From a virus (Duplodnaviria > Heunggongvirae > Uroviricota > Caudoviricetes), in the IMG/VR virus record IMGVR_UViG_3300037264_002389, positions 74,545 to 129,257 of that record: DNA of 54,713 bases. One strand, written 5' to 3'. A model generated the notes under the pieces. That model was given only the letters and a program-made list of their open reading frames with translations. It was not told the origin of the DNA and ran no database searches. The position numbers and the translations under genes were made by a program. Below, in pieces: positions 1-54,713 of the stretch; positions within the stretch are counted from its first letter, which is position 1, and each line of letters opens with the position of its first letter.

Positions 1-605
1 CTTCCAGTCCCTGGAAACCTATATATATAGTATATATCACATGGTTTTATGTTATCGATAACTCTGTATTGACCTTTGAATTTTTCTTCTAGTTCTTGAT
101 CTTGACCGCTTCCGATTTCCGGATATCCACCTACATTATTAAAGAATTCTTTTGAATACGCCCCCATAGCATGTGCAATTGATTTTTTGGGTTTAATATC
201 TATCGAGCCATTTTTCCAATACCATATCTTATCTGGTTTATAATAGTGTTTATTTTTCATGTTTGATATTGTATGACTTATTCTCCATGGCATACATATA
301 TCATCATCATCCCATGGAAATATAATTTCTCCAGAACATAGATGTACACATTTATTCCTTTTAGCACCAACTGAATCATAACGCATTGGAGAATTAATTA
401 TTTTGATTTCAGAAGAATTATATGATGATTTAATTTTCATTTTCTTACAGTCATTAAGAATAATTAATTCTTTTTTACCTGGCCAGTCTTGTCGTAAGAA
501 ACATTCAACAGCTTCATCTAATAATTTGGTCCTTCCATATGTTATGCACTGACATGATACGCTCGGTAAATGCTTCCAATGAGAAAAATCATATTGTCTA
601 AGCAT
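1..605 (-). CDS. Glycosyltransferase family 2 (3'-truncated by window edge; not in ORF track)
   Basis: Manual translation from ATG at 605: MLRQYDFSHWKHLPSVSCQCITYGRTKLLDEAVECFLRQDWPGKKELIILND...IIFPWDDDDICMPWRI. The frame is open to position 1 and has the GT-A N-terminal strand plus a DDD motif. Confidence 0.85.
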   Translation of the reverse strand, partial: MLRQYDFSHWKHLPSVSCQCITYGRTKLLDEAVECFLRQDWPGKKELIILNDCKKMKIKSSYNSSEIKIINSPMRYDSVGAKRNKCVHLCSGEIIFPWDDDDICMPWRISHTISNMKNKHYYKPDKIWYWKNGSIDIKPKKSIAHAMGAYSKEFFNNVGGYPEIGSGQDQELEEKFKGQYRVIDNIKPCDIYYIYRFPGTG

Positions 606-1437
606 ACAATTGCTCTAATCGTTGTACAATTAATTTTGACATTGGGTTAAATGTTTTCCCGTCAGAACAAGGGAACGGGTTTATATCAAAAATTAATTTA
701 ATATCGTTATTTATGTCAGAAAATCCTTCTATGTGTGCGATATCAAGACCATTTCTATATAATATTTTTCCAACGTTGCTAGTAATATTTCCTTTTAATG
801 TGTGTTCGATGCGCTCAACAGCCGCTCCAGTTTTGGGCACTCGATCTTCTGGCCTACATCTATATAAATATCCACTCATTAATTTACCACAACAATATGG
901 AACTCTAAAGAATTCACGCTTTCCATTTCTTATGTTATCAATATACTCAACTATAATATTCTTAGAAAGATGTCTGTCATTGTTTCTGTCTGGTATTACT
1001 AGATCTAAATATGATGTTTTTGTGTTTTTGATCTTTGGTGTGATGTTTTTAATTTTGGTGTTTATTATTTTATAATAATGTGGTTTTGTCCAATTCATTA
1101 ATGTTGTGTAGTTATTTAATATTTTCTTTGGTTGTATTTTGATGGTTAATGTGTTTATTCTCTGAATTAATTCTTTTGGGGTTGGATCTTTTACACAGTG
1201 CCACACAATATCAAATTTCCAATTGCTAATATCTCTAGATATCTTAAGTAATTGTTTTGAACAAAAAAGCGGATAGCATATTCTCTCTTCCAATATATTA
1301 ATACACTCTACTTCATGTCCAGATTCGATTAGATATGAAATTATCTTGTCAGGGGCTAATACCAATAAATCATTACGAGAATTTAAATGGGGTTTCCAGT
1401 TTTCATAATAAGGTGCCATTAATATTGCGATTCGCAT
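598..1437 (-). CDS. Hypothetical protein, possibly ATP-grasp-like
   Basis: 279-aa ORF. The C-terminal ...AHIEG...IFDINPFP loosely resembles the ATP-grasp E/D-x-N motif, so the product call is weak. Confidence 0.55.
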   Translation of the reverse strand: MRIAILMAPYYENWKPHLNSRNDLLVLAPDKIISYLIESGHEVECINILEERICYPLFCSKQLLKISRDISNWKFDIVWHCVKDPTPKELIQRINTLTIKIQPKKILNNYTTLMNWTKPHYYKIINTKIKNITPKIKNTKTSYLDLVIPDRNNDRHLSKNIIVEYIDNIRNGKREFFRVPYCCGKLMSGYLYRCRPEDRVPKTGAAVERIEHTLKGNITSNVGKILYRNGLDIAHIEGFSDINNDIKLIFDINPFPCSDGKTFNPMSKLIVQRLEQLYA

Positions 1438-1462
1438 ATTTTATTTACTGTATGTAAATAAT

Positions 1463-2467
1463 ATGCGCATTTGTGTTATTGGTTACCCATCAAAAGTTGG
1501 CGGGGCTGATACCGAATTAGACCATCAAATTAGATGCTGGCAGGCAATGGATGTTGAAGTACATTTGTTGCATACCGGTTTAATTGATAGCAATTTACAA
1601 CAAATGCATATGGAAAAACGTGGCTGTATTATTCATGAACCACGTAATTGGAAATCTTGTAAGGGCATGCCAGTAATATCATATTGTAATGGTCAATTTC
1701 TGAAGAGTATACGACAAATTAGAGAATATGCCACGAAGATAATGTGGGTAAATTGTATGTCCTATTTGTTTGATCTTGAAAAGGATGCTCATAAAGATGG
1801 ATTAATCGATTTTTTCATATATCAAACCGACCATGTTATGGAAAAAGTAAGGCCAGAATTAATATTAATTAATAAAGCGTTTCACTACGAAAAAATCAGA
1901 CCTTATTTTCATAAAGATGATTTTTCATATATTAGAAATAGACCAACCGATAAATTCAGATTTGGTCGAATTTCTAGAGATGATGCGGCTAAGTTTCATC
2001 AAGCTCAATTATGGGTTTATGAAGCTATGGTTGCGCCAACGCTAAAGGAAGGAATAATTTTAGGAATTAATGACACAGTGCGAAAGAAAATCGGTCAAGA
2101 ACCAAATTGGATTAAGGGATATAAAGCTGGTGCAATTTCCGCCCAAGAACTTTATAAACATTCTGAATGCGTCATTCAGATGAGTGATACTTATGAGAAT
2201 CTACCACGTATTGCTTTTGAGGCGATGTCGAGTGGTAGTATGTTGATTGTTGATAATCGTGGTGGTTGGAAAGAATTAGTATTGCACAAACAAACCGGAT
2301 TCTTATGTAATAATCAACGTGAATTTGTTTATTATTCTTCCAGAGCTGCCTTTGAACCTGAAGAAAGACGACAAGCAACGCAAAATGCCTATGATTGGTT
2401 GAATACAAATTGGAGTATGGAATCAGCGAAAAAAGAATGGTCAAGATTGTTTAATAAAATATTCTAA
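1463..2467 (+). CDS. Glycosyltransferase family 4 (GT-B)
   Basis: N-terminal GGADTE; C-terminal ENLPRIAFEAMSSG...GGWKELVLHKQTGFL matches the GT4 E-x7-E motif. Confidence 0.85.
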   Translation: MRICVIGYPSKVGGADTELDHQIRCWQAMDVEVHLLHTGLIDSNLQQMHMEKRGCIIHEPRNWKSCKGMPVISYCNGQFLKSIRQIREYATKIMWVNCMSYLFDLEKDAHKDGLIDFFIYQTDHVMEKVRPELILINKAFHYEKIRPYFHKDDFSYIRNRPTDKFRFGRISRDDAAKFHQAQLWVYEAMVAPTLKEGIILGINDTVRKKIGQEPNWIKGYKAGAISAQELYKHSECVIQMSDTYENLPRIAFEAMSSGSMLIVDNRGGWKELVLHKQTGFLCNNQREFVYYSSRAAFEPEERRQATQNAYDWLNTNWSMESAKKEWSRLFNKIF

Positions 2468-2475
2468 TGGTGGAA

Positions 2476-2895
2476 TTATTTTCGATCTGGTTTATTCTTC
2501 CAAATCATGAAAAGCTCATAGGCGCAACCCAAACACACGTTGCCTGTTAAACCAACCTTAGTTATAGAAGGAGTCCCAGGATGCTTCTTACAATCATTAT
2601 CCTTCATTATAAAATCAGTAGTGAACATCTTTGGCTTGGGCTGCTCATTTATTTCTATAGTGGTAACCTTTTTCCTAATCATCTGTGGCAATTGGATATT
2701 ACTGGTATCTGGATTGATCTCCTTTATTCCAGTAATAGCTTGAAATAGCTCCTGAAGACCACCCTTCTTCTTAGCGAGATCCAATAATAACCGCTTATCA
2801 GCAACACCACATGTCTTAGCCTGATCAATAGCAGTCTGTTTAATAATTGGGTCATTACTATTGATGGCCTCTAAAATCTTCTCGTGATCAATCAT
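2476..2895 (-). CDS. Hypothetical protein
   Basis: 139-aa ORF with C-terminal Cys/His residues. Confidence 0.7.
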   Translation of the reverse strand: MIDHEKILEAINSNDPIIKQTAIDQAKTCGVADKRLLLDLAKKKGGLQELFQAITGIKEINPDTSNIQLPQMIRKKVTTIEINEQPKPKMFTTDFIMKDNDCKKHPGTPSITKVGLTGNVCLGCAYELFMIWKNKPDRK

Positions 2896-2936
2896 ATTGC
2901 TTATATACTATTAGCTTGATATTAACTTGATATAAG

Positions 2937-2966
2937 ATGACAAGGAGGCACATGACAAGGAGGCAC
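2937..2966 (+). repeat. 15-bp exact tandem duplication containing an RBS
   Basis: atgacaaggaggcac x2, immediately before ATG 2969. Confidence 0.95.
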
Positions 2967-2968
2967 AA

Positions 2969-3193
2969 ATGGAAGCTGAAATAACACACCATGGCGTCCT
3001 AGATATCCAGGTTTGTGTCCCGAAAAATTGGTCTGATGCTGAGATCCTGGACTTTGCTAACTCAATCAATCCATCTGGTACAACGGGCGGCTGGGTGCTT
3101 AGAAAGCAGGGCGATTCACTTCTTTATGGAGATCCTGAACGTCAACCATGCACCAAACACCCAGATAAGATACATGTTATGTTAGATGCATAG
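2969..3193 (+). CDS. Hypothetical protein
   Basis: 74-aa ORF preceded by AAGGAGG. Confidence 0.75.
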   Translation: MEAEITHHGVLDIQVCVPKNWSDAEILDFANSINPSGTTGGWVLRKQGDSLLYGDPERQPCTKHPDKIHVMLDA

Positions 3194-3442
3194 TCATGTG
3201 CAACTAGACACAGCCTTCCAGAACTTTGATGTCTTATTAGTCCTTGGATTAATCGCTTCAACTCGCTTATATAAGACGTTCTGTCTCGTATCATACCAAT
3301 GAGTCTCTCTAGTAGTCTCCGCATCAGGTTCCAGGAAAGTATATAAAACTTCTCTACCACCCACTAATTCAACAAATCTAGCCGGATTACCTCCGACACT
3401 AGGATGTCCACGATATTGACCGATCTGATCGAGAAGACTCAT
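3194..3442 (-). CDS. Hypothetical protein
   Basis: 82-aa ORF co-oriented with add and gmd. Confidence 0.7.
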   Translation of the reverse strand: MSLLDQIGQYRGHPSVGGNPARFVELVGGREVLYTFLEPDAETTRETHWYDTRQNVLYKRVEAINPRTNKTSKFWKAVSSCT

Positions 3443-3465
3443 GGCTTGCTCCTCTATTATATTTG

Positions 3466-4422
3466 TTAAGATTCTAGATCAGTAAAAGCATATTTAATAG
3501 AATTCGACATTATATTAATTAATTGTTCATCATTTATACTGTGATGCTGTCTTAGCAGTTCGTATTCTTTGTCGAGAGTCGTGTTTAGTATCGCTGGATC
3601 ATCTGTTCCAATGGTTATTCGACACCCTTTTTCGATCATGCTTTTAATAGGGTGATCTTGATAATCTCTGATGACGCCAGTATAGACGTTTGAACTCAGG
3701 GCAACATCAAAACATACGTCCCGTTCGATTGCCATTTTCATTATGTCGTCATTATGGGCTGCTTGAATACCATGAGCGATACGATCAACATTCAGTTGTT
3801 CAATAGCTTGTCGTACATTCTCTCCACTTTGCGTTTCTCCAACGTGTGCCTCTAGTCCTTTCTTGGCCGATTGCCACTCTCTGCACATACCTTCATAGAA
3901 GGATGATATGAAATGAGCTTCGTCTCCTACTAAGTCTAGTCCGACTAATAAATCAGCACATTTATCAATTGTTCTTGCGTATCGTCGCTGGTTATCTCGA
4001 TTAGATTCATATTTAAGAGATAAAACTAGACCGAACATAAAGTCCCATTTTCCAGCTTGTTCTAGCATGATTTCGTGTATTAGATCAATTATATATTCTG
4101 GGGTCCAATCTGGATTATGTCTAAGATATTTGTCTATTGAAAACTTTAGTTCGACATAGTCAATCTTCTCTCCGACTATGTCCCAACATACATGCTCCAG
4201 GACTAGCCGTAGGACTTCTTCATTCCATCTAATCTCTTCTAAGAGTTTGAATTTGTTGAGGAAGGTACTGAAGTGTCGATCGTCTTTACAATTATAAGAC
4301 ATAGCTGCATGTACTTGTTCTGGTGTTAGATTCAGGGAATCTCCGTGTTGCCTTTTAAGGATTTGATAGACCGTTGAACTTCGAATAGAGCCACCTAGGT
4401 GGCGATGAAGATCTGCCTTCAT
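3466..4422 (-). CDS. add: Adenosine/adenine deaminase family protein
   Basis: DLHRHLGGS, AHVGE, RIAHG and TIGTDDP metal-binding motifs. Confidence 0.9.
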   Translation of the reverse strand: MKADLHRHLGGSIRSSTVYQILKRQHGDSLNLTPEQVHAAMSYNCKDDRHFSTFLNKFKLLEEIRWNEEVLRLVLEHVCWDIVGEKIDYVELKFSIDKYLRHNPDWTPEYIIDLIHEIMLEQAGKWDFMFGLVLSLKYESNRDNQRRYARTIDKCADLLVGLDLVGDEAHFISSFYEGMCREWQSAKKGLEAHVGETQSGENVRQAIEQLNVDRIAHGIQAAHNDDIMKMAIERDVCFDVALSSNVYTGVIRDYQDHPIKSMIEKGCRITIGTDDPAILNTTLDKEYELLRQHHSINDEQLINIMSNSIKYAFTDLES

Positions 4423-4440
4423 ACGCCAATGGTCTCCTTT

Positions 4441-5427
4441 CTATTTTTTGAGATCTGCTACAAATTTCTCTCTGCTTGCTAATTTGAGGTCATGCTCCAC
4501 CATCAGATACACAAGATCTTTAAAGCTAGTCTTGGGTTGCCATTTTAATTTGGTTCTGGCTCTGCTGTTATCACCTTGTAAGACATTGACTTCAGTTGGT
4601 CTTTTGAGTCGGTCATCAATTTTGACATATAATCTCCAGTCGAGTTTTAGGTAACTGAAGACTAATTCAATAAATTCACTTACCGAATGTGTTTCTCCAG
4701 TGGCAATTAGATAATCATCTGGTTCTGGTTGTTGCAACATGAGCCACATGGCTTCTACATAATCTTTAGCATATCCCCAGTCACGTTGTGCGTCTAAATT
4801 ACCTAATCTTAGTTCATGTTGTAAGCCGAGTTTAATTCTTGTAGCCGCTCTGGTTATTTTGCGCGTTACGAATGTTTCTCCACGACGTTCTGATTCATGA
4901 TTCATCAGAATGCCACAACATATGAACATATCATAAGCTTCCCTATAATGAACCGCAGTATGGTGAGCAAATACCTTACTACAAGCGTAAGGACTCCTTG
5001 GATGAAATGGTGTTTGCTCGTCTTGTGGTGGTGGTGAACTTCCAAATTGTTCTGATGAGGATGCTTGGTAGAATTTAGTGTTTTGTAAGTTGCTTTGTCG
5101 TATCCCTTCTAACAATCTAAGTGTTCCTATCGCTGTGGCGTCTGCCGTATAAACCGGTTCGTCAAATGAGACTCTCACATGAGATTGGGCAGCTAAATTG
5201 TAGACTTCATCTGGTTGAACAATAGTTAAAATCTTAACCAGATTGTTTGAATCGGTTACATCACCATGATGCAGATGTAATTTATCGAATATGTGATCGA
5301 TTCTATTCGTGTTGAAAGTTGACGCTCGTCTGATTATCCCGTGAACTTCATAACGCTTTTCTAGAAGCAACTCGGCCAGATAGCTCCCATCTTGGCCTGA
5401 TATTCCTGTGATTAGTGCACGTTTCAT
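4441..5427 (-). CDS. gmd: GDP-mannose 4,6-dehydratase
   Basis: [54 protein letters not shown]. Confidence 0.97.
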
Positions 5428-5482
5428 AATCGCTCCGGTTTGACTTCTATATACTGTGATATTTGCTTGATGTTAGGAATAA

Positions 5483-5902
5483 TTAACGACCGATTTTCTT
5501 GAATGTAATATCGCTTAATGGGAAGACACCATCAGCTATCGTTATGATCTGTGTTGTGCGTATCGCTGGAAATGGTGTGCATGGTGCTTTGCTGCCTCGT
5601 ACTACTCGGTTGGCGCTCTCATCGAAGCTTGGGGCAATATTATAATCTCTGACTCCAATTACGAATCTGGTTCTTCCTTCTGATTTGTTGATGAATTTAT
5701 CGCCAACTAAGCGGCGACGATCTTTTTTGAGTGCTACTTGATCGCCTTTTTGGATGTTGAGTCCGATGGCTTTGTATTCGACTGGTACGAAGTTTGGTTT
5801 AATTTTACCGAAGACGTTTATGTATATGGGTCTTTTGGGACATACGAAGTTATCTTCTACTAATATAACAGGTGCGTGGTTAAGGAGTGGCGGTATACTC
5901 AT
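5483..5902 (-). CDS. Hypothetical protein
   Basis: 139-aa ORF in the minus-strand gene run. Confidence 0.7.
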   Translation of the reverse strand: MSIPPLLNHAPVILVEDNFVCPKRPIYINVFGKIKPNFVPVEYKAIGLNIQKGDQVALKKDRRRLVGDKFINKSEGRTRFVIGVRDYNIAPSFDESANRVVRGSKAPCTPFPAIRTTQIITIADGVFPLSDITFKKIGR

Positions 5903-6098
5903 GCTCTATATTTGAGGATCGAATATAATTGGTCTTGGCTTCAATTATTGTCAGGTCGATTTGCCTACCATCGATACTCTCTAGATCTGGTATCGGTTTA
6001 GGTAGTCTGCAGATTCGTAATCTGGTCGTGCCTTGTTGGTCGTGGAAGTATATTACGCCTCTTTGACGATCGATTTCTAGGATGCCATCAATTAACAT
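5880..6098 (-). CDS. Hypothetical protein
   Basis: 72-aa ORF in the minus-strand gene run. Confidence 0.65.
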   Translation of the reverse strand: MLIDGILEIDRQRGVIYFHDQQGTTRLRICRLPKPIPDLESIDGRQIDLTIIEAKTNYIRSSNIEHEYTATP

Positions 6099-6109
6099 TT
6101 GTTATCCGT

Positions 6110-6442
6110 TCATGCTTCAGTAATGCTAACCTTCAGAGAATTATCATGTTGGTGCATGATTTGCGCAATGTGTTCCGCTCGTTCATAATGGGTATTACGT
6201 ATGATGATGTTCTCGTGTTTAATTGCTTTAACAATTTTCATTGAGTGCTCGTAAGTGAATCCTGCTGTGATTAATGCTTCTAGCAGTTTTTTGCTGTCTG
6301 TTCTTCTTAGAATTATGTTATATAATTTAATTGGGCCGGTTTGTTTTGGATGTTTTGCGATATGATCTAATACTTCTGCTTGGGTTTTGAAGCAGCGCGG
6401 TCTGAGTGGCAGTATGCTTCTGATGAGGCTCATTATGCTCAT
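6110..6442 (-). CDS. Hypothetical protein, possible ClpS / L7-L12 CTD-like fold
   Basis: RBS AGGAG. The C-terminal YNIIL...LLEALI...ERAEHIAQIM...LKVSITEA pattern loosely resembles ClpS. Confidence 0.5.
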   Translation of the reverse strand: MSIMSLIRSILPLRPRCFKTQAEVLDHIAKHPKQTGPIKLYNIILRRTDSKKLLEALITAGFTYEHSMKIVKAIKHENIIIRNTHYERAEHIAQIMHQHDNSLKVSITEA

Positions 6443-6626
6443 GTTTATCTCCTATGCTATTGTATCTTTGTTAAGGATCTACTAAATCTCTATTTTGATC
6501 TTTCTAGTATAGTTTTAGGTGCTTTGCCCCATGGCGTAAGTGGTCTCTTTTTGTGGCGGCAAGAGCTGAGACTGAGCAAGCTCAATAGGACTACAATTAA
6601 GAGTTTATGCACATAAATATATTTGA

Positions 6627-6974
6627 TTATGTTTTTGTATCGTATACGCGATGAACTATTATCGCCCATCGCCTGTTGTATTGTTCTTTCACTGTATCGT
6701 AATGGTACATACCGAAGTGCCAATGTGTATCATCTTCTTCAGCGCTGACACAGCGCAATTCTCCTTGGACGATCATTGCTAATACCGTTTCTAGTGTGGC
6801 TTCTATTCCAGGACGCTTTCCGTCTTCACTCACCATTCTTTGATGTAAATCTTTACTAAATGCGAGCAGGACGTTACGTACGATATATCTTACACCGTCC
6901 GATAATTGATTGAGGTCTTTGGCCCATTGTCCTTGGTATTTGGGGCCTGCTAATGTCTTGGGTAGTTCGCGCAT
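6627..6974 (-). CDS. Hypothetical protein
   Basis: 115-aa ORF with GAGGA RBS. Confidence 0.75.
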   Translation of the reverse strand: MRELPKTLAGPKYQGQWAKDLNQLSDGVRYIVRNVLLAFSKDLHQRMVSEDGKRPGIEATLETVLAMIVQGELRCVSAEEDDTHWHFGMYHYDTVKEQYNRRWAIIVHRVYDTKT

Positions 6975-7016
6975 AGGAATAATTCCTCTATAGTATAGTT
7001 TGATAGAGGAATTATT
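6975..7016. promoter_or_regulatory. GAGGAAT-W-ATTCCTC family motif; 13-bp inverted repeat
   Basis: aataattcctcta (6978-6990) and tagaggaattatt (7004-7016) are exact reverse complements and cover the RBS of 6627..6974. Confidence 0.7.
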
Positions 7017-7039
7017 TGTCTTGATAAGAATTATTTGTT

Positions 7040-7351
7040 TTATGAGTATCGATGTGCTACAACGATTCTGGTAAAGTTAGCTTTCCGCCAGTTAATTACG
7101 ACACTGAATCTAGTATTATTTGGAACACTGTCATTGGTTGCCATCTCGTTAACTACAGTCTGAATTTGTCTCCAAGCGTTGTGTATACGTGTTGCTTTCC
7201 CGTGGAATGTGAATTCATGATGTGCATCTAATGCTGTTATTTTCGCAGTAAATCCATTTACATTATAAGCATTTTGATCTATTGGGTGCCCTGAGCGGTG
7301 TTCAACATTAATCGTAACAAATGTCAACAAGATGGATAATATGATCTTCAT
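7040..7351 (-). CDS. Hypothetical protein with signal-peptide-like N-terminus
   Basis: MKIILSILLTFV; AGAGGAATTATTT-ATG initiation region. Confidence 0.75.
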   Translation of the reverse strand: MKIILSILLTFVTINVEHRSGHPIDQNAYNVNGFTAKITALDAHHEFTFHGKATRIHNAWRQIQTVVNEMATNDSVPNNTRFSVVINWRKANFTRIVVAHRYS

Positions 7352-7393
7352 AAATAATTCCTCTAATATAATTTTGTCCAGATTAATTGCATA

Positions 7394-7891
7394 CTATTCG
7401 TACTGGTCGACGAAGAAGTTCTCGATGATATCAATGGCATCTTGAATTGATTTTGCTTGTTGGGATATACTATCGACTATGAATGGGTGTGTAGCATATA
7501 AATTATGATTCTGTTCGTCAATGATTGCTATTACTGGTAATCGTAGTTCGTCTGCCCAAGCTAATTCATATATTGTGCCAACGATTGGTCTATTCGGGTC
7601 ATGTATAGCTAAGTTAACGACCACCAACGAGCTGATGCGTACTTGTTGCCTGTCTTTGCGTTTAAGGACACCAGCTGGTATTTTCTTGCTTTCTTTATTG
7701 AAATCGACTTTCCCGGTTTTTAGCTTACTGAACATTATTTGGTCGAATTTGCTGCGGCATGGATTTATGACGACGATGTCTAGTTTGCGCTTTTCAATTT
7801 CTTGTTCGAATTCTAGTCTCCAATTAAATGTGTCTATATTAGATGAGATGGAGCCTGATAGGTATACATAATGTTTCTTTGTATTGCGCAC
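7394..7891 (-). CDS. Nucleoside 2-deoxyribosyltransferase / N-glycosidase-like protein
   Basis: YVYLSGSI...WR...VINP...VGTIYELAWA...PVIAI matches the NDT/RCL-like pattern. Confidence 0.8.
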   Translation of the reverse strand: MRNTKKHYVYLSGSISSNIDTFNWRLEFEQEIEKRKLDIVVINPCRSKFDQIMFSKLKTGKVDFNKESKKIPAGVLKRKDRQQVRISSLVVVNLAIHDPNRPIVGTIYELAWADELRLPVIAIIDEQNHNLYATHPFIVDSISQQAKSIQDAIDIIENFFVDQYE

Positions 7892-7929
7892 ACTAATTAA
7901 ATACTGACATAATTTAGATATAACGGATA

Positions 7930-8481
7930 ATGGACTGTGCTACAAATGCAATTGCGTTTTGGAATCATTTGTCTCATCTAACCGATGCGAATGGCGTTAA
8001 ACATCTTCATGTTACAACATATAATATTTATTCAGCAATTATTAATTATAGCGACTATGGTGAAATTCCACCTACTCATAAATTATCTCCAGTACAAAGG
8101 ATTTTGTGTACGTTGAATAAGAATGGAGGCACATTAATCCTTGGTCGTTTGGAAAATAATAATGAGGATCTGCGCTACAATATGAAGATATGGCCCAAAA
8201 TTAATTGGAGATTTGTAGAGGACGCTCATACTAAGATGGTTATTTATACTAATAGAGACGACGTTACAAAGGTATGGGTTGGCAGTGCTAATTTGTCTGG
8301 TTCGATTAGACCAAATTTGATGTTAGAAATAAATGATAACAAGCAACGAAAATTAGTTTTGGAACATTATATAGCTTTGTCTAATCAATCTATTAAGTTA
8401 AAATCAGCATTAAAACTAGCTTCGAGGAACGCATCTATTAAGTTAAAATCAGCATTGAAACTAGCTTCGAGGAACGCATGA
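7930..8481 (+). CDS. Phospholipase D-family (single HKD-like motif) nuclease-like protein
   Basis: AHTKMVIY...VWVGSANLS. Confidence 0.75.
   Translation: MDCATNAIAFWNHLSHLTDANGVKHLHVTTYNIYSAIINYSDYGEIPPTHKLSPVQRILCTLNKNGGTLILGRLENNNEDLRYNMKIWPKINWRFVEDAHTKMVIYTNRDDVTKVWVGSANLSGSIRPNLMLEINDNKQRKLVLEHYIALSNQSIKLKSALKLASRNASIKLKSALKLASRNA
8389..8478 (+). repeat. 45-bp in-frame tandem duplication
   Basis: tctattaagttaaaatcagcattaaaactagcttcgaggaacgca x2 with 1 mismatch; encodes SIKLKSALKLASRNA x2. Confidence 0.95.
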
Positions 8482-9203
8482 GGATCATATCTGATTTTCG
8501 CGACTATTATGATTGCATTCAAGCGCACGATCTTGATAGACAGACGCTCTATATTCGTAAACCTAAAGTTATTATAATTAATGAATGGCCATTCCCAAAG
8601 ACTCCATTAAGTCCATGGAAAGGAAGTTGGTCAATAAAGCCATGCTGCATTGGATTTTGCGGTAAAGTTTACCCAACATTTAGACTTTTTAAAACTAACT
8701 CACAAGATTCGCAAGACAGTATGCCACGAGACAATGTGTTATGCCGCTCGATAGAAATGGTTGATTCATTCTTCGAATCAATAGGTGGGTATGATCGCGA
8801 TCTTTACTTTAAGAAGAAGAATAAGACGGCAAGACGGTACAATTATTATCTACATAGTGGTCATCGATCATGTTTTGAACGATATTTTGATGAATTTGAG
8901 AAACAGCGCAATAATTTCAAATCAATATTCGATGAAAGTAGAAGCCCTATTTTCGTTGCTACTTTACCTGAGAAAACTGAGATTACATTTAATGCTCGTT
9001 TAAGAGATCTTGAGTTTTATAGAGTATTCGATCCGGCACAAGCATATCAAGAGATTCTAATGTTTATAAATAATTTAGCTGTGCCGATGAAGCCAATTCC
9101 TACCATTGACGATAAGACGATGGCCGAAATTAAGGGGTTCGATCATTTAAGTTTTCGGAAAGAGCCGACTAGGAAGAGAAAGCCGACTAGGAAAAGAAAG
9201 TAA
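8478..9203 (+). CDS. Hypothetical phage protein
   Basis: 241-aa ORF with ATGA overlap; 18-bp tandem duplication at 9163-9198. Confidence 0.8.
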   Translation: MRIISDFRDYYDCIQAHDLDRQTLYIRKPKVIIINEWPFPKTPLSPWKGSWSIKPCCIGFCGKVYPTFRLFKTNSQDSQDSMPRDNVLCRSIEMVDSFFESIGGYDRDLYFKKKNKTARRYNYYLHSGHRSCFERYFDEFEKQRNNFKSIFDESRSPIFVATLPEKTEITFNARLRDLEFYRVFDPAQAYQEILMFINNLAVPMKPIPTIDDKTMAEIKGFDHLSFRKEPTRKRKPTRKRK

Positions 9204-9220
9204 GGAAGGAGTAAGAAGTC

Positions 9221-17786: not shown

Positions 17787-18842
17787 ATGCGCATGATCTC
17801 TTGCATAGATCCACATGTTCATTTACGTGGTGAAGAATATTCTGAACCATACTTTGATTGGGGTTTTGCAGACGCCAAAGCATCTGGATTGTGTGCATTG
17901 TTAGAAATGCCAAATCCAAAACCAGCATTGACTTCACTCTCGGCAATAGATAAACGATTGTCCAAATTGAAGAGTGTTGACGTATATCATGGTGTTCATG
18001 CTGGTATTACGAATGATTTGAATCAAACAGAAACAATGCTCCACCTACTTAAACAGATTTCAATACCAGAATTGCTCAATGTTGCCGGAGATAAGATCTT
18101 TTACACACATTCTACCGGCAACATGGGTATACTTGATGAGGATATACAAAAGAAAATCTGGCAAATTAAGAATGAATTACGGTATAATGGTGTAAGTATT
18201 GGCCATTTTGAAGATGAGAAATTATTTACTGGTGCATTTGACCCAAAAGATCCGATAAGTCATTCAATACATCAAAATGCACATTCTGAGGCTATTCAAG
18301 TAGAGAGACAATATGCTTGGGCACGTGAATTTAATTTTCGTGGAGTGTTTTATATTGCGCATGTCTCCAATCCAATAACGATTGAGTTCTTAATAGAGGA
18401 GAAGAAAAAAAACCTACCATTTACAATAATTATAGAATGCACATGGCATCATATGCTTTTAAATTATAATGATTATGATATCCATAAGAATAGGGTTAAA
18501 ATGAATCCACCGATTCGTAGTCAAGAACGGCAAGAGAAGATTTTCGAACATGTTATGCGTGGTAATATTGATATTATCGGTACGGATCATGCACCACATC
18601 CAATTATAAGGAAGGATTCTGATACCCCACCATCGGGTGTTCCAGCTATACCATTCTGGCCAAAGGGAATTGAAATCTTAAGACGCGAAGGCATGTCAGA
18701 GGAGAAAATTAAAGAAATTACGTTTAGCTGTGCAAATAAGATATTTGGCCTTGAATTGCCTGAGAAAATTGTAGATGTTGAGTATAATCAAGATTTGTGG
18801 ACGAAGTATGGTTATAATCCATTTTCCAGGGTTGATAAGTGA
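17787..18842 (+). CDS. pyrC: Dihydroorotase
   Basis: IDPHVHLRG, EMPN, AHVS, KMNPPIR, GTDHAPH. Confidence 0.92.
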   Translation: MRMISCIDPHVHLRGEEYSEPYFDWGFADAKASGLCALLEMPNPKPALTSLSAIDKRLSKLKSVDVYHGVHAGITNDLNQTETMLHLLKQISIPELLNVAGDKIFYTHSTGNMGILDEDIQKKIWQIKNELRYNGVSIGHFEDEKLFTGAFDPKDPISHSIHQNAHSEAIQVERQYAWAREFNFRGVFYIAHVSNPITIEFLIEEKKKNLPFTIIIECTWHHMLLNYNDYDIHKNRVKMNPPIRSQERQEKIFEHVMRGNIDIIGTDHAPHPIIRKDSDTPPSGVPAIPFWPKGIEILRREGMSEEKIKEITFSCANKIFGLELPEKIVDVEYNQDLWTKYGYNPFSRVDK

Positions 18843-18893
18843 ATGATAGTCGCGCCGTATTGGTTCCTGCTCGGTTCCACGGCGCGGTACTGC

Positions 18894-19163
18894 TTACGAC
18901 GCGACAGGCTGGACTACCGGGCGCGCATCTTCATGCGGCCATCGCCAGTATCGTCCGTGAACATTCGTGTCCTTTTTATGGGCAACGGATGTTTCGCGTT
19001 CGATCTGCCTGCCGTACTGATCCTTTTTATTTCCATCTCCGGAAATAAAAAGAACATTAATGCAACCACCCCAATCTGCCGTACATAGAGCTTGGAGCGG
19101 TCTACCAAGAGGATCATGATAAATGACATGATCTCCTGGCATCGGCTGCTTGTGCTCGGCCAT
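18894..19163 (-). CDS. Hypothetical protein
   Basis: AGGAGG RBS; 89 aa. More plausible than the overlapping plus-strand ORFs. Confidence 0.7.
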   Translation of the reverse strand: MAEHKQPMPGDHVIYHDPLGRPLQALCTADWGGCINVLFISGDGNKKDQYGRQIERETSVAHKKDTNVHGRYWRWPHEDARPVVQPVAS

Positions 19164-19239
19164 TTTTAACCTCCTTTCTGTTCAGGGCCATCAATTATAT
19201 ACATGAGTTGTCATTGGTAAATAATTAGGAGGTGAGAAA

Positions 19240-19443
19240 ATGAGATTTATATTGACTATAGGTCAGAAAGTTTGGTTTATAACTGAAGATGTGCCGAATG
19301 TCCGCGCAGTTGAGGCTGGCCGGATAATAAACTTTGATGCTGAAACTGTCTGTTTATATAGAGATGATATTGGTGTAGAATTTAGACCATTGGCACAAAT
19401 CTTCCTTAAGGAAGAATTCGCAAAGCATAATCTACCCAAGTGA
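19240..19443 (+). CDS. Hypothetical protein
   Basis: AGGAGG RBS; 67 aa. Confidence 0.75.
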   Translation: MRFILTIGQKVWFITEDVPNVRAVEAGRIINFDAETVCLYRDDIGVEFRPLAQIFLKEEFAKHNLPK

Positions 19444-19818
19444 AGCCATAAATGCAGTGAATTGAGGATCTGCATTCAAATCTGCCAAAACCGCAGTTAG
19501 ATCATCTGTTTCGATGGTTGGGCTAAGCTCATCACTGCTTCCAGCGATGTGTATTGCGCCATTGGTAGTAATAGCCATAAATCTGAAGATAGTATCTTTT
19601 ACGGTAGCTGATTGGGAGCCAGTAGCTGGTGTATGTCCAAGTGCATCAACAAAATCTTTTACCACCTGTGCTTCTTTAATCTCGGACAAGCCGGTTTCAT
19701 CACCAACGGTTCGTCGTGCTTCCTCCCGACTAGCTGCGGTGTCTTTGATTATGGCCAATGACTTCTCTGACCCATCTTGGAAATTGACACGTGCATCGAA
19801 TGCCCAAATGGTTTCCAT
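19432..19818 (-). CDS. Hypothetical protein
   Basis: GGAGG RBS; 128 aa. Confidence 0.75.
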   Translation of the reverse strand: METIWAFDARVNFQDGSEKSLAIIKDTAASREEARRTVGDETGLSEIKEAQVVKDFVDALGHTPATGSQSATVKDTIFRFMAITTNGAIHIAGSSDELSPTIETDDLTAVLADLNADPQFTAFMASLG

Positions 19819-19854
19819 GGCTATCCTCCATAATTATTTTTGCTAATTATGAGA

Positions 19855-19950
19855 TGATATAATAGTAATAGAGTGACGGTGTCCTGGAACCCCCTCCTCC
19901 ATATCCGTTACTCTAGGTTGTCCCGGTTCGAAAGAGCCGGGACAATCTTT
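19855..19950 (+). ncRNA. Candidate sRNA or attenuator with a C-rich anti-SD loop and terminator
   Basis: TGa-TATAAT extended -10 (19855-63). Stem gagtgacgg/ccgttactc encloses ccccctcctcc. A 12-bp GAAA hairpin at 19918-45 is followed by tcttt. Confidence 0.55.
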
Positions 19951-19993
19951 ATTGGAACGTTAGAGTCGATACAAGTCAATTAAGGAGACCATT

Positions 19994-21019
19994 ATGCCAA
20001 TTATGAAGAGTGAATTAGCCTGTGCATGTGGACGCAAGTTCAACAAGAGATTCGCCTTAACCAACCACCAAAAGAATTGTGTGGAAAACTCGAATGGTAA
20101 TGGTAATGATAATGGCAATGGCAATGGCAATGGTAAGGTCAAACTGACAGTTCCATTGACTACCACTGATCGAAATGCTTTTAAGAATTTAATTTGTGAA
20201 CGCGCCAACACAATCATGAAGGCACTTGATGATGAATTGAATGGGAAGCCAGAGAGTATTACGAATGCGCTTAGGTTTAGTAAGAACCTATTACTTAGCG
20301 CATCTCAGGTAGAACAATTAATCTCTGGCGTCGACGAACAGATTCAGGCTGAGGTAGAATCAAGAATCAGCCAAGAGAAAAATCGAATTGAGGTTGAGAT
20401 TGCTGACCTTAATGAGTCTTACTCAGAGCGTGAAGCAGAAATTAAGGAACGTCACCGGAAAGAGTGGCAAGCACTCATGGAGGAAAAGAAACAAAAGATC
20501 GGCCAGTTAAAGCAGCAACAGAAAACTCTTGCCGAAGAAATTACGAAGACTGAATGCGCTCATCTTCTCAGTGAGAAGATCAAGTTCCAGAAGCAACTGG
20601 CCTATACTAAACAAGAAGAGATGAAGCTGAATATGGAAGTTACCCAAAAGATTGCGATGGTGACGCAATGCCGTGGTCGATTGCGCCATATTATTAATGA
20701 TGCCAAGAATCGGGCTTTGGAGACGCTGTGGACTACTGAGTCGCGTACGGAGGCGCAGAGTCTAATTACCCAAATTCCAACAGTTAGTGAAGCACTCGAC
20801 CTTCTCCAAAAGAAGGATGGAATTAACGAATTGCTTCGTCGCATTAATCCCAATATGCAGTTACCAGCCCTGCCCGATCCTTCGCAACAGGAGATTAAGG
20901 CAGCTGCTGTTGAGATTGTGAAAGAAGCTAGTGAAGATGAAGATGAAGACGATGAAGAAGACGATCACGATGAGATTTACGAGAATGAAAATGACAGAAA
21001 TCGTCGTAGGAGATATTGA
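19994..21019 (+). CDS. Coiled-coil protein with N-terminal Zn-finger-like motif and acidic tail
   Basis: CACGRKF...HQKNC, an NG repeat, a long helical heptad region and a D/E-rich C-terminus. Confidence 0.8.
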   Translation: MPIMKSELACACGRKFNKRFALTNHQKNCVENSNGNGNDNGNGNGNGKVKLTVPLTTTDRNAFKNLICERANTIMKALDDELNGKPESITNALRFSKNLLLSASQVEQLISGVDEQIQAEVESRISQEKNRIEVEIADLNESYSEREAEIKERHRKEWQALMEEKKQKIGQLKQQQKTLAEEITKTECAHLLSEKIKFQKQLAYTKQEEMKLNMEVTQKIAMVTQCRGRLRHIINDAKNRALETLWTTESRTEAQSLITQIPTVSEALDLLQKKDGINELLRRINPNMQLPALPDPSQQEIKAAAVEIVKEASEDEDEDDEEDDHDEIYENENDRNRRRRY

Positions 21020-21840
21020 TGAATCCGTTAGAATGGATGAAACAGAGTTGGGAATCTGTTCGTCATAAGACTGTCAAAGTAATCAATATTCCAGCACCAC
21101 CGACGCCGGTTAAGGGTGTCATTTATATGCCTTCTTGTTGGGCGAGTAAGACCTATGATCAACAATTTGACCGTGATGAGTATAAAGTCATTACAATGGA
21201 GCATACTAAGTATGGTCCTGCTGTTCTCATGTACATGCAGTTAGAGCAGTTAATTGGTTTCTCTGATGATAATAGTCATAATGGTCTATTAATTGCTAAT
21301 CATTCTACATGTTGCGCTACTATATCGGCTGCTGATTTATATAGCAACTCTGATGGTTTGGTATATGTTGATGAGGCAGTGTTAGATCAACTTGTGATGA
21401 TGGAGCGATCCTGCCATCCTGGGTCACATTATATTGTTCCACAGGCTCCTTATTTGACGGCGTTCCTCCAATATGCACAAGCGCCACAGATCCGTGAGGA
21501 GAGGCCAATTACGATCCAGTATCTGACCCCAGAAGATGGAGAGAAATTGTTCCCATATTGTAAGTTCGATAGTAACACTGAGTTAGATGCGTATGTGCGG
21601 CGTTGCGCGATTAGTTTGGACGTGTCGTTCTTTAATACGACTGGTGGTCTTGGAAAATGGTCATTGCCATTGTTGCGAGAGTTACGTAGAAACCAAATCC
21701 TAATGGAGGGTGTTGATCATGAGCGATGGAATCAGCGATCGTTTGAAGGTACTGGCGATGCGAGCAAAGAAGATGACAGCGAAGATGTCGGAAGTACCGA
21801 GGCCGGAATTCTTCAAGATCCGGTTCGCGCAGAAGGGTGA
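21016..21840 (+). CDS. Hypothetical protein
   Basis: 274-aa ORF; its last ~120 nt overlap the next gene. Confidence 0.7.
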   Translation: MMNPLEWMKQSWESVRHKTVKVINIPAPPTPVKGVIYMPSCWASKTYDQQFDRDEYKVITMEHTKYGPAVLMYMQLEQLIGFSDDNSHNGLLIANHSTCCATISAADLYSNSDGLVYVDEAVLDQLVMMERSCHPGSHYIVPQAPYLTAFLQYAQAPQIREERPITIQYLTPEDGEKLFPYCKFDSNTELDAYVRRCAISLDVSFFNTTGGLGKWSLPLLRELRRNQILMEGVDHERWNQRSFEGTGDASKEDDSEDVGSTEAGILQDPVRAEG

Positions 21841-22006
21841 GAATATTTCAGAACGTGATGCTATTGAAATCACACGCCTAGTTCGTGAGCATCGAAGTGG
21901 TAAGGCTAGCAGTCCTTCGGCTAGTTCTTCGCGTTCCAAGCCGCGTGGTAAGCGTGAGGTATCTGAACCAAGGAAGACAACGAGGTCATATGGCATGAGA
22001 TCTTGA
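21719..22006 (+). CDS. Small basic hypothetical protein
   Basis: GGAGG RBS before ATG 21719 (MSDGISDRLK...). Confidence 0.65.
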   Translation: MSDGISDRLKVLAMRAKKMTAKMSEVPRPEFFKIRFAQKGENISERDAIEITRLVREHRSGKASSPSASSSRSKPRGKREVSEPRKTTRSYGMRS

Positions 22007-22045
22007 AATGCTACAGGCGGCACCGGATCGCGAAGGAGAATCTCA

Positions 22046-22294
22046 ATGAAGATCGGCACCCGTGTAGCAGATAGGTATGGTGAGGTCGGTAGGATCACCA
22101 AGCTCTACGACGACTTTTCCGCCGTTGCGGCTTCGTGCCTAACCATGACGGGATACGAATGGCTGGCTGCTCAAGACCTTCCATTCCCCGATAAGGCACT
22201 GACGGAAATCTGGGCAGAAGTAACAATGGATCGTGGCTCAATATGGAGTCCCATTAGCTATTTGCGTTTGGTCGCTGAGGGCGAGAGCGCATGA
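22046..22294 (+). CDS. Hypothetical protein
   Basis: AAGGAG RBS; 82 aa. Confidence 0.75.
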   Translation: MKIGTRVADRYGEVGRITKLYDDFSAVAASCLTMTGYEWLAAQDLPFPDKALTEIWAEVTMDRGSIWSPISYLRLVAEGESA

Positions 22295-22327
22295 ATCATC
22301 CACCGCCAGCCTTTTTACGGGAGTGGA

Positions 22328-22594
22328 TTGGTCCCTGCGCCACCTAACAGAGGAAGAAAAATGTTTTTGCATCGTAAAGAAACTGAAAGATTGTCAAATA
22401 CTTGGAAATGGAGATTAATGCAGATTGGCTTATTCCTATTACTTGTGGTGCCGTTGACTACGCTATGTTGTGTGTTAATGATACTTGGAACTCCTGTTCG
22501 ATTAGCAAGAGGTTTTTATAATTGGAATCGTTGTCAAATTACATCACGAAAGAAAAGTTTTGGGGAGAATTTAATTAAGGTGTTATGTAATTGA
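22328..22594 (+). CDS. Small membrane protein
   Basis: Central hydrophobic segment; start uncertain. Confidence 0.55.
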   Translation: MVPAPPNRGRKMFLHRKETERLSNTWKWRLMQIGLFLLLVVPLTTLCCVLMILGTPVRLARGFYNWNRCQITSRKKSFGENLIKVLCN

Positions 22595-22649
22595 ATGTTG
22601 AGTGAGTTCTTCTCCAACTTAGGTTAGCGAAAGGAAGGAACGATGAGTA

Positions 22650-23204
22650 ATGGACTTTGAGGAGGCTTTAAAAATGGAAGCACGAATGAAACCATGTGTT
22701 GAAGAAATTCTGAAGCAATATCCTATTGACATTAAAAGAGTCGATTTTTATGCCTGCAAAGGCGTGCGAACGAATAACAATGGTATTGACGCCTTAATGG
22801 ACAAGCTTGGATTTGATGCCATACTTAATTTAGATGATAAAGAAAGTAGTATTAAAACTGTACAAGTGAAGGTTGGTACCCGTAAGAACTTCAAAGAATA
22901 TGGTATGGATCGCCAATCATTTGTTATTGGTAACATTTATGATATTAATATGAAACGTGCCTTAAGTAAGCAAGTTAAATCTTATGACTTGATGTTGACC
23001 GGATATGAATTGAAAGACAGAATATTGAGTCCATATGTGTTGATAGTATGGCCATGGCTGATCCGAGCGTGGTTACAAGGCACATTGAAGATTAATGAGG
23101 ATCGTAGTGGTGAACGAAAGTTTGGCTGGGTCAAGCATGAGGACCTATTCAAGGCAAATGTAGTTGTACAGGGATGCTCAGAGCTTAAAGCATTCTATAC
23201 TTGA
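22650..23204 (+). CDS. Hypothetical protein, possible PD-(D/E)xK fold
   Basis: 184 aa; GFD...VQVK spacing is only weakly nuclease-like. Confidence 0.6.
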   Translation: MDFEEALKMEARMKPCVEEILKQYPIDIKRVDFYACKGVRTNNNGIDALMDKLGFDAILNLDDKESSIKTVQVKVGTRKNFKEYGMDRQSFVIGNIYDINMKRALSKQVKSYDLMLTGYELKDRILSPYVLIVWPWLIRAWLQGTLKINEDRSGERKFGWVKHEDLFKANVVVQGCSELKAFYT

Positions 23205-23229
23205 CAGACGGCATTAGATGTGATAAAGT
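23201..23229 (+). promoter_or_regulatory. Sigma70-type promoter upstream of the tRNA array
   Basis: TTGACA-17 nt-TAAAGT with an extended TG; near-identical to the promoter at 34467. Confidence 0.8.
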
Positions 23230-23235
23230 GAGAAC

Positions 23236-23534
23236 ATGATGTACGATCGATTCCCCCTCCGAAGTTCCCCCAGTGCATTAGCACTAACGCTGACACCATG
23301 TATATTGCATACATGGTGCGTGGCGGGACGCGATTCGATTACGTATAATTTCGCCGGTACCGCTTAAAACCAACTGAGTTGCTCACCAGGCCGACCTGCT
23401 GAGCAACTCAGCAGGAAGGAGATGGATTATCTGGTGTTTAGCAACTCGGAAGGTTAGGGAGATACCTGTAACTCCTAGACGTGCAGCGTCAACGAACATA
23501 ACACGTGCGGTGCTAGCATCCGGTTCTTAATTGT
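23236..23534 (+). ncRNA. Candidate ~300-nt structured RNA
   Basis: Stems caccatgtat/atacatggtg, ctgagttgctca/tgagcaactcag and ggag/ctcc; long-range pairs tagcac/gtgcta and acgctg/cagcgt. Confidence 0.55.
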
Positions 23535-23611
23535 TCCTGGGTAGCTCAATAGGTAGCAGCGCCTGGCTGTTAACCAGGAGGTTGCAGGTTCGATCCCTGC
23601 CCCAGGAGCCA
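23535..23611 (+). tRNA. trnN: tRNA-Asn(GUU)
   Basis: Cloverleaf, loop CTGTTAA, CCA encoded. Confidence 0.95.
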
Positions 23612-23673
23612 TTTTCCGCAACCCGTTGCAGAAAGATAATGTTAGAATTTTCTCCTTGCAACTGGTTGCACTT

Positions 23674-23758
23674 GGAGGTGACGCACATCCGGGAGTGCAC
23701 TCGGCTGTAAACCGAACGTCGAAAGATACTGTGGGTTCGAATCCCACCGCCTCCACCA
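23674..23758 (+). tRNA. trnY: tRNA-Tyr(GUA)
   Basis: Loop CTGTAAA, long variable arm, CCA. Confidence 0.95.
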
Positions 23759-23762
23759 ATTT

Positions 23763-23839
23763 GCTCCGGTAGACCAATAGCAGGAGTCACCACGCTTAGA
23801 ACGTGGGCAGTGTGGGTGCAACTCCCACCCGGAGCACCA
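23763..23839 (+). tRNA. trnL: tRNA-Leu(UAG), short variable arm
   Basis: Loop CTTAGAA; T loop TGCAACT; CCA. Confidence 0.9.
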
Positions 23840-23843
23840 AATT

Positions 23844-23915
23844 AAGCCCGTGAACCAGCGTTCAACGAAGTCTCCAAAGCTTCGGACGTAGGGGCAGCAC
23901 CTACCGGGCTTGCCA
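23844..23915 (+). tRNA. trnW: tRNA-Trp(CCA), atypical
   Basis: AAGCCCG/CGGGCTT acceptor, loop CTCCAAA, 4-nt D loop, T loop GGCAGCA, CCA. Confidence 0.8.
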
Positions 23916-23940
23916 TTTTGCGAGTGATTGTGGTTCGATT

Positions 23941-24014
23941 CGGAGTGTAGTAGAACGGCAGCACGCGATCCTGATAAGATCGAGATAGAGGTTCAATTCC
24001 TCTCACTCCGACCA
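23941..24014 (+). tRNA. trnI: tRNA-Ile(GAU)
   Basis: Loop CTGATAA, CCA. Confidence 0.93.
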
Positions 24015-24043
24015 GATGTATTTAAGTTGGAAAGGAGAAATAC

Positions 24044-24346
24044 ATGCCCATAGATAATGACCCAAGAATCAGACCGCTTGGTGACAGGGTTCTTGTCGAA
24101 CTTGTCACGACTATGAAATCAGCCGGTGGTATTGATCTACCAGAGCAACAAGTTCAACATGGCATAATCAGAGCAATTGGTGACGGGGTTAATTTAACAA
24201 CCCATCCAATTAAAGTCGGCAATAGGGTGTTTTTGCCGCGTGGTTCGAATGTTGGTGACAAGATTATTAATCGTGCAACTAATAAAGCAACGCATATATT
24301 ACTGCCGATCAGCCATGTTGCTGCGGTAATTGATGTCGAGGATTAA
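24044..24346 (+). CDS. groES: GroES/Cpn10-like co-chaperonin
   Basis: IRPLGDRVLV...SAGGIDLP...GIIRAIGDG...VKVG-like segment. Confidence 0.85.
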   Translation: MPIDNDPRIRPLGDRVLVELVTTMKSAGGIDLPEQQVQHGIIRAIGDGVNLTTHPIKVGNRVFLPRGSNVGDKIINRATNKATHILLPISHVAAVIDVED

Positions 24347-24359
24347 ACAAATATAGTAT

Positions 24360-24524
24360 ATGAGATTGGAACGTTTACATAAGCCAGTTATGGAAATCTG
24401 GCGTTCCCCAACACGAGTGTTAAAGCGTGTGAACGCCAGAGCAGTTAGATCTACTAGTACGAATCTATATAGTCCGACCAATAAGATTGACCCAAGTGAA
24501 TACTCAAAGAAACACTCGAAATAA
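24360..24524 (+). CDS. Small basic hypothetical protein
   Basis: Manual translation MRLERLHKPVMEIWRSPTRVLKR..., 54 aa. Confidence 0.45.
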   Translation: MRLERLHKPVMEIWRSPTRVLKRVNARAVRSTSTNLYSPTNKIDPSEYSKKHSK

Positions 24525-24529
24525 ATGAT

Positions 24530-24563
24530 GCCCCTATAGTATAATGGTATTACTCCTACTGGT
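24530..24563 (+). pseudogene. 5' half of a split tRNA (probably Thr-GGU)
   Basis: GCCCCTA-TA-GTATAATGGTATTAC-T-CCTAC-T-GGT. The acceptor and anticodon strands pair with 25327-25363. Confidence 0.85.
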
Positions 24564-24570
24564 TTCAATC

Positions 24571-24641
24571 GCTAGTATAGTTCAATGGCAGAACACCGTT
24601 TTGGTAAAACGGAAATGCGAGTCCGATTCTCGCTACTAGCT
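24571..24641 (+). tRNA. trnT: tRNA-Thr(GGU), nested inside the split tRNA
   Basis: GCTAGTA/TACTAGC acceptor, loop TTGGTAA, no CCA. Confidence 0.92.
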
Positions 24642-24679
24642 CGTCATAGTCGAAAGTAAATATTAACAGAGGTTCGATT

Positions 24680-25306
24680 ATGCTTGGGTATAAAACATCT
24701 GTAGAAAGAATTGCTGACATTAAGAAGGCTCGGTTAAATGGTTATTCTTTGAAGCAGATTTGTAAAATGTTCAATATGAGTAAATCAACTGTTTCTGGTT
24801 ATATTCAAGGGCTACGGAAAAATAATCCAACATCCGGTAGCGGGCGTTATATGAAGGAGTTGTGGCAAAATAGGTATTCCAAAATAATGCAAGAAGCATT
24901 AATCGAATTTGAGAAGATTAGGATCGATCCAGAAATGTCTTTGTTTATTGGTTTATATTGGGGAGAAGGATCGAAAGCTAATAAACATATTGGGATAACA
25001 AACAATGATCCAAGCATCATTAGATTATGTTATAAGATATTTCGAAAATTCAGTCCACATAAAATGATTTCGATTACCATATTTTGTTATCCTGACCATA
25101 ATAAAGAGGATTGCGAGAGATTTTGGAAGGCGTTGTTGAATGTTGAGACAGTGTCTATTCGTGATGCTTTGGATCAGCGGTCTAAACCAGCTACAGCACG
25201 AGTACGAGCACGATGCCCATTCGGTAGATGTGAAATGCGTTACTGTCATTGCGAATTTTATTGGCGTCTAATGACATGGTTGAAGTGTTTTAAAGAGTTA
25301 GTCTAA
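24680..25306 (+). CDS. HTH plus LAGLIDADG-like putative homing endonuclease
   Basis: N-terminal HTH (SLKQICKMFNMSKSTVS); FIGLYWGEGSK...ITNNDPSII. Confidence 0.75.
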   Translation: MLGYKTSVERIADIKKARLNGYSLKQICKMFNMSKSTVSGYIQGLRKNNPTSGSGRYMKELWQNRYSKIMQEALIEFEKIRIDPEMSLFIGLYWGEGSKANKHIGITNNDPSIIRLCYKIFRKFSPHKMISITIFCYPDHNKEDCERFWKALLNVETVSIRDALDQRSKPATARVRARCPFGRCEMRYCHCEFYWRLMTWLKCFKELV

Positions 25307-25326
25307 TACAAGAAGATAGACAAGCA

Positions 25327-25363
25327 TAAGTAGGGAATACAGGTTCAATTCCTGTTAGGGGCT
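25327..25363 (+). pseudogene. 3' half of the split tRNA
   Basis: TAA-GTAGG-GAAT-ACAGG-TTCAATT-CCTGT-TAGGGGC-T, complementary to 24530-24559. Confidence 0.85.
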
Positions 25364-25376
25364 GTATTTTAATGAT

Positions 25377-25766
25377 ATGTTAACAATCAAGACATATTTA
25401 GCAGCATCGACAATACATGGTGTAGGCGTATTTGCAGGTGATAACATTAATAAAGGCATGATCGTCTGCTATTACAATCCATTATTTGATCAGGCACTGA
25501 CCCCAGAAGACATACTTAAATTTCCTAAACCAGTGCGCGAGTTTATAAGATCACATGCTTATTTAGACTCTAATCGTAATAGATATATCCTACTTGCAGA
25601 CAACGGCAAGTACATTAATCACCATAATATGCCAAATACTGATTGTGATGGCGATCACGATGTATCAAACAGAAGCATATTGTGTGGTGAAGAAATAACT
25701 AGCAATTACTTTACATTCGATGCCGAGGCCGCGATTAAACTTGGCCTAAAAAAGATTGAACCGTGA
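25377..25766 (+). CDS. SET-domain protein-lysine methyltransferase
   Basis: STIHGVGVFA...I.KG..., YINHHNMPN, GEEITSNY. Confidence 0.88.
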   Translation: MLTIKTYLAASTIHGVGVFAGDNINKGMIVCYYNPLFDQALTPEDILKFPKPVREFIRSHAYLDSNRNRYILLADNGKYINHHNMPNTDCDGDHDVSNRSILCGEEITSNYFTFDAEAAIKLGLKKIEP

Positions 25767-25777
25767 AGTCTATAGTA

Positions 25778-25852
25778 GCGGGTGTGATGTCAATGGCAGC
25801 ATGCAACTCTTCCAAAGTTGATGAGTGGGTTCGAATCCCACCTCCCGCGCCA
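25778..25852 (+). tRNA. trnG: tRNA-Gly(UCC)
   Basis: Loop CTTCCAA, one acceptor mismatch, CCA. Confidence 0.88.
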
Positions 25853-25863
25853 TAAGGTGAATA

Positions 25864-26139
25864 ATGGCAATTCAAATTGGATTTAAAGAAGCCAACGTAA
25901 TTCTTAAAGCGCCACCAGGAATGGAGGAACAAGTAAGCACACTTGAAGTATACAGAGATGGAACATATTGTATCTCCAAATGGCAATTCAGCGATCAAGA
26001 GATTGATGAGATGAAAAAGAATGGAAATAAATGCTATTTAATGATTCTTGGATCTTCAATGCCGCCCGTAATTGTTACATCTCTTGACCCATTTAAGACC
26101 TATGGAATACTTAAGGAAAGGAATGAAAATGAAACCTGA
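25864..26139 (+). CDS. Hypothetical protein
   Basis: 91-aa ORF. Confidence 0.75.
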   Translation: MAIQIGFKEANVILKAPPGMEEQVSTLEVYRDGTYCISKWQFSDQEIDEMKKNGNKCYLMILGSSMPPVIVTSLDPFKTYGILKERNENET

Positions 26140-26428
26140 AGAGAATGAATTAAATTTGTGGATCACAAAAAATGTCTGTGATTCAGATAGCCATGATTGG
26201 GATTGGATCAATAATGATATGATTAATCTCTGGCATAGACTTTTATCTCGTGGTTGGATAATCAATATGACATCGTTTTCATCTAATAACAAGTTTATGG
26301 CGACGATAACCGTACCTGGAGTTACACATAGCTCTGGTTATCAGGATTCACCTGGAATGGCATTGTGTTTAGTTGTGAAGAGTACGATTGAGTGGTTGAG
26401 AGAGAAGGGTAATTGGCACTGTGGCTGA
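26072..26428 (+). CDS. Hypothetical protein (true start likely ~26123-26129)
   Basis: ORF whose 3' end overlaps tRNA-Cys. Confidence 0.6.
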   Translation: MLHLLTHLRPMEYLRKGMKMKPEENELNLWITKNVCDSDSHDWDWINNDMINLWHRLLSRGWIINMTSFSSNNKFMATITVPGVTHSSGYQDSPGMALCLVVKSTIEWLREKGNWHCG

Positions 26429-26491
26429 ATGGTTAAAGCGCTCGCCTGCAAAGCGAGATTTTTGCCGGTTCGATTCCGGCCAGTGCCTCCA
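26415..26491 (+). tRNA. trnC: tRNA-Cys(GCA)
   Basis: Loop CTGCAAA, U73, CCA. Confidence 0.95.
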
Positions 26492-26492
26492 T

Positions 26493-26568
26493 GGTCCCTT
26501 AGCTCAGCGGTGAGAGCGCGATGCTCATAACATCAGGGTCACTGGTTCGAATCCAGTAGGGACCACCA
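26493..26568 (+). tRNA. tRNA-Met/Ile2(CAU)
   Basis: Loop CTCATAA; body resembles Ile2 or elongator Met; CCA. Confidence 0.9.
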
Positions 26569-26589
26569 TTATGCTGGTATTTAATTATT

Positions 26590-26940
26590 ATGGGATATGT
26601 GCCTCCACCTCCCCCACCAGGATCTGATATGGGATTGGTAAATCAAAAACACTACATTCACAGGCCAAAAGGACTAATTTATAGCCTAAAACGTGAAGGT
26701 GATTCTGGTCCTTTTTGTCCACAATGTGGGTCATCATTGAAGTCGCATTTTTTCTTGTTCAAGACCAAAAAGTGTATACACAAGCAATGTGGTAATTATT
26801 TTAATAGACACAATGAGCCATTTTTACCTCCACGACCCACGTGTGTGCCGGTTAAGCCGCAAGCTGGTGAGTCCGTGGTAGATTCATTACCCTTGATGTT
26901 ACCAAGTAAGCTTGGATTGCGCCAACTTGATCTTGATTAA
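26590..26940 (+). CDS. Hypothetical Zn-ribbon protein
   Basis: CPQCG...CIHKQC; poly-Pro N-terminus. Confidence 0.65.
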   Translation: MGYVPPPPPPGSDMGLVNQKHYIHRPKGLIYSLKREGDSGPFCPQCGSSLKSHFFLFKTKKCIHKQCGNYFNRHNEPFLPPRPTCVPVKPQAGESVVDSLPLMLPSKLGLRQLDLD

Positions 26941-26941
26941 T

Positions 26942-27017
26942 GGGGATGTAGCTCAGTTGGGAGAGCGACAGGCTGGCAGTCTGTAGGTCACGGGTTCGAC
27001 CCCCGTCATCTCCACCA
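26942..27017 (+). tRNA. trnA: tRNA-Ala(GGC)
   Basis: G3-U70, loop CTGGCAG, CCA. Confidence 0.95.
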
Positions 27018-27021
27018 CACT

Positions 27022-27362
27022 ATGAAAACAATCATCGCAGGTTCTAGAACAATCACGGATTATGAGCTTGTGAAAGCCGCAATAATCGCATCACAATTTA
27101 ATATACTGAAGTAATCTCTGGAACAGCACGCGGTGTTGATTCATTGGGTGAACGATGGGCCGAAGAGAACAACATACCAATTAGACGATTCAAACCAGAT
27201 TGGGATAAATTTGGTAAATCAGCAGGATACAAACGTAATGCAGAGATGGTTGAATGCGCTGATGCTCTCATAGCAATTTGGGACGGACAGAGTAGAGGTA
27301 CGGTTCACACAATTGGATTAGCACGAGTAAAGGGTTTACAGGTTTATGTCCACAAAACTTAA
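27022..27362 (+). pseudogene. YspA/SLOG-family gene with a 1-nt frameshift near 27103
   Basis: Frame 1 gives MKTIIAGSRTITDYELV...SQFN. The shifted frame gives TEVISGTARGVDSLGERWA...AGYKRNAEM...WDGQSRGT. Confidence 0.85.
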
Positions 27363-27693
27363 GTGGTTCAAAAAGACACCAATCAAGCCAGGATATTATT
27401 GGTATATTGCTAGAGTTTATATTCTAATTCAGGCTGATGCTAAAGCAGATGGTTGTAAGGTTGGTAATATTTTCGATAGAGTTGGTTTAGCATTGATTAA
27501 CCGTGATTTCAACAATAAGGTTGATTATTATTGTCATATGTATGAAATGAAGCGTAAATCTAGGCGATTATTTGTGCCAATTTGGGTTAAGCTTAACCCG
27601 AAGGAAGTTGCATGGTGGGCTGGTCCGTTTGATCATGGTAGTGTGATTAGACCGAGGTTGTCTAAGAAGATTAATAGGTTGATTAATGATTGA
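27346..27693 (+). CDS. Hypothetical protein
   Basis: 115-aa ORF. Confidence 0.7.
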   Translation: MSTKLKWFKKTPIKPGYYWYIARVYILIQADAKADGCKVGNIFDRVGLALINRDFNNKVDYYCHMYEMKRKSRRLFVPIWVKLNPKEVAWWAGPFDHGSVIRPRLSKKINRLIND

Positions 27694-27694
27694 T

Positions 27695-27765
27695 GCGGGT
27701 GTAGCATAGTGGGAATGCGCTAGCTTGCCAAGCTAGATAAGCGGGTCCGATTCCCGCCACCCGCT
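27695..27765 (+). tRNA. trnG: tRNA-Gly(GCC)
   Basis: Loop TTGCCAA, no CCA. Confidence 0.92.
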
Positions 27766-27847
27766 GATAGTTCGATACTGATCCAAAACGGTTTTGGTTT
27801 GGTATGAATGATCAAGGCACGTCAACATCTTGGTGAAGATTCTTGAT

Positions 27848-27923
27848 GGTGAGTATGGTGTAGTGGTCTGCACACTTGCCTGTGGCGCAAGTGGTTCGGG
27901 TTCAATCCCCGATACTCACCCCA
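27848..27923 (+). tRNA. trnH: tRNA-His(GUG)
   Basis: G-1:C73 8-bp acceptor, loop CTGTGGC, CCA. Confidence 0.95.
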
Positions 27924-27936
27924 TTAAAATCCTTTT

Positions 27937-28010
27937 GGGCGTGTATTTCAATGGTAGAATACAACCATGACAAGGTTGAGATAGGTGTTCGATTCACCTC
28001 ACGCCCACCA
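27937..28010 (+). tRNA. trnV: tRNA-Val(GAC)
   Basis: Loop ATGACAA, CCA. Confidence 0.9.
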
Positions 28011-28024
28011 TTAGGAGAGCGATA

Positions 28025-28267
28025 ATGTATTGGAAGCGTCCAGTAGATTTACCATCATATAATGGTAAATATTGGCCTGAAGGCGTGCCTAATGAAAGTG
28101 ATAAGTCTACTCCTGTCTTGATTGATTTCAATGATGAGAATGGTGAGAAGTTTTCGATTGTTTATACACATGTTCAAATTGGTGAGATTGTTAAACGTAC
28201 TGGTGGCGTGTGGTTTCCATATATTCCATTAGGAGTTTCGATTGGGCCAGGGCTTAAATCCGACTGA
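28025..28267 (+). CDS. Hypothetical protein
   Basis: AGGAG RBS; 80 aa. Confidence 0.7.
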   Translation: MYWKRPVDLPSYNGKYWPEGVPNESDKSTPVLIDFNDENGEKFSIVYTHVQIGEIVKRTGGVWFPYIPLGVSIGPGLKSD

Positions 28268-28394
28268 CTGCAGCAACGGTGCGCGCTGAAAAGCCGTTAC
28301 ATATGCGGACTAATCTAGGCAATGGAAGGAGAAAAAGACTAGCAGAATTACATGAATATAAGCGAAGAATTTTAGGAACAGAAAGTCATTAATT

Positions 28395-28469
28395 GGGGAT
28401 GTAGCTCAGTGGGAGAGCATCTGCTTTGCAAGCAGAGGGTCGCGGGTTCGACTCCCGCCATCTCCACCA
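28395..28469 (+). tRNA. trnA: tRNA-Ala(UGC)
   Basis: G3-U70, loop TTTGCAA, CCA. Confidence 0.95.
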
Positions 28470-28484
28470 ACAGGAGGACGTAGA

Positions 28485-28658
28485 GTGCGCCAAATGAACA
28501 TCAGAGAAGCCAAAGTAGTAAGCGAGATGCTTAAAGCAAAATTCAATGTTAACCAAACACCAGAACATCTAAAAACACTATCACGTAGAGGTCAATTAAG
28601 TAAAGTAACACGTGGCGATAAAAAGATAGAGGATGCGATTAGGGAGATATTAACATAA
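28485..28658 (+). CDS. Small hypothetical protein
   Basis: AGGAGG RBS plus GTG; MRQMNIREAKVVSEMLKAKF..., 57 aa. Confidence 0.55.
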   Translation: MRQMNIREAKVVSEMLKAKFNVNQTPEHLKTLSRRGQLSKVTRGDKKIEDAIREILT

Positions 28659-28843
28659 TGGGTAAGAAACGTCGTCCCAACCCAGGTTCAGATAAAGCGA
28701 TTGCATTAGGTTGTACATGCCCAGTCCTTGATAATTGTCATGGGGCTGGATATCTTGGTATGAAGAATGTATTCGTTAGGAATGGTGGATGCCCATTACA
28801 TCCGGCTATTAAAAGGAAAATACCAGGGAAGTCGGTAGGGTGA
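28658..28843 (+). CDS. Small Cys-rich phage protein
   Basis: PNPGS..AIALGCTCPVLDN...GCPLH. Confidence 0.7.
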   Translation: MGKKRRPNPGSDKAIALGCTCPVLDNCHGAGYLGMKNVFVRNGGCPLHPAIKRKIPGKSVG

Positions 28844-28908
28844 TGTAGTGGTCTGCATACCTGCCTGAAAACCAGGAAGTGGAGGTTCAATTCCTCCTCC
28901 TACCACCA
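28834..28908 (+). tRNA. trnF: tRNA-Phe(GAA)
   Basis: Loop CTGAAAA, C31-C39 mismatch, CCA. Confidence 0.88.
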
Positions 28909-28920
28909 TTGAGGTGAACC

Positions 28921-29355
28921 ATGCTGGCACTTGATCAATGCATTAAAGGGCACATATACGAAGTTCATTCTAGGAATCTACACATAACTGTTTATGATGG
29001 TAAGGATGGTTTTATTGGTATACGACAAAAGTTCGATGATCGATATTTGTTTACTGAGTATCATTGGGATAAAGGTGGTACTGTTAAAGTTCTCAAAGAA
29101 ATTGGTGTATTACCACCTGATATTGAAGCAAGAGACGATCTTGGCACGATTGATGATGTGTCTGGTCGTATGATGGAAATGGATTCTGAGGCTGTTAATC
29201 CTAATAATCTTGGGCCTGGTGTTATGCGTAGTCCTGGTTGGTGGAGGTTTGTTGGTGGTGAGGTTGCGCCAAAGATTCCTGATTGTTTGCCTAGAGTTAA
29301 GGCGAATCGAGCGTTATTTGATTATTTAGATAAGATGAAATCGGACCATGATTAG
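28921..29355 (+). CDS. Hypothetical protein
   Basis: GAGG RBS; 144 aa. Confidence 0.75.
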   Translation: MLALDQCIKGHIYEVHSRNLHITVYDGKDGFIGIRQKFDDRYLFTEYHWDKGGTVKVLKEIGVLPPDIEARDDLGTIDDVSGRMMEMDSEAVNPNNLGPGVMRSPGWWRFVGGEVAPKIPDCLPRVKANRALFDYLDKMKSDHD

Positions 29356-29362
29356 ATAATCC

Positions 29363-29440
29363 GCTCTCGAAGTCGAAGAAGCCGAGACGCCTCCCTGTCA
29401 CGGAGGAGATAAGCCGGTGCGAGTCCGGTCGAGAGCGCCA
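29363..29440 (+). tRNA. trnD: tRNA-Asp(GUC)
   Basis: Loop CTGTCAC, G73, T loop TGCGAGT, CCA. Confidence 0.9.
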
Positions 29441-29493
29441 TTGATTCCCTTACCACCATTATCTGATTAGATACTATAACATAGGGGTGCTAC

Positions 29494-29718
29494 TTGATCA
29501 TGAAGGGTAACAAGAGATTGGAGATACAGTCTGCGAAGCGATCATATAAGACGCCAAAGTTGTTTATTGGTATGGAAGAAACGAACATAGATGAGTTTGA
29601 AAGTCGGTGTTGTAATTTTCCACTTAGCATTGAGCCACTCTGTAGGGTTGCATGTGGCAATTGTGGTAAGAGTGTTAGATTTCCGAGATATGTAGGCAAG
29701 CCAAAACAGCTTTCCTGA
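29494..29718 (+). CDS. Small Cys-rich hypothetical protein
   Basis: SRCC...CGNCGK. Confidence 0.6.
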   Translation: MIMKGNKRLEIQSAKRSYKTPKLFIGMEETNIDEFESRCCNFPLSIEPLCRVACGNCGKSVRFPRYVGKPKQLS

Positions 29719-29735
29719 AGGAAATAGGAGGTATC

Positions 29736-30707
29736 ATGAGTGAGTTTAAATGCCCAGTGGTTAGATTAGGACAAATAGAAAAACATCCGAACGCAGACAC
29801 ACTAGGAATAACTAAGATCTATGATTATCCTTGCATAGTCAAATTGGGAGAATTTCAATCAGGCGATTTAGTGGCATATATCCCAGTGGATGCAGTAGTA
29901 CCAACTCAAGATTTACGTTTCGCGTTTCTTAAAGATCATCCACGGATTAAAGCACGAAAACTTCGTGGATATTTCTCCATGGGATTAATCATTAAAGCAG
30001 AGCCAGATTGGAAGGAAGGCGATGATGTAACGCAAGTGCTTGGTATAAAGAAATATGAATCGCCACAGCCATTATCAACAGGAGGCGATAACGAGCTAGA
30101 TCCAGGTCATATGCCAACTTATACAGACATAGAAGGATTACGACGCTGGCCTGATGTTCTAAAAGATGGTGAAGAAGTGGTTGTTCTAGAGAAGATTCAT
30201 GGAGCCAATGCCAGATATCTACATCACGAAGGTCGTCTGTGGGTTGGTAGTCATAATGGAATTAAGAAGGAGAGCGAGGAGTCAGTATGGTGGAGAGCGG
30301 CTAGGCAGTATAAATTAGCCGATAAATTAGCCGAGTATCCAGGGATAGCCGTTTATGGCGAGGTGTATGGTTATGTTCAGGATTTAAGATATGGAGCACA
30401 GAAAGGCCAAGTCTCAATGATATGTTTTGATGCTTTGGATATAAAGACAAGGACTTATCTTGATTGGATGGACTTTGTTGATCTAATGAAGAGACTTGAT
30501 TTGCCGGTGGTGCCTATAATTCATCAGGGAGGATGGGATAAATCTAAGGTTCAAGAGTGGTCTAATGGTAAGTCTTTGATGCCTTTTGTGGATCATATAC
30601 GGGAGGGGTTTGTGGTCAAGCCAGTTAAATTTCGGTATGATCCACAGATTAGTAGGGTTATCCTAAAGAGGCACGGTGAGGATTATTTAACCAGAAAGGA
30701 AGGTTAA
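29736..30707 (+). CDS. RNA ligase, Rnl2-related DRB0094-type
   Basis: N-terminal HPNAD OB-like module; motif I EKIHGAN; VYGEVYG; REGFVVKP. Confidence 0.9.
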   Translation: MSEFKCPVVRLGQIEKHPNADTLGITKIYDYPCIVKLGEFQSGDLVAYIPVDAVVPTQDLRFAFLKDHPRIKARKLRGYFSMGLIIKAEPDWKEGDDVTQVLGIKKYESPQPLSTGGDNELDPGHMPTYTDIEGLRRWPDVLKDGEEVVVLEKIHGANARYLHHEGRLWVGSHNGIKKESEESVWWRAARQYKLADKLAEYPGIAVYGEVYGYVQDLRYGAQKGQVSMICFDALDIKTRTYLDWMDFVDLMKRLDLPVVPIIHQGGWDKSKVQEWSNGKSLMPFVDHIREGFVVKPVKFRYDPQISRVILKRHGEDYLTRKEG

Positions 30708-30919
30708 TGTTAACTTACGATTGTTCTGAAGTACCATGGTCGGTAGCTTATTCTTTATTGATTTGCAGGTTTTGTAGACATAATAAGAATGGCGATGTTA
30801 CTATTTGTCCTTCCTGTCAACAGAAAATTGCCGGTGTAGCTCAAGCAGAAGAGTGTCTGCCTCGTAAACAGAAGACGAAGGTGCAACTCCTTCCACCGGC
30901 TCCAGACCCAAAAATATAA
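30707..30919 (+). CDS. Small Cys-rich ORF reading through tRNA-Thr(CGU)
   Basis: CRFC...CPSC; no stop until after the tRNA. Confidence 0.45.
   Translation: MLTYDCSEVPWSVAYSLLICRFCRHNKNGDVTICPSCQQKIAGVAQAEECLPRKQKTKVQLLPPAPDPKI
30830..30904 (+). tRNA. trnT: tRNA-Thr(CGU)
   Basis: Loop CTCGTAA, T loop TGCAACT, UCCA end. Confidence 0.9.
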
Positions 30920-30921
30920 AT

Positions 30922-31179
30922 ATGGAATGGATACCTCAAATTGGACAAAGAGTCCGGAGCATTGTGGACAATGAAGACCTCGATATTAATGAAGGTGATA
31001 CTGGTATTGTCCTATATGTTATAGGCCCAATGGCCGGTCGATATGGTGTACGAGTAAAATGGGATAAAATGGCGATCAGTAATAAAGGTCAATCGATTAA
31101 TAAGATTGCTCAGGTTGGTTCCACAGATCTTGAACCCATTGATATTACGCCTGAGCTAATTGCTCAATCAATTGAATAA
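30922..31179 (+). CDS. Hypothetical protein (SH3-like)
   Basis: PQIGQRVR...GDTGIV...VRVKWD. Confidence 0.7.
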   Translation: MEWIPQIGQRVRSIVDNEDLDINEGDTGIVLYVIGPMAGRYGVRVKWDKMAISNKGQSINKIAQVGSTDLEPIDITPELIAQSIE

Positions 31180-31240
31180 GCTCACGAAGGCGAAGTAGTC
31201 GAGCCGTCACCCTGTCACGGTGAAGAAAGCCGGTGCAACT
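31180..31240 (+). pseudogene. Truncated tRNA-Asp(GUC), broken at the T loop
   Basis: GCTCACG...TCACC-CTGTCAC-GGTGA...GCCGG-TGCAACT; the 3' T-stem and acceptor strands are absent. Confidence 0.85.
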
Positions 31241-31383
31241 ATCGCAGAATTTGTAAAGACGCTGAAGCTAAATCAAAATATAATATTCTCTGCAAACCAT
31301 GTAATACTCTACATTATGTCCAACAAATTTTGAAAATTAGCGGTCATAAGATAACATGGACATTCGACGCCGGGGTCGTCTAA
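31240..31383 (+). pseudogene. C-terminal remnant of an HNH-type gene
   Basis: YRRICKDAEAKSKYNILCKPCNTLHYVQQILK...; no start codon. Confidence 0.55.
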
Positions 31384-31442
31384 CGGTAAGATGCGAAGCT
31401 TGTACCTTCGCGATCTGGGTTCAATTCCCAGCCTCGGCTCCA
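31369..31442 (+). tRNA. trnT: tRNA-Thr(UGU)
   Basis: Loop CTTGTAC, UCCA end. Confidence 0.92.
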
Positions 31443-31496
31443 CCTTAAGAACCGGATGTTACTCGATAAATATAAGTCATGAGAGGGAGGTGAGCA

Positions 31497-32090
31497 ATGG
31501 TCCTGACAGCGCCAGTTCTCCAACTCAATAAGAACTGGGTCCCAATCGAAGTAATCACCGTAGCCCAGGCTATGGAGAAGATCTTTACTGGTCGAGCACG
31601 GGCCATTGAAGTTGATAACTTTAATCTCCATAACTTCGAGTCCTGGTCGCAGTTAGCTGCTCTGAAGAATCAGCCAGGGATTCGGACCGCTACTCTGTAT
31701 CTTAGGGTACCAGAGGTGGTTGTTCTGACTAATTACGGTGAAACGCCAGATAAGCATTTGGCGTTTTCTCGGTCTAACATCTACAAGAGGGATAGGAATA
31801 CCTGTCAATATTGTGGTGTGAGGCCAGGTACGAGTGAGTTGACGATTGACCATATCATTCCCCGCAGCAGGGGAGGCAAAAGCACATGGCTGAACTGCGT
31901 GCTTGCCTGTATTACTTGTAATAGAAAGAAGGCCGATAGGACGTTGGCTGAGTCTGGTTTAAGGTTGAGACACCAGCCAATTAAACCTGAGTGGAGTCCT
32001 AGGATTGTTCTTGCCAGGGTTAGGAATATTCCGGTTAGTTGGGAGAGATTTGTTTCGAATGCATACTGGGATCAGGAATTGAAAGAGTAG
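31497..32090 (+). CDS. HNH endonuclease (McrA-like)
   Basis: RDRNTCQYCG...TIDHIIPRSRGG...WLNCVLACITCNRKK; GGAGG RBS. Confidence 0.93.
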   Translation: MVLTAPVLQLNKNWVPIEVITVAQAMEKIFTGRARAIEVDNFNLHNFESWSQLAALKNQPGIRTATLYLRVPEVVVLTNYGETPDKHLAFSRSNIYKRDRNTCQYCGVRPGTSELTIDHIIPRSRGGKSTWLNCVLACITCNRKKADRTLAESGLRLRHQPIKPEWSPRIVLARVRNIPVSWERFVSNAYWDQELKE

Positions 32091-32113
32091 GTAAAGCGAT
32101 GTATATGAGGTTT

Positions 32114-32243
32114 GCAAGCCTTTAAGGTTCGGCGCTGTTGGCCACCGGGTGTGGATCTGATCTGGTGGTGAGAGCGCGGGCGACCGACTGATCCAGGCTT
32201 GCGGTATCTAGGGGCGGGAGCAGATGGGGGTGCTCCCGCCCCT
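32114..32243 (+). ncRNA. Candidate GC-rich structured RNA followed by a 13-bp hairpin
   Basis: Stems gcaagcct/aggcttgc, gcgct/agcgc, ccacc/ggtgg, then aggggcgggagca/tgctcccgcccct. Confidence 0.45.
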
Positions 32244-32263
32244 GTCGTCAGGAGGAAGCGGAA

Positions 32264-32395
32264 ATGATCAGAGTTATTCTGTGGTCTATGGCGTGGTGCC
32301 TCTGTCTCGGCTTCTTATCGCTTCGGGTTACGTATAAGGATGGTCTTAAGATTCGGTTGCGTAGTTGGCCTGAGATATTCCGGGGCGATAAATGA
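32264..32395 (+). CDS. 43-aa membrane peptide
   Basis: AGGAGG RBS; MIRVILWSMAWCLCLGFLSLRVTYKDGLKIRLRSWPEIFRGDK. Confidence 0.6.
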   Translation: MIRVILWSMAWCLCLGFLSLRVTYKDGLKIRLRSWPEIFRGDK

Positions 32396-32402
32396 TCTTT
32401 GT

Positions 32403-32476
32403 GGCGCGGTAGCCCAATTAGCAGAGGCGCTAAGCTCAAACCTTAGATGTTGCGAGTGCAAGTCTCGCCCGCGCTA
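32403..32476 (+). tRNA. trnL: tRNA-Leu(CAA), short variable arm
   Basis: Loop CTCAAAC, T loop TGCAAGT. Confidence 0.88.
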
Positions 32477-32490
32477 TCACTTACGGATGT

Positions 32491-32567
32491 GGCGGGGTAG
32501 CCCAACTAGCAGTGGCACCTGATTTAAGATCAGGGAGTTGTGGGTGCAAATCCCACCCCCGCTACCA
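32491..32567 (+). tRNA. trnL: tRNA-Leu(UAA), short variable arm
   Basis: Loop TTTAAGA, T loop TGCAAAT, CCA. Confidence 0.9.
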
Positions 32568-32580
32568 AAAATAAATTACT

Positions 32581-32772
32581 ATGGATAAGCACGATTATGT
32601 TAGCTTGGCGAAGAATGAAATAATCGATGAGGCCGCATTTAATGATGATCAATTGGTGGAATTTGGGAAATTAATTCATAATCATAAAATTATGTTGGAA
32701 TCTTTAAAGACGATGTTGGAGCGATATGAATGTAAGCGATATGAATGTAATACGCCCGTGGTAAGAGAATAA
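32581..32772 (+). CDS. Hypothetical protein
   Basis: 63 aa; 15-bp duplication at 32721-32750. Confidence 0.6.
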   Translation: MDKHDYVSLAKNEIIDEAAFNDDQLVEFGKLIHNHKIMLESLKTMLERYECKRYECNTPVVRE

Positions 32773-32797
32773 GATCATGGTTATGGACGCATAAGGT

Positions 32798-33112
32798 TTA
32801 CGTTCGGAGACCGTTATTCCACTCATCTACAGACAACAAAACTTCGTTGTTGTAATCAATTCGCAACCAGTCGCTTCGCGTCACCTGGATAAAACGCCGT
32901 TCGTTCCCTTTTTCGAAGACAATATAATAAACAATTACATCTGTCGCTAGAACCTTGTGATGGTAAAACACCTTCGCCACAACTTTAACCGTGGTTTGGA
33001 TAACAATCGGTTCGGGCGGTTTGGGATCAGGTTTGCACGTACAACATTTGTCGCAAGCGGTAACTGTTGTGGTCGCCGAAAGCACCAATACCATGCACTG
33101 GACAAATTTCAC
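32798..33112 (-). CDS. Putative lipoprotein
   Basis: AGGAGG RBS; signal-like N-terminus followed by TAC. Confidence 0.7.
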   Translation of the reverse strand: MKFVQCMVLVLSATTTVTACDKCCTCKPDPKPPEPIVIQTTVKVVAKVFYHHKVLATDVIVYYIVFEKGNERRFIQVTRSDWLRIDYNNEVLLSVDEWNNGLRT

Positions 33113-33154
33113 TTTGCACCTCCTTTTACTAAGAGAATACGAAAATTGCCCTTG

Positions 33155-33583
33155 TTAAGGTTTAGATTTGTCTCTTAATTCACCATAAGGTCCAGAAACT
33201 ACATCTCTTGGATTACCATGAGAAGTAGCTAATTGCCCAGTGCTTTCCCAATACCAAATATCATCGCTATGACCTACCACATAACCTGCCCAAAGTTTTT
33301 TATTATATAGTCTAAATTCACGATCTATCCAAACCCACACACCATCTCTGGTTAAATATGCCCCTGGTCTGGTAATGATAATAGAATTATAAGTTATTTC
33401 ATTACGTTTTACAAGTTCATCAACATACTCTTTATATTCTTCTCGTTCCTTGTTGCCACTTACTATTGTTTCTGTTTTAGATTCGGTTTTAGATTCGGTT
33501 TTACCTGTAAAAATTATTATAGTAGTTATTCCTATTCCTGTTATTAATCCAACCAAATAAGATTTATTCATTACAATCTTCAT
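33155..33583 (-). CDS. Membrane-anchored hypothetical protein
   Basis: N-terminal TM; 12-bp repeat encoding KTES at 33474-33503. Confidence 0.7.
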   Translation of the reverse strand: MKIVMNKSYLVGLITGIGITTIIIFTGKTESKTESKTETIVSGNKEREEYKEYVDELVKRNEITYNSIIITRPGAYLTRDGVWVWIDREFRLYNKKLWAGYVVGHSDDIWYWESTGQLATSHGNPRDVVSGPYGELRDKSKP

Positions 33584-34314
33584 TTTGTATCTCTCTTTGT
33601 TGCTAATGCTTCTATTAGTTTATTATAAAACTCATACCAACCACTGTCTTTTAGACGATTCAATCTAGCATGTCTCGAATCATTAAACCATTCGTATTGG
33701 CTTGCCGTTACTGATAATTTCAGTTCTTTGAATGTGTCGTTGTCTTTTGGTTTGTTATTTTCTTCAACATACTTGGTATCAGTATATCGATGGATTACCA
33801 ATTCATATTTCTTATTTGCTATAATCTTCTCGTTGTGTAATTCGGGTGGTTTTCCGTCGATGCTAATAATGATGTCATAATCATTTAATATGCCTTCGGC
33901 ACAATCAAGTGGATATACAGCAGTAACTACCAAGCCGATTGTTTTGGGTCCGCAACAGTATGTTTCGGCTCCGTCTGGAAGTTGTTCTTGTTCTTCATAT
34001 TTTAATATTTCTTTCCATGAGAAGCCGATTTCACCAATTATTTCTAGATAACGTTCGTCTTTTGGTAGTATCTGGTTCTCCCATATATGTTTAATAATAT
34101 ACCAGAGTCTATGCTCGATTTCGGGGGTTTCTTTATGTTTTTTGGTGTCTTCTGCTAATATGGCTGCGTAGTTAGCTGGTAATTGTTTTAGTTCATCGCT
34201 GGCTTGTTCTCTTATGTCAAAGTCTGGGTCGCCTAATTGTAGGATTAATTTTTCTAGCTTCTCTTGTGCGAGAATATTGCCTGATAATAGGTATAATAGA
34301 AATAATTTGTTCAT
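33580..34314 (-). CDS. Secreted protein with HEAT-like and PDZ-like segments
   Basis: Signal peptide; LILQLGDPDFDIREQASDEL; GLVVTAVYP...AEGIL...DIIISIDGK. Confidence 0.65.
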   Translation of the reverse strand: MNKLFLLYLLSGNILAQEKLEKLILQLGDPDFDIREQASDELKQLPANYAAILAEDTKKHKETPEIEHRLWYIIKHIWENQILPKDERYLEIIGEIGFSWKEILKYEEQEQLPDGAETYCCGPKTIGLVVTAVYPLDCAEGILNDYDIIISIDGKPPELHNEKIIANKKYELVIHRYTDTKYVEENNKPKDNDTFKELKLSVTASQYEWFNDSRHARLNRLKDSGWYEFYNKLIEALATKRDTK

Positions 34315-34466
34315 AAGCCACCTCTATTATAACTTTACTTGGATAAATTATTTCTATTAATATAGCTGGTTCTGCACATGTGAGGCATATATTTAGAGAA
34401 GTGATAAGATGATGCCTAAATTTATGCTCTTAGGAGTTTGGATCGAAGTCAAAAATCAGGTGGTAC

Positions 34467-34495
34467 TTGACAGAGTGGTTCTAATGTGATAAAGT
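34467..34495 (+). promoter_or_regulatory. Sigma70-type promoter
   Basis: TTGACA-17 nt-TAAAGT; shares flanks with the 23201 promoter. Confidence 0.8.
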
Positions 34496-34502
34496 GAAGT
34501 CA

Positions 34503-34690
34503 AGGTGCAATGATGATTACAGTACGAGTCAGATCCATGAAACGTTCACCAAGGCGCGAGCAACCGTCGCTCAAGCGACAGCCCGTGTCCAGTGAACGAC
34601 TGGAACCTGACTCGTAAAGCCACCGACAAGTCAGGAAGGACTCCGAAAGGGGCGGTGGCAGAGAAAGCCATCCGCCCCTTTCGCGTTTTT
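34503..34690 (+). ncRNA. Candidate structured leader or sRNA with terminator-like hairpin
   Basis: tacgagtcag/ctgactcgta encloses two hairpins; gaaaggggcgg-tggc/gcca-t-ccgcccctttc is followed by gcgttttt. Confidence 0.5.
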
Positions 34691-34695
34691 GGAGC

Positions 34696-34774
34696 AAGGA
34701 GCATGAGGGAGCAAGCCATGAGAGGAAAAGACGACGCCATGACGTAAGACCCCTATTTGGAGGCTTACGTCATG
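34696..34774 (+). promoter_or_regulatory. uORF plus RBS/start-occluding hairpin
   Basis: AAGGAG, then ATG 34703 (MREQAMRGKDDAMT*, stop 34745-47). The stop lies inside an 11-bp stem catgacgtaag/cttacgtcatg that includes ATG 34772. Confidence 0.65.
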
Positions 34775-35068
34775 AGCAGAAGCTACAAGTTTTGCCCTTT
34801 CAGGGTCCATAGGCGACCACGAGGGAAGAAGCAAGCATTGGCTGAAGGAGTACGGAATGGGGCGGTCCCACCGGATGCTTGGGATGATTTAGTACATGAC
34901 AAGCAAGCATTCTTTCCGTACGAGCTTGTCAGCCGGTTCCTTAAGGAGGGTAAGAGTCCAGCATGGATAGTTCAGAAGATTCATCATCGAGTGGGCCACA
35001 AGAGGGCCGAAGAGATGGTGAGGAAGATCCTGAACATCAAGGCGATTATAGCGTACCGTATGATGTAG
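34772..35068 (+). CDS. Hypothetical basic protein
   Basis: GGAGG RBS at 34759-63; MSRSYKFCPF... Confidence 0.7.
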   Translation: MSRSYKFCPFRVHRRPRGKKQALAEGVRNGAVPPDAWDDLVHDKQAFFPYELVSRFLKEGKSPAWIVQKIHHRVGHKRAEEMVRKILNIKAIIAYRMM

Positions 35069-35071
35069 GCG

Positions 35072-35198
35072 CACGAGAGACGGCCCCGGCAACTATTTGG
35101 GGTGCTGACAGGCGCGGCAACATTGAATGGCATGGGTTCCAGAAACCCACAGGAGTACAGCTCCGACCGATCGTCACCAACGCGTGGTGAGTGCCGTG
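35072..35198 (+). ncRNA. Candidate multibranch structured RNA
   Basis: acggc/gccgt closing pair; hairpins gcccc/ggggt, tgggt/accca, ggag/ctcc, tcacca/tggtga. Confidence 0.35.
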
Positions 35199-35214
35199 AT
35201 GTTAGATGTTAGAC

Positions 35215-35291
35215 ACTCTCGTGGTGTAGTGGATTCTGCACGCGACTCTGCGGAAGTCGAGGTGAAGGTTCGATTCCTTCCGAGAGTGCCA
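35215..35291 (+). tRNA. trnR: tRNA-Arg(GCG)
   Basis: CGACT-CTGCGGA-AGTCG arm, perfect acceptor, CCA. Confidence 0.9.
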
Positions 35292-35299
35292 TTAATTCT

Positions 35300-35327
35300 G
35301 GATCGGTAGCCCAATTTGGCAGAGGCA
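35300..35327 (+). pseudogene. 5' part of a split short-arm tRNA-Leu
   Basis: GGATCGG-TA-GCCCAATTTGGCAGAGGC-A; D arm is near-identical to Leu(CAA) and Leu(UAA). Confidence 0.8.
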
Positions 35328-35340
35328 TATAGATTATCTT

Positions 35341-35422
35341 CGAGATGTGGCGAAATGGCAGACGCGACAGTTCGAGAGACTGTTGGGGTAATCCCATGAG
35401 AGTTCGAATCTCTCCATCTCGA
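35341..35422 (+). tRNA. trnL: tRNA-Leu(GAG), long variable arm, nested
   Basis: ACAGT-TCGAGAG-ACTGT arm, TGGG-GTAA-TCCCA variable arm, no CCA. Confidence 0.88.
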
Positions 35423-35478
35423 TTTTCAAGAACCACTCCTGCCAATGCGAATGTAAATAAATTGGCGGAGGTGACAAT

Positions 35479-35597
35479 GTGTCAAAATATAGTAAACAGC
35501 AACTAGAATTACTTGTGCGAGACAGCAGATCAGTAGCTGATGTTATTGTGCTACAGCAAGAAAATATGGCGTGACTGATAATACAATTAGAAAATGG
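35479..35597 (+). pseudogene. Internally deleted HNH-endonuclease-type gene
   Basis: GGAGG plus GTG gives MSKYSKQQLELLVRDSRSVADVI, joined out of frame to ATARKYGVTDNTIRKW (HTH-like). Confidence 0.6.
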
Positions 35598-35629
35598 TTG
35601 TGTGGGTTCAACTCCCACCCGGTCCACCA
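35597..35629 (+). pseudogene. 3' part of the split short-arm tRNA-Leu
   Basis: GTTGT-GTGGG-TTCAACT-CCCAC-CCGGTCC-ACCA; the acceptor strand pairs with GGATCGG at 35300. Confidence 0.82.
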
Positions 35630-35632
35630 AAT

Positions 35633-35709
35633 GCACCGGTAGACCAATAGCAGGAGTCGCCAAGCTCAGAACTTGGACAGTGTGGGTGCAACTCCCACCC
35701 GGTGTACCA
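35633..35709 (+). tRNA. trnL: tRNA-Leu(CAG), short variable arm
   Basis: Loop CTCAGAA; body nearly identical to Leu(UAG); CCA. Confidence 0.9.
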
Positions 35710-35717
35710 TCTTGTGC

Positions 35718-35789
35718 GGCCCTGTCTTCTAATGGTAAGGATCTTGCTCTTTCACAGCAAAGATGCCGGTTCGAATCCGGTCAGGGCTA
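35718..35789 (+). tRNA. trnE: tRNA-Glu(UUC)
   Basis: TTGCT-CTTTCAC-AGCAA arm; no CCA. Confidence 0.85.
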
Positions 35790-35911
35790 TTATTTTAATG
35801 TGAGATCAGGCTGGCATCAGTCCACAACCATATCGGATCATTGAGTTTCATATAATATAGTATCGTGTCTTTGTCTAATTGGCTAGGATCTTTCGATTTG
35901 TCGATACGATT

Positions 35912-36376
35912 TTATGGAATGGCTTCATCTTGTTTAATTTGGTCCCACCAAGCGTTAAGATATTCTGTTACTTCATATGGCGTCTTAAATCTATGTGGTC
36001 CAGGTTTATCACTCCTGCCTCCCCAAGAACCAACAATAAGATATTCATCGCCGTCTTTCAAGACACCAGCTATTTGATCTTCTTTGCCATCGGCATTTGG
36101 CCGATATACGAGCAATTTTGGATAGGCACTATAATCTTTATTATCTTCAGCACCATAAATTGCGTAACCAGATTCATCTAAGAAGGAGTCTAATTTTAGA
36201 TTCCTAACAATCTTATCAAATTCAGGCCCCAACTTGGGGCCTGAGTTTTTGTATTTAGAGCATTTTGGATTAGTGCATTCGACAGTATTCAATCCAATAT
36301 ATGCTTGTGAGCCACAAAAAGGACACTTTCCTTCTAAAATAAGTGCTTCATCCAACTTCTTATCAAAGTTACTCAT
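35912..36376 (-). CDS. Hypothetical protein with Zn ribbon
   Basis: CPFCG...CTNPKC. Confidence 0.75.
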   Translation of the reverse strand: MSNFDKKLDEALILEGKCPFCGSQAYIGLNTVECTNPKCSKYKNSGPKLGPEFDKIVRNLKLDSFLDESGYAIYGAEDNKDYSAYPKLLVYRPNADGKEDQIAGVLKDGDEYLIVGSWGGRSDKPGPHRFKTPYEVTEYLNAWWDQIKQDEAIP

Positions 36377-36412
36377 TTTATACCCCTCATTTTATACCCC
36401 TCATTTTATACC
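36372..36412 (-). repeat. 14-bp tandem repeat x3 spanning the RBS and start codon
   Basis: (ctcattttataccc)x3; the minus strand gives repeated GAGGGGTATAAAATG. Confidence 0.9.
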
Positions 36413-36484
36413 TAAATAAATTTTACTCATACATTATAATATCATATCAAAAATAGTTAGACAAGAGGTTAATAGGAGATTATA

Positions 36485-37471
36485 ATGTATAAGCAGTGGG
36501 CTTCACCTGATGGTGAAACATTTTATCCCGTTGATGAAGTTATAAAGAATTTACCGCCTGGTTATTATGAGATGGAACAAACGATGAGTTCGGTGTGTTT
36601 TACGAAGAGAAAGATTAAGAACGAAAATCTTCTAGTATTTCCAGATTCTAGTCATGGTCCGATTCTTGAAGAGATTGATAGGTTTTGGAAACTTGAACCG
36701 AAGTTTCTTGAGAGCAAGATACCATTTAAGCGTGGTATTTTGATGTATGGTCCGCCAGGATCGGGTAAGACTTGTTCTATTCGGATGGTTATTGATAATC
36801 TTGTTGAAAAACATAGTGGCATAGTAATCGATTTTCAGAACACACGTCTATTTGAGGATGGTTATAAGGTTCTTCGGCAGATTCATGCTGACATGCCTCT
36901 AGTCGTTCTGATGGAAGATCTTGATGCAATTATTAATCGGTGTGATGAGTCTAAGTTATTGAATATGTTGGATGGCATGTTGGGCATTCATAAGGTGATC
37001 TTTTTAGCTACTACGAATTATCCTGAACGTCTTGGTTCTAGGATTATGAATAGGCCATCTCGGTTTGATAGGAGAGTGTTCGTTGGTATGCCAAGCGCTA
37101 TCGCTCGTGAGACCTATATCCGGTCTAAATTGATTGGCGAGGATGATAACGTTATTAAGCGGTGGGTTGAGGACACAAATGGTCTTAGTATTGCGCACAT
37201 CAAGGAACTATATGTGGCTAATAAAATCCTTGGCGATAGTTATGATATTGCTCTTAAGACGTTGAAGGGTATGAAGTGTAAGTTGGATTCTAGTACGTTT
37301 GATGATTATGGTACGGTTAGTGAAGAGCCTGTGCAAGGACGGCTTAGTGAAGATAAGTATGCGAAGTTCGGGACTGGTGAAATATACAAGATGTTGAGAG
37401 GTACCTCTAATCCCGATGGTATTGCTAATCTGATATCTGAGGATATCAGACACGGTAATGGCCTTATTTAG
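36485..37471 (+). CDS. AAA+ ATPase
   Basis: GILMYGPPGSGKT (Walker A), VLMEDLD (Walker B), FLATTN, RPSRFDR. Confidence 0.93.
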   Translation: MYKQWASPDGETFYPVDEVIKNLPPGYYEMEQTMSSVCFTKRKIKNENLLVFPDSSHGPILEEIDRFWKLEPKFLESKIPFKRGILMYGPPGSGKTCSIRMVIDNLVEKHSGIVIDFQNTRLFEDGYKVLRQIHADMPLVVLMEDLDAIINRCDESKLLNMLDGMLGIHKVIFLATTNYPERLGSRIMNRPSRFDRRVFVGMPSAIARETYIRSKLIGEDDNVIKRWVEDTNGLSIAHIKELYVANKILGDSYDIALKTLKGMKCKLDSSTFDDYGTVSEEPVQGRLSEDKYAKFGTGEIYKMLRGTSNPDGIANLISEDIRHGNGLI

Positions 37472-37614
37472 ATTGCTTTCTTTTTAGGTTTCTTTGGTTT
37501 CTTTTCTTCTTTCTCTCGTGCACACACCCCACATGGATATTTGGTGTTGAGTCCGTGTTTACAGAAAACGATGTCCTTATGTCGTTTCTGTTTATCGGTG
37601 ATGTATTCAGTCAT
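37468..37614 (-). CDS. 48-aa Lys-rich peptide
   Basis: AGGAG RBS; MTEYITDKQKRHKDIVFCKHGLNTKYPCGVCAREKEEKKPKKPKKKAI. Confidence 0.6.
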   Translation of the reverse strand: MTEYITDKQKRHKDIVFCKHGLNTKYPCGVCAREKEEKKPKKPKKKAI

Positions 37615-37670
37615 GGTATTTCTCCTGGTGGCTAATTATTGTATCATTTAGAAATAATTGCTGAATTAGT

Positions 37671-37745
37671 GGGGGTGTACGACAAAGGAAAGTCTGCGAA
37701 TCTTCTAAGTTCGCAATCTCGGTTCGAGTCCGAGCACCCCTGCCA
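37671..37745 (+). tRNA. trnR: tRNA-Arg(UCU)
   Basis: Loop CTTCTAA, G73, CCA. Confidence 0.85.
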
Positions 37746-37746
37746 T

Positions 37747-38193
37747 TTAATCTAATTGAATTCTACCAATATGGTTCTTGTTAAGAGTATCATTAGATTT
37801 CTTAACCATAACCTCCTGATAGCCAACTATATTACCTTCTTTATCGACGACTTCAATGAGTCTAGTATAATATGGAGTATCATAGCAATCGCCTGATTTT
37901 ATTATCTGTGCTGCTTCATAAGCCACATTGACGCGTCGTTTGTGTTCTAGGACTACGTCTAGTAAGACGCCATAGAGTAATGGTTGTGTCCAGTATCTCA
38001 TTTCTTCATTTATACAACCACGACTGGCTAATGCTCTTGGTAATTCTTGTATCAATCTAGTTAGTGTGTAGTTTAATTGGCCAGCAAATGCAGCTTCATA
38101 TTGGTGTTTTGCTGACGTTTTTGCTATTGCTTGTGCTAGTTCGCATATAATAAGATTCAATTCTTTTCTATCATCTTCTGGTATATATGGCAT
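37747..38193 (-). CDS. Conserved phage hypothetical protein
   Basis: MPYIPEDDR...AGQLNYTLTRL...YE..KI..GD-like pattern. Confidence 0.75.
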   Translation of the reverse strand: MPYIPEDDRKELNLIICELAQAIAKTSAKHQYEAAFAGQLNYTLTRLIQELPRALASRGCINEEMRYWTQPLLYGVLLDVVLEHKRRVNVAYEAAQIIKSGDCYDTPYYTRLIEVVDKEGNIVGYQEVMVKKSNDTLNKNHIGRIQLD

Positions 38194-38221
38194 AGAGATC
38201 CCCCTTTCCGTCTAAAATACC

Positions 38222-38635
38222 TTGGAGGTGTTTATGATTGATGCAATTAGGATTAATATCTCAGACAATATTGTGTTTGATAATATTAAGTTATATTCGT
38301 TAGAGGAACAGAAAGCAGCTAATATTCCTAATTTGTTTGAGGGTGGTCAGATATATTTTAGAGATAAGTTTAATAAGCGTTATGCATGTGACGATGATAT
38401 GGTTGGTGATATTACTTTACGCGAGCAGTCACCATTGCGTGAATTTGTTAAGGTTAGTCGGATCACGATTACATGGAACCAGATCGTATATTCTCCAGCC
38501 TGGATAATACCTGATAGTTTATGTGAGAAGCATGGTATACCTGTTATTTTCATTGATCAGAAACAGTTTTGTTTTATTGCTGATCGACATTTACATGTTA
38601 CTAAGGATGAGCATATTGCTCTGATTGAATTTTAG
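38222..38635 (+). CDS. Hypothetical protein, paralog of 44397..44801
   Basis: Shared pattern: RI.I...IV...I..YS.EEQK ... GIP.IF. Confidence 0.7.
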   Translation: MEVFMIDAIRINISDNIVFDNIKLYSLEEQKAANIPNLFEGGQIYFRDKFNKRYACDDDMVGDITLREQSPLREFVKVSRITITWNQIVYSPAWIIPDSLCEKHGIPVIFIDQKQFCFIADRHLHVTKDEHIALIEF

Positions 38636-38639
38636 ATAT

Positions 38640-38714
38640 GCCCCTATAGCTCAATGACAGAGCGCAAGGCTTCGAACCTTGAGGTTCCAGGTTAAAGTCC
38701 TGGTAGGGGTACCA
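38640..38714 (+). tRNA. trnR: tRNA-Arg(UCG)
   Basis: Loop CTTCGAA, T loop TTAAAGT, CCA. Confidence 0.88.
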
Positions 38715-39192
38715 CTAGATCATTGCTTAGATATTCTTTAATTCTAGCGTACCAATTTTCATCTTTTGATGTTTTGAGTCGGTGGCATCGAACGCACCTC
38801 ACATCACACTTAAGAATTTCTTTCCTGATTCTTTCCCAACTGCCTCTAGCTAATGCGTAAACTTGATCAACTTTATTTGTGCCGTTGCGATGGTCAAATT
38901 CTAATAGAATTGGGTTTGATTCACCGCATTCAATACATGGATGTAATGTGAGATATTTATATATGCGTACCTTATTCATAAAACAAGTCGTATTAGTTCT
39001 ATTTTTATATTCAGCTTGATGCTTTAGATAATGATTGTGACTATAGATTTTGTGGCAAGCTTTACAATAGCAATGTCGCCATAATTTTAATTTGTTCTTA
39101 AATTTAAAGTCATTGATGTCTTTCTCTTTATTACACCCTTTGCATAATTTAAGCATATTATATGTTTTCTTCGAATCAGTATAGTAGTACAA
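38692..39192 (-). CDS. HNH endonuclease
   Basis: N-terminal CxxC pairs; HPCIECGE...LEFDHR...CDVRCVRCHRLKT. The 3' end overlaps tRNA-Arg antisense. Confidence 0.85.
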   Translation of the reverse strand: MYYYTDSKKTYNMLKLCKGCNKEKDINDFKFKNKLKLWRHCYCKACHKIYSHNHYLKHQAEYKNRTNTTCFMNKVRIYKYLTLHPCIECGESNPILLEFDHRNGTNKVDQVYALARGSWERIRKEILKCDVRCVRCHRLKTSKDENWYARIKEYLSNDLVVPLPGL

Positions 39193-39243
39193 CTCTTTAT
39201 ACTGAAATATGATTCCGGTGCCAAATATTCATAGAGGTGAATT

Positions 39244-39531
39244 GTGCAAGGACGACGAATACCAGTAGTAGACAATAAGGCCGATCCATACTTGGTTCTA
39301 GAACAACCTGGTGATTATTATGGTCCAGTGATGGGTTTTAGTGCTGATCGGCCCGCTGTATTCTATTTCTTGCCTATTGGTGAGAAGGTTTTTGCTGGTG
39401 CTCAATCGCCGCCACATACCTTTACGGAAGAGCTTGATGGCTCATTGACGATTCGTGGATCGATACTAACGCGATGGTCTAAAGGCAGTTGGCATGGTTT
39501 TCTTACTAAGGGGATTTGGAGTACGTGTTAG
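39244..39531 (+). CDS. Hypothetical protein (DUF6527-like)
   Basis: Ends in ...SLTIRGSI...WHGFLTKGIW. Confidence 0.7.
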   Translation: MQGRRIPVVDNKADPYLVLEQPGDYYGPVMGFSADRPAVFYFLPIGEKVFAGAQSPPHTFTEELDGSLTIRGSILTRWSKGSWHGFLTKGIWSTC

Positions 39532-39532
39532 T

Positions 39533-39606
39533 GCCCTCGTGGTGAAATGATATCATATTTCCGTCCTAAGGAAAAGTTGCGGGTTAGACTCCTGCCGAGG
39601 GTGCCA
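39533..39606 (+). tRNA. trnR: tRNA-Arg(CCU)
   Basis: TTTCC-GTCCTAA-GGAAA arm, CCA. Confidence 0.85.
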
Positions 39607-39627
39607 AGTATCTAAAGATGGATTAAA

Positions 39628-39705
39628 CGGGGCGTAGCTCAGCTTGGCTAGAGCGCGTGGTTTGGGACCACGAGGTCGCAGGTTCAAATCCTGTCGCCCC
39701 GACCA
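39628..39705 (+). tRNA. trnP: tRNA-Pro(UGG)
   Basis: Canonical body, loop TTTGGGA, CCA. Confidence 0.97.
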
Positions 39706-39719
39706 TTAGGGGATTGATT

Positions 39720-40076
39720 ATGCCGCGTTTAATTACAAAAGCCGAGTGGCAATGCTCGCTTTGCAAAGTACGATATCAACACAAAACATATGCAGTTGAG
39801 TGTCAAGAACGGTGTAGTAATGATCGAGACCTGAGGAAATTTCGAAGAATATTCCCAGTTAGATATCGAAATGATACTAAATATATTAAGCATTGTGTTA
39901 AATGTGGTGAAAGAGTGTTAGAATACAAATATGAATTTGATGGAATTGAGACATCACGTGGGCAGATCATTTATGAAAAATCGAGACATTTAATCTTCGA
40001 CGGTTATTACTGTGATGATTGTCAATCCAAGCTTATGCGTACTTTGTGTAAGTGTTTTGATGGTAGGTTTTTATAA
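39720..40076 (+). CDS. Cys-rich hypothetical protein
   Basis: Start at ATG 39720 (the track start 39657 lies inside tRNA-Pro); several CxxC motifs. Confidence 0.7.
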   Translation: MPRLITKAEWQCSLCKVRYQHKTYAVECQERCSNDRDLRKFRRIFPVRYRNDTKYIKHCVKCGERVLEYKYEFDGIETSRGQIIYEKSRHLIFDGYYCDDCQSKLMRTLCKCFDGRFL

Positions 40077-40144
40077 TTCCTGTTTGTGTAGCAAATTTGT
40101 TGTGTGATTATTGTGTTTAATGCACATGTGAAAGGAAAAGTACC

Positions 40145-40312
40145 GTGAAGACTGAAGAAATTTGCTGTTGCCAGAATGTTCTACAAAAGAAGAATACTAA
40201 GTGTGATAAATGCTTTGAATGTAAGCATTGTAAGAAATATGTCTTATATAAGTTCTGGTTTACGCATCAAAGGCAATGTAGGCAACTGGTTTACGCATCA
40301 AAGGCAATGTAG
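40145..40312 (+). CDS. Small Cys-rich ORF frameshifted by a 31-bp duplication
   Basis: GTG start after AAGGA; the duplication at 40255-40316 shifts the frame near the 3' end. Confidence 0.5.
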   Translation: MKTEEICCCQNVLQKKNTKCDKCFECKHCKKYVLYKFWFTHQRQCRQLVYASKAM

Positions 40313-40316
40313 GCAA
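40255..40316 (+). repeat. 31-bp exact tandem duplication
   Basis: ctggtttacgcatcaaaggcaatgtaggcaa x2. Confidence 0.95.
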
Positions 40317-40341
40317 GCGTCTATAGTCGAGGTATAACTTA

Positions 40342-40415
40342 CGGGGTGTAGCGTAACTTGGCATCGCGCCTGCTCCGGACGCAGGAGATTCTGGGTTCAA
40401 ATCCCAGCACCCCGA
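40342..40415 (+). tRNA. trnP: tRNA-Pro(CGG)
   Basis: CCTGC-TCCGGAC-GCAGG arm with C33; no CCA. Confidence 0.88.
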
Positions 40416-40429
40416 TACAAAAATAGTAT

Positions 40430-41323
40430 ATGAATCCATTATATATATCACACATAATCTCAGAAGACATCTCGATTAACAATGGTTTCTTACTATTTGA
40501 AGCAATATCTGGTGAAATAAATCAAGCTGAACTTGATCCAACTAATTTTCCATACCTAGACGCTGCTAAGACAGTTGCATTGCCAACCTATGTAATAAAA
40601 GGTCGAATTAATCTCTCCAATTTATATCAGATCTTGACGAATTATGCTAAGAACTCTGGCGGCAAATTAATTTATACTGGTGAACAAGGTGCTGGATACG
40701 ACACGAAAACCCTACCAATTAGCGATCGTAAAGCTAGACACGATATTGGTGATCATGCCGCTAAACTAATAAATTTAGCACTTGTCTTTAAGGATAAGGA
40801 TGTTGATATACCATTAGGTGATACGATTAAATTATCACGTGGAAAACGTGGGTCACTTTTCAACCCTGAGGATTGGGCTAGAGCTGTTAGATCTCATCCG
40901 AATGCGATTGTTCGAGATACTCCAGAAGTGTTTGAGTTTTATTATGGACTTCGTAATGATGATGCTAAAGCGTTATTGTTAGCTTCTGGACGATACGCTG
41001 AGGGGTTATACATTATTCCAACGGTGATTAATATTGATGGTCAGGATCTTGATTGGAAGAAAGCTGTTGAAGTGTTCGTAGCTGATCCGGGTAAGTTCAT
41101 TGACGTTGGCGAAAAATATGCTCCAATTGCTAAGAGGATCAGATTGCTGTTTAGGAAGTATCTTGAAAATACTAAGCAAGGCATTTACATTGATAGAGCT
41201 AGGATTAATCCAACTGATACCGCTGAATTGTTTCTAGCCGCTAATAGTGTTGATGAATTTATGCAGAATTACAATGTTAAATCAGAGGCATATGAACGTC
41301 TTAGTAATTATTTGGTTGGTTAA
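40430..41323 (+). CDS. Hypothetical protein
   Basis: 297-aa ORF. Confidence 0.8.
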   Translation: MNPLYISHIISEDISINNGFLLFEAISGEINQAELDPTNFPYLDAAKTVALPTYVIKGRINLSNLYQILTNYAKNSGGKLIYTGEQGAGYDTKTLPISDRKARHDIGDHAAKLINLALVFKDKDVDIPLGDTIKLSRGKRGSLFNPEDWARAVRSHPNAIVRDTPEVFEFYYGLRNDDAKALLLASGRYAEGLYIIPTVINIDGQDLDWKKAVEVFVADPGKFIDVGEKYAPIAKRIRLLFRKYLENTKQGIYIDRARINPTDTAELFLAANSVDEFMQNYNVKSEAYERLSNYLVG

Positions 41324-41877
41324 ATTACAGATATTTTCGTTTTGAGTTGCTTTATTTCTAATTGATATTTCTCTAGTTGTTCTAGTTCTCCAGACGCAAT
41401 TGGGAATTCGCCGAATACCTGAGACAATACTGTGTACTTTTCTGCGGCATATCTGCTATATCCTGCTTTGAATAACTCAATCATGGTTTGTGATTCCGCT
41501 ACCCATGATTTTGATCTATTTATGGATACTAACATAAGTCTATAAGGGCCAATAGACCAGCGATTTTCTTCTGCATCCTCTCTTTCATCGTCCCATGAGT
41601 CATAGATTATTTGGTCAGATCGTTTTGATCTAATGTAATTTAGGATTTCTTCGTCGGTCATTTCTGATGGTGGCTTGCGTTGGTTGTTTCTGTCTTTGAC
41701 GATATTATAAATGTTCTGTTCGGCTAGGTCCGGGTCGAAGTCATGGTCTATTTCGTAGTCTAATATTGGCTCATCCATACTATAGTTATATCTTTCCTTT
41801 AGCTTTTGGCAAGCATTAGTCGGAGGTGAGGAAGAAAGTAATCCGCCTGCTTGGGGTGCAGGAGATAACCGGAGCAT
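41320..41877 (-). CDS. Hypothetical protein
   Basis: 185-aa ORF; start uncertain. Confidence 0.7.
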   Translation of the reverse strand: MLRLSPAPQAGGLLSSSPPTNACQKLKERYNYSMDEPILDYEIDHDFDPDLAEQNIYNIVKDRNNQRKPPSEMTDEEILNYIRSKRSDQIIYDSWDDEREDAEENRWSIGPYRLMLVSINRSKSWVAESQTMIELFKAGYSRYAAEKYTVLSQVFGEFPIASGELEQLEKYQLEIKQLKTKISVI

Positions 41878-41910
41878 TACCGGTACCTCCGACCATTGAT
41901 AAAATAATAT

Positions 41911-42855
41911 ATGTTCAACCCATATTGTGGTTATGTACTTGAAGTTAAGCGTACGCTTAAGGTCGGGGGCCGAAAGATAGATGATGATATCATACGGCAG
42001 TCTTGTACTGACATGTTATGTAAGCTTTTTAGTATGCAGCATGGTAAGTATATTTCTGTCGATGGGGTTCTAGTAATCCTTGAGTCAATTCATTATACGG
42101 TTAGTCATAAAGTTGTATATGTTTCGACTCCATTCGCTCAGCGGCTTATGGAATCAGAGTTGACCGTCAATCTTGATGATCTTCATATTCCATTTAATCT
42201 ATTCGAGATGTGTTTTGATGATGATTTTGAAATTTTGGACGGGGTGAAAGCTCCGTCTTCGCTAGTCCTAGCTAAACCGGATGACACAATAATCAATTGT
42301 ATGCGCGAAATACTCGATGAAGCGAGTGGACAATATACGTTATCTCAGCACTATGGGAATGTTAAACCAAATTTTAAAATAGAAGACGAAGTTAGAAATG
42401 TTTTTAGTATTAGATTTAGGTCACCAACTGATAATGATGGCATATGTCATCTGAACATTAATACTAAAAAGTCGATGGGTGAGCCAATTGATAAGGTGAT
42501 TGATGAGATTGGGTTATTCCAAGAAAAAGCTGGTGTCACTGCTTTGTCTGTGACTGAACGAGAGATTGAGAAACGGATTGCTCGGATTGCACTTGGTATT
42601 ATCTGTTATTATAATACTGCCGAACCAGACATTCTCGATTGGCGTAATAAGTCACGTGGTAGGATGAGCGAAACTAGACCATCCGAAACGCTTCTGGGTT
42701 CTACGTTCGAACGTGCTAGCCCTGGATGGCATTTGCGACGAGCACATTGGCGTTTCTTAAAGCATGAACGATATAAACGTGATGAGGGTGGTAGTGTCCG
42801 TTGTATTTGGGTTCGTGCGGCTGAGGTTGGTTCTGATACTTGCGCTGGAACGTAG
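41911..42855 (+). CDS. Conserved phage hypothetical protein
   Basis: 314 aa; C-terminal HLRRAHWR...IWVRAAEVG motif. Confidence 0.8.
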   Translation: MFNPYCGYVLEVKRTLKVGGRKIDDDIIRQSCTDMLCKLFSMQHGKYISVDGVLVILESIHYTVSHKVVYVSTPFAQRLMESELTVNLDDLHIPFNLFEMCFDDDFEILDGVKAPSSLVLAKPDDTIINCMREILDEASGQYTLSQHYGNVKPNFKIEDEVRNVFSIRFRSPTDNDGICHLNINTKKSMGEPIDKVIDEIGLFQEKAGVTALSVTEREIEKRIARIALGIICYYNTAEPDILDWRNKSRGRMSETRPSETLLGSTFERASPGWHLRRAHWRFLKHERYKRDEGGSVRCIWVRAAEVGSDTCAGT

Positions 42856-42947
42856 ACATTTAAGTGTGCACATTGAGAATTGGGCTGGGTGTCGATAGTT
42901 TTTGCACGGTGAATATTGCCATAGAAATTAATTCCTCTGTACTCCAT
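42609..42947 (-). CDS. Hypothetical protein (partial antisense overlap)
   Basis: AGAGGAATTATTT-ATG initiation region identical to that at 7351. Most of its length overlaps 41911..42855, so it is uncertain. Confidence 0.35.
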   Translation of the reverse strand: MEYRGINFYGNIHRAKTIDTQPNSQCAHLNVYVPAQVSEPTSAARTQIQRTLPPSSRLYRSCFKKRQCARRKCHPGLARSNVEPRSVSDGLVSLILPRDLLRQSRMSGSAVL

Positions 42948-43013
42948 AAATAATTCCTCTGATATGGTCTTAATATCGAGGAATAATTCCTCTTATTAGA
43001 CAAATTATTCCTC
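42926..43013. promoter_or_regulatory. Cluster of four ATTCCTC half-sites including the perfect palindrome GAGGAATAATTCCTC
   Basis: Copies near 42928, 42950, 42978-42992 and 43003-43013 in a divergent intergenic region. Confidence 0.7.
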
Positions 43014-43045
43014 AGTAAAGGTATGATTAACGAAAGGAGTTCGAC

Positions 43046-44296
43046 ATGAAAAAATTCATTCTCGCCTTAATGCTCGGTATCATCCTCTCCCTCCTGGTCT
43101 GTTTACAGGTGGCATTGGGTAACGAGCAGAATAAAGCGCTTGTGATTGCGCCGAAGAATGAAGGTGCTCCTAAGGTTGCTGTTCCAAGTACAGCAACCGC
43201 ACTAACATTCCCAGCCTTATCGACATTTAATAACATCAATTGGGTCTCGTTGATGATTGAAACAAAAGAGGGTGTATTTTCTGTACAAGTTAGTGTATGG
43301 AATTTACCTGAATTAATGTGGGTCAGACCTGGCGATAGTTTAAACACTGTGATTATTAAGGGTGAAAATCAGTCATATTTGACATCAGTTAGCCTTGTGC
43401 AAGATGGTCAACGGGTTGTTCCGGGAATGTCAGAGCGGTTTGAAATAATCAAATCGAAGAAAGATGATGGCGATGTTATCACAGTTGTTACTACTAAGGG
43501 TAAGGTTTATAAGTTAGATAAGCAATTAACTAGTATGTGGAATGGGAAGATTAGAACTGGTATGGGAGTGAAGTTTGAATCAATTCGTCGTGGTACTGAG
43601 TTCTGGGCTAGTCGCGTTATTATCGAAAATTGGGGCCAACAAAATGAATATCATAATCCGTTTGTTGATCCGATTATTGTGACCAATATTTATGTTAGGA
43701 GATATTGGTATTATATTGCGACTAATCATTCCAGTATTAGATATGAGGTTGATAGTAGGCGTGCTCCTGATGTTCGGTTGCAGAGGATTGGTGAGCCGCC
43801 TATGTTCCATTATGATCCGGAGCCTAATGGTTGTTCTAGCATGGCAGTTCTGACGCCAGTTTCAAATGGAGATGCTGGTACTACAATTAATATTACAAAT
43901 GATGTTAATTCTAATGCTAATTCTAATTCAACGTCGTCATCTACTTCTACAGCGACTAACAATAATTCTAATACAAATAATAACACAAACAATAATTCTA
44001 ACAATAACACAAACAATAACTCTAACACGAACAATAATTCTAACACGAACAATAATTCAAATAACCAGACTAATCAGAATCCGCCACAATGTCAACCGCC
44101 ACGTCCTCCGCAATGTCAACCACCACGCCCACCATGTAATCCAGGTAACGGTGGGAACGGTAATGGCAATAACGGAGTGGGCAATGGACAAGATGGTCAA
44201 CCACCAGGCAATCCGCCAATTAATGATGGACCAGGAACAGGCCCTGGCAATCCTGGCAATCAAGGCGGTGGGAATAATAATGGTCGTGGTCGTTAA
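43046..44296 (+). CDS. Secreted protein with beta-rich repeats and an Asn/Pro/Gly low-complexity tail
   Basis: Signal peptide; NTNNN, PPQCQ and GNPG repeats at 43900-44290. Confidence 0.8.
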   Translation: MKKFILALMLGIILSLLVCLQVALGNEQNKALVIAPKNEGAPKVAVPSTATALTFPALSTFNNINWVSLMIETKEGVFSVQVSVWNLPELMWVRPGDSLNTVIIKGENQSYLTSVSLVQDGQRVVPGMSERFEIIKSKKDDGDVITVVTTKGKVYKLDKQLTSMWNGKIRTGMGVKFESIRRGTEFWASRVIIENWGQQNEYHNPFVDPIIVTNIYVRRYWYYIATNHSSIRYEVDSRRAPDVRLQRIGEPPMFHYDPEPNGCSSMAVLTPVSNGDAGTTINITNDVNSNANSNSTSSSTSTATNNNSNTNNNTNNNSNNNTNNNSNTNNNSNTNNNSNNQTNQNPPQCQPPRPPQCQPPRPPCNPGNGGNGNGNNGVGNGQDGQPPGNPPINDGPGTGPGNPGNQGGGNNNGRGR

Positions 44297-44326
44297 TTAA
44301 ACTAGTAATATTATTAATCAGTAAAT

Positions 44327-44347
44327 TACCCACCACAGTGGTGGGTA
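44327..44347 (+). terminator. Intrinsic terminator-like hairpin
   Basis: tacccacca-cag-tggtgggta with A/T-rich flanks, after the 44296 stop. Confidence 0.65.
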
Positions 44348-44396
44348 TTATTATATCACGATAAATAAAGACCAAACATATTAGGGTGACTACACT

Positions 44397-44801
44397 ATGC
44401 TAGAAGCAGAACGGATAACTTTGCGCGGCAAAATTGTTTATGAAAAAGTACAAATCTTCTCGTCAGATGAACAAAAAGAGCGTGGACTTGATGGCCTACT
44501 TACTGATACGCAGATAACATTTAAATGTAGAGATGGAATGTTTATCACGACCACATTCCATCTCGTTCTTGTTCAAGTCAATTATCATCGTGTAAAATTC
44601 ATGAATGAATGTAGCAGAAAAATTACCAGGATAACATTATCAGGCGATAATGTATACACGAATGCGTGTCTTTTACGCAAAGATGCTTACGAAGAACTGG
44701 GCATCCCGATGATTTTTAAAGCTCCTGATCAGTTCGTGTTTGCCTGTCCAGATGGACTGTTCATAGCTAATGTCTTTCACATTGTTAAATTGGAGATTTA
44801 A
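44397..44801 (+). CDS. Hypothetical protein, paralog of 38222..38635
   Basis: Same conserved pattern as 38222..38635. Confidence 0.7.
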   Translation: MLEAERITLRGKIVYEKVQIFSSDEQKERGLDGLLTDTQITFKCRDGMFITTTFHLVLVQVNYHRVKFMNECSRKITRITLSGDNVYTNACLLRKDAYEELGIPMIFKAPDQFVFACPDGLFIANVFHIVKLEI

Positions 44802-44977
44802 TGGTGGATAAATCTGATCTTGGAGTTAAGCTTGATCGAATCTTCGGACTAATGTCCGATGATCAATGTACTAAGGGTAGTGCACAATCAACCAACAAAC
44901 CCACAATGGGTGCAATAAAAGGTACCGCACCACACGCCAAAAAGCAACCATCAAAGAAACTTCATAAACATAATTAA
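44801..44977 (+). CDS. Small hypothetical protein
   Basis: TAATG overlap with the previous gene; 58 aa. Confidence 0.5.
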   Translation: MVDKSDLGVKLDRIFGLMSDDQCTKGSAQSTNKPTMGAIKGTAPHAKKQPSKKLHKHN

Positions 44978-45011
44978 ATCTGTACTGTCAAAAATAGGAT
45001 AGGAGGACACC

Positions 45012-45161
45012 ATGCGCACACAAGTGTTATTTGGCCAGGGCTTTCTAAAGTCGCAAAAGCCGATTGTAATCAATCAGAATCCTTTCCAAAGAATCGACGA
45101 GAAAAAGAAGCCTCTAGCTAAGACTGTCCGCAAAGCTTCTAAGGGTAAATCTAAAGATTAA
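45012..45161 (+). CDS. 49-aa basic peptide
   Basis: AGGAGG RBS; MRTQVLFGQGFLKSQKPIVINQNPFQRIDEKKKPLAK... Confidence 0.6.
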   Translation: MRTQVLFGQGFLKSQKPIVINQNPFQRIDEKKKPLAKTVRKASKGKSKD

Positions 45162-45169
45162 TTTACGTC

Positions 45170-45210
45170 CCGGTCTGTTGATGACCGGTTGGGCAACCTA
45201 TAGGGTTGCC
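45170..45210 (+). terminator. Two adjacent GC hairpins before the tRNA cluster
   Basis: ccggtc/gaccgg and ggcaacc/ggttgcc; no U-tract, so these may be processing signals. Confidence 0.4.
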
Positions 45211-45216
45211 ATATAT

Positions 45217-45291
45217 TGCCTCATAGTGTAACGGTAACACGCCTGACTTTGGCTCAGGAAACTCCAGGTTCGATCCCTGGTGAGGCAACCA
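45217..45291 (+). tRNA. trnQ: tRNA-Gln(UUG)
   Basis: U1-A72, loop CTTTGGC, CCA. Confidence 0.92.
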
Positions 45292-45294
45292 ATT

Positions 45295-45370
45295 GGGTCG
45301 CAGGCAGATCTAGTGATTGCACCAGGTTCTTACCCTGGCGAGCTGGGAGCGTAACCCAGGCGACCCACCA
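45295..45370 (+). tRNA. trnK: tRNA-Lys(CUU), atypical D/T loops
   Basis: GGGTCGC/GCGACCC acceptor, loop TTCTTAC, T loop AGCGTAA, CCA. Confidence 0.82.
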
Positions 45371-45410
45371 ACTTTCTATATCGTTTAGCGATGGCTCTGT
45401 GAGAAAATTC

Positions 45411-45530
45411 AGAACCACCCGAAGCCCCGAAGCGGGTCTAGGGAGGATGGTCCTCCCCAGTGATCTGGGTAGAGGATCTGATATTTAGAACCACCCGAAA
45501 GCGCCGATTGGGGCTTAGGGAGGATGGCCC
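45411..45530 (+). repeat. Imperfect direct repeat of a ~43-nt stem-loop motif
   Basis: agaaccacccgaa...tagggaggatgg at 45411-45452 and 45487-45530. Confidence 0.8.
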
Positions 45531-45595
45531 ATCGTCTAATGGCAGGACACCAGCCTTCTAAGCTGGAAATGCGGGTTCGATTCCCGCTGGACGCC
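45525..45595 (+). pseudogene. tRNA-Arg(UCU) with a mismatched acceptor stem
   Basis: D, anticodon (CTTCTAA) and T arms are intact. The 5' strand TGGCCCA has 3 mismatches to TGGACGC. Confidence 0.7.
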
Positions 45596-45610
45596 TGATA
45601 CATATCTTAT

Positions 45611-45700
45611 GGAGAGTGAACCGGATAGGCATGCCGGAACTGTTTTGAAAGCAGATTGCACCCGAAAGGGTGTGGGGATCATGTCCTCCGCTCTCCGCCA
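45611..45700 (+). tRNA. trnS: tRNA-Ser(UGA)
   Basis: Loop TTTGAAA, long arm, T loop ATCATGT, GCCA end. Confidence 0.88.
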
Positions 45701-45704
45701 TTAT

Positions 45705-45779
45705 TGGGGTGTAGGCTAAATGGTAAACCGCATCTTTCATACGGATGTTTTGCGAGTTCGAATCTCGCCACCCCAACCA
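45705..45779 (+). tRNA. trnM: tRNA-Met(CAU)
   Basis: CATCT-TTCATAC-GGATG arm, CCA. Confidence 0.82.
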
Positions 45780-45791
45780 TTAAACGAAATT

Positions 45792-45865
45792 GTCCTTGTG
45801 GTGCAGTGGCAGCACACTAGATTCTCAGTCTAGAGACGAGAGTTCAATTCTCTCCAGGGACGCCA
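45792..45865 (+). tRNA. trnE: tRNA-Glu(CUC)
   Basis: Loop TTCTCAG, GCCA end. Confidence 0.9.
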
Positions 45866-45866
45866 T

Positions 45867-45940
45867 GAGCGCATCGTACAACGGCAGTACACCACTCTTA
45901 CAAGGTGGTTATGGGGGTTCAATTCCCTCTGCGCTCACCA
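45867..45940 (+). tRNA. trnV: tRNA-Val(UAC)
   Basis: Loop CTTACAA, CCA. Confidence 0.92.
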
Positions 45941-45959
45941 ATTTAGTATTTCATTTATA

Positions 45960-46541
45960 ATGATACGTCTTATTTCATATCTGACCTACTTAACTCTAAT
46001 TAATATATGTTGTTATTGTCAAGATGTCTATGAATTTCGTTATATCAGACAACAAGGGCAAGATACCTATTATGGGCATGGTGGTGCAATAGCAATATCA
46101 GAACAACAGTTAATAACCTGTGCTCATTTAATTGATGGGCAACAACAAGAAATAAAAATTGGGGATCAATGGCATAAATGTGAGGTAAAGAAAATAGACA
46201 AAGAACTAGACATAGCACTATTACAAGTAACAGAAAAATTGAAATCAATCGAAATCCAAATTGATAAAAGTATGGACAAGATAACAGTTAAGATGTATCC
46301 TAGCCAGAAATTCGTAAAATCAGAAGCAACATTAATCAATAAAAGTGGTATTCTATACAATTATACAGCCAAAGGTGGATCATATGGTAGTTCAGGTGGA
46401 GTTGCCATTAAAGACGATAAATGTGTTGGTATGATAGTAGCTAACTCAGCAGCGCATGGATTACAAATAATAGACACAGTGGTGGTTTTACCGTCAAGAC
46501 GTATCTTACAATTCATGAAGGAACAAGGAGATACACCGTGA
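45960..46541 (+). CDS. Secreted trypsin-like serine protease
   Basis: Catalytic triad ITCAH / DIALL / GSSGG; signal-like N-terminus. Confidence 0.88.
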   Translation: MIRLISYLTYLTLINICCYCQDVYEFRYIRQQGQDTYYGHGGAIAISEQQLITCAHLIDGQQQEIKIGDQWHKCEVKKIDKELDIALLQVTEKLKSIEIQIDKSMDKITVKMYPSQKFVKSEATLINKSGILYNYTAKGGSYGSSGGVAIKDDKCVGMIVANSAAHGLQIIDTVVVLPSRRILQFMKEQGDTP

Positions 46542-46855
46542 TTCTAAAACTTGAACGATACACGAATGAATTAGGAATGTTGATAGAGCATAGGTCTGCA
46601 GTTGGGGAACCTGATCCGAATCATAAGTTTGATAAGTTTATTGGAACAGTAGGAGTCGGCGTTGAGACACCGATGGGGAGACATGTAGAGCCTGTTGAAT
46701 TTCCGATTGTTGCTGATAGTCTTGAAGAGGCATTTGCTAAATTTAGGGATTCGGCCAAGAAACATGTAGAAAAGCTTGCAACTGCCGCTAATAGTCAAAT
46801 TATGGTTGCGAATCAGATGCCTAAAGTTCCCAATCAGAAAAAGTTAATTATATAA
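46538..46855 (+). CDS. Hypothetical protein
   Basis: AAGGAG RBS plus GTG; 105 aa. Confidence 0.75.
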   Translation: MILKLERYTNELGMLIEHRSAVGEPDPNHKFDKFIGTVGVGVETPMGRHVEPVEFPIVADSLEEAFAKFRDSAKKHVEKLATAANSQIMVANQMPKVPNQKKLII

Positions 46856-46876
46856 AGCTTTACCTATTACTAATTT

Positions 46877-46951
46877 GGGTCCATGGCGAAACAGGCATCG
46901 TAACTGACTTTTAATCAGTTGTTGGGGGTTCGAGTCCCCCTGGACCCACCA
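46877..46951 (+). tRNA. trnK: tRNA-Lys(UUU)
   Basis: Loop CTTTTAA, CCA. Confidence 0.93.
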
Positions 46952-46963
46952 ATATTATAGCAT

Positions 46964-47050
46964 GGAAGGCAAATCAATCAGGCGATTGACACTGGTTGCT
47001 AACCAGTAGGCACCTACGGGTGTGAGGTTCGAGTCCTCTGCCTTCCGCCA
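46964..47050 (+). tRNA. trnS: tRNA-Ser(GCU)
   Basis: Loop TTGCTAA, long arm, GCCA end. Confidence 0.92.
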
Positions 47051-47071
47051 TCTCGTACCGAGATTTATTCA

Positions 47072-47302
47072 TTAGTCATCCTCATAATCTAAATTATGTT
47101 TCTCAGCGAGCCAGCGTGGAATGTCAATTTCGCCTGTGTCGCCTTTTTTCTTCATTGTCTGGCGGTCGATTTGGCTCTTGGGGAACCAGAATTCAACTTT
47201 AGTTGGCGTCTTATCTGTCTCTACAACCGTGACACCGATTGCTTTCTCTGTTTCGGCTAAGAGGATTAGGTTCGATACTGTGACTAGGTCATTACTTGCC
47301 AT
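47072..47302 (-). CDS. Hypothetical protein
   Basis: ETEKAI...WFPKSQI...IPRWLAEK. Confidence 0.75.
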   Translation of the reverse strand: MASNDLVTVSNLILLAETEKAIGVTVVETDKTPTKVEFWFPKSQIDRQTMKKKGDTGEIDIPRWLAEKHNLDYEDD

Positions 47303-47316
47303 ATGTGTTCAGATAC

Positions 47317-47390
47317 TGCCCCGTCGTCTAACGGTAGGACACCAGACTCTGGATCTGGGTATTGAGGTTCGAATCCTCGCGGGGCAACCA
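47317..47390 (+). tRNA. trnQ: tRNA-Gln(CUG)
   Basis: Loop CTCTGGA, U1-A72, CCA. Confidence 0.93.
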
Positions 47391-47401
47391 AACATATAAA
47401 T

Positions 47402-47848
47402 ATGGACTTCATAGAGAAAATAAACCAGCTACTTGACCCACTCTCAGAATCTAAAAGCCTAAAGGGTTCATTGCCTAAACCATGGGGTGTATTATATGCT
47501 CACCCAAATCCAGATGGTTCAAGGAAAAGCTGTGCTAATTGTGCTACTTGGATTAAAGACTTAAAGCAGTGTGATTATCATGCTTCTAATATTATGGTAA
47601 CTAAAGATCATATATGTGGTTATCATGTTTGGGGTAAACCACACGATGGTAGGTTATTTGAGGACATTCAATATGTTGATCCGCAGTTTAGTGGGTTAGA
47701 ATTAGTATCTGGTGGTACTAGTTGTGATATTTGTGAATATTATCGTAAGACTCATAGCGATGGTGGTATTTGTAGAGTGGCTCAAGTTGATGGTAAGCAT
47801 GCTAAAGTTGATGCTCTTGGTTGCTGTGCGAGGTTCGAATCTAAATGA
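47402..47848 (+). CDS. Cys-rich protein with two HiPIP-like four-Cys motifs
   Basis: SCANC...C...V...ICG and SCDIC...GIC...V...GCC. Confidence 0.6.
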   Translation: MDFIEKINQLLDPLSESKSLKGSLPKPWGVLYAHPNPDGSRKSCANCATWIKDLKQCDYHASNIMVTKDHICGYHVWGKPHDGRLFEDIQYVDPQFSGLELVSGGTSCDICEYYRKTHSDGGICRVAQVDGKHAKVDALGCCARFESK

Positions 47849-47866
47849 TGTCCTTCACTTATCAAT

Positions 47867-48448
47867 TTGTCAAAAATATTGAGAGGAGTTAATATGCTAA
47901 AAGCGACACGACTTAATGAGAGTATTCATTGTCCTTTATTTGATTTGATTGATAAATGTCTCAATGAATCTGATCGTATAACTTATGGTGGTGAACATTA
48001 TACGATAGCCGGAATGGACGCAGATGGTAGTCGAGGAATATATGGCCAAGGAAAGGTGCTGGTTGGTAAACTAAAACCAGATAAGACAGTAGAGATATGG
48101 GGAAAGCCAGGAATAGAGAAACCACGTGAAATTCATCCTCCGCCAATTTCAGGCTGGGAAGTAAGTTGGGAACAACCCGGCACTCGTGGCGCACTGCGTC
48201 AGACACAATTCTTTAAATTCACGAAAGATACTCCTGAGTGTGTCGCATGTGGTGGGTCTGGTAAGAGTACAGAGCTTGATATAGTGACGAATAAGTTTAA
48301 AAAATGTAAGATTTGTTATGGGGCTGGACGAGAGGCAGAGCGTGTGACTGATTTTGTCAAGACCCTTGCTAAACGTTCCTTAGAACCAAAGGTATCGGTT
48401 AAGCGTCTATCTAAGGCCGAAAAGCAGGAATGGCCATATAAGAAGTAA
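47867..48448 (+). CDS. Hypothetical protein with a DnaJ-type Zn-finger pair
   Basis: CVACGGSG...CKICYGAG. Confidence 0.7.
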   Translation: MSKILRGVNMLKATRLNESIHCPLFDLIDKCLNESDRITYGGEHYTIAGMDADGSRGIYGQGKVLVGKLKPDKTVEIWGKPGIEKPREIHPPPISGWEVSWEQPGTRGALRQTQFFKFTKDTPECVACGGSGKSTELDIVTNKFKKCKICYGAGREAERVTDFVKTLAKRSLEPKVSVKRLSKAEKQEWPYKK

Positions 48449-48583
48449 TTGTTAGTTTTGCATCGTTTGAGTTTGTCTAATCCTCTAATCATGAGTCATG
48501 TTAGCTGCCGATTCTATTTGCAATATTTATATATTCATAATTTAATTGTTATATCAGTTAAAATAATGTAGGAGGGTATCTAT

Positions 48584-48886
48584 TTGAGCCATCGGATTGT
48601 GCATCTAGAAAATAGTGATAAGGTGGTGTTAATTGATGAGAAAGACTTCAATATATGTGCTAGAATTAAATGGCGGATAAATCGACACGGTTATGCTAAG
48701 GCTGGTAGTGGGGTTGGTTTAATGCATCGGTTTATATTGAATGGTAAACTTGAGAAGGATAAATCACTTACTGTGCATCATAGGAATCATAATAAACTTG
48801 ATAATCGTAGGAGTAATTTACAAGTGGTCGATTGTGCCGAACACTTGCGTCTTGAACGGTTAGCTATTCTGAACCAGCTTCTGTGA
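48584..48886 (+). CDS. HNH endonuclease (HNH_3 type)
   Basis: MHRFIL...VHHRNHNKLDNRRSNLQVV. Confidence 0.88.
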   Translation: MSHRIVHLENSDKVVLIDEKDFNICARIKWRINRHGYAKAGSGVGLMHRFILNGKLEKDKSLTVHHRNHNKLDNRRSNLQVVDCAEHLRLERLAILNQLL

Positions 48887-49118
48887 TGGCTACTAATCGG
48901 CGGTTTTTCTGGGTAGTGATTAGGTTTAATTTCTGCATTTGGCGGATCTGGCTTAAATCAAAACGATCGTCTTCAGCTTCGAGTTTCGCTTTCGGCTTTA
49001 CAGCGATTTGCCCTGATTTGGTGAAGATTGAGCTACCTATTCGTTCTTTAACGAATATGTTTAGAAGTTGGTTACTGATATTGGTTACTTCCAATGTGTT
49101 GATAATGCTATTTGCCAT
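48864..49118 (-). CDS. Hypothetical protein
   Basis: AGGAG RBS; 84 aa. Confidence 0.65.
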   Translation of the reverse strand: MANSIINTLEVTNISNQLLNIFVKERIGSSIFTKSGQIAVKPKAKLEAEDDRFDLSQIRQMQKLNLITTQKNRRLVAITEAGSE

Positions 49119-49162
49119 GATTAGTTCTCCTTTTCAGATTTATTTTTGTCCTAAATGTATCT

Positions 49163-49252
49163 GGAGAGAAAACCAGACAGGCGTGCTGGGACCACTTGGA
49201 AGGTGGATCGCACTTGCGATACAGGTGTGAGGATCATGCCCTCTTCTCTCCG
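49163..49252 (+). tRNA. trnS: tRNA-Ser(GGA)
   Basis: Loop TTGGAAG, long arm, T loop ATCATGC. Confidence 0.85.
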
Positions 49253-49271
49253 CTATTTTGCACGATATAAC

Positions 49272-49360
49272 GGAAGGTGAACTGGACAAGCGAGCCGGGA
49301 CTGCCTCGAAAACAGATCGCACCCTTAGGGTGTGAGGAGCATGACCTCCGCCTTCCGCCA
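49272..49360 (+). tRNA. trnS: tRNA-Ser(CGA)
   Basis: Loop CTCGAAA, long arm, T loop AGCATGA, GCCA end. Confidence 0.87.
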
Positions 49361-49385
49361 AATCTAATTAAATTAGGAGTATCGT

Positions 49386-49979
49386 ATGATTATGATTGGC
49401 GACGTTCATGGTAAAATTGATCAGTATCGACAACTTATTCAAAATGTTGATTATTCAATTCAGGTAGGCGATATGGGAGTTGGTTTTGTTGACGTACCAA
49501 TAATGCAGCCACAACATCGGTTCTTGAGAGGTAACCACGATAACCCTGATTTGTGTAGACAACATCCAAATTATCTTGGTGAATGGGGTTACTTACCTCT
49601 TCCAAAATTATTCTATGTGAGTGGAGCCTATTCGATTGATAGAGACATGCGAATAGCTGGTATTAATTGGTGGGCTGATGAAGAGTTATCACAGGAGGAG
49701 TTAGGTAAAGCGCTTACTGAGTATGCTTTAGTAAAACCTGAGATTGTCATATCGCATGATTGTCCGGTTAGCTTAATACAGACGATGTTACGTAACATCG
49801 TTACATACCCGATAGGGTCAAGGACGGGACATACGTTACAAGCAATGTTGGATGTACATAGACCAGACGCATGGATATTTGGTCATCATCACGTGAATGT
49901 AATTCAAAAGATCAAAAATACAGAGTTCGTATGTTTAGCGGAGTTAGGAACGTATATCATTCCAGATTTGATGTTTTGA
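49386..49979 (+). CDS. Calcineurin-like metallophosphoesterase
   Basis: GDVHG, QVGD, RGNHD, SHDCP, FGHHH. Confidence 0.92.
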   Translation: MIMIGDVHGKIDQYRQLIQNVDYSIQVGDMGVGFVDVPIMQPQHRFLRGNHDNPDLCRQHPNYLGEWGYLPLPKLFYVSGAYSIDRDMRIAGINWWADEELSQEELGKALTEYALVKPEIVISHDCPVSLIQTMLRNIVTYPIGSRTGHTLQAMLDVHRPDAWIFGHHHVNVIQKIKNTEFVCLAELGTYIIPDLMF

Positions 49980-50034
49980 TATTTACTGATCGATAATTAA
50001 AGTTTATTGAATACCTTGATAAGATGGTTGATCA

Positions 50035-50901
50035 TTGGACCGTGCGAGGAAAATTACGATGAATGATCGAGCCGCTTTGTTAGAAAAAGCCAAAGAGGAG
50101 AACAACGGCATGGATAAGCACGACACCAAATCCGTTGTCAATGATCAATTGCAGACAAACGTTCCATCACCATACGTCAGTATCAACATGCACATTAAGA
50201 GCGGAACGCTTGTATTTGGAATACCAATTATGTTGACAATTATCATTCTTGGTAGCATGGTTGTAAGCTGGGTATTCAGACCAACACCGACAATTCCACC
50301 AATCGAATTGCGTATTCCACCAACCAATTTGAAGGCGGATTTGACTTTGCCACCACAGAATGTCACATACAAAGCACCAGATTTACATCTAAATCAATCA
50401 CCGGCACCGGATATTAATATCACTACACCAAAGAATGACACCCCAAATGTTACTTTTATGTTACAAGACGGTAAGGGGGAAGTTCAAGTAGTTGAGAAAG
50501 TGGTCGAAAAAATTAAGGAGATACAAATTGGTATCTATGTCGATTCGCCAGAGAAAGCGAATATTACTTTTAATGACATTTTCCCTGTAGCTGAAGAATA
50601 CATCAACAAATGGCATGTTAAAAATAACAAGGATGTTAAGATTGAAAACAAGCGATGGCTTGATATTTGGAATTCAAGAATATTAGAACGGGGCAATGAA
50701 CAGACACTTGCTAATGATATGTTAATTGAGAAACGTGATGCGTTTAATCCAGAGAAGTCGAATCCAATTAGCGTCGTTGAAATGTGTAGAATTATGCTTC
50801 GATATAGAGATTCTAAACTGGCGATCCCGTCTTTCTTTAAAGAACATGTCACAGCTGATAACCTACTTAAATTGAAGATAGCGCTTGAGAAGGGTCCATG
50901 A
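50035..50901 (+). CDS. Single-pass membrane hypothetical protein
   Basis: TM segment at residues ~58-80, followed by a Pro-rich linker. Confidence 0.75.
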   Translation: MDRARKITMNDRAALLEKAKEENNGMDKHDTKSVVNDQLQTNVPSPYVSINMHIKSGTLVFGIPIMLTIIILGSMVVSWVFRPTPTIPPIELRIPPTNLKADLTLPPQNVTYKAPDLHLNQSPAPDINITTPKNDTPNVTFMLQDGKGEVQVVEKVVEKIKEIQIGIYVDSPEKANITFNDIFPVAEEYINKWHVKNNKDVKIENKRWLDIWNSRILERGNEQTLANDMLIEKRDAFNPEKSNPISVVEMCRIMLRYRDSKLAIPSFFKEHVTADNLLKLKIALEKGP

Positions 50902-51437
50902 TTAGACGTATTAATCTATTCGCTGGTCCTGGTGCTGGTAAATCAACTACTGCAGCATGGCTCTATGCACAAATGAAGTCAGATATGTTCAGTGTTGAAT
51001 TAATACAAGAATATGTTAAATCATGGGCATATGATGGTAGAGAGCCATCATCATTCGACCAGATTTATCTGTTTGGTAAGCAAATGCATTCAGAAGATCG
51101 TGTATTGAAATGTGGCGTGCATCATACTATAAGTGATTCGCCATTATTCTTATCGACGTGTTACTGTGCCAAATACAACCCAGAGTTATTTGAACCACTT
51201 ATTCAAATTGAGAGGACGATTGAACGCAAATATCCGTCACTAAACATCTATATAGAACGTCATAGTAAACCTTATGTTAAAGAAGGACGTTATCAGACCT
51301 ATGATGAAGCGAAAGACATGGATAAGTTTATATTAGATCGATTAGTTTTAGCCGGGATTCATTTTAACAGGTTTCAATATAATTGTAAAGATGAAATATA
51401 TCAATTCATTCGTTCAAAACTTCCCAATTCTAAGTAA
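50898..51437 (+). CDS. P-loop NTPase, NadR/nucleotide-kinase-like
   Basis: INLFAGPGAGKSTT; ISDSPL. Confidence 0.85.
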   Translation: MIRRINLFAGPGAGKSTTAAWLYAQMKSDMFSVELIQEYVKSWAYDGREPSSFDQIYLFGKQMHSEDRVLKCGVHHTISDSPLFLSTCYCAKYNPELFEPLIQIERTIERKYPSLNIYIERHSKPYVKEGRYQTYDEAKDMDKFILDRLVLAGIHFNRFQYNCKDEIYQFIRSKLPNSK

Positions 51438-51453
51438 TTAAGTAATTAATTAT

Positions 51454-54713: not shown

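Follow-up and report, generated by a model that had tools for sequence, protein, structure and literature searches.

A split short-arm leucine tRNA gene in a giant sediment phage encloses a complete tRNA-Leu(GAG) gene and a frameshifted DNA-binding module

The tRNA array of a giant phage from sediment (Caudoviricetes; IMG/VR record IMGVR_UViG_3300037264_002389, positions 74,545 to 129,257) contains a locus in which two separated tRNA fragments surround a complete tRNA gene and the remnant of an open reading frame (ORF). The whole stretch of DNA that was analysed, 54,713 nucleotides long, is referred to as the window, and coordinates are given in its numbering. From outer piece to outer piece the unit spans 330 nt; together with its two neighbours it is composed as follows:

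35215-35291, + strand: intact tRNA-Arg(GCG), upstream neighbour, 8 nt before the outer split tRNA (ARAGORN; Rfam, 57.6 bits)
35300-35327, + strand: 5′ fragment of a short-arm (class I-like) Leu-type tRNA (sequence; D arm as in 23 intact metagenomic tRNAs)
35328-35340, + strand: AT-rich left junction or spacer (sequence)
35341-35422, + strand: complete bacterial-type class II tRNA-Leu(GAG), nested (Rfam, 49.2 bits, with alignment; ARAGORN)
35434-35473, + strand: imperfect 13-bp hairpin, whose 3′ arm holds the ribosome-binding site GGAGGTG (35467-35473) of the remnant ORF (repeat search)
35479-35597, + strand: remnant ORF, one HTH module plus a frameshift (reading frames; HTH families across both pieces)
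35597-35629, + strand: 3′ fragment of the same short-arm Leu-type tRNA (sequence; identity to paralogues; orphan T arm)
35633-35709, + strand: intact short-arm tRNA-Leu(CAG), a paralogue, 3 nt downstream of the outer split tRNA (ARAGORN; Rfam, 47.7 bits)

A misassembly or misjoin is excluded by an independently assembled Logan contig from the same run, which spans 35095-35677 with zero differences. Since the upstream tRNA-Arg(GCG) is intact, the two outer fragments, hereafter the shell, are not themselves nested in another tRNA. Elsewhere in the array we observed a truncated Asp-like tRNA copy (31181-31245) and a tRNA-Arg(TCT)-like body whose acceptor strands do not pair (45529-45590), and the phage also has a tRNA-shaped RNA without anticodon at 12207-12283.

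The 5′ fragment comprises, in order, the acceptor strand GGATCGG, TA (positions 8-9), a complete D arm and A26, and stops exactly at the expected start of the anticodon stem. The 3′ fragment comprises the variable loop GTTGT, the T arm (GTGGG/TTCAACT/CCCAC), the acceptor strand CCGGTCC, A73 and CCA. The two acceptor strands pair at 7/7 positions, one of them as G-U, and the 5′ strand pairs less well with the 3′ strands of all four intact short-arm Leu paralogues of the phage, which have four different acceptor stems. In addition, the shell carries GG in the D loop (5′ piece) and TTC in the T loop (3′ piece), whereas the four paralogues lack the D-loop GG and have TGC in the T loop; the 3′ ends of Leu(TAG) and Leu(CAG) share 90-91% identity with the 3′ piece. 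Taken together, the acceptor pairing, the D/T-loop covariation and the 3′ identity to the paralogues indicate that both pieces come from one gene, in agreement with an earlier note on this DNA that had described Leu-type halves with pairing acceptors and matching loops.

The short-arm Leu family is defined by a Leu anticodon, the D arm GGTAGCCCAATTTGGCAGAGGC, A73, a 5-nt variable loop and a length of 75-78 nt. The shell retains A73 and CCA together with the D arm, the variable loop and the T arm; the anticodon arm is absent, its positions 27-43 being replaced as a whole by the 269-nt insert with clean edges at 26/27 and about 43/44. Because this arm is absent, the Leu isotype of the shell is assigned through the family: its exact 22-nt D arm occurs in 23 intact metagenomic tRNAs, all 23 with Leu anticodons, among them 8 GAG. 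The short-arm set of the phage consists of TAG, CAA, TAA and CAG and lacks GAG, as had been pointed out before, and we infer that GAG was the original anticodon of the broken gene. The AT-rich stretch at 35328-35340 does not represent a retained anticodon-stem strand, since no partner for pairing was detected and C is invariant at position 27 in the family. Loss of the whole arm is not the outcome of a simple point insertion. Five of 28 metagenomic sequences with the identical D arm are anticodon-less shells with an insert straight after position 26, and exact replacement of the arm therefore does occur naturally.

With 49.2 bits against the Rfam tRNA model (gathering score 29) and a long variable arm (a 14-nt hairpin arm), the nested gene is the complete long-arm Leu(GAG) that had been claimed to lie between the halves. 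Its limits are 35341-35422, from which the ARAGORN call is off by one base; discriminator A73 lies at 35422, and no CCA is encoded. Its D arm is identical to that of class II tRNA-Leu in more than 120 bacterial genomes, with Leu anticodons in 80/80. In the ARAGORN set of the phage it is the sole GAG Leu tRNA, and CTT and CTC together account for 26% of the Leu codons in the phage's long ORFs. The anticodon loop (U-C-GAG-A-G, with C33 and A37) is noncanonical when compared with the expected U33 and purine 37, usually G37 in CUN readers; the bacterial GAG examples among the closest matches listed have UUGAGGG, and the UCGAGAG loop is also present in one metagenomic short-arm Leu(GAG) (L035). The combination of C33 and A37 is unusual for a working tRNA-Leu and counts against the explanation favoured below.

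The hairpin downstream of the nested gene recurs in the MFE fold of the whole unit. The ORF that follows is distributed over frame A (35479-35574, GTG start, 31 codons) and frame B (35550-35597, ATARKYGVTDNTIRKW), which runs on into the tRNA 3′ fragment, with the frameshift located near 35545-35550. Read through this frameshift, residues 2-40 are covered by Pfam HTH_Tnp_1 with a below-threshold E value of 0.002. In local alignments the second piece, with its recognition helix, aligns to the HTH at the C terminus of HNH/HNH_3 endonucleases (z 11-15 versus shuffles), the comparators being chosen from the same tblastn search in which the remnant attained database-wide E values of only 1-8, a likeness without significance at the scale of the database. 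The matched proteins (phiHQ, Thrax1, McCartney, LR756504) are encoded inside tRNA arrays in 4/4 cases, and those of phiHQ, Thrax1 and McCartney match Pfam HNH/HNH_3. In three HNH proteins the first peptide is collinear with the same C-terminal module, ∼18 residues upstream of the second. By these local alignments the remnant carries the C-terminal HTH module of the tRNA-array HNH subgroup (SKxxL ... YGVSDNxIRKW), and the earlier description of the two peptides as the termini of an internally deleted ORF is probably wrong; instead, they belong to one HTH domain that continues through one frameshift.

We found no HNH, GIY-YIG, LAGLIDADG or PD-(D/E)XK motif in any frame of 35424-35640, and no match of the remnant to the HNH Pfam families (PF01844 / PF13392; beta-beta-alpha metal finger) at E values up to 10. 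As no catalytic motif is left, the label 'HNH' derives only from the likeness of the DNA-binding module; the decayed gene of the earlier note is a putative HNH gene whose nuclease domain is gone. Judged by its sequence, the ORF is at most the relic of a homing-endonuclease cassette, of which a frameshifted HTH module is preserved. The intact HNH gene at 31497-32090 was considered as its parent and rejected, being of a different type and devoid of the C-terminal HTH.

A companion arrangement is found in the same array:

24530-25363, + strand: Thr cassette (acceptor and anticodon-stem pairing; ORF analysis; half-detector)

Here, tRNA-Thr halves (24530-24563 and 25327-25363; acceptor 7/7, anticodon stem 5/5 Watson-Crick) flank a tRNA-Thr(GGT) (24571-24642) followed by an intact ORF of 208 aa (24680-25306), whose product has an HTH at its N terminus and a LAGLIDADG-like motif. 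A two-sequence profile of this ORF gave only a weak LAGLIDADG (I-DmoI) match (E 0.05), and a single-sequence structure model (pLDDT 44) was too poor for use. Its sole detectable homologue (P0122, 36% identity; L037) is likewise enclosed by tRNA halves, and the elements around it follow the order of the Thr cassette. Paralogy of the Thr- and Leu-cassette ORFs was rejected, as no alignment between the two was obtained. The layout thus indeed occurs twice in the window, at 24530-25363 (Thr) and 35300-35629 (Leu), as had been stated; the further statement that two different nuclease families are involved goes beyond what the profile match at the Thr locus can carry.

A generic half-detector applied to 1.09 Mb of DNA returned 13 candidate pairs, three of which are convincing. 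These three are the only pairs enclosing exactly one complete tRNA, and the isotype of the shell matched in 3/3. For the two cases in the window, the chance of an isotype match given the array's own composition is ∼5/36 x 4/36 = 0.015.

An analogue with an intact nuclease gene is found in Pseudomonas phage phiHQ, in which a 5′ half, an 87-nt tRNA-Asn, an intact HNH gene (Pfam HNH_3, E 1.3e-10) and a 3′ half follow one another and the two halves are linked by a compensatory acceptor change. In the related phage PA_ZH1 the tRNA-Asn gene is uninterrupted and is immediately preceded by the same 7 bases; the two phages thereby present both an occupied and an empty site at an analogous locus. The phiHQ-type cassette is annotated only as tRNA-Asn plus hypothetical protein, and we found no paper on the tRNA-Asn and HNH cassette of phiHQ, phiLBG22 and BRkr.

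Relatives of the sediment phage itself proved elusive. Searches of viral contigs with exact patterns (5′ piece, 3′ piece, nested tRNA, family D arm, Leu(CAG), Arg(GCG)) returned nothing, blastn of the locus against the phage database matched only the short-arm Leu(CAG) and tRNA-Glu, and protein scans of viral and metagenome contigs anchored on the neighbouring AAA ATPase revealed no relative. The closest homologue of this ATPase (P0002) is 85% identical, and more distant ones, at 50-58% identity, show neither synteny nor a tRNA array. A 394-nt contig of an ∼85%-related phage diverges after 35198 into a different tRNA and is uninformative on the Leu site. No empty-site allele of the Leu locus was found in the viral or metagenome contig scans; among public runs the stretch is present only in the source sediment run, whose contigs cannot show rare alleles.

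We propose, with a probability of roughly 0.6, that this locus is the scar left where a free-standing homing-endonuclease cassette landed in a resident phage tRNA gene, became fixed and is now decaying. In its best reading, the cassette combined an endonuclease with a replacement tRNA and represents a nested form of the SegB type of homing known from tRNA clusters. The ancestral gene would have been a 77-nt short-arm Leu tRNA, most likely the GAG isoacceptor, located between tRNA-Arg(GCG) and tRNA-Leu(CAG). Into it, a cassette consisting of a class II tRNA-Leu(GAG) of foreign, bacterial type and, behind it, an HNH-type endonuclease gene may have been copied by double-strand-break repair, after the endonuclease had cut the uninterrupted allele. 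The insertion disrupts its presumed target, as matching fragments flank the insert and tRNA positions 27-43 are gone; such destruction of the target would render the carrier genome immune to further cutting. The cargo tRNA, in turn, would be too unlike the target to be cut and would restore CUU/CUC decoding, so that the insertion could be tolerated. Once empty sites had run out, the endonuclease gene would have decayed, with deletion of the catalytic domain and the C-terminal tail and a frameshift in the DNA-binding module. Deletions may also have taken both strands of the old anticodon stem, and the cargo tRNA would have been retained as the one leucine tRNA with a GAG anticodon that the phage still has. 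We infer the cutting and homing at this locus, as well as the order of the deletions. The clean loss of the whole arm, unlike the simple insertions of the Thr and Asn cassettes, implies either such extra deletions or a design at the RNA level.

Recombination debris that arose without homing is an unlikely alternative. In this scenario, the foreign tRNA and the ORF once lay between two separate short-arm Leu genes, and two deletions or unequal crossovers shortened one of these from the 3′ side and the other from the 5′ side; or else illegitimate recombination among the array's many similar tRNA genes brought the segment in. A 10-nt near-repeat (TGGCAGAGGC / TGGCAGACGC) is common to the D arms of shell and cargo, and a search for repeats or palindromes at the junctions of the locus yielded only 6-bp chance matches. 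The near-repeat, the other tRNA remains of the array (31181-31245, 45529-45590) and the clear traces of deletion in the ORF would all be in line with debris. However, the outer pieces fit each other specifically in acceptor and loops, and two parent genes would have to be nearly identical to produce this fit; moreover, debris does not account for the same ordered layout at independent loci with intact endonucleases.

Slightly less probable still is that the outer pieces form a working anticodon-less, tRNA-shaped RNA, akin to the DUF7873-linked shells, T4 species 1/2 or YrlA-like RNAs, in which a variable insert takes the place of the anticodon arm. The nested tRNA would then be excised by RNase P and RNase Z, while the ends could stay paired as a top half of acceptor, T and D arms bearing CCA. 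In support, the replacement coincides exactly with the anticodon arm, the fold of the 330-nt unit preserves the outer acceptor, D and T arms (z -2.6), the five metagenomic shells of identical D arm have their insert right after position 26, and the phage has an anticodon-less tRNA-shaped RNA elsewhere (12207-12283). Against it, the insert is a gene cassette (complete tRNA, ribosome-binding site, broken ORF) and not a conserved RNA domain, and it has no motif in common with the five shells. None of the five is part of a tRNA array, and three immediately follow a DUF7873 gene, of which the phage fragment has no copy. In addition, neither the matching isotype of the nested tRNA nor the likeness of the ORF to tRNA-array endonucleases would be explained. 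An intron that is taken out of the transcript to leave a functional, decoding tRNA, whether of group I or a 'tRNA-shaped' processed insert, is highly improbable: a group I-like insert does occur in a metagenomic tRNA beside a short-arm Leu gene (L012), and the anticodon loops of bacterial and phage tRNAs are known to house group I introns that carry endonuclease ORFs, but the joined pieces have no anticodon arm and hence no decoding capacity, Rfam gave no intron or ribozyme match in 35200-35800 at E up to 10, the insert measures only 269 nt and is mostly tRNA and ORF stub, and the unit is not nested in another tRNA.

The homing-cassette reading invites a more tentative generalization, to which we give somewhat less than an even chance, namely that endonuclease plus replacement-tRNA cassettes form a general, undescribed class of selfish elements whose cargo is deliberately built unlike the target and which would be a chief cause of tRNA turnover in the arrays of large phages. 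The cargo would then provide both immunity to the nuclease and compensation, with a class II Leu standing in for a short-arm Leu and an 87-nt Asn for a 73-nt Asn. In a bolder extension, the leftover halves would not be inert: after excision of the nested tRNA, they could pair as a chargeable anticodon-less top half acting as a decoy. Homing endonucleases are normally tolerated through their position in introns, in inteins or between genes, and a cassette that disrupts an essential-type gene while supplying a non-cleavable substitute would represent a third route to tolerance. If true, this would explain several oddities of giant-phage arrays, including mixed tRNA architectures, duplicate isoacceptors and stray tRNA fragments. 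The Leu locus would add a late stage of the life cycle, in which the enzyme is dead and the cargo is kept. For annotation it is a warning, in that tRNA finders miss the halves altogether and the nested gene has nothing unusual about it. Because both states are available in culture, the cassette in some phiKZ-like Pseudomonas phages and an uninterrupted gene in at least one related phage, the idea can be tested at the bench.

Among the systems compared, the cassettes of phiHQ, phiLBG22 and BRkr (phiKZ-like; PV029745.1 and relatives) have the same order and orientation as the Leu locus, with a nested tRNA that is the longer one and a 3′ half ending in CCA. The C-terminal HTH of the phiHQ enzyme (KYGVSDNAIRKW) is among the closest matches to the remnant, and the phiHQ 3′ piece begins in the last anticodon-stem bases, near the start of the 3′ piece at the Leu locus. 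In contrast to the latter, the phiHQ HNH gene is intact and not broken, its 5′ half retains the anticodon-stem strand so that only ∼6 nt of the target are gone, its isotype is Asn rather than Leu, and a phage with the uninterrupted gene (PA_ZH1) exists.

Group I introns with homing-endonuclease ORFs reside in tRNA anticodon loops, as in the cyanobacterial tRNA-fMet (I-Ssp6803I) and tRNA-Leu(UAA). They resemble the Leu locus in being endonuclease-bearing mobile inserts near the anticodon that are harmless to the carrier; however, function is restored there by RNA splicing, whereas at the Leu locus it would be restored by a second gene within an insert that has no ribozyme. The anticodon-less RNAs (T4 species 1/2, that is rnaC/rnaD, YrlA and the DUF7873 shells) likewise keep the acceptor, D and T arms and CCA, but their inserts are structured RNAs of ∼100 nt outside tRNA arrays, in contrast to the tRNA gene and protein-gene stub found here; the YrlA model of Rfam matched the Leu locus with only 13.9 bits (E 8).

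A literature search for an 'endonuclease plus replacement tRNA' cassette retrieved no paper describing one. In the tRNA arrays of mycobacteriophages and Mycobacterium, no protein-coding genes are more widespread than HNH genes, which have been implicated in the diversity of the tRNA repertoire (PMC5966550, PMC6409571, citing Pope et al. 2014); PMC5966550 and PMC6409571 describe these genes as neighbours of tRNA genes only, and not as nested in a broken isoacceptor together with a replacement tRNA. The idea of homing in tRNA clusters itself is not wholly new, given the precedent of SegB, a free-standing GIY-YIG homing endonuclease encoded among the clustered tRNA genes of T4 (Brok-Volchanskaya et al. 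2008, PMC2330249). SegB cuts tRNA genes, which results in preferred inheritance of the T4 tRNA gene region; its preferred site lies in the tRNA-Asn of T2L, and its recognition site includes a T-arm motif (PMC2330249). As in the reading preferred here, a selfish endonuclease gene is situated among phage tRNA genes and has tRNA genes as targets. In contrast, segB lies between intact genes with no target halves around it, whereas the Leu locus lies inside a broken gene; segB comes without a same-isotype replacement for the gene destroyed, whereas the Leu locus has one; and the nuclease family of SegB, GIY-YIG, is unlike the putative HNH family of the Leu cassette, whose enzyme is dead.

We read the leucine locus at 35300-35629, within a tRNA array that comprises at least 36 genes in the window, as a cassette of a replacement tRNA and a homing endonuclease that was copied into a short-arm Leu tRNA gene and whose enzyme then decayed (probability about 0.62). 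The window takes up the final 54.7 kb of an IMG/VR virus record that is 129 kb long (completeness estimate ∼35%), and a sediment metagenome is the only public run containing the stretch; T4-type capsid genes (Gp23) adjoin distant homologues of a gene neighbouring the locus. The broken tRNA gene, hereafter the shell, encloses a complete tRNA and a remnant ORF (the stub, 35479-35597):

35300-35327: shell 5′ piece, with acceptor strand, positions 8-9, full D arm and A26, where tRNA likeness ends
35341-35422: nested class II tRNA-Leu(GAG), Rfam 49.2 bits, with paired 7-bp acceptor, long variable arm and discriminator A
35597-35629: shell 3′ piece, with variable loop, T arm, acceptor strand, A73 and CCA

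An earlier note had described shell halves with pairing acceptors and matching loops, and both features were recovered. The acceptor strands pair at 7/7 positions (one G-U), the 3′ strands of all four paralogues pair worse with the shell 5′ strand, and the D-loop GG of the 5′ piece accompanies a T-loop TTC in the 3′ piece, whereas all four intact paralogues have TGC and lack the GG; these loops indicate that both pieces stem from one gene, a more canonical family member. The paralogues are 77-nt tRNAs with Leu anticodons (TAG, CAA, TAA and CAG) and a 5-nt variable loop, in contrast to the long variable arm of ordinary bacterial tRNA-Leu; two of them, Leu(TAG) and Leu(CAG), share 90-91% identity at their 3′ ends with the shell 3′ piece. 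The whole anticodon arm (positions 27-43) is absent from the shell, with 269 nt in its place. An assembly artefact at the join was ruled out, since a Logan contig assembled independently from the same run covers 35095-35677 with zero differences.

Judged by the family that shares its D arm, the shell is a leucine-type tRNA. Scanning JGI metagenome contigs for its exact 22-nt D arm yielded 27 loci, and the 23 intact tRNAs with this D arm (75-78 nt) all carry Leu anticodons (GAG 8, CAA 7, CAG 5 and TAG 3) and A73 and are located in tRNA arrays; thus, short-arm Leu(GAG) genes with the shell D arm exist. On the reverse strand of locus L012 (6441-6708), a short-arm Leu(TAG) is immediately followed by a tRNA whose anticodon loop is interrupted by ∼190 nt resembling a group I intron.

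The nested gene is the only GAG tRNA found in a tRNA scan of the window, in agreement with the earlier observation that GAG is the Leu anticodon missing from the short-arm set (TAG, CAA, TAA, CAG); together, CTT and CTC account for 26% of Leu codons in long ORFs of the phage. Class II tRNA-Leu genes of >120 bacterial genomes from many phyla share the D arm of the nested tRNA exactly, with Leu anticodons in all 80 matches examined; as the best overall identity is 82%, no donor can be named. Encoded CCA, present in most resident tRNAs, is absent, and the anticodon loop reads U-C-GAG-A-G (C33, A37), whereas bacterial GAG tRNAs among its closest matches have UUGAGGG; the U-C-GAG-A-G loop also occurs in one metagenomic short-arm Leu(GAG). 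ARAGORN coordinates for this tRNA are shifted by one base.

Upstream of the stub, a hairpin covers a GGAGGTG ribosome-binding site. The first frame runs from a GTG start through MSKYSKQQLELLVRDSRSVADVI... to a stop, and the second, ATARKYGVTDNTIRKW, continues into the tRNA 3′ piece; joined through one frameshift, both pieces make a single helix-turn-helix domain, matched below threshold by several Pfam HTH families (HTH_Tnp_1 spans residues 2-40). Using tblastn against 50,697 phage records, we obtained weak matches only (E 1-8), most of them in genes annotated as, or here shown to be, HNH endonucleases. In the proteins of phiHQ, Thrax1, McCartney and the megaphage LR756504, the second piece corresponds to the recognition helix of a C-terminal module (z 11-15 versus shuffles); in three of these four, the first piece aligns with that module as well, ∼18 residues further upstream, and all four HNH genes reside within tRNA arrays. 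Based on this helix match, upstream collinearity and array context, the stub is best read as the putative DNA-binding module of a tRNA-array-type HNH homing endonuclease, the deleted part probably being the catalytic domain (∼125 codons in the comparators) and a short C-terminal tail. The earlier suggestion that the stub joins the N and C termini of an HNH protein fits the spacing and domain match less well; a vague similarity of the Thrax1 N terminus to the stub leaves it some room. In the uncultured phage LR756504.1 (L039, 636 kb), an HNH gene sharing this C-terminal HTH lies between tRNA-Gln and three tRNA-Lys, and same-anticodon tRNA pairs in this array are unequal in length (Tyr 86/90 nt, Lys(TTT) 89/73 nt), which could represent additional replacement events.

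The claim that 5′ half, same-isotype tRNA, nuclease-type ORF and 3′ half occur in this order twice in the window was borne out, the companion case being:

24530-25363: Thr cassette, enclosing tRNA-Thr(GGT) and an intact 208-aa ORF, with acceptor and anticodon stem of the halves fully paired

This ORF combines an N-terminal HTH with a LAGLIDADG-like motif, and its sole detectable homologue, on a 1.9-kb contig, is likewise flanked by tRNA halves, which look glycine-like (discriminator U73), beside a nested Gly(GCC)-like tRNA body. The cultured Pseudomonas phage phiHQ has a tRNA-Asn 5′ half, an 87-nt tRNA-Asn(GTT), a 185-aa HNH_3 gene and a 3′ half with terminal CCA, and the related PA_ZH1 has an uninterrupted 73-nt tRNA-Asn preceded immediately by the identical 7 bases. 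A compensatory acceptor difference between the two phages (C5-G68 versus T5-A68) shows the phiHQ halves to be parts of one tRNA; downstream contexts are unlike, so that the same locus is supported from the upstream side only. Other phiKZ-like phages vary likewise at this locus. A generic half-pair detector applied to 1.09 Mb of DNA returned 13 candidate pairs, of which three were convincing (Thr, Leu and Asn); only these enclose exactly one complete tRNA, in each case of the shell isotype.

Further features of the window are as follows:

29363-29438: odd, apparently intact tRNA-Asp(GTC), with paired acceptor GCTCTCG/CGAGAGC, unusual D arm, T loop TGCGAGT and encoded GCCA, unreported by ARAGORN and by Rfam at gathering score
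31181-31245: truncated Asp(GTC)-like copy, with the same D arm style and anticodon loop CTGTCAC, ending inside the T arm, followed after ∼120 nt by tRNA-Thr(TGT) and an intact HNH gene
31497-32090: that HNH endonuclease, 197 aa (Pfam PF01844, E 1.8e-15), in the tRNA array directly 3′ of tRNA-Thr(TGT)
45529-45590: tRNA-Arg(TCT)-like body, matching only positions 5-66 of the Rfam tRNA model, acceptor strands unpaired
45610-45700: class II Ser(TGA)-like tRNA with odd T loop, directly 3′ of the Arg(TCT)-like body, reported by neither tRNA tool

Unlike the Leu-locus remnant, the intact HNH is of another type, without a C-terminal HTH. Just upstream of tRNA-Arg(GCG), a GC-rich stretch (34440-35210; 50-59% GC versus ∼35-40% around) folds much more stably than shuffled sequence (z -5.8), has a doubtful 103-aa sole ORF and no Rfam match, and may be a structured RNA.

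The presence of more tRNA fragments in the array fits the idea that the locus is recombination debris of two genes, but the two shell pieces fit each other specifically, making this unlikely. Quite improbable, too, is a functional anticodon-less shell RNA. Exact replacement of the anticodon arm would suit it, as would five D-arm-identical anticodon-less shells from the D-arm scan, which lie outside arrays, carry a ∼100-nt insert straight after position 26 and in three of five cases follow a DUF7873 gene; however, the insert is gene-like, the context is a tRNA array, the nested isotype matches the shell and the ORF is endonuclease-like. A spliced intron is excluded in practice, because splicing would yield no anticodon arm and an Rfam search of the locus gave no ribozyme match. 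The anticodon-less, Leu-shaped shell RNAs with the exact shell D arm, at loci L013, L015 and L018 (also L028 and L030), are followed by a second tRNA-like element; three of them lie directly downstream of the DUF7873 (PF25283) gene (E 1e-87 to 1e-98), a conserved RNA-protein neighbourhood.

Under the cassette reading, the enzyme would cut the uninterrupted allele, whereupon replacement tRNA and homing endonuclease would be copied into the resident short-arm Leu tRNA; with this insertion the target would be gone, and decoding would be restored by a cargo tRNA of unlike structure. After fixation the endonuclease gene would decay, the usual fate of homing endonucleases, and the anticodon-stem strands may have been lost as by-products of deletions that took most of this gene. 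The suspiciously exact edges of the replaced shell segment and an HTH match of the stub that is not significant database-wide count against this mechanism, and scans of viral and metagenome contigs turned up no allele of this phage with an empty site.

The tRNA cluster of T4 encodes a homing endonuclease, SegB, that cleaves tRNA genes and drives inheritance of the tRNA region to which it belongs (PMC2330249). With G55 in the T loop (TGCAA) and no GG in the D loop, the four intact short-arm Leu tRNAs (23763-23839, 32402-32567, 35633-35709) deviate from the GGTTCRANTCC motif recognised by SegB, and the broken gene has the canonical TTC loop; speculatively, the intact genes could be endonuclease-resistant survivors. 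Among protein-coding genes of tRNA arrays, those for HNH proteins are the most common, and they have been linked to changes of the tRNA repertoire (PMC5966550, PMC6409571). Our literature search found no published description of the nested form, a cassette inside a broken gene with a same-isotype substitute of different architecture. To these systems the Leu locus adds a decayed, late-stage example in which a phage-type short-arm tRNA is replaced by a bacterial-type class II tRNA, and it ties, at the sequence level, a metagenomic relic to a live cassette of cultured phages.
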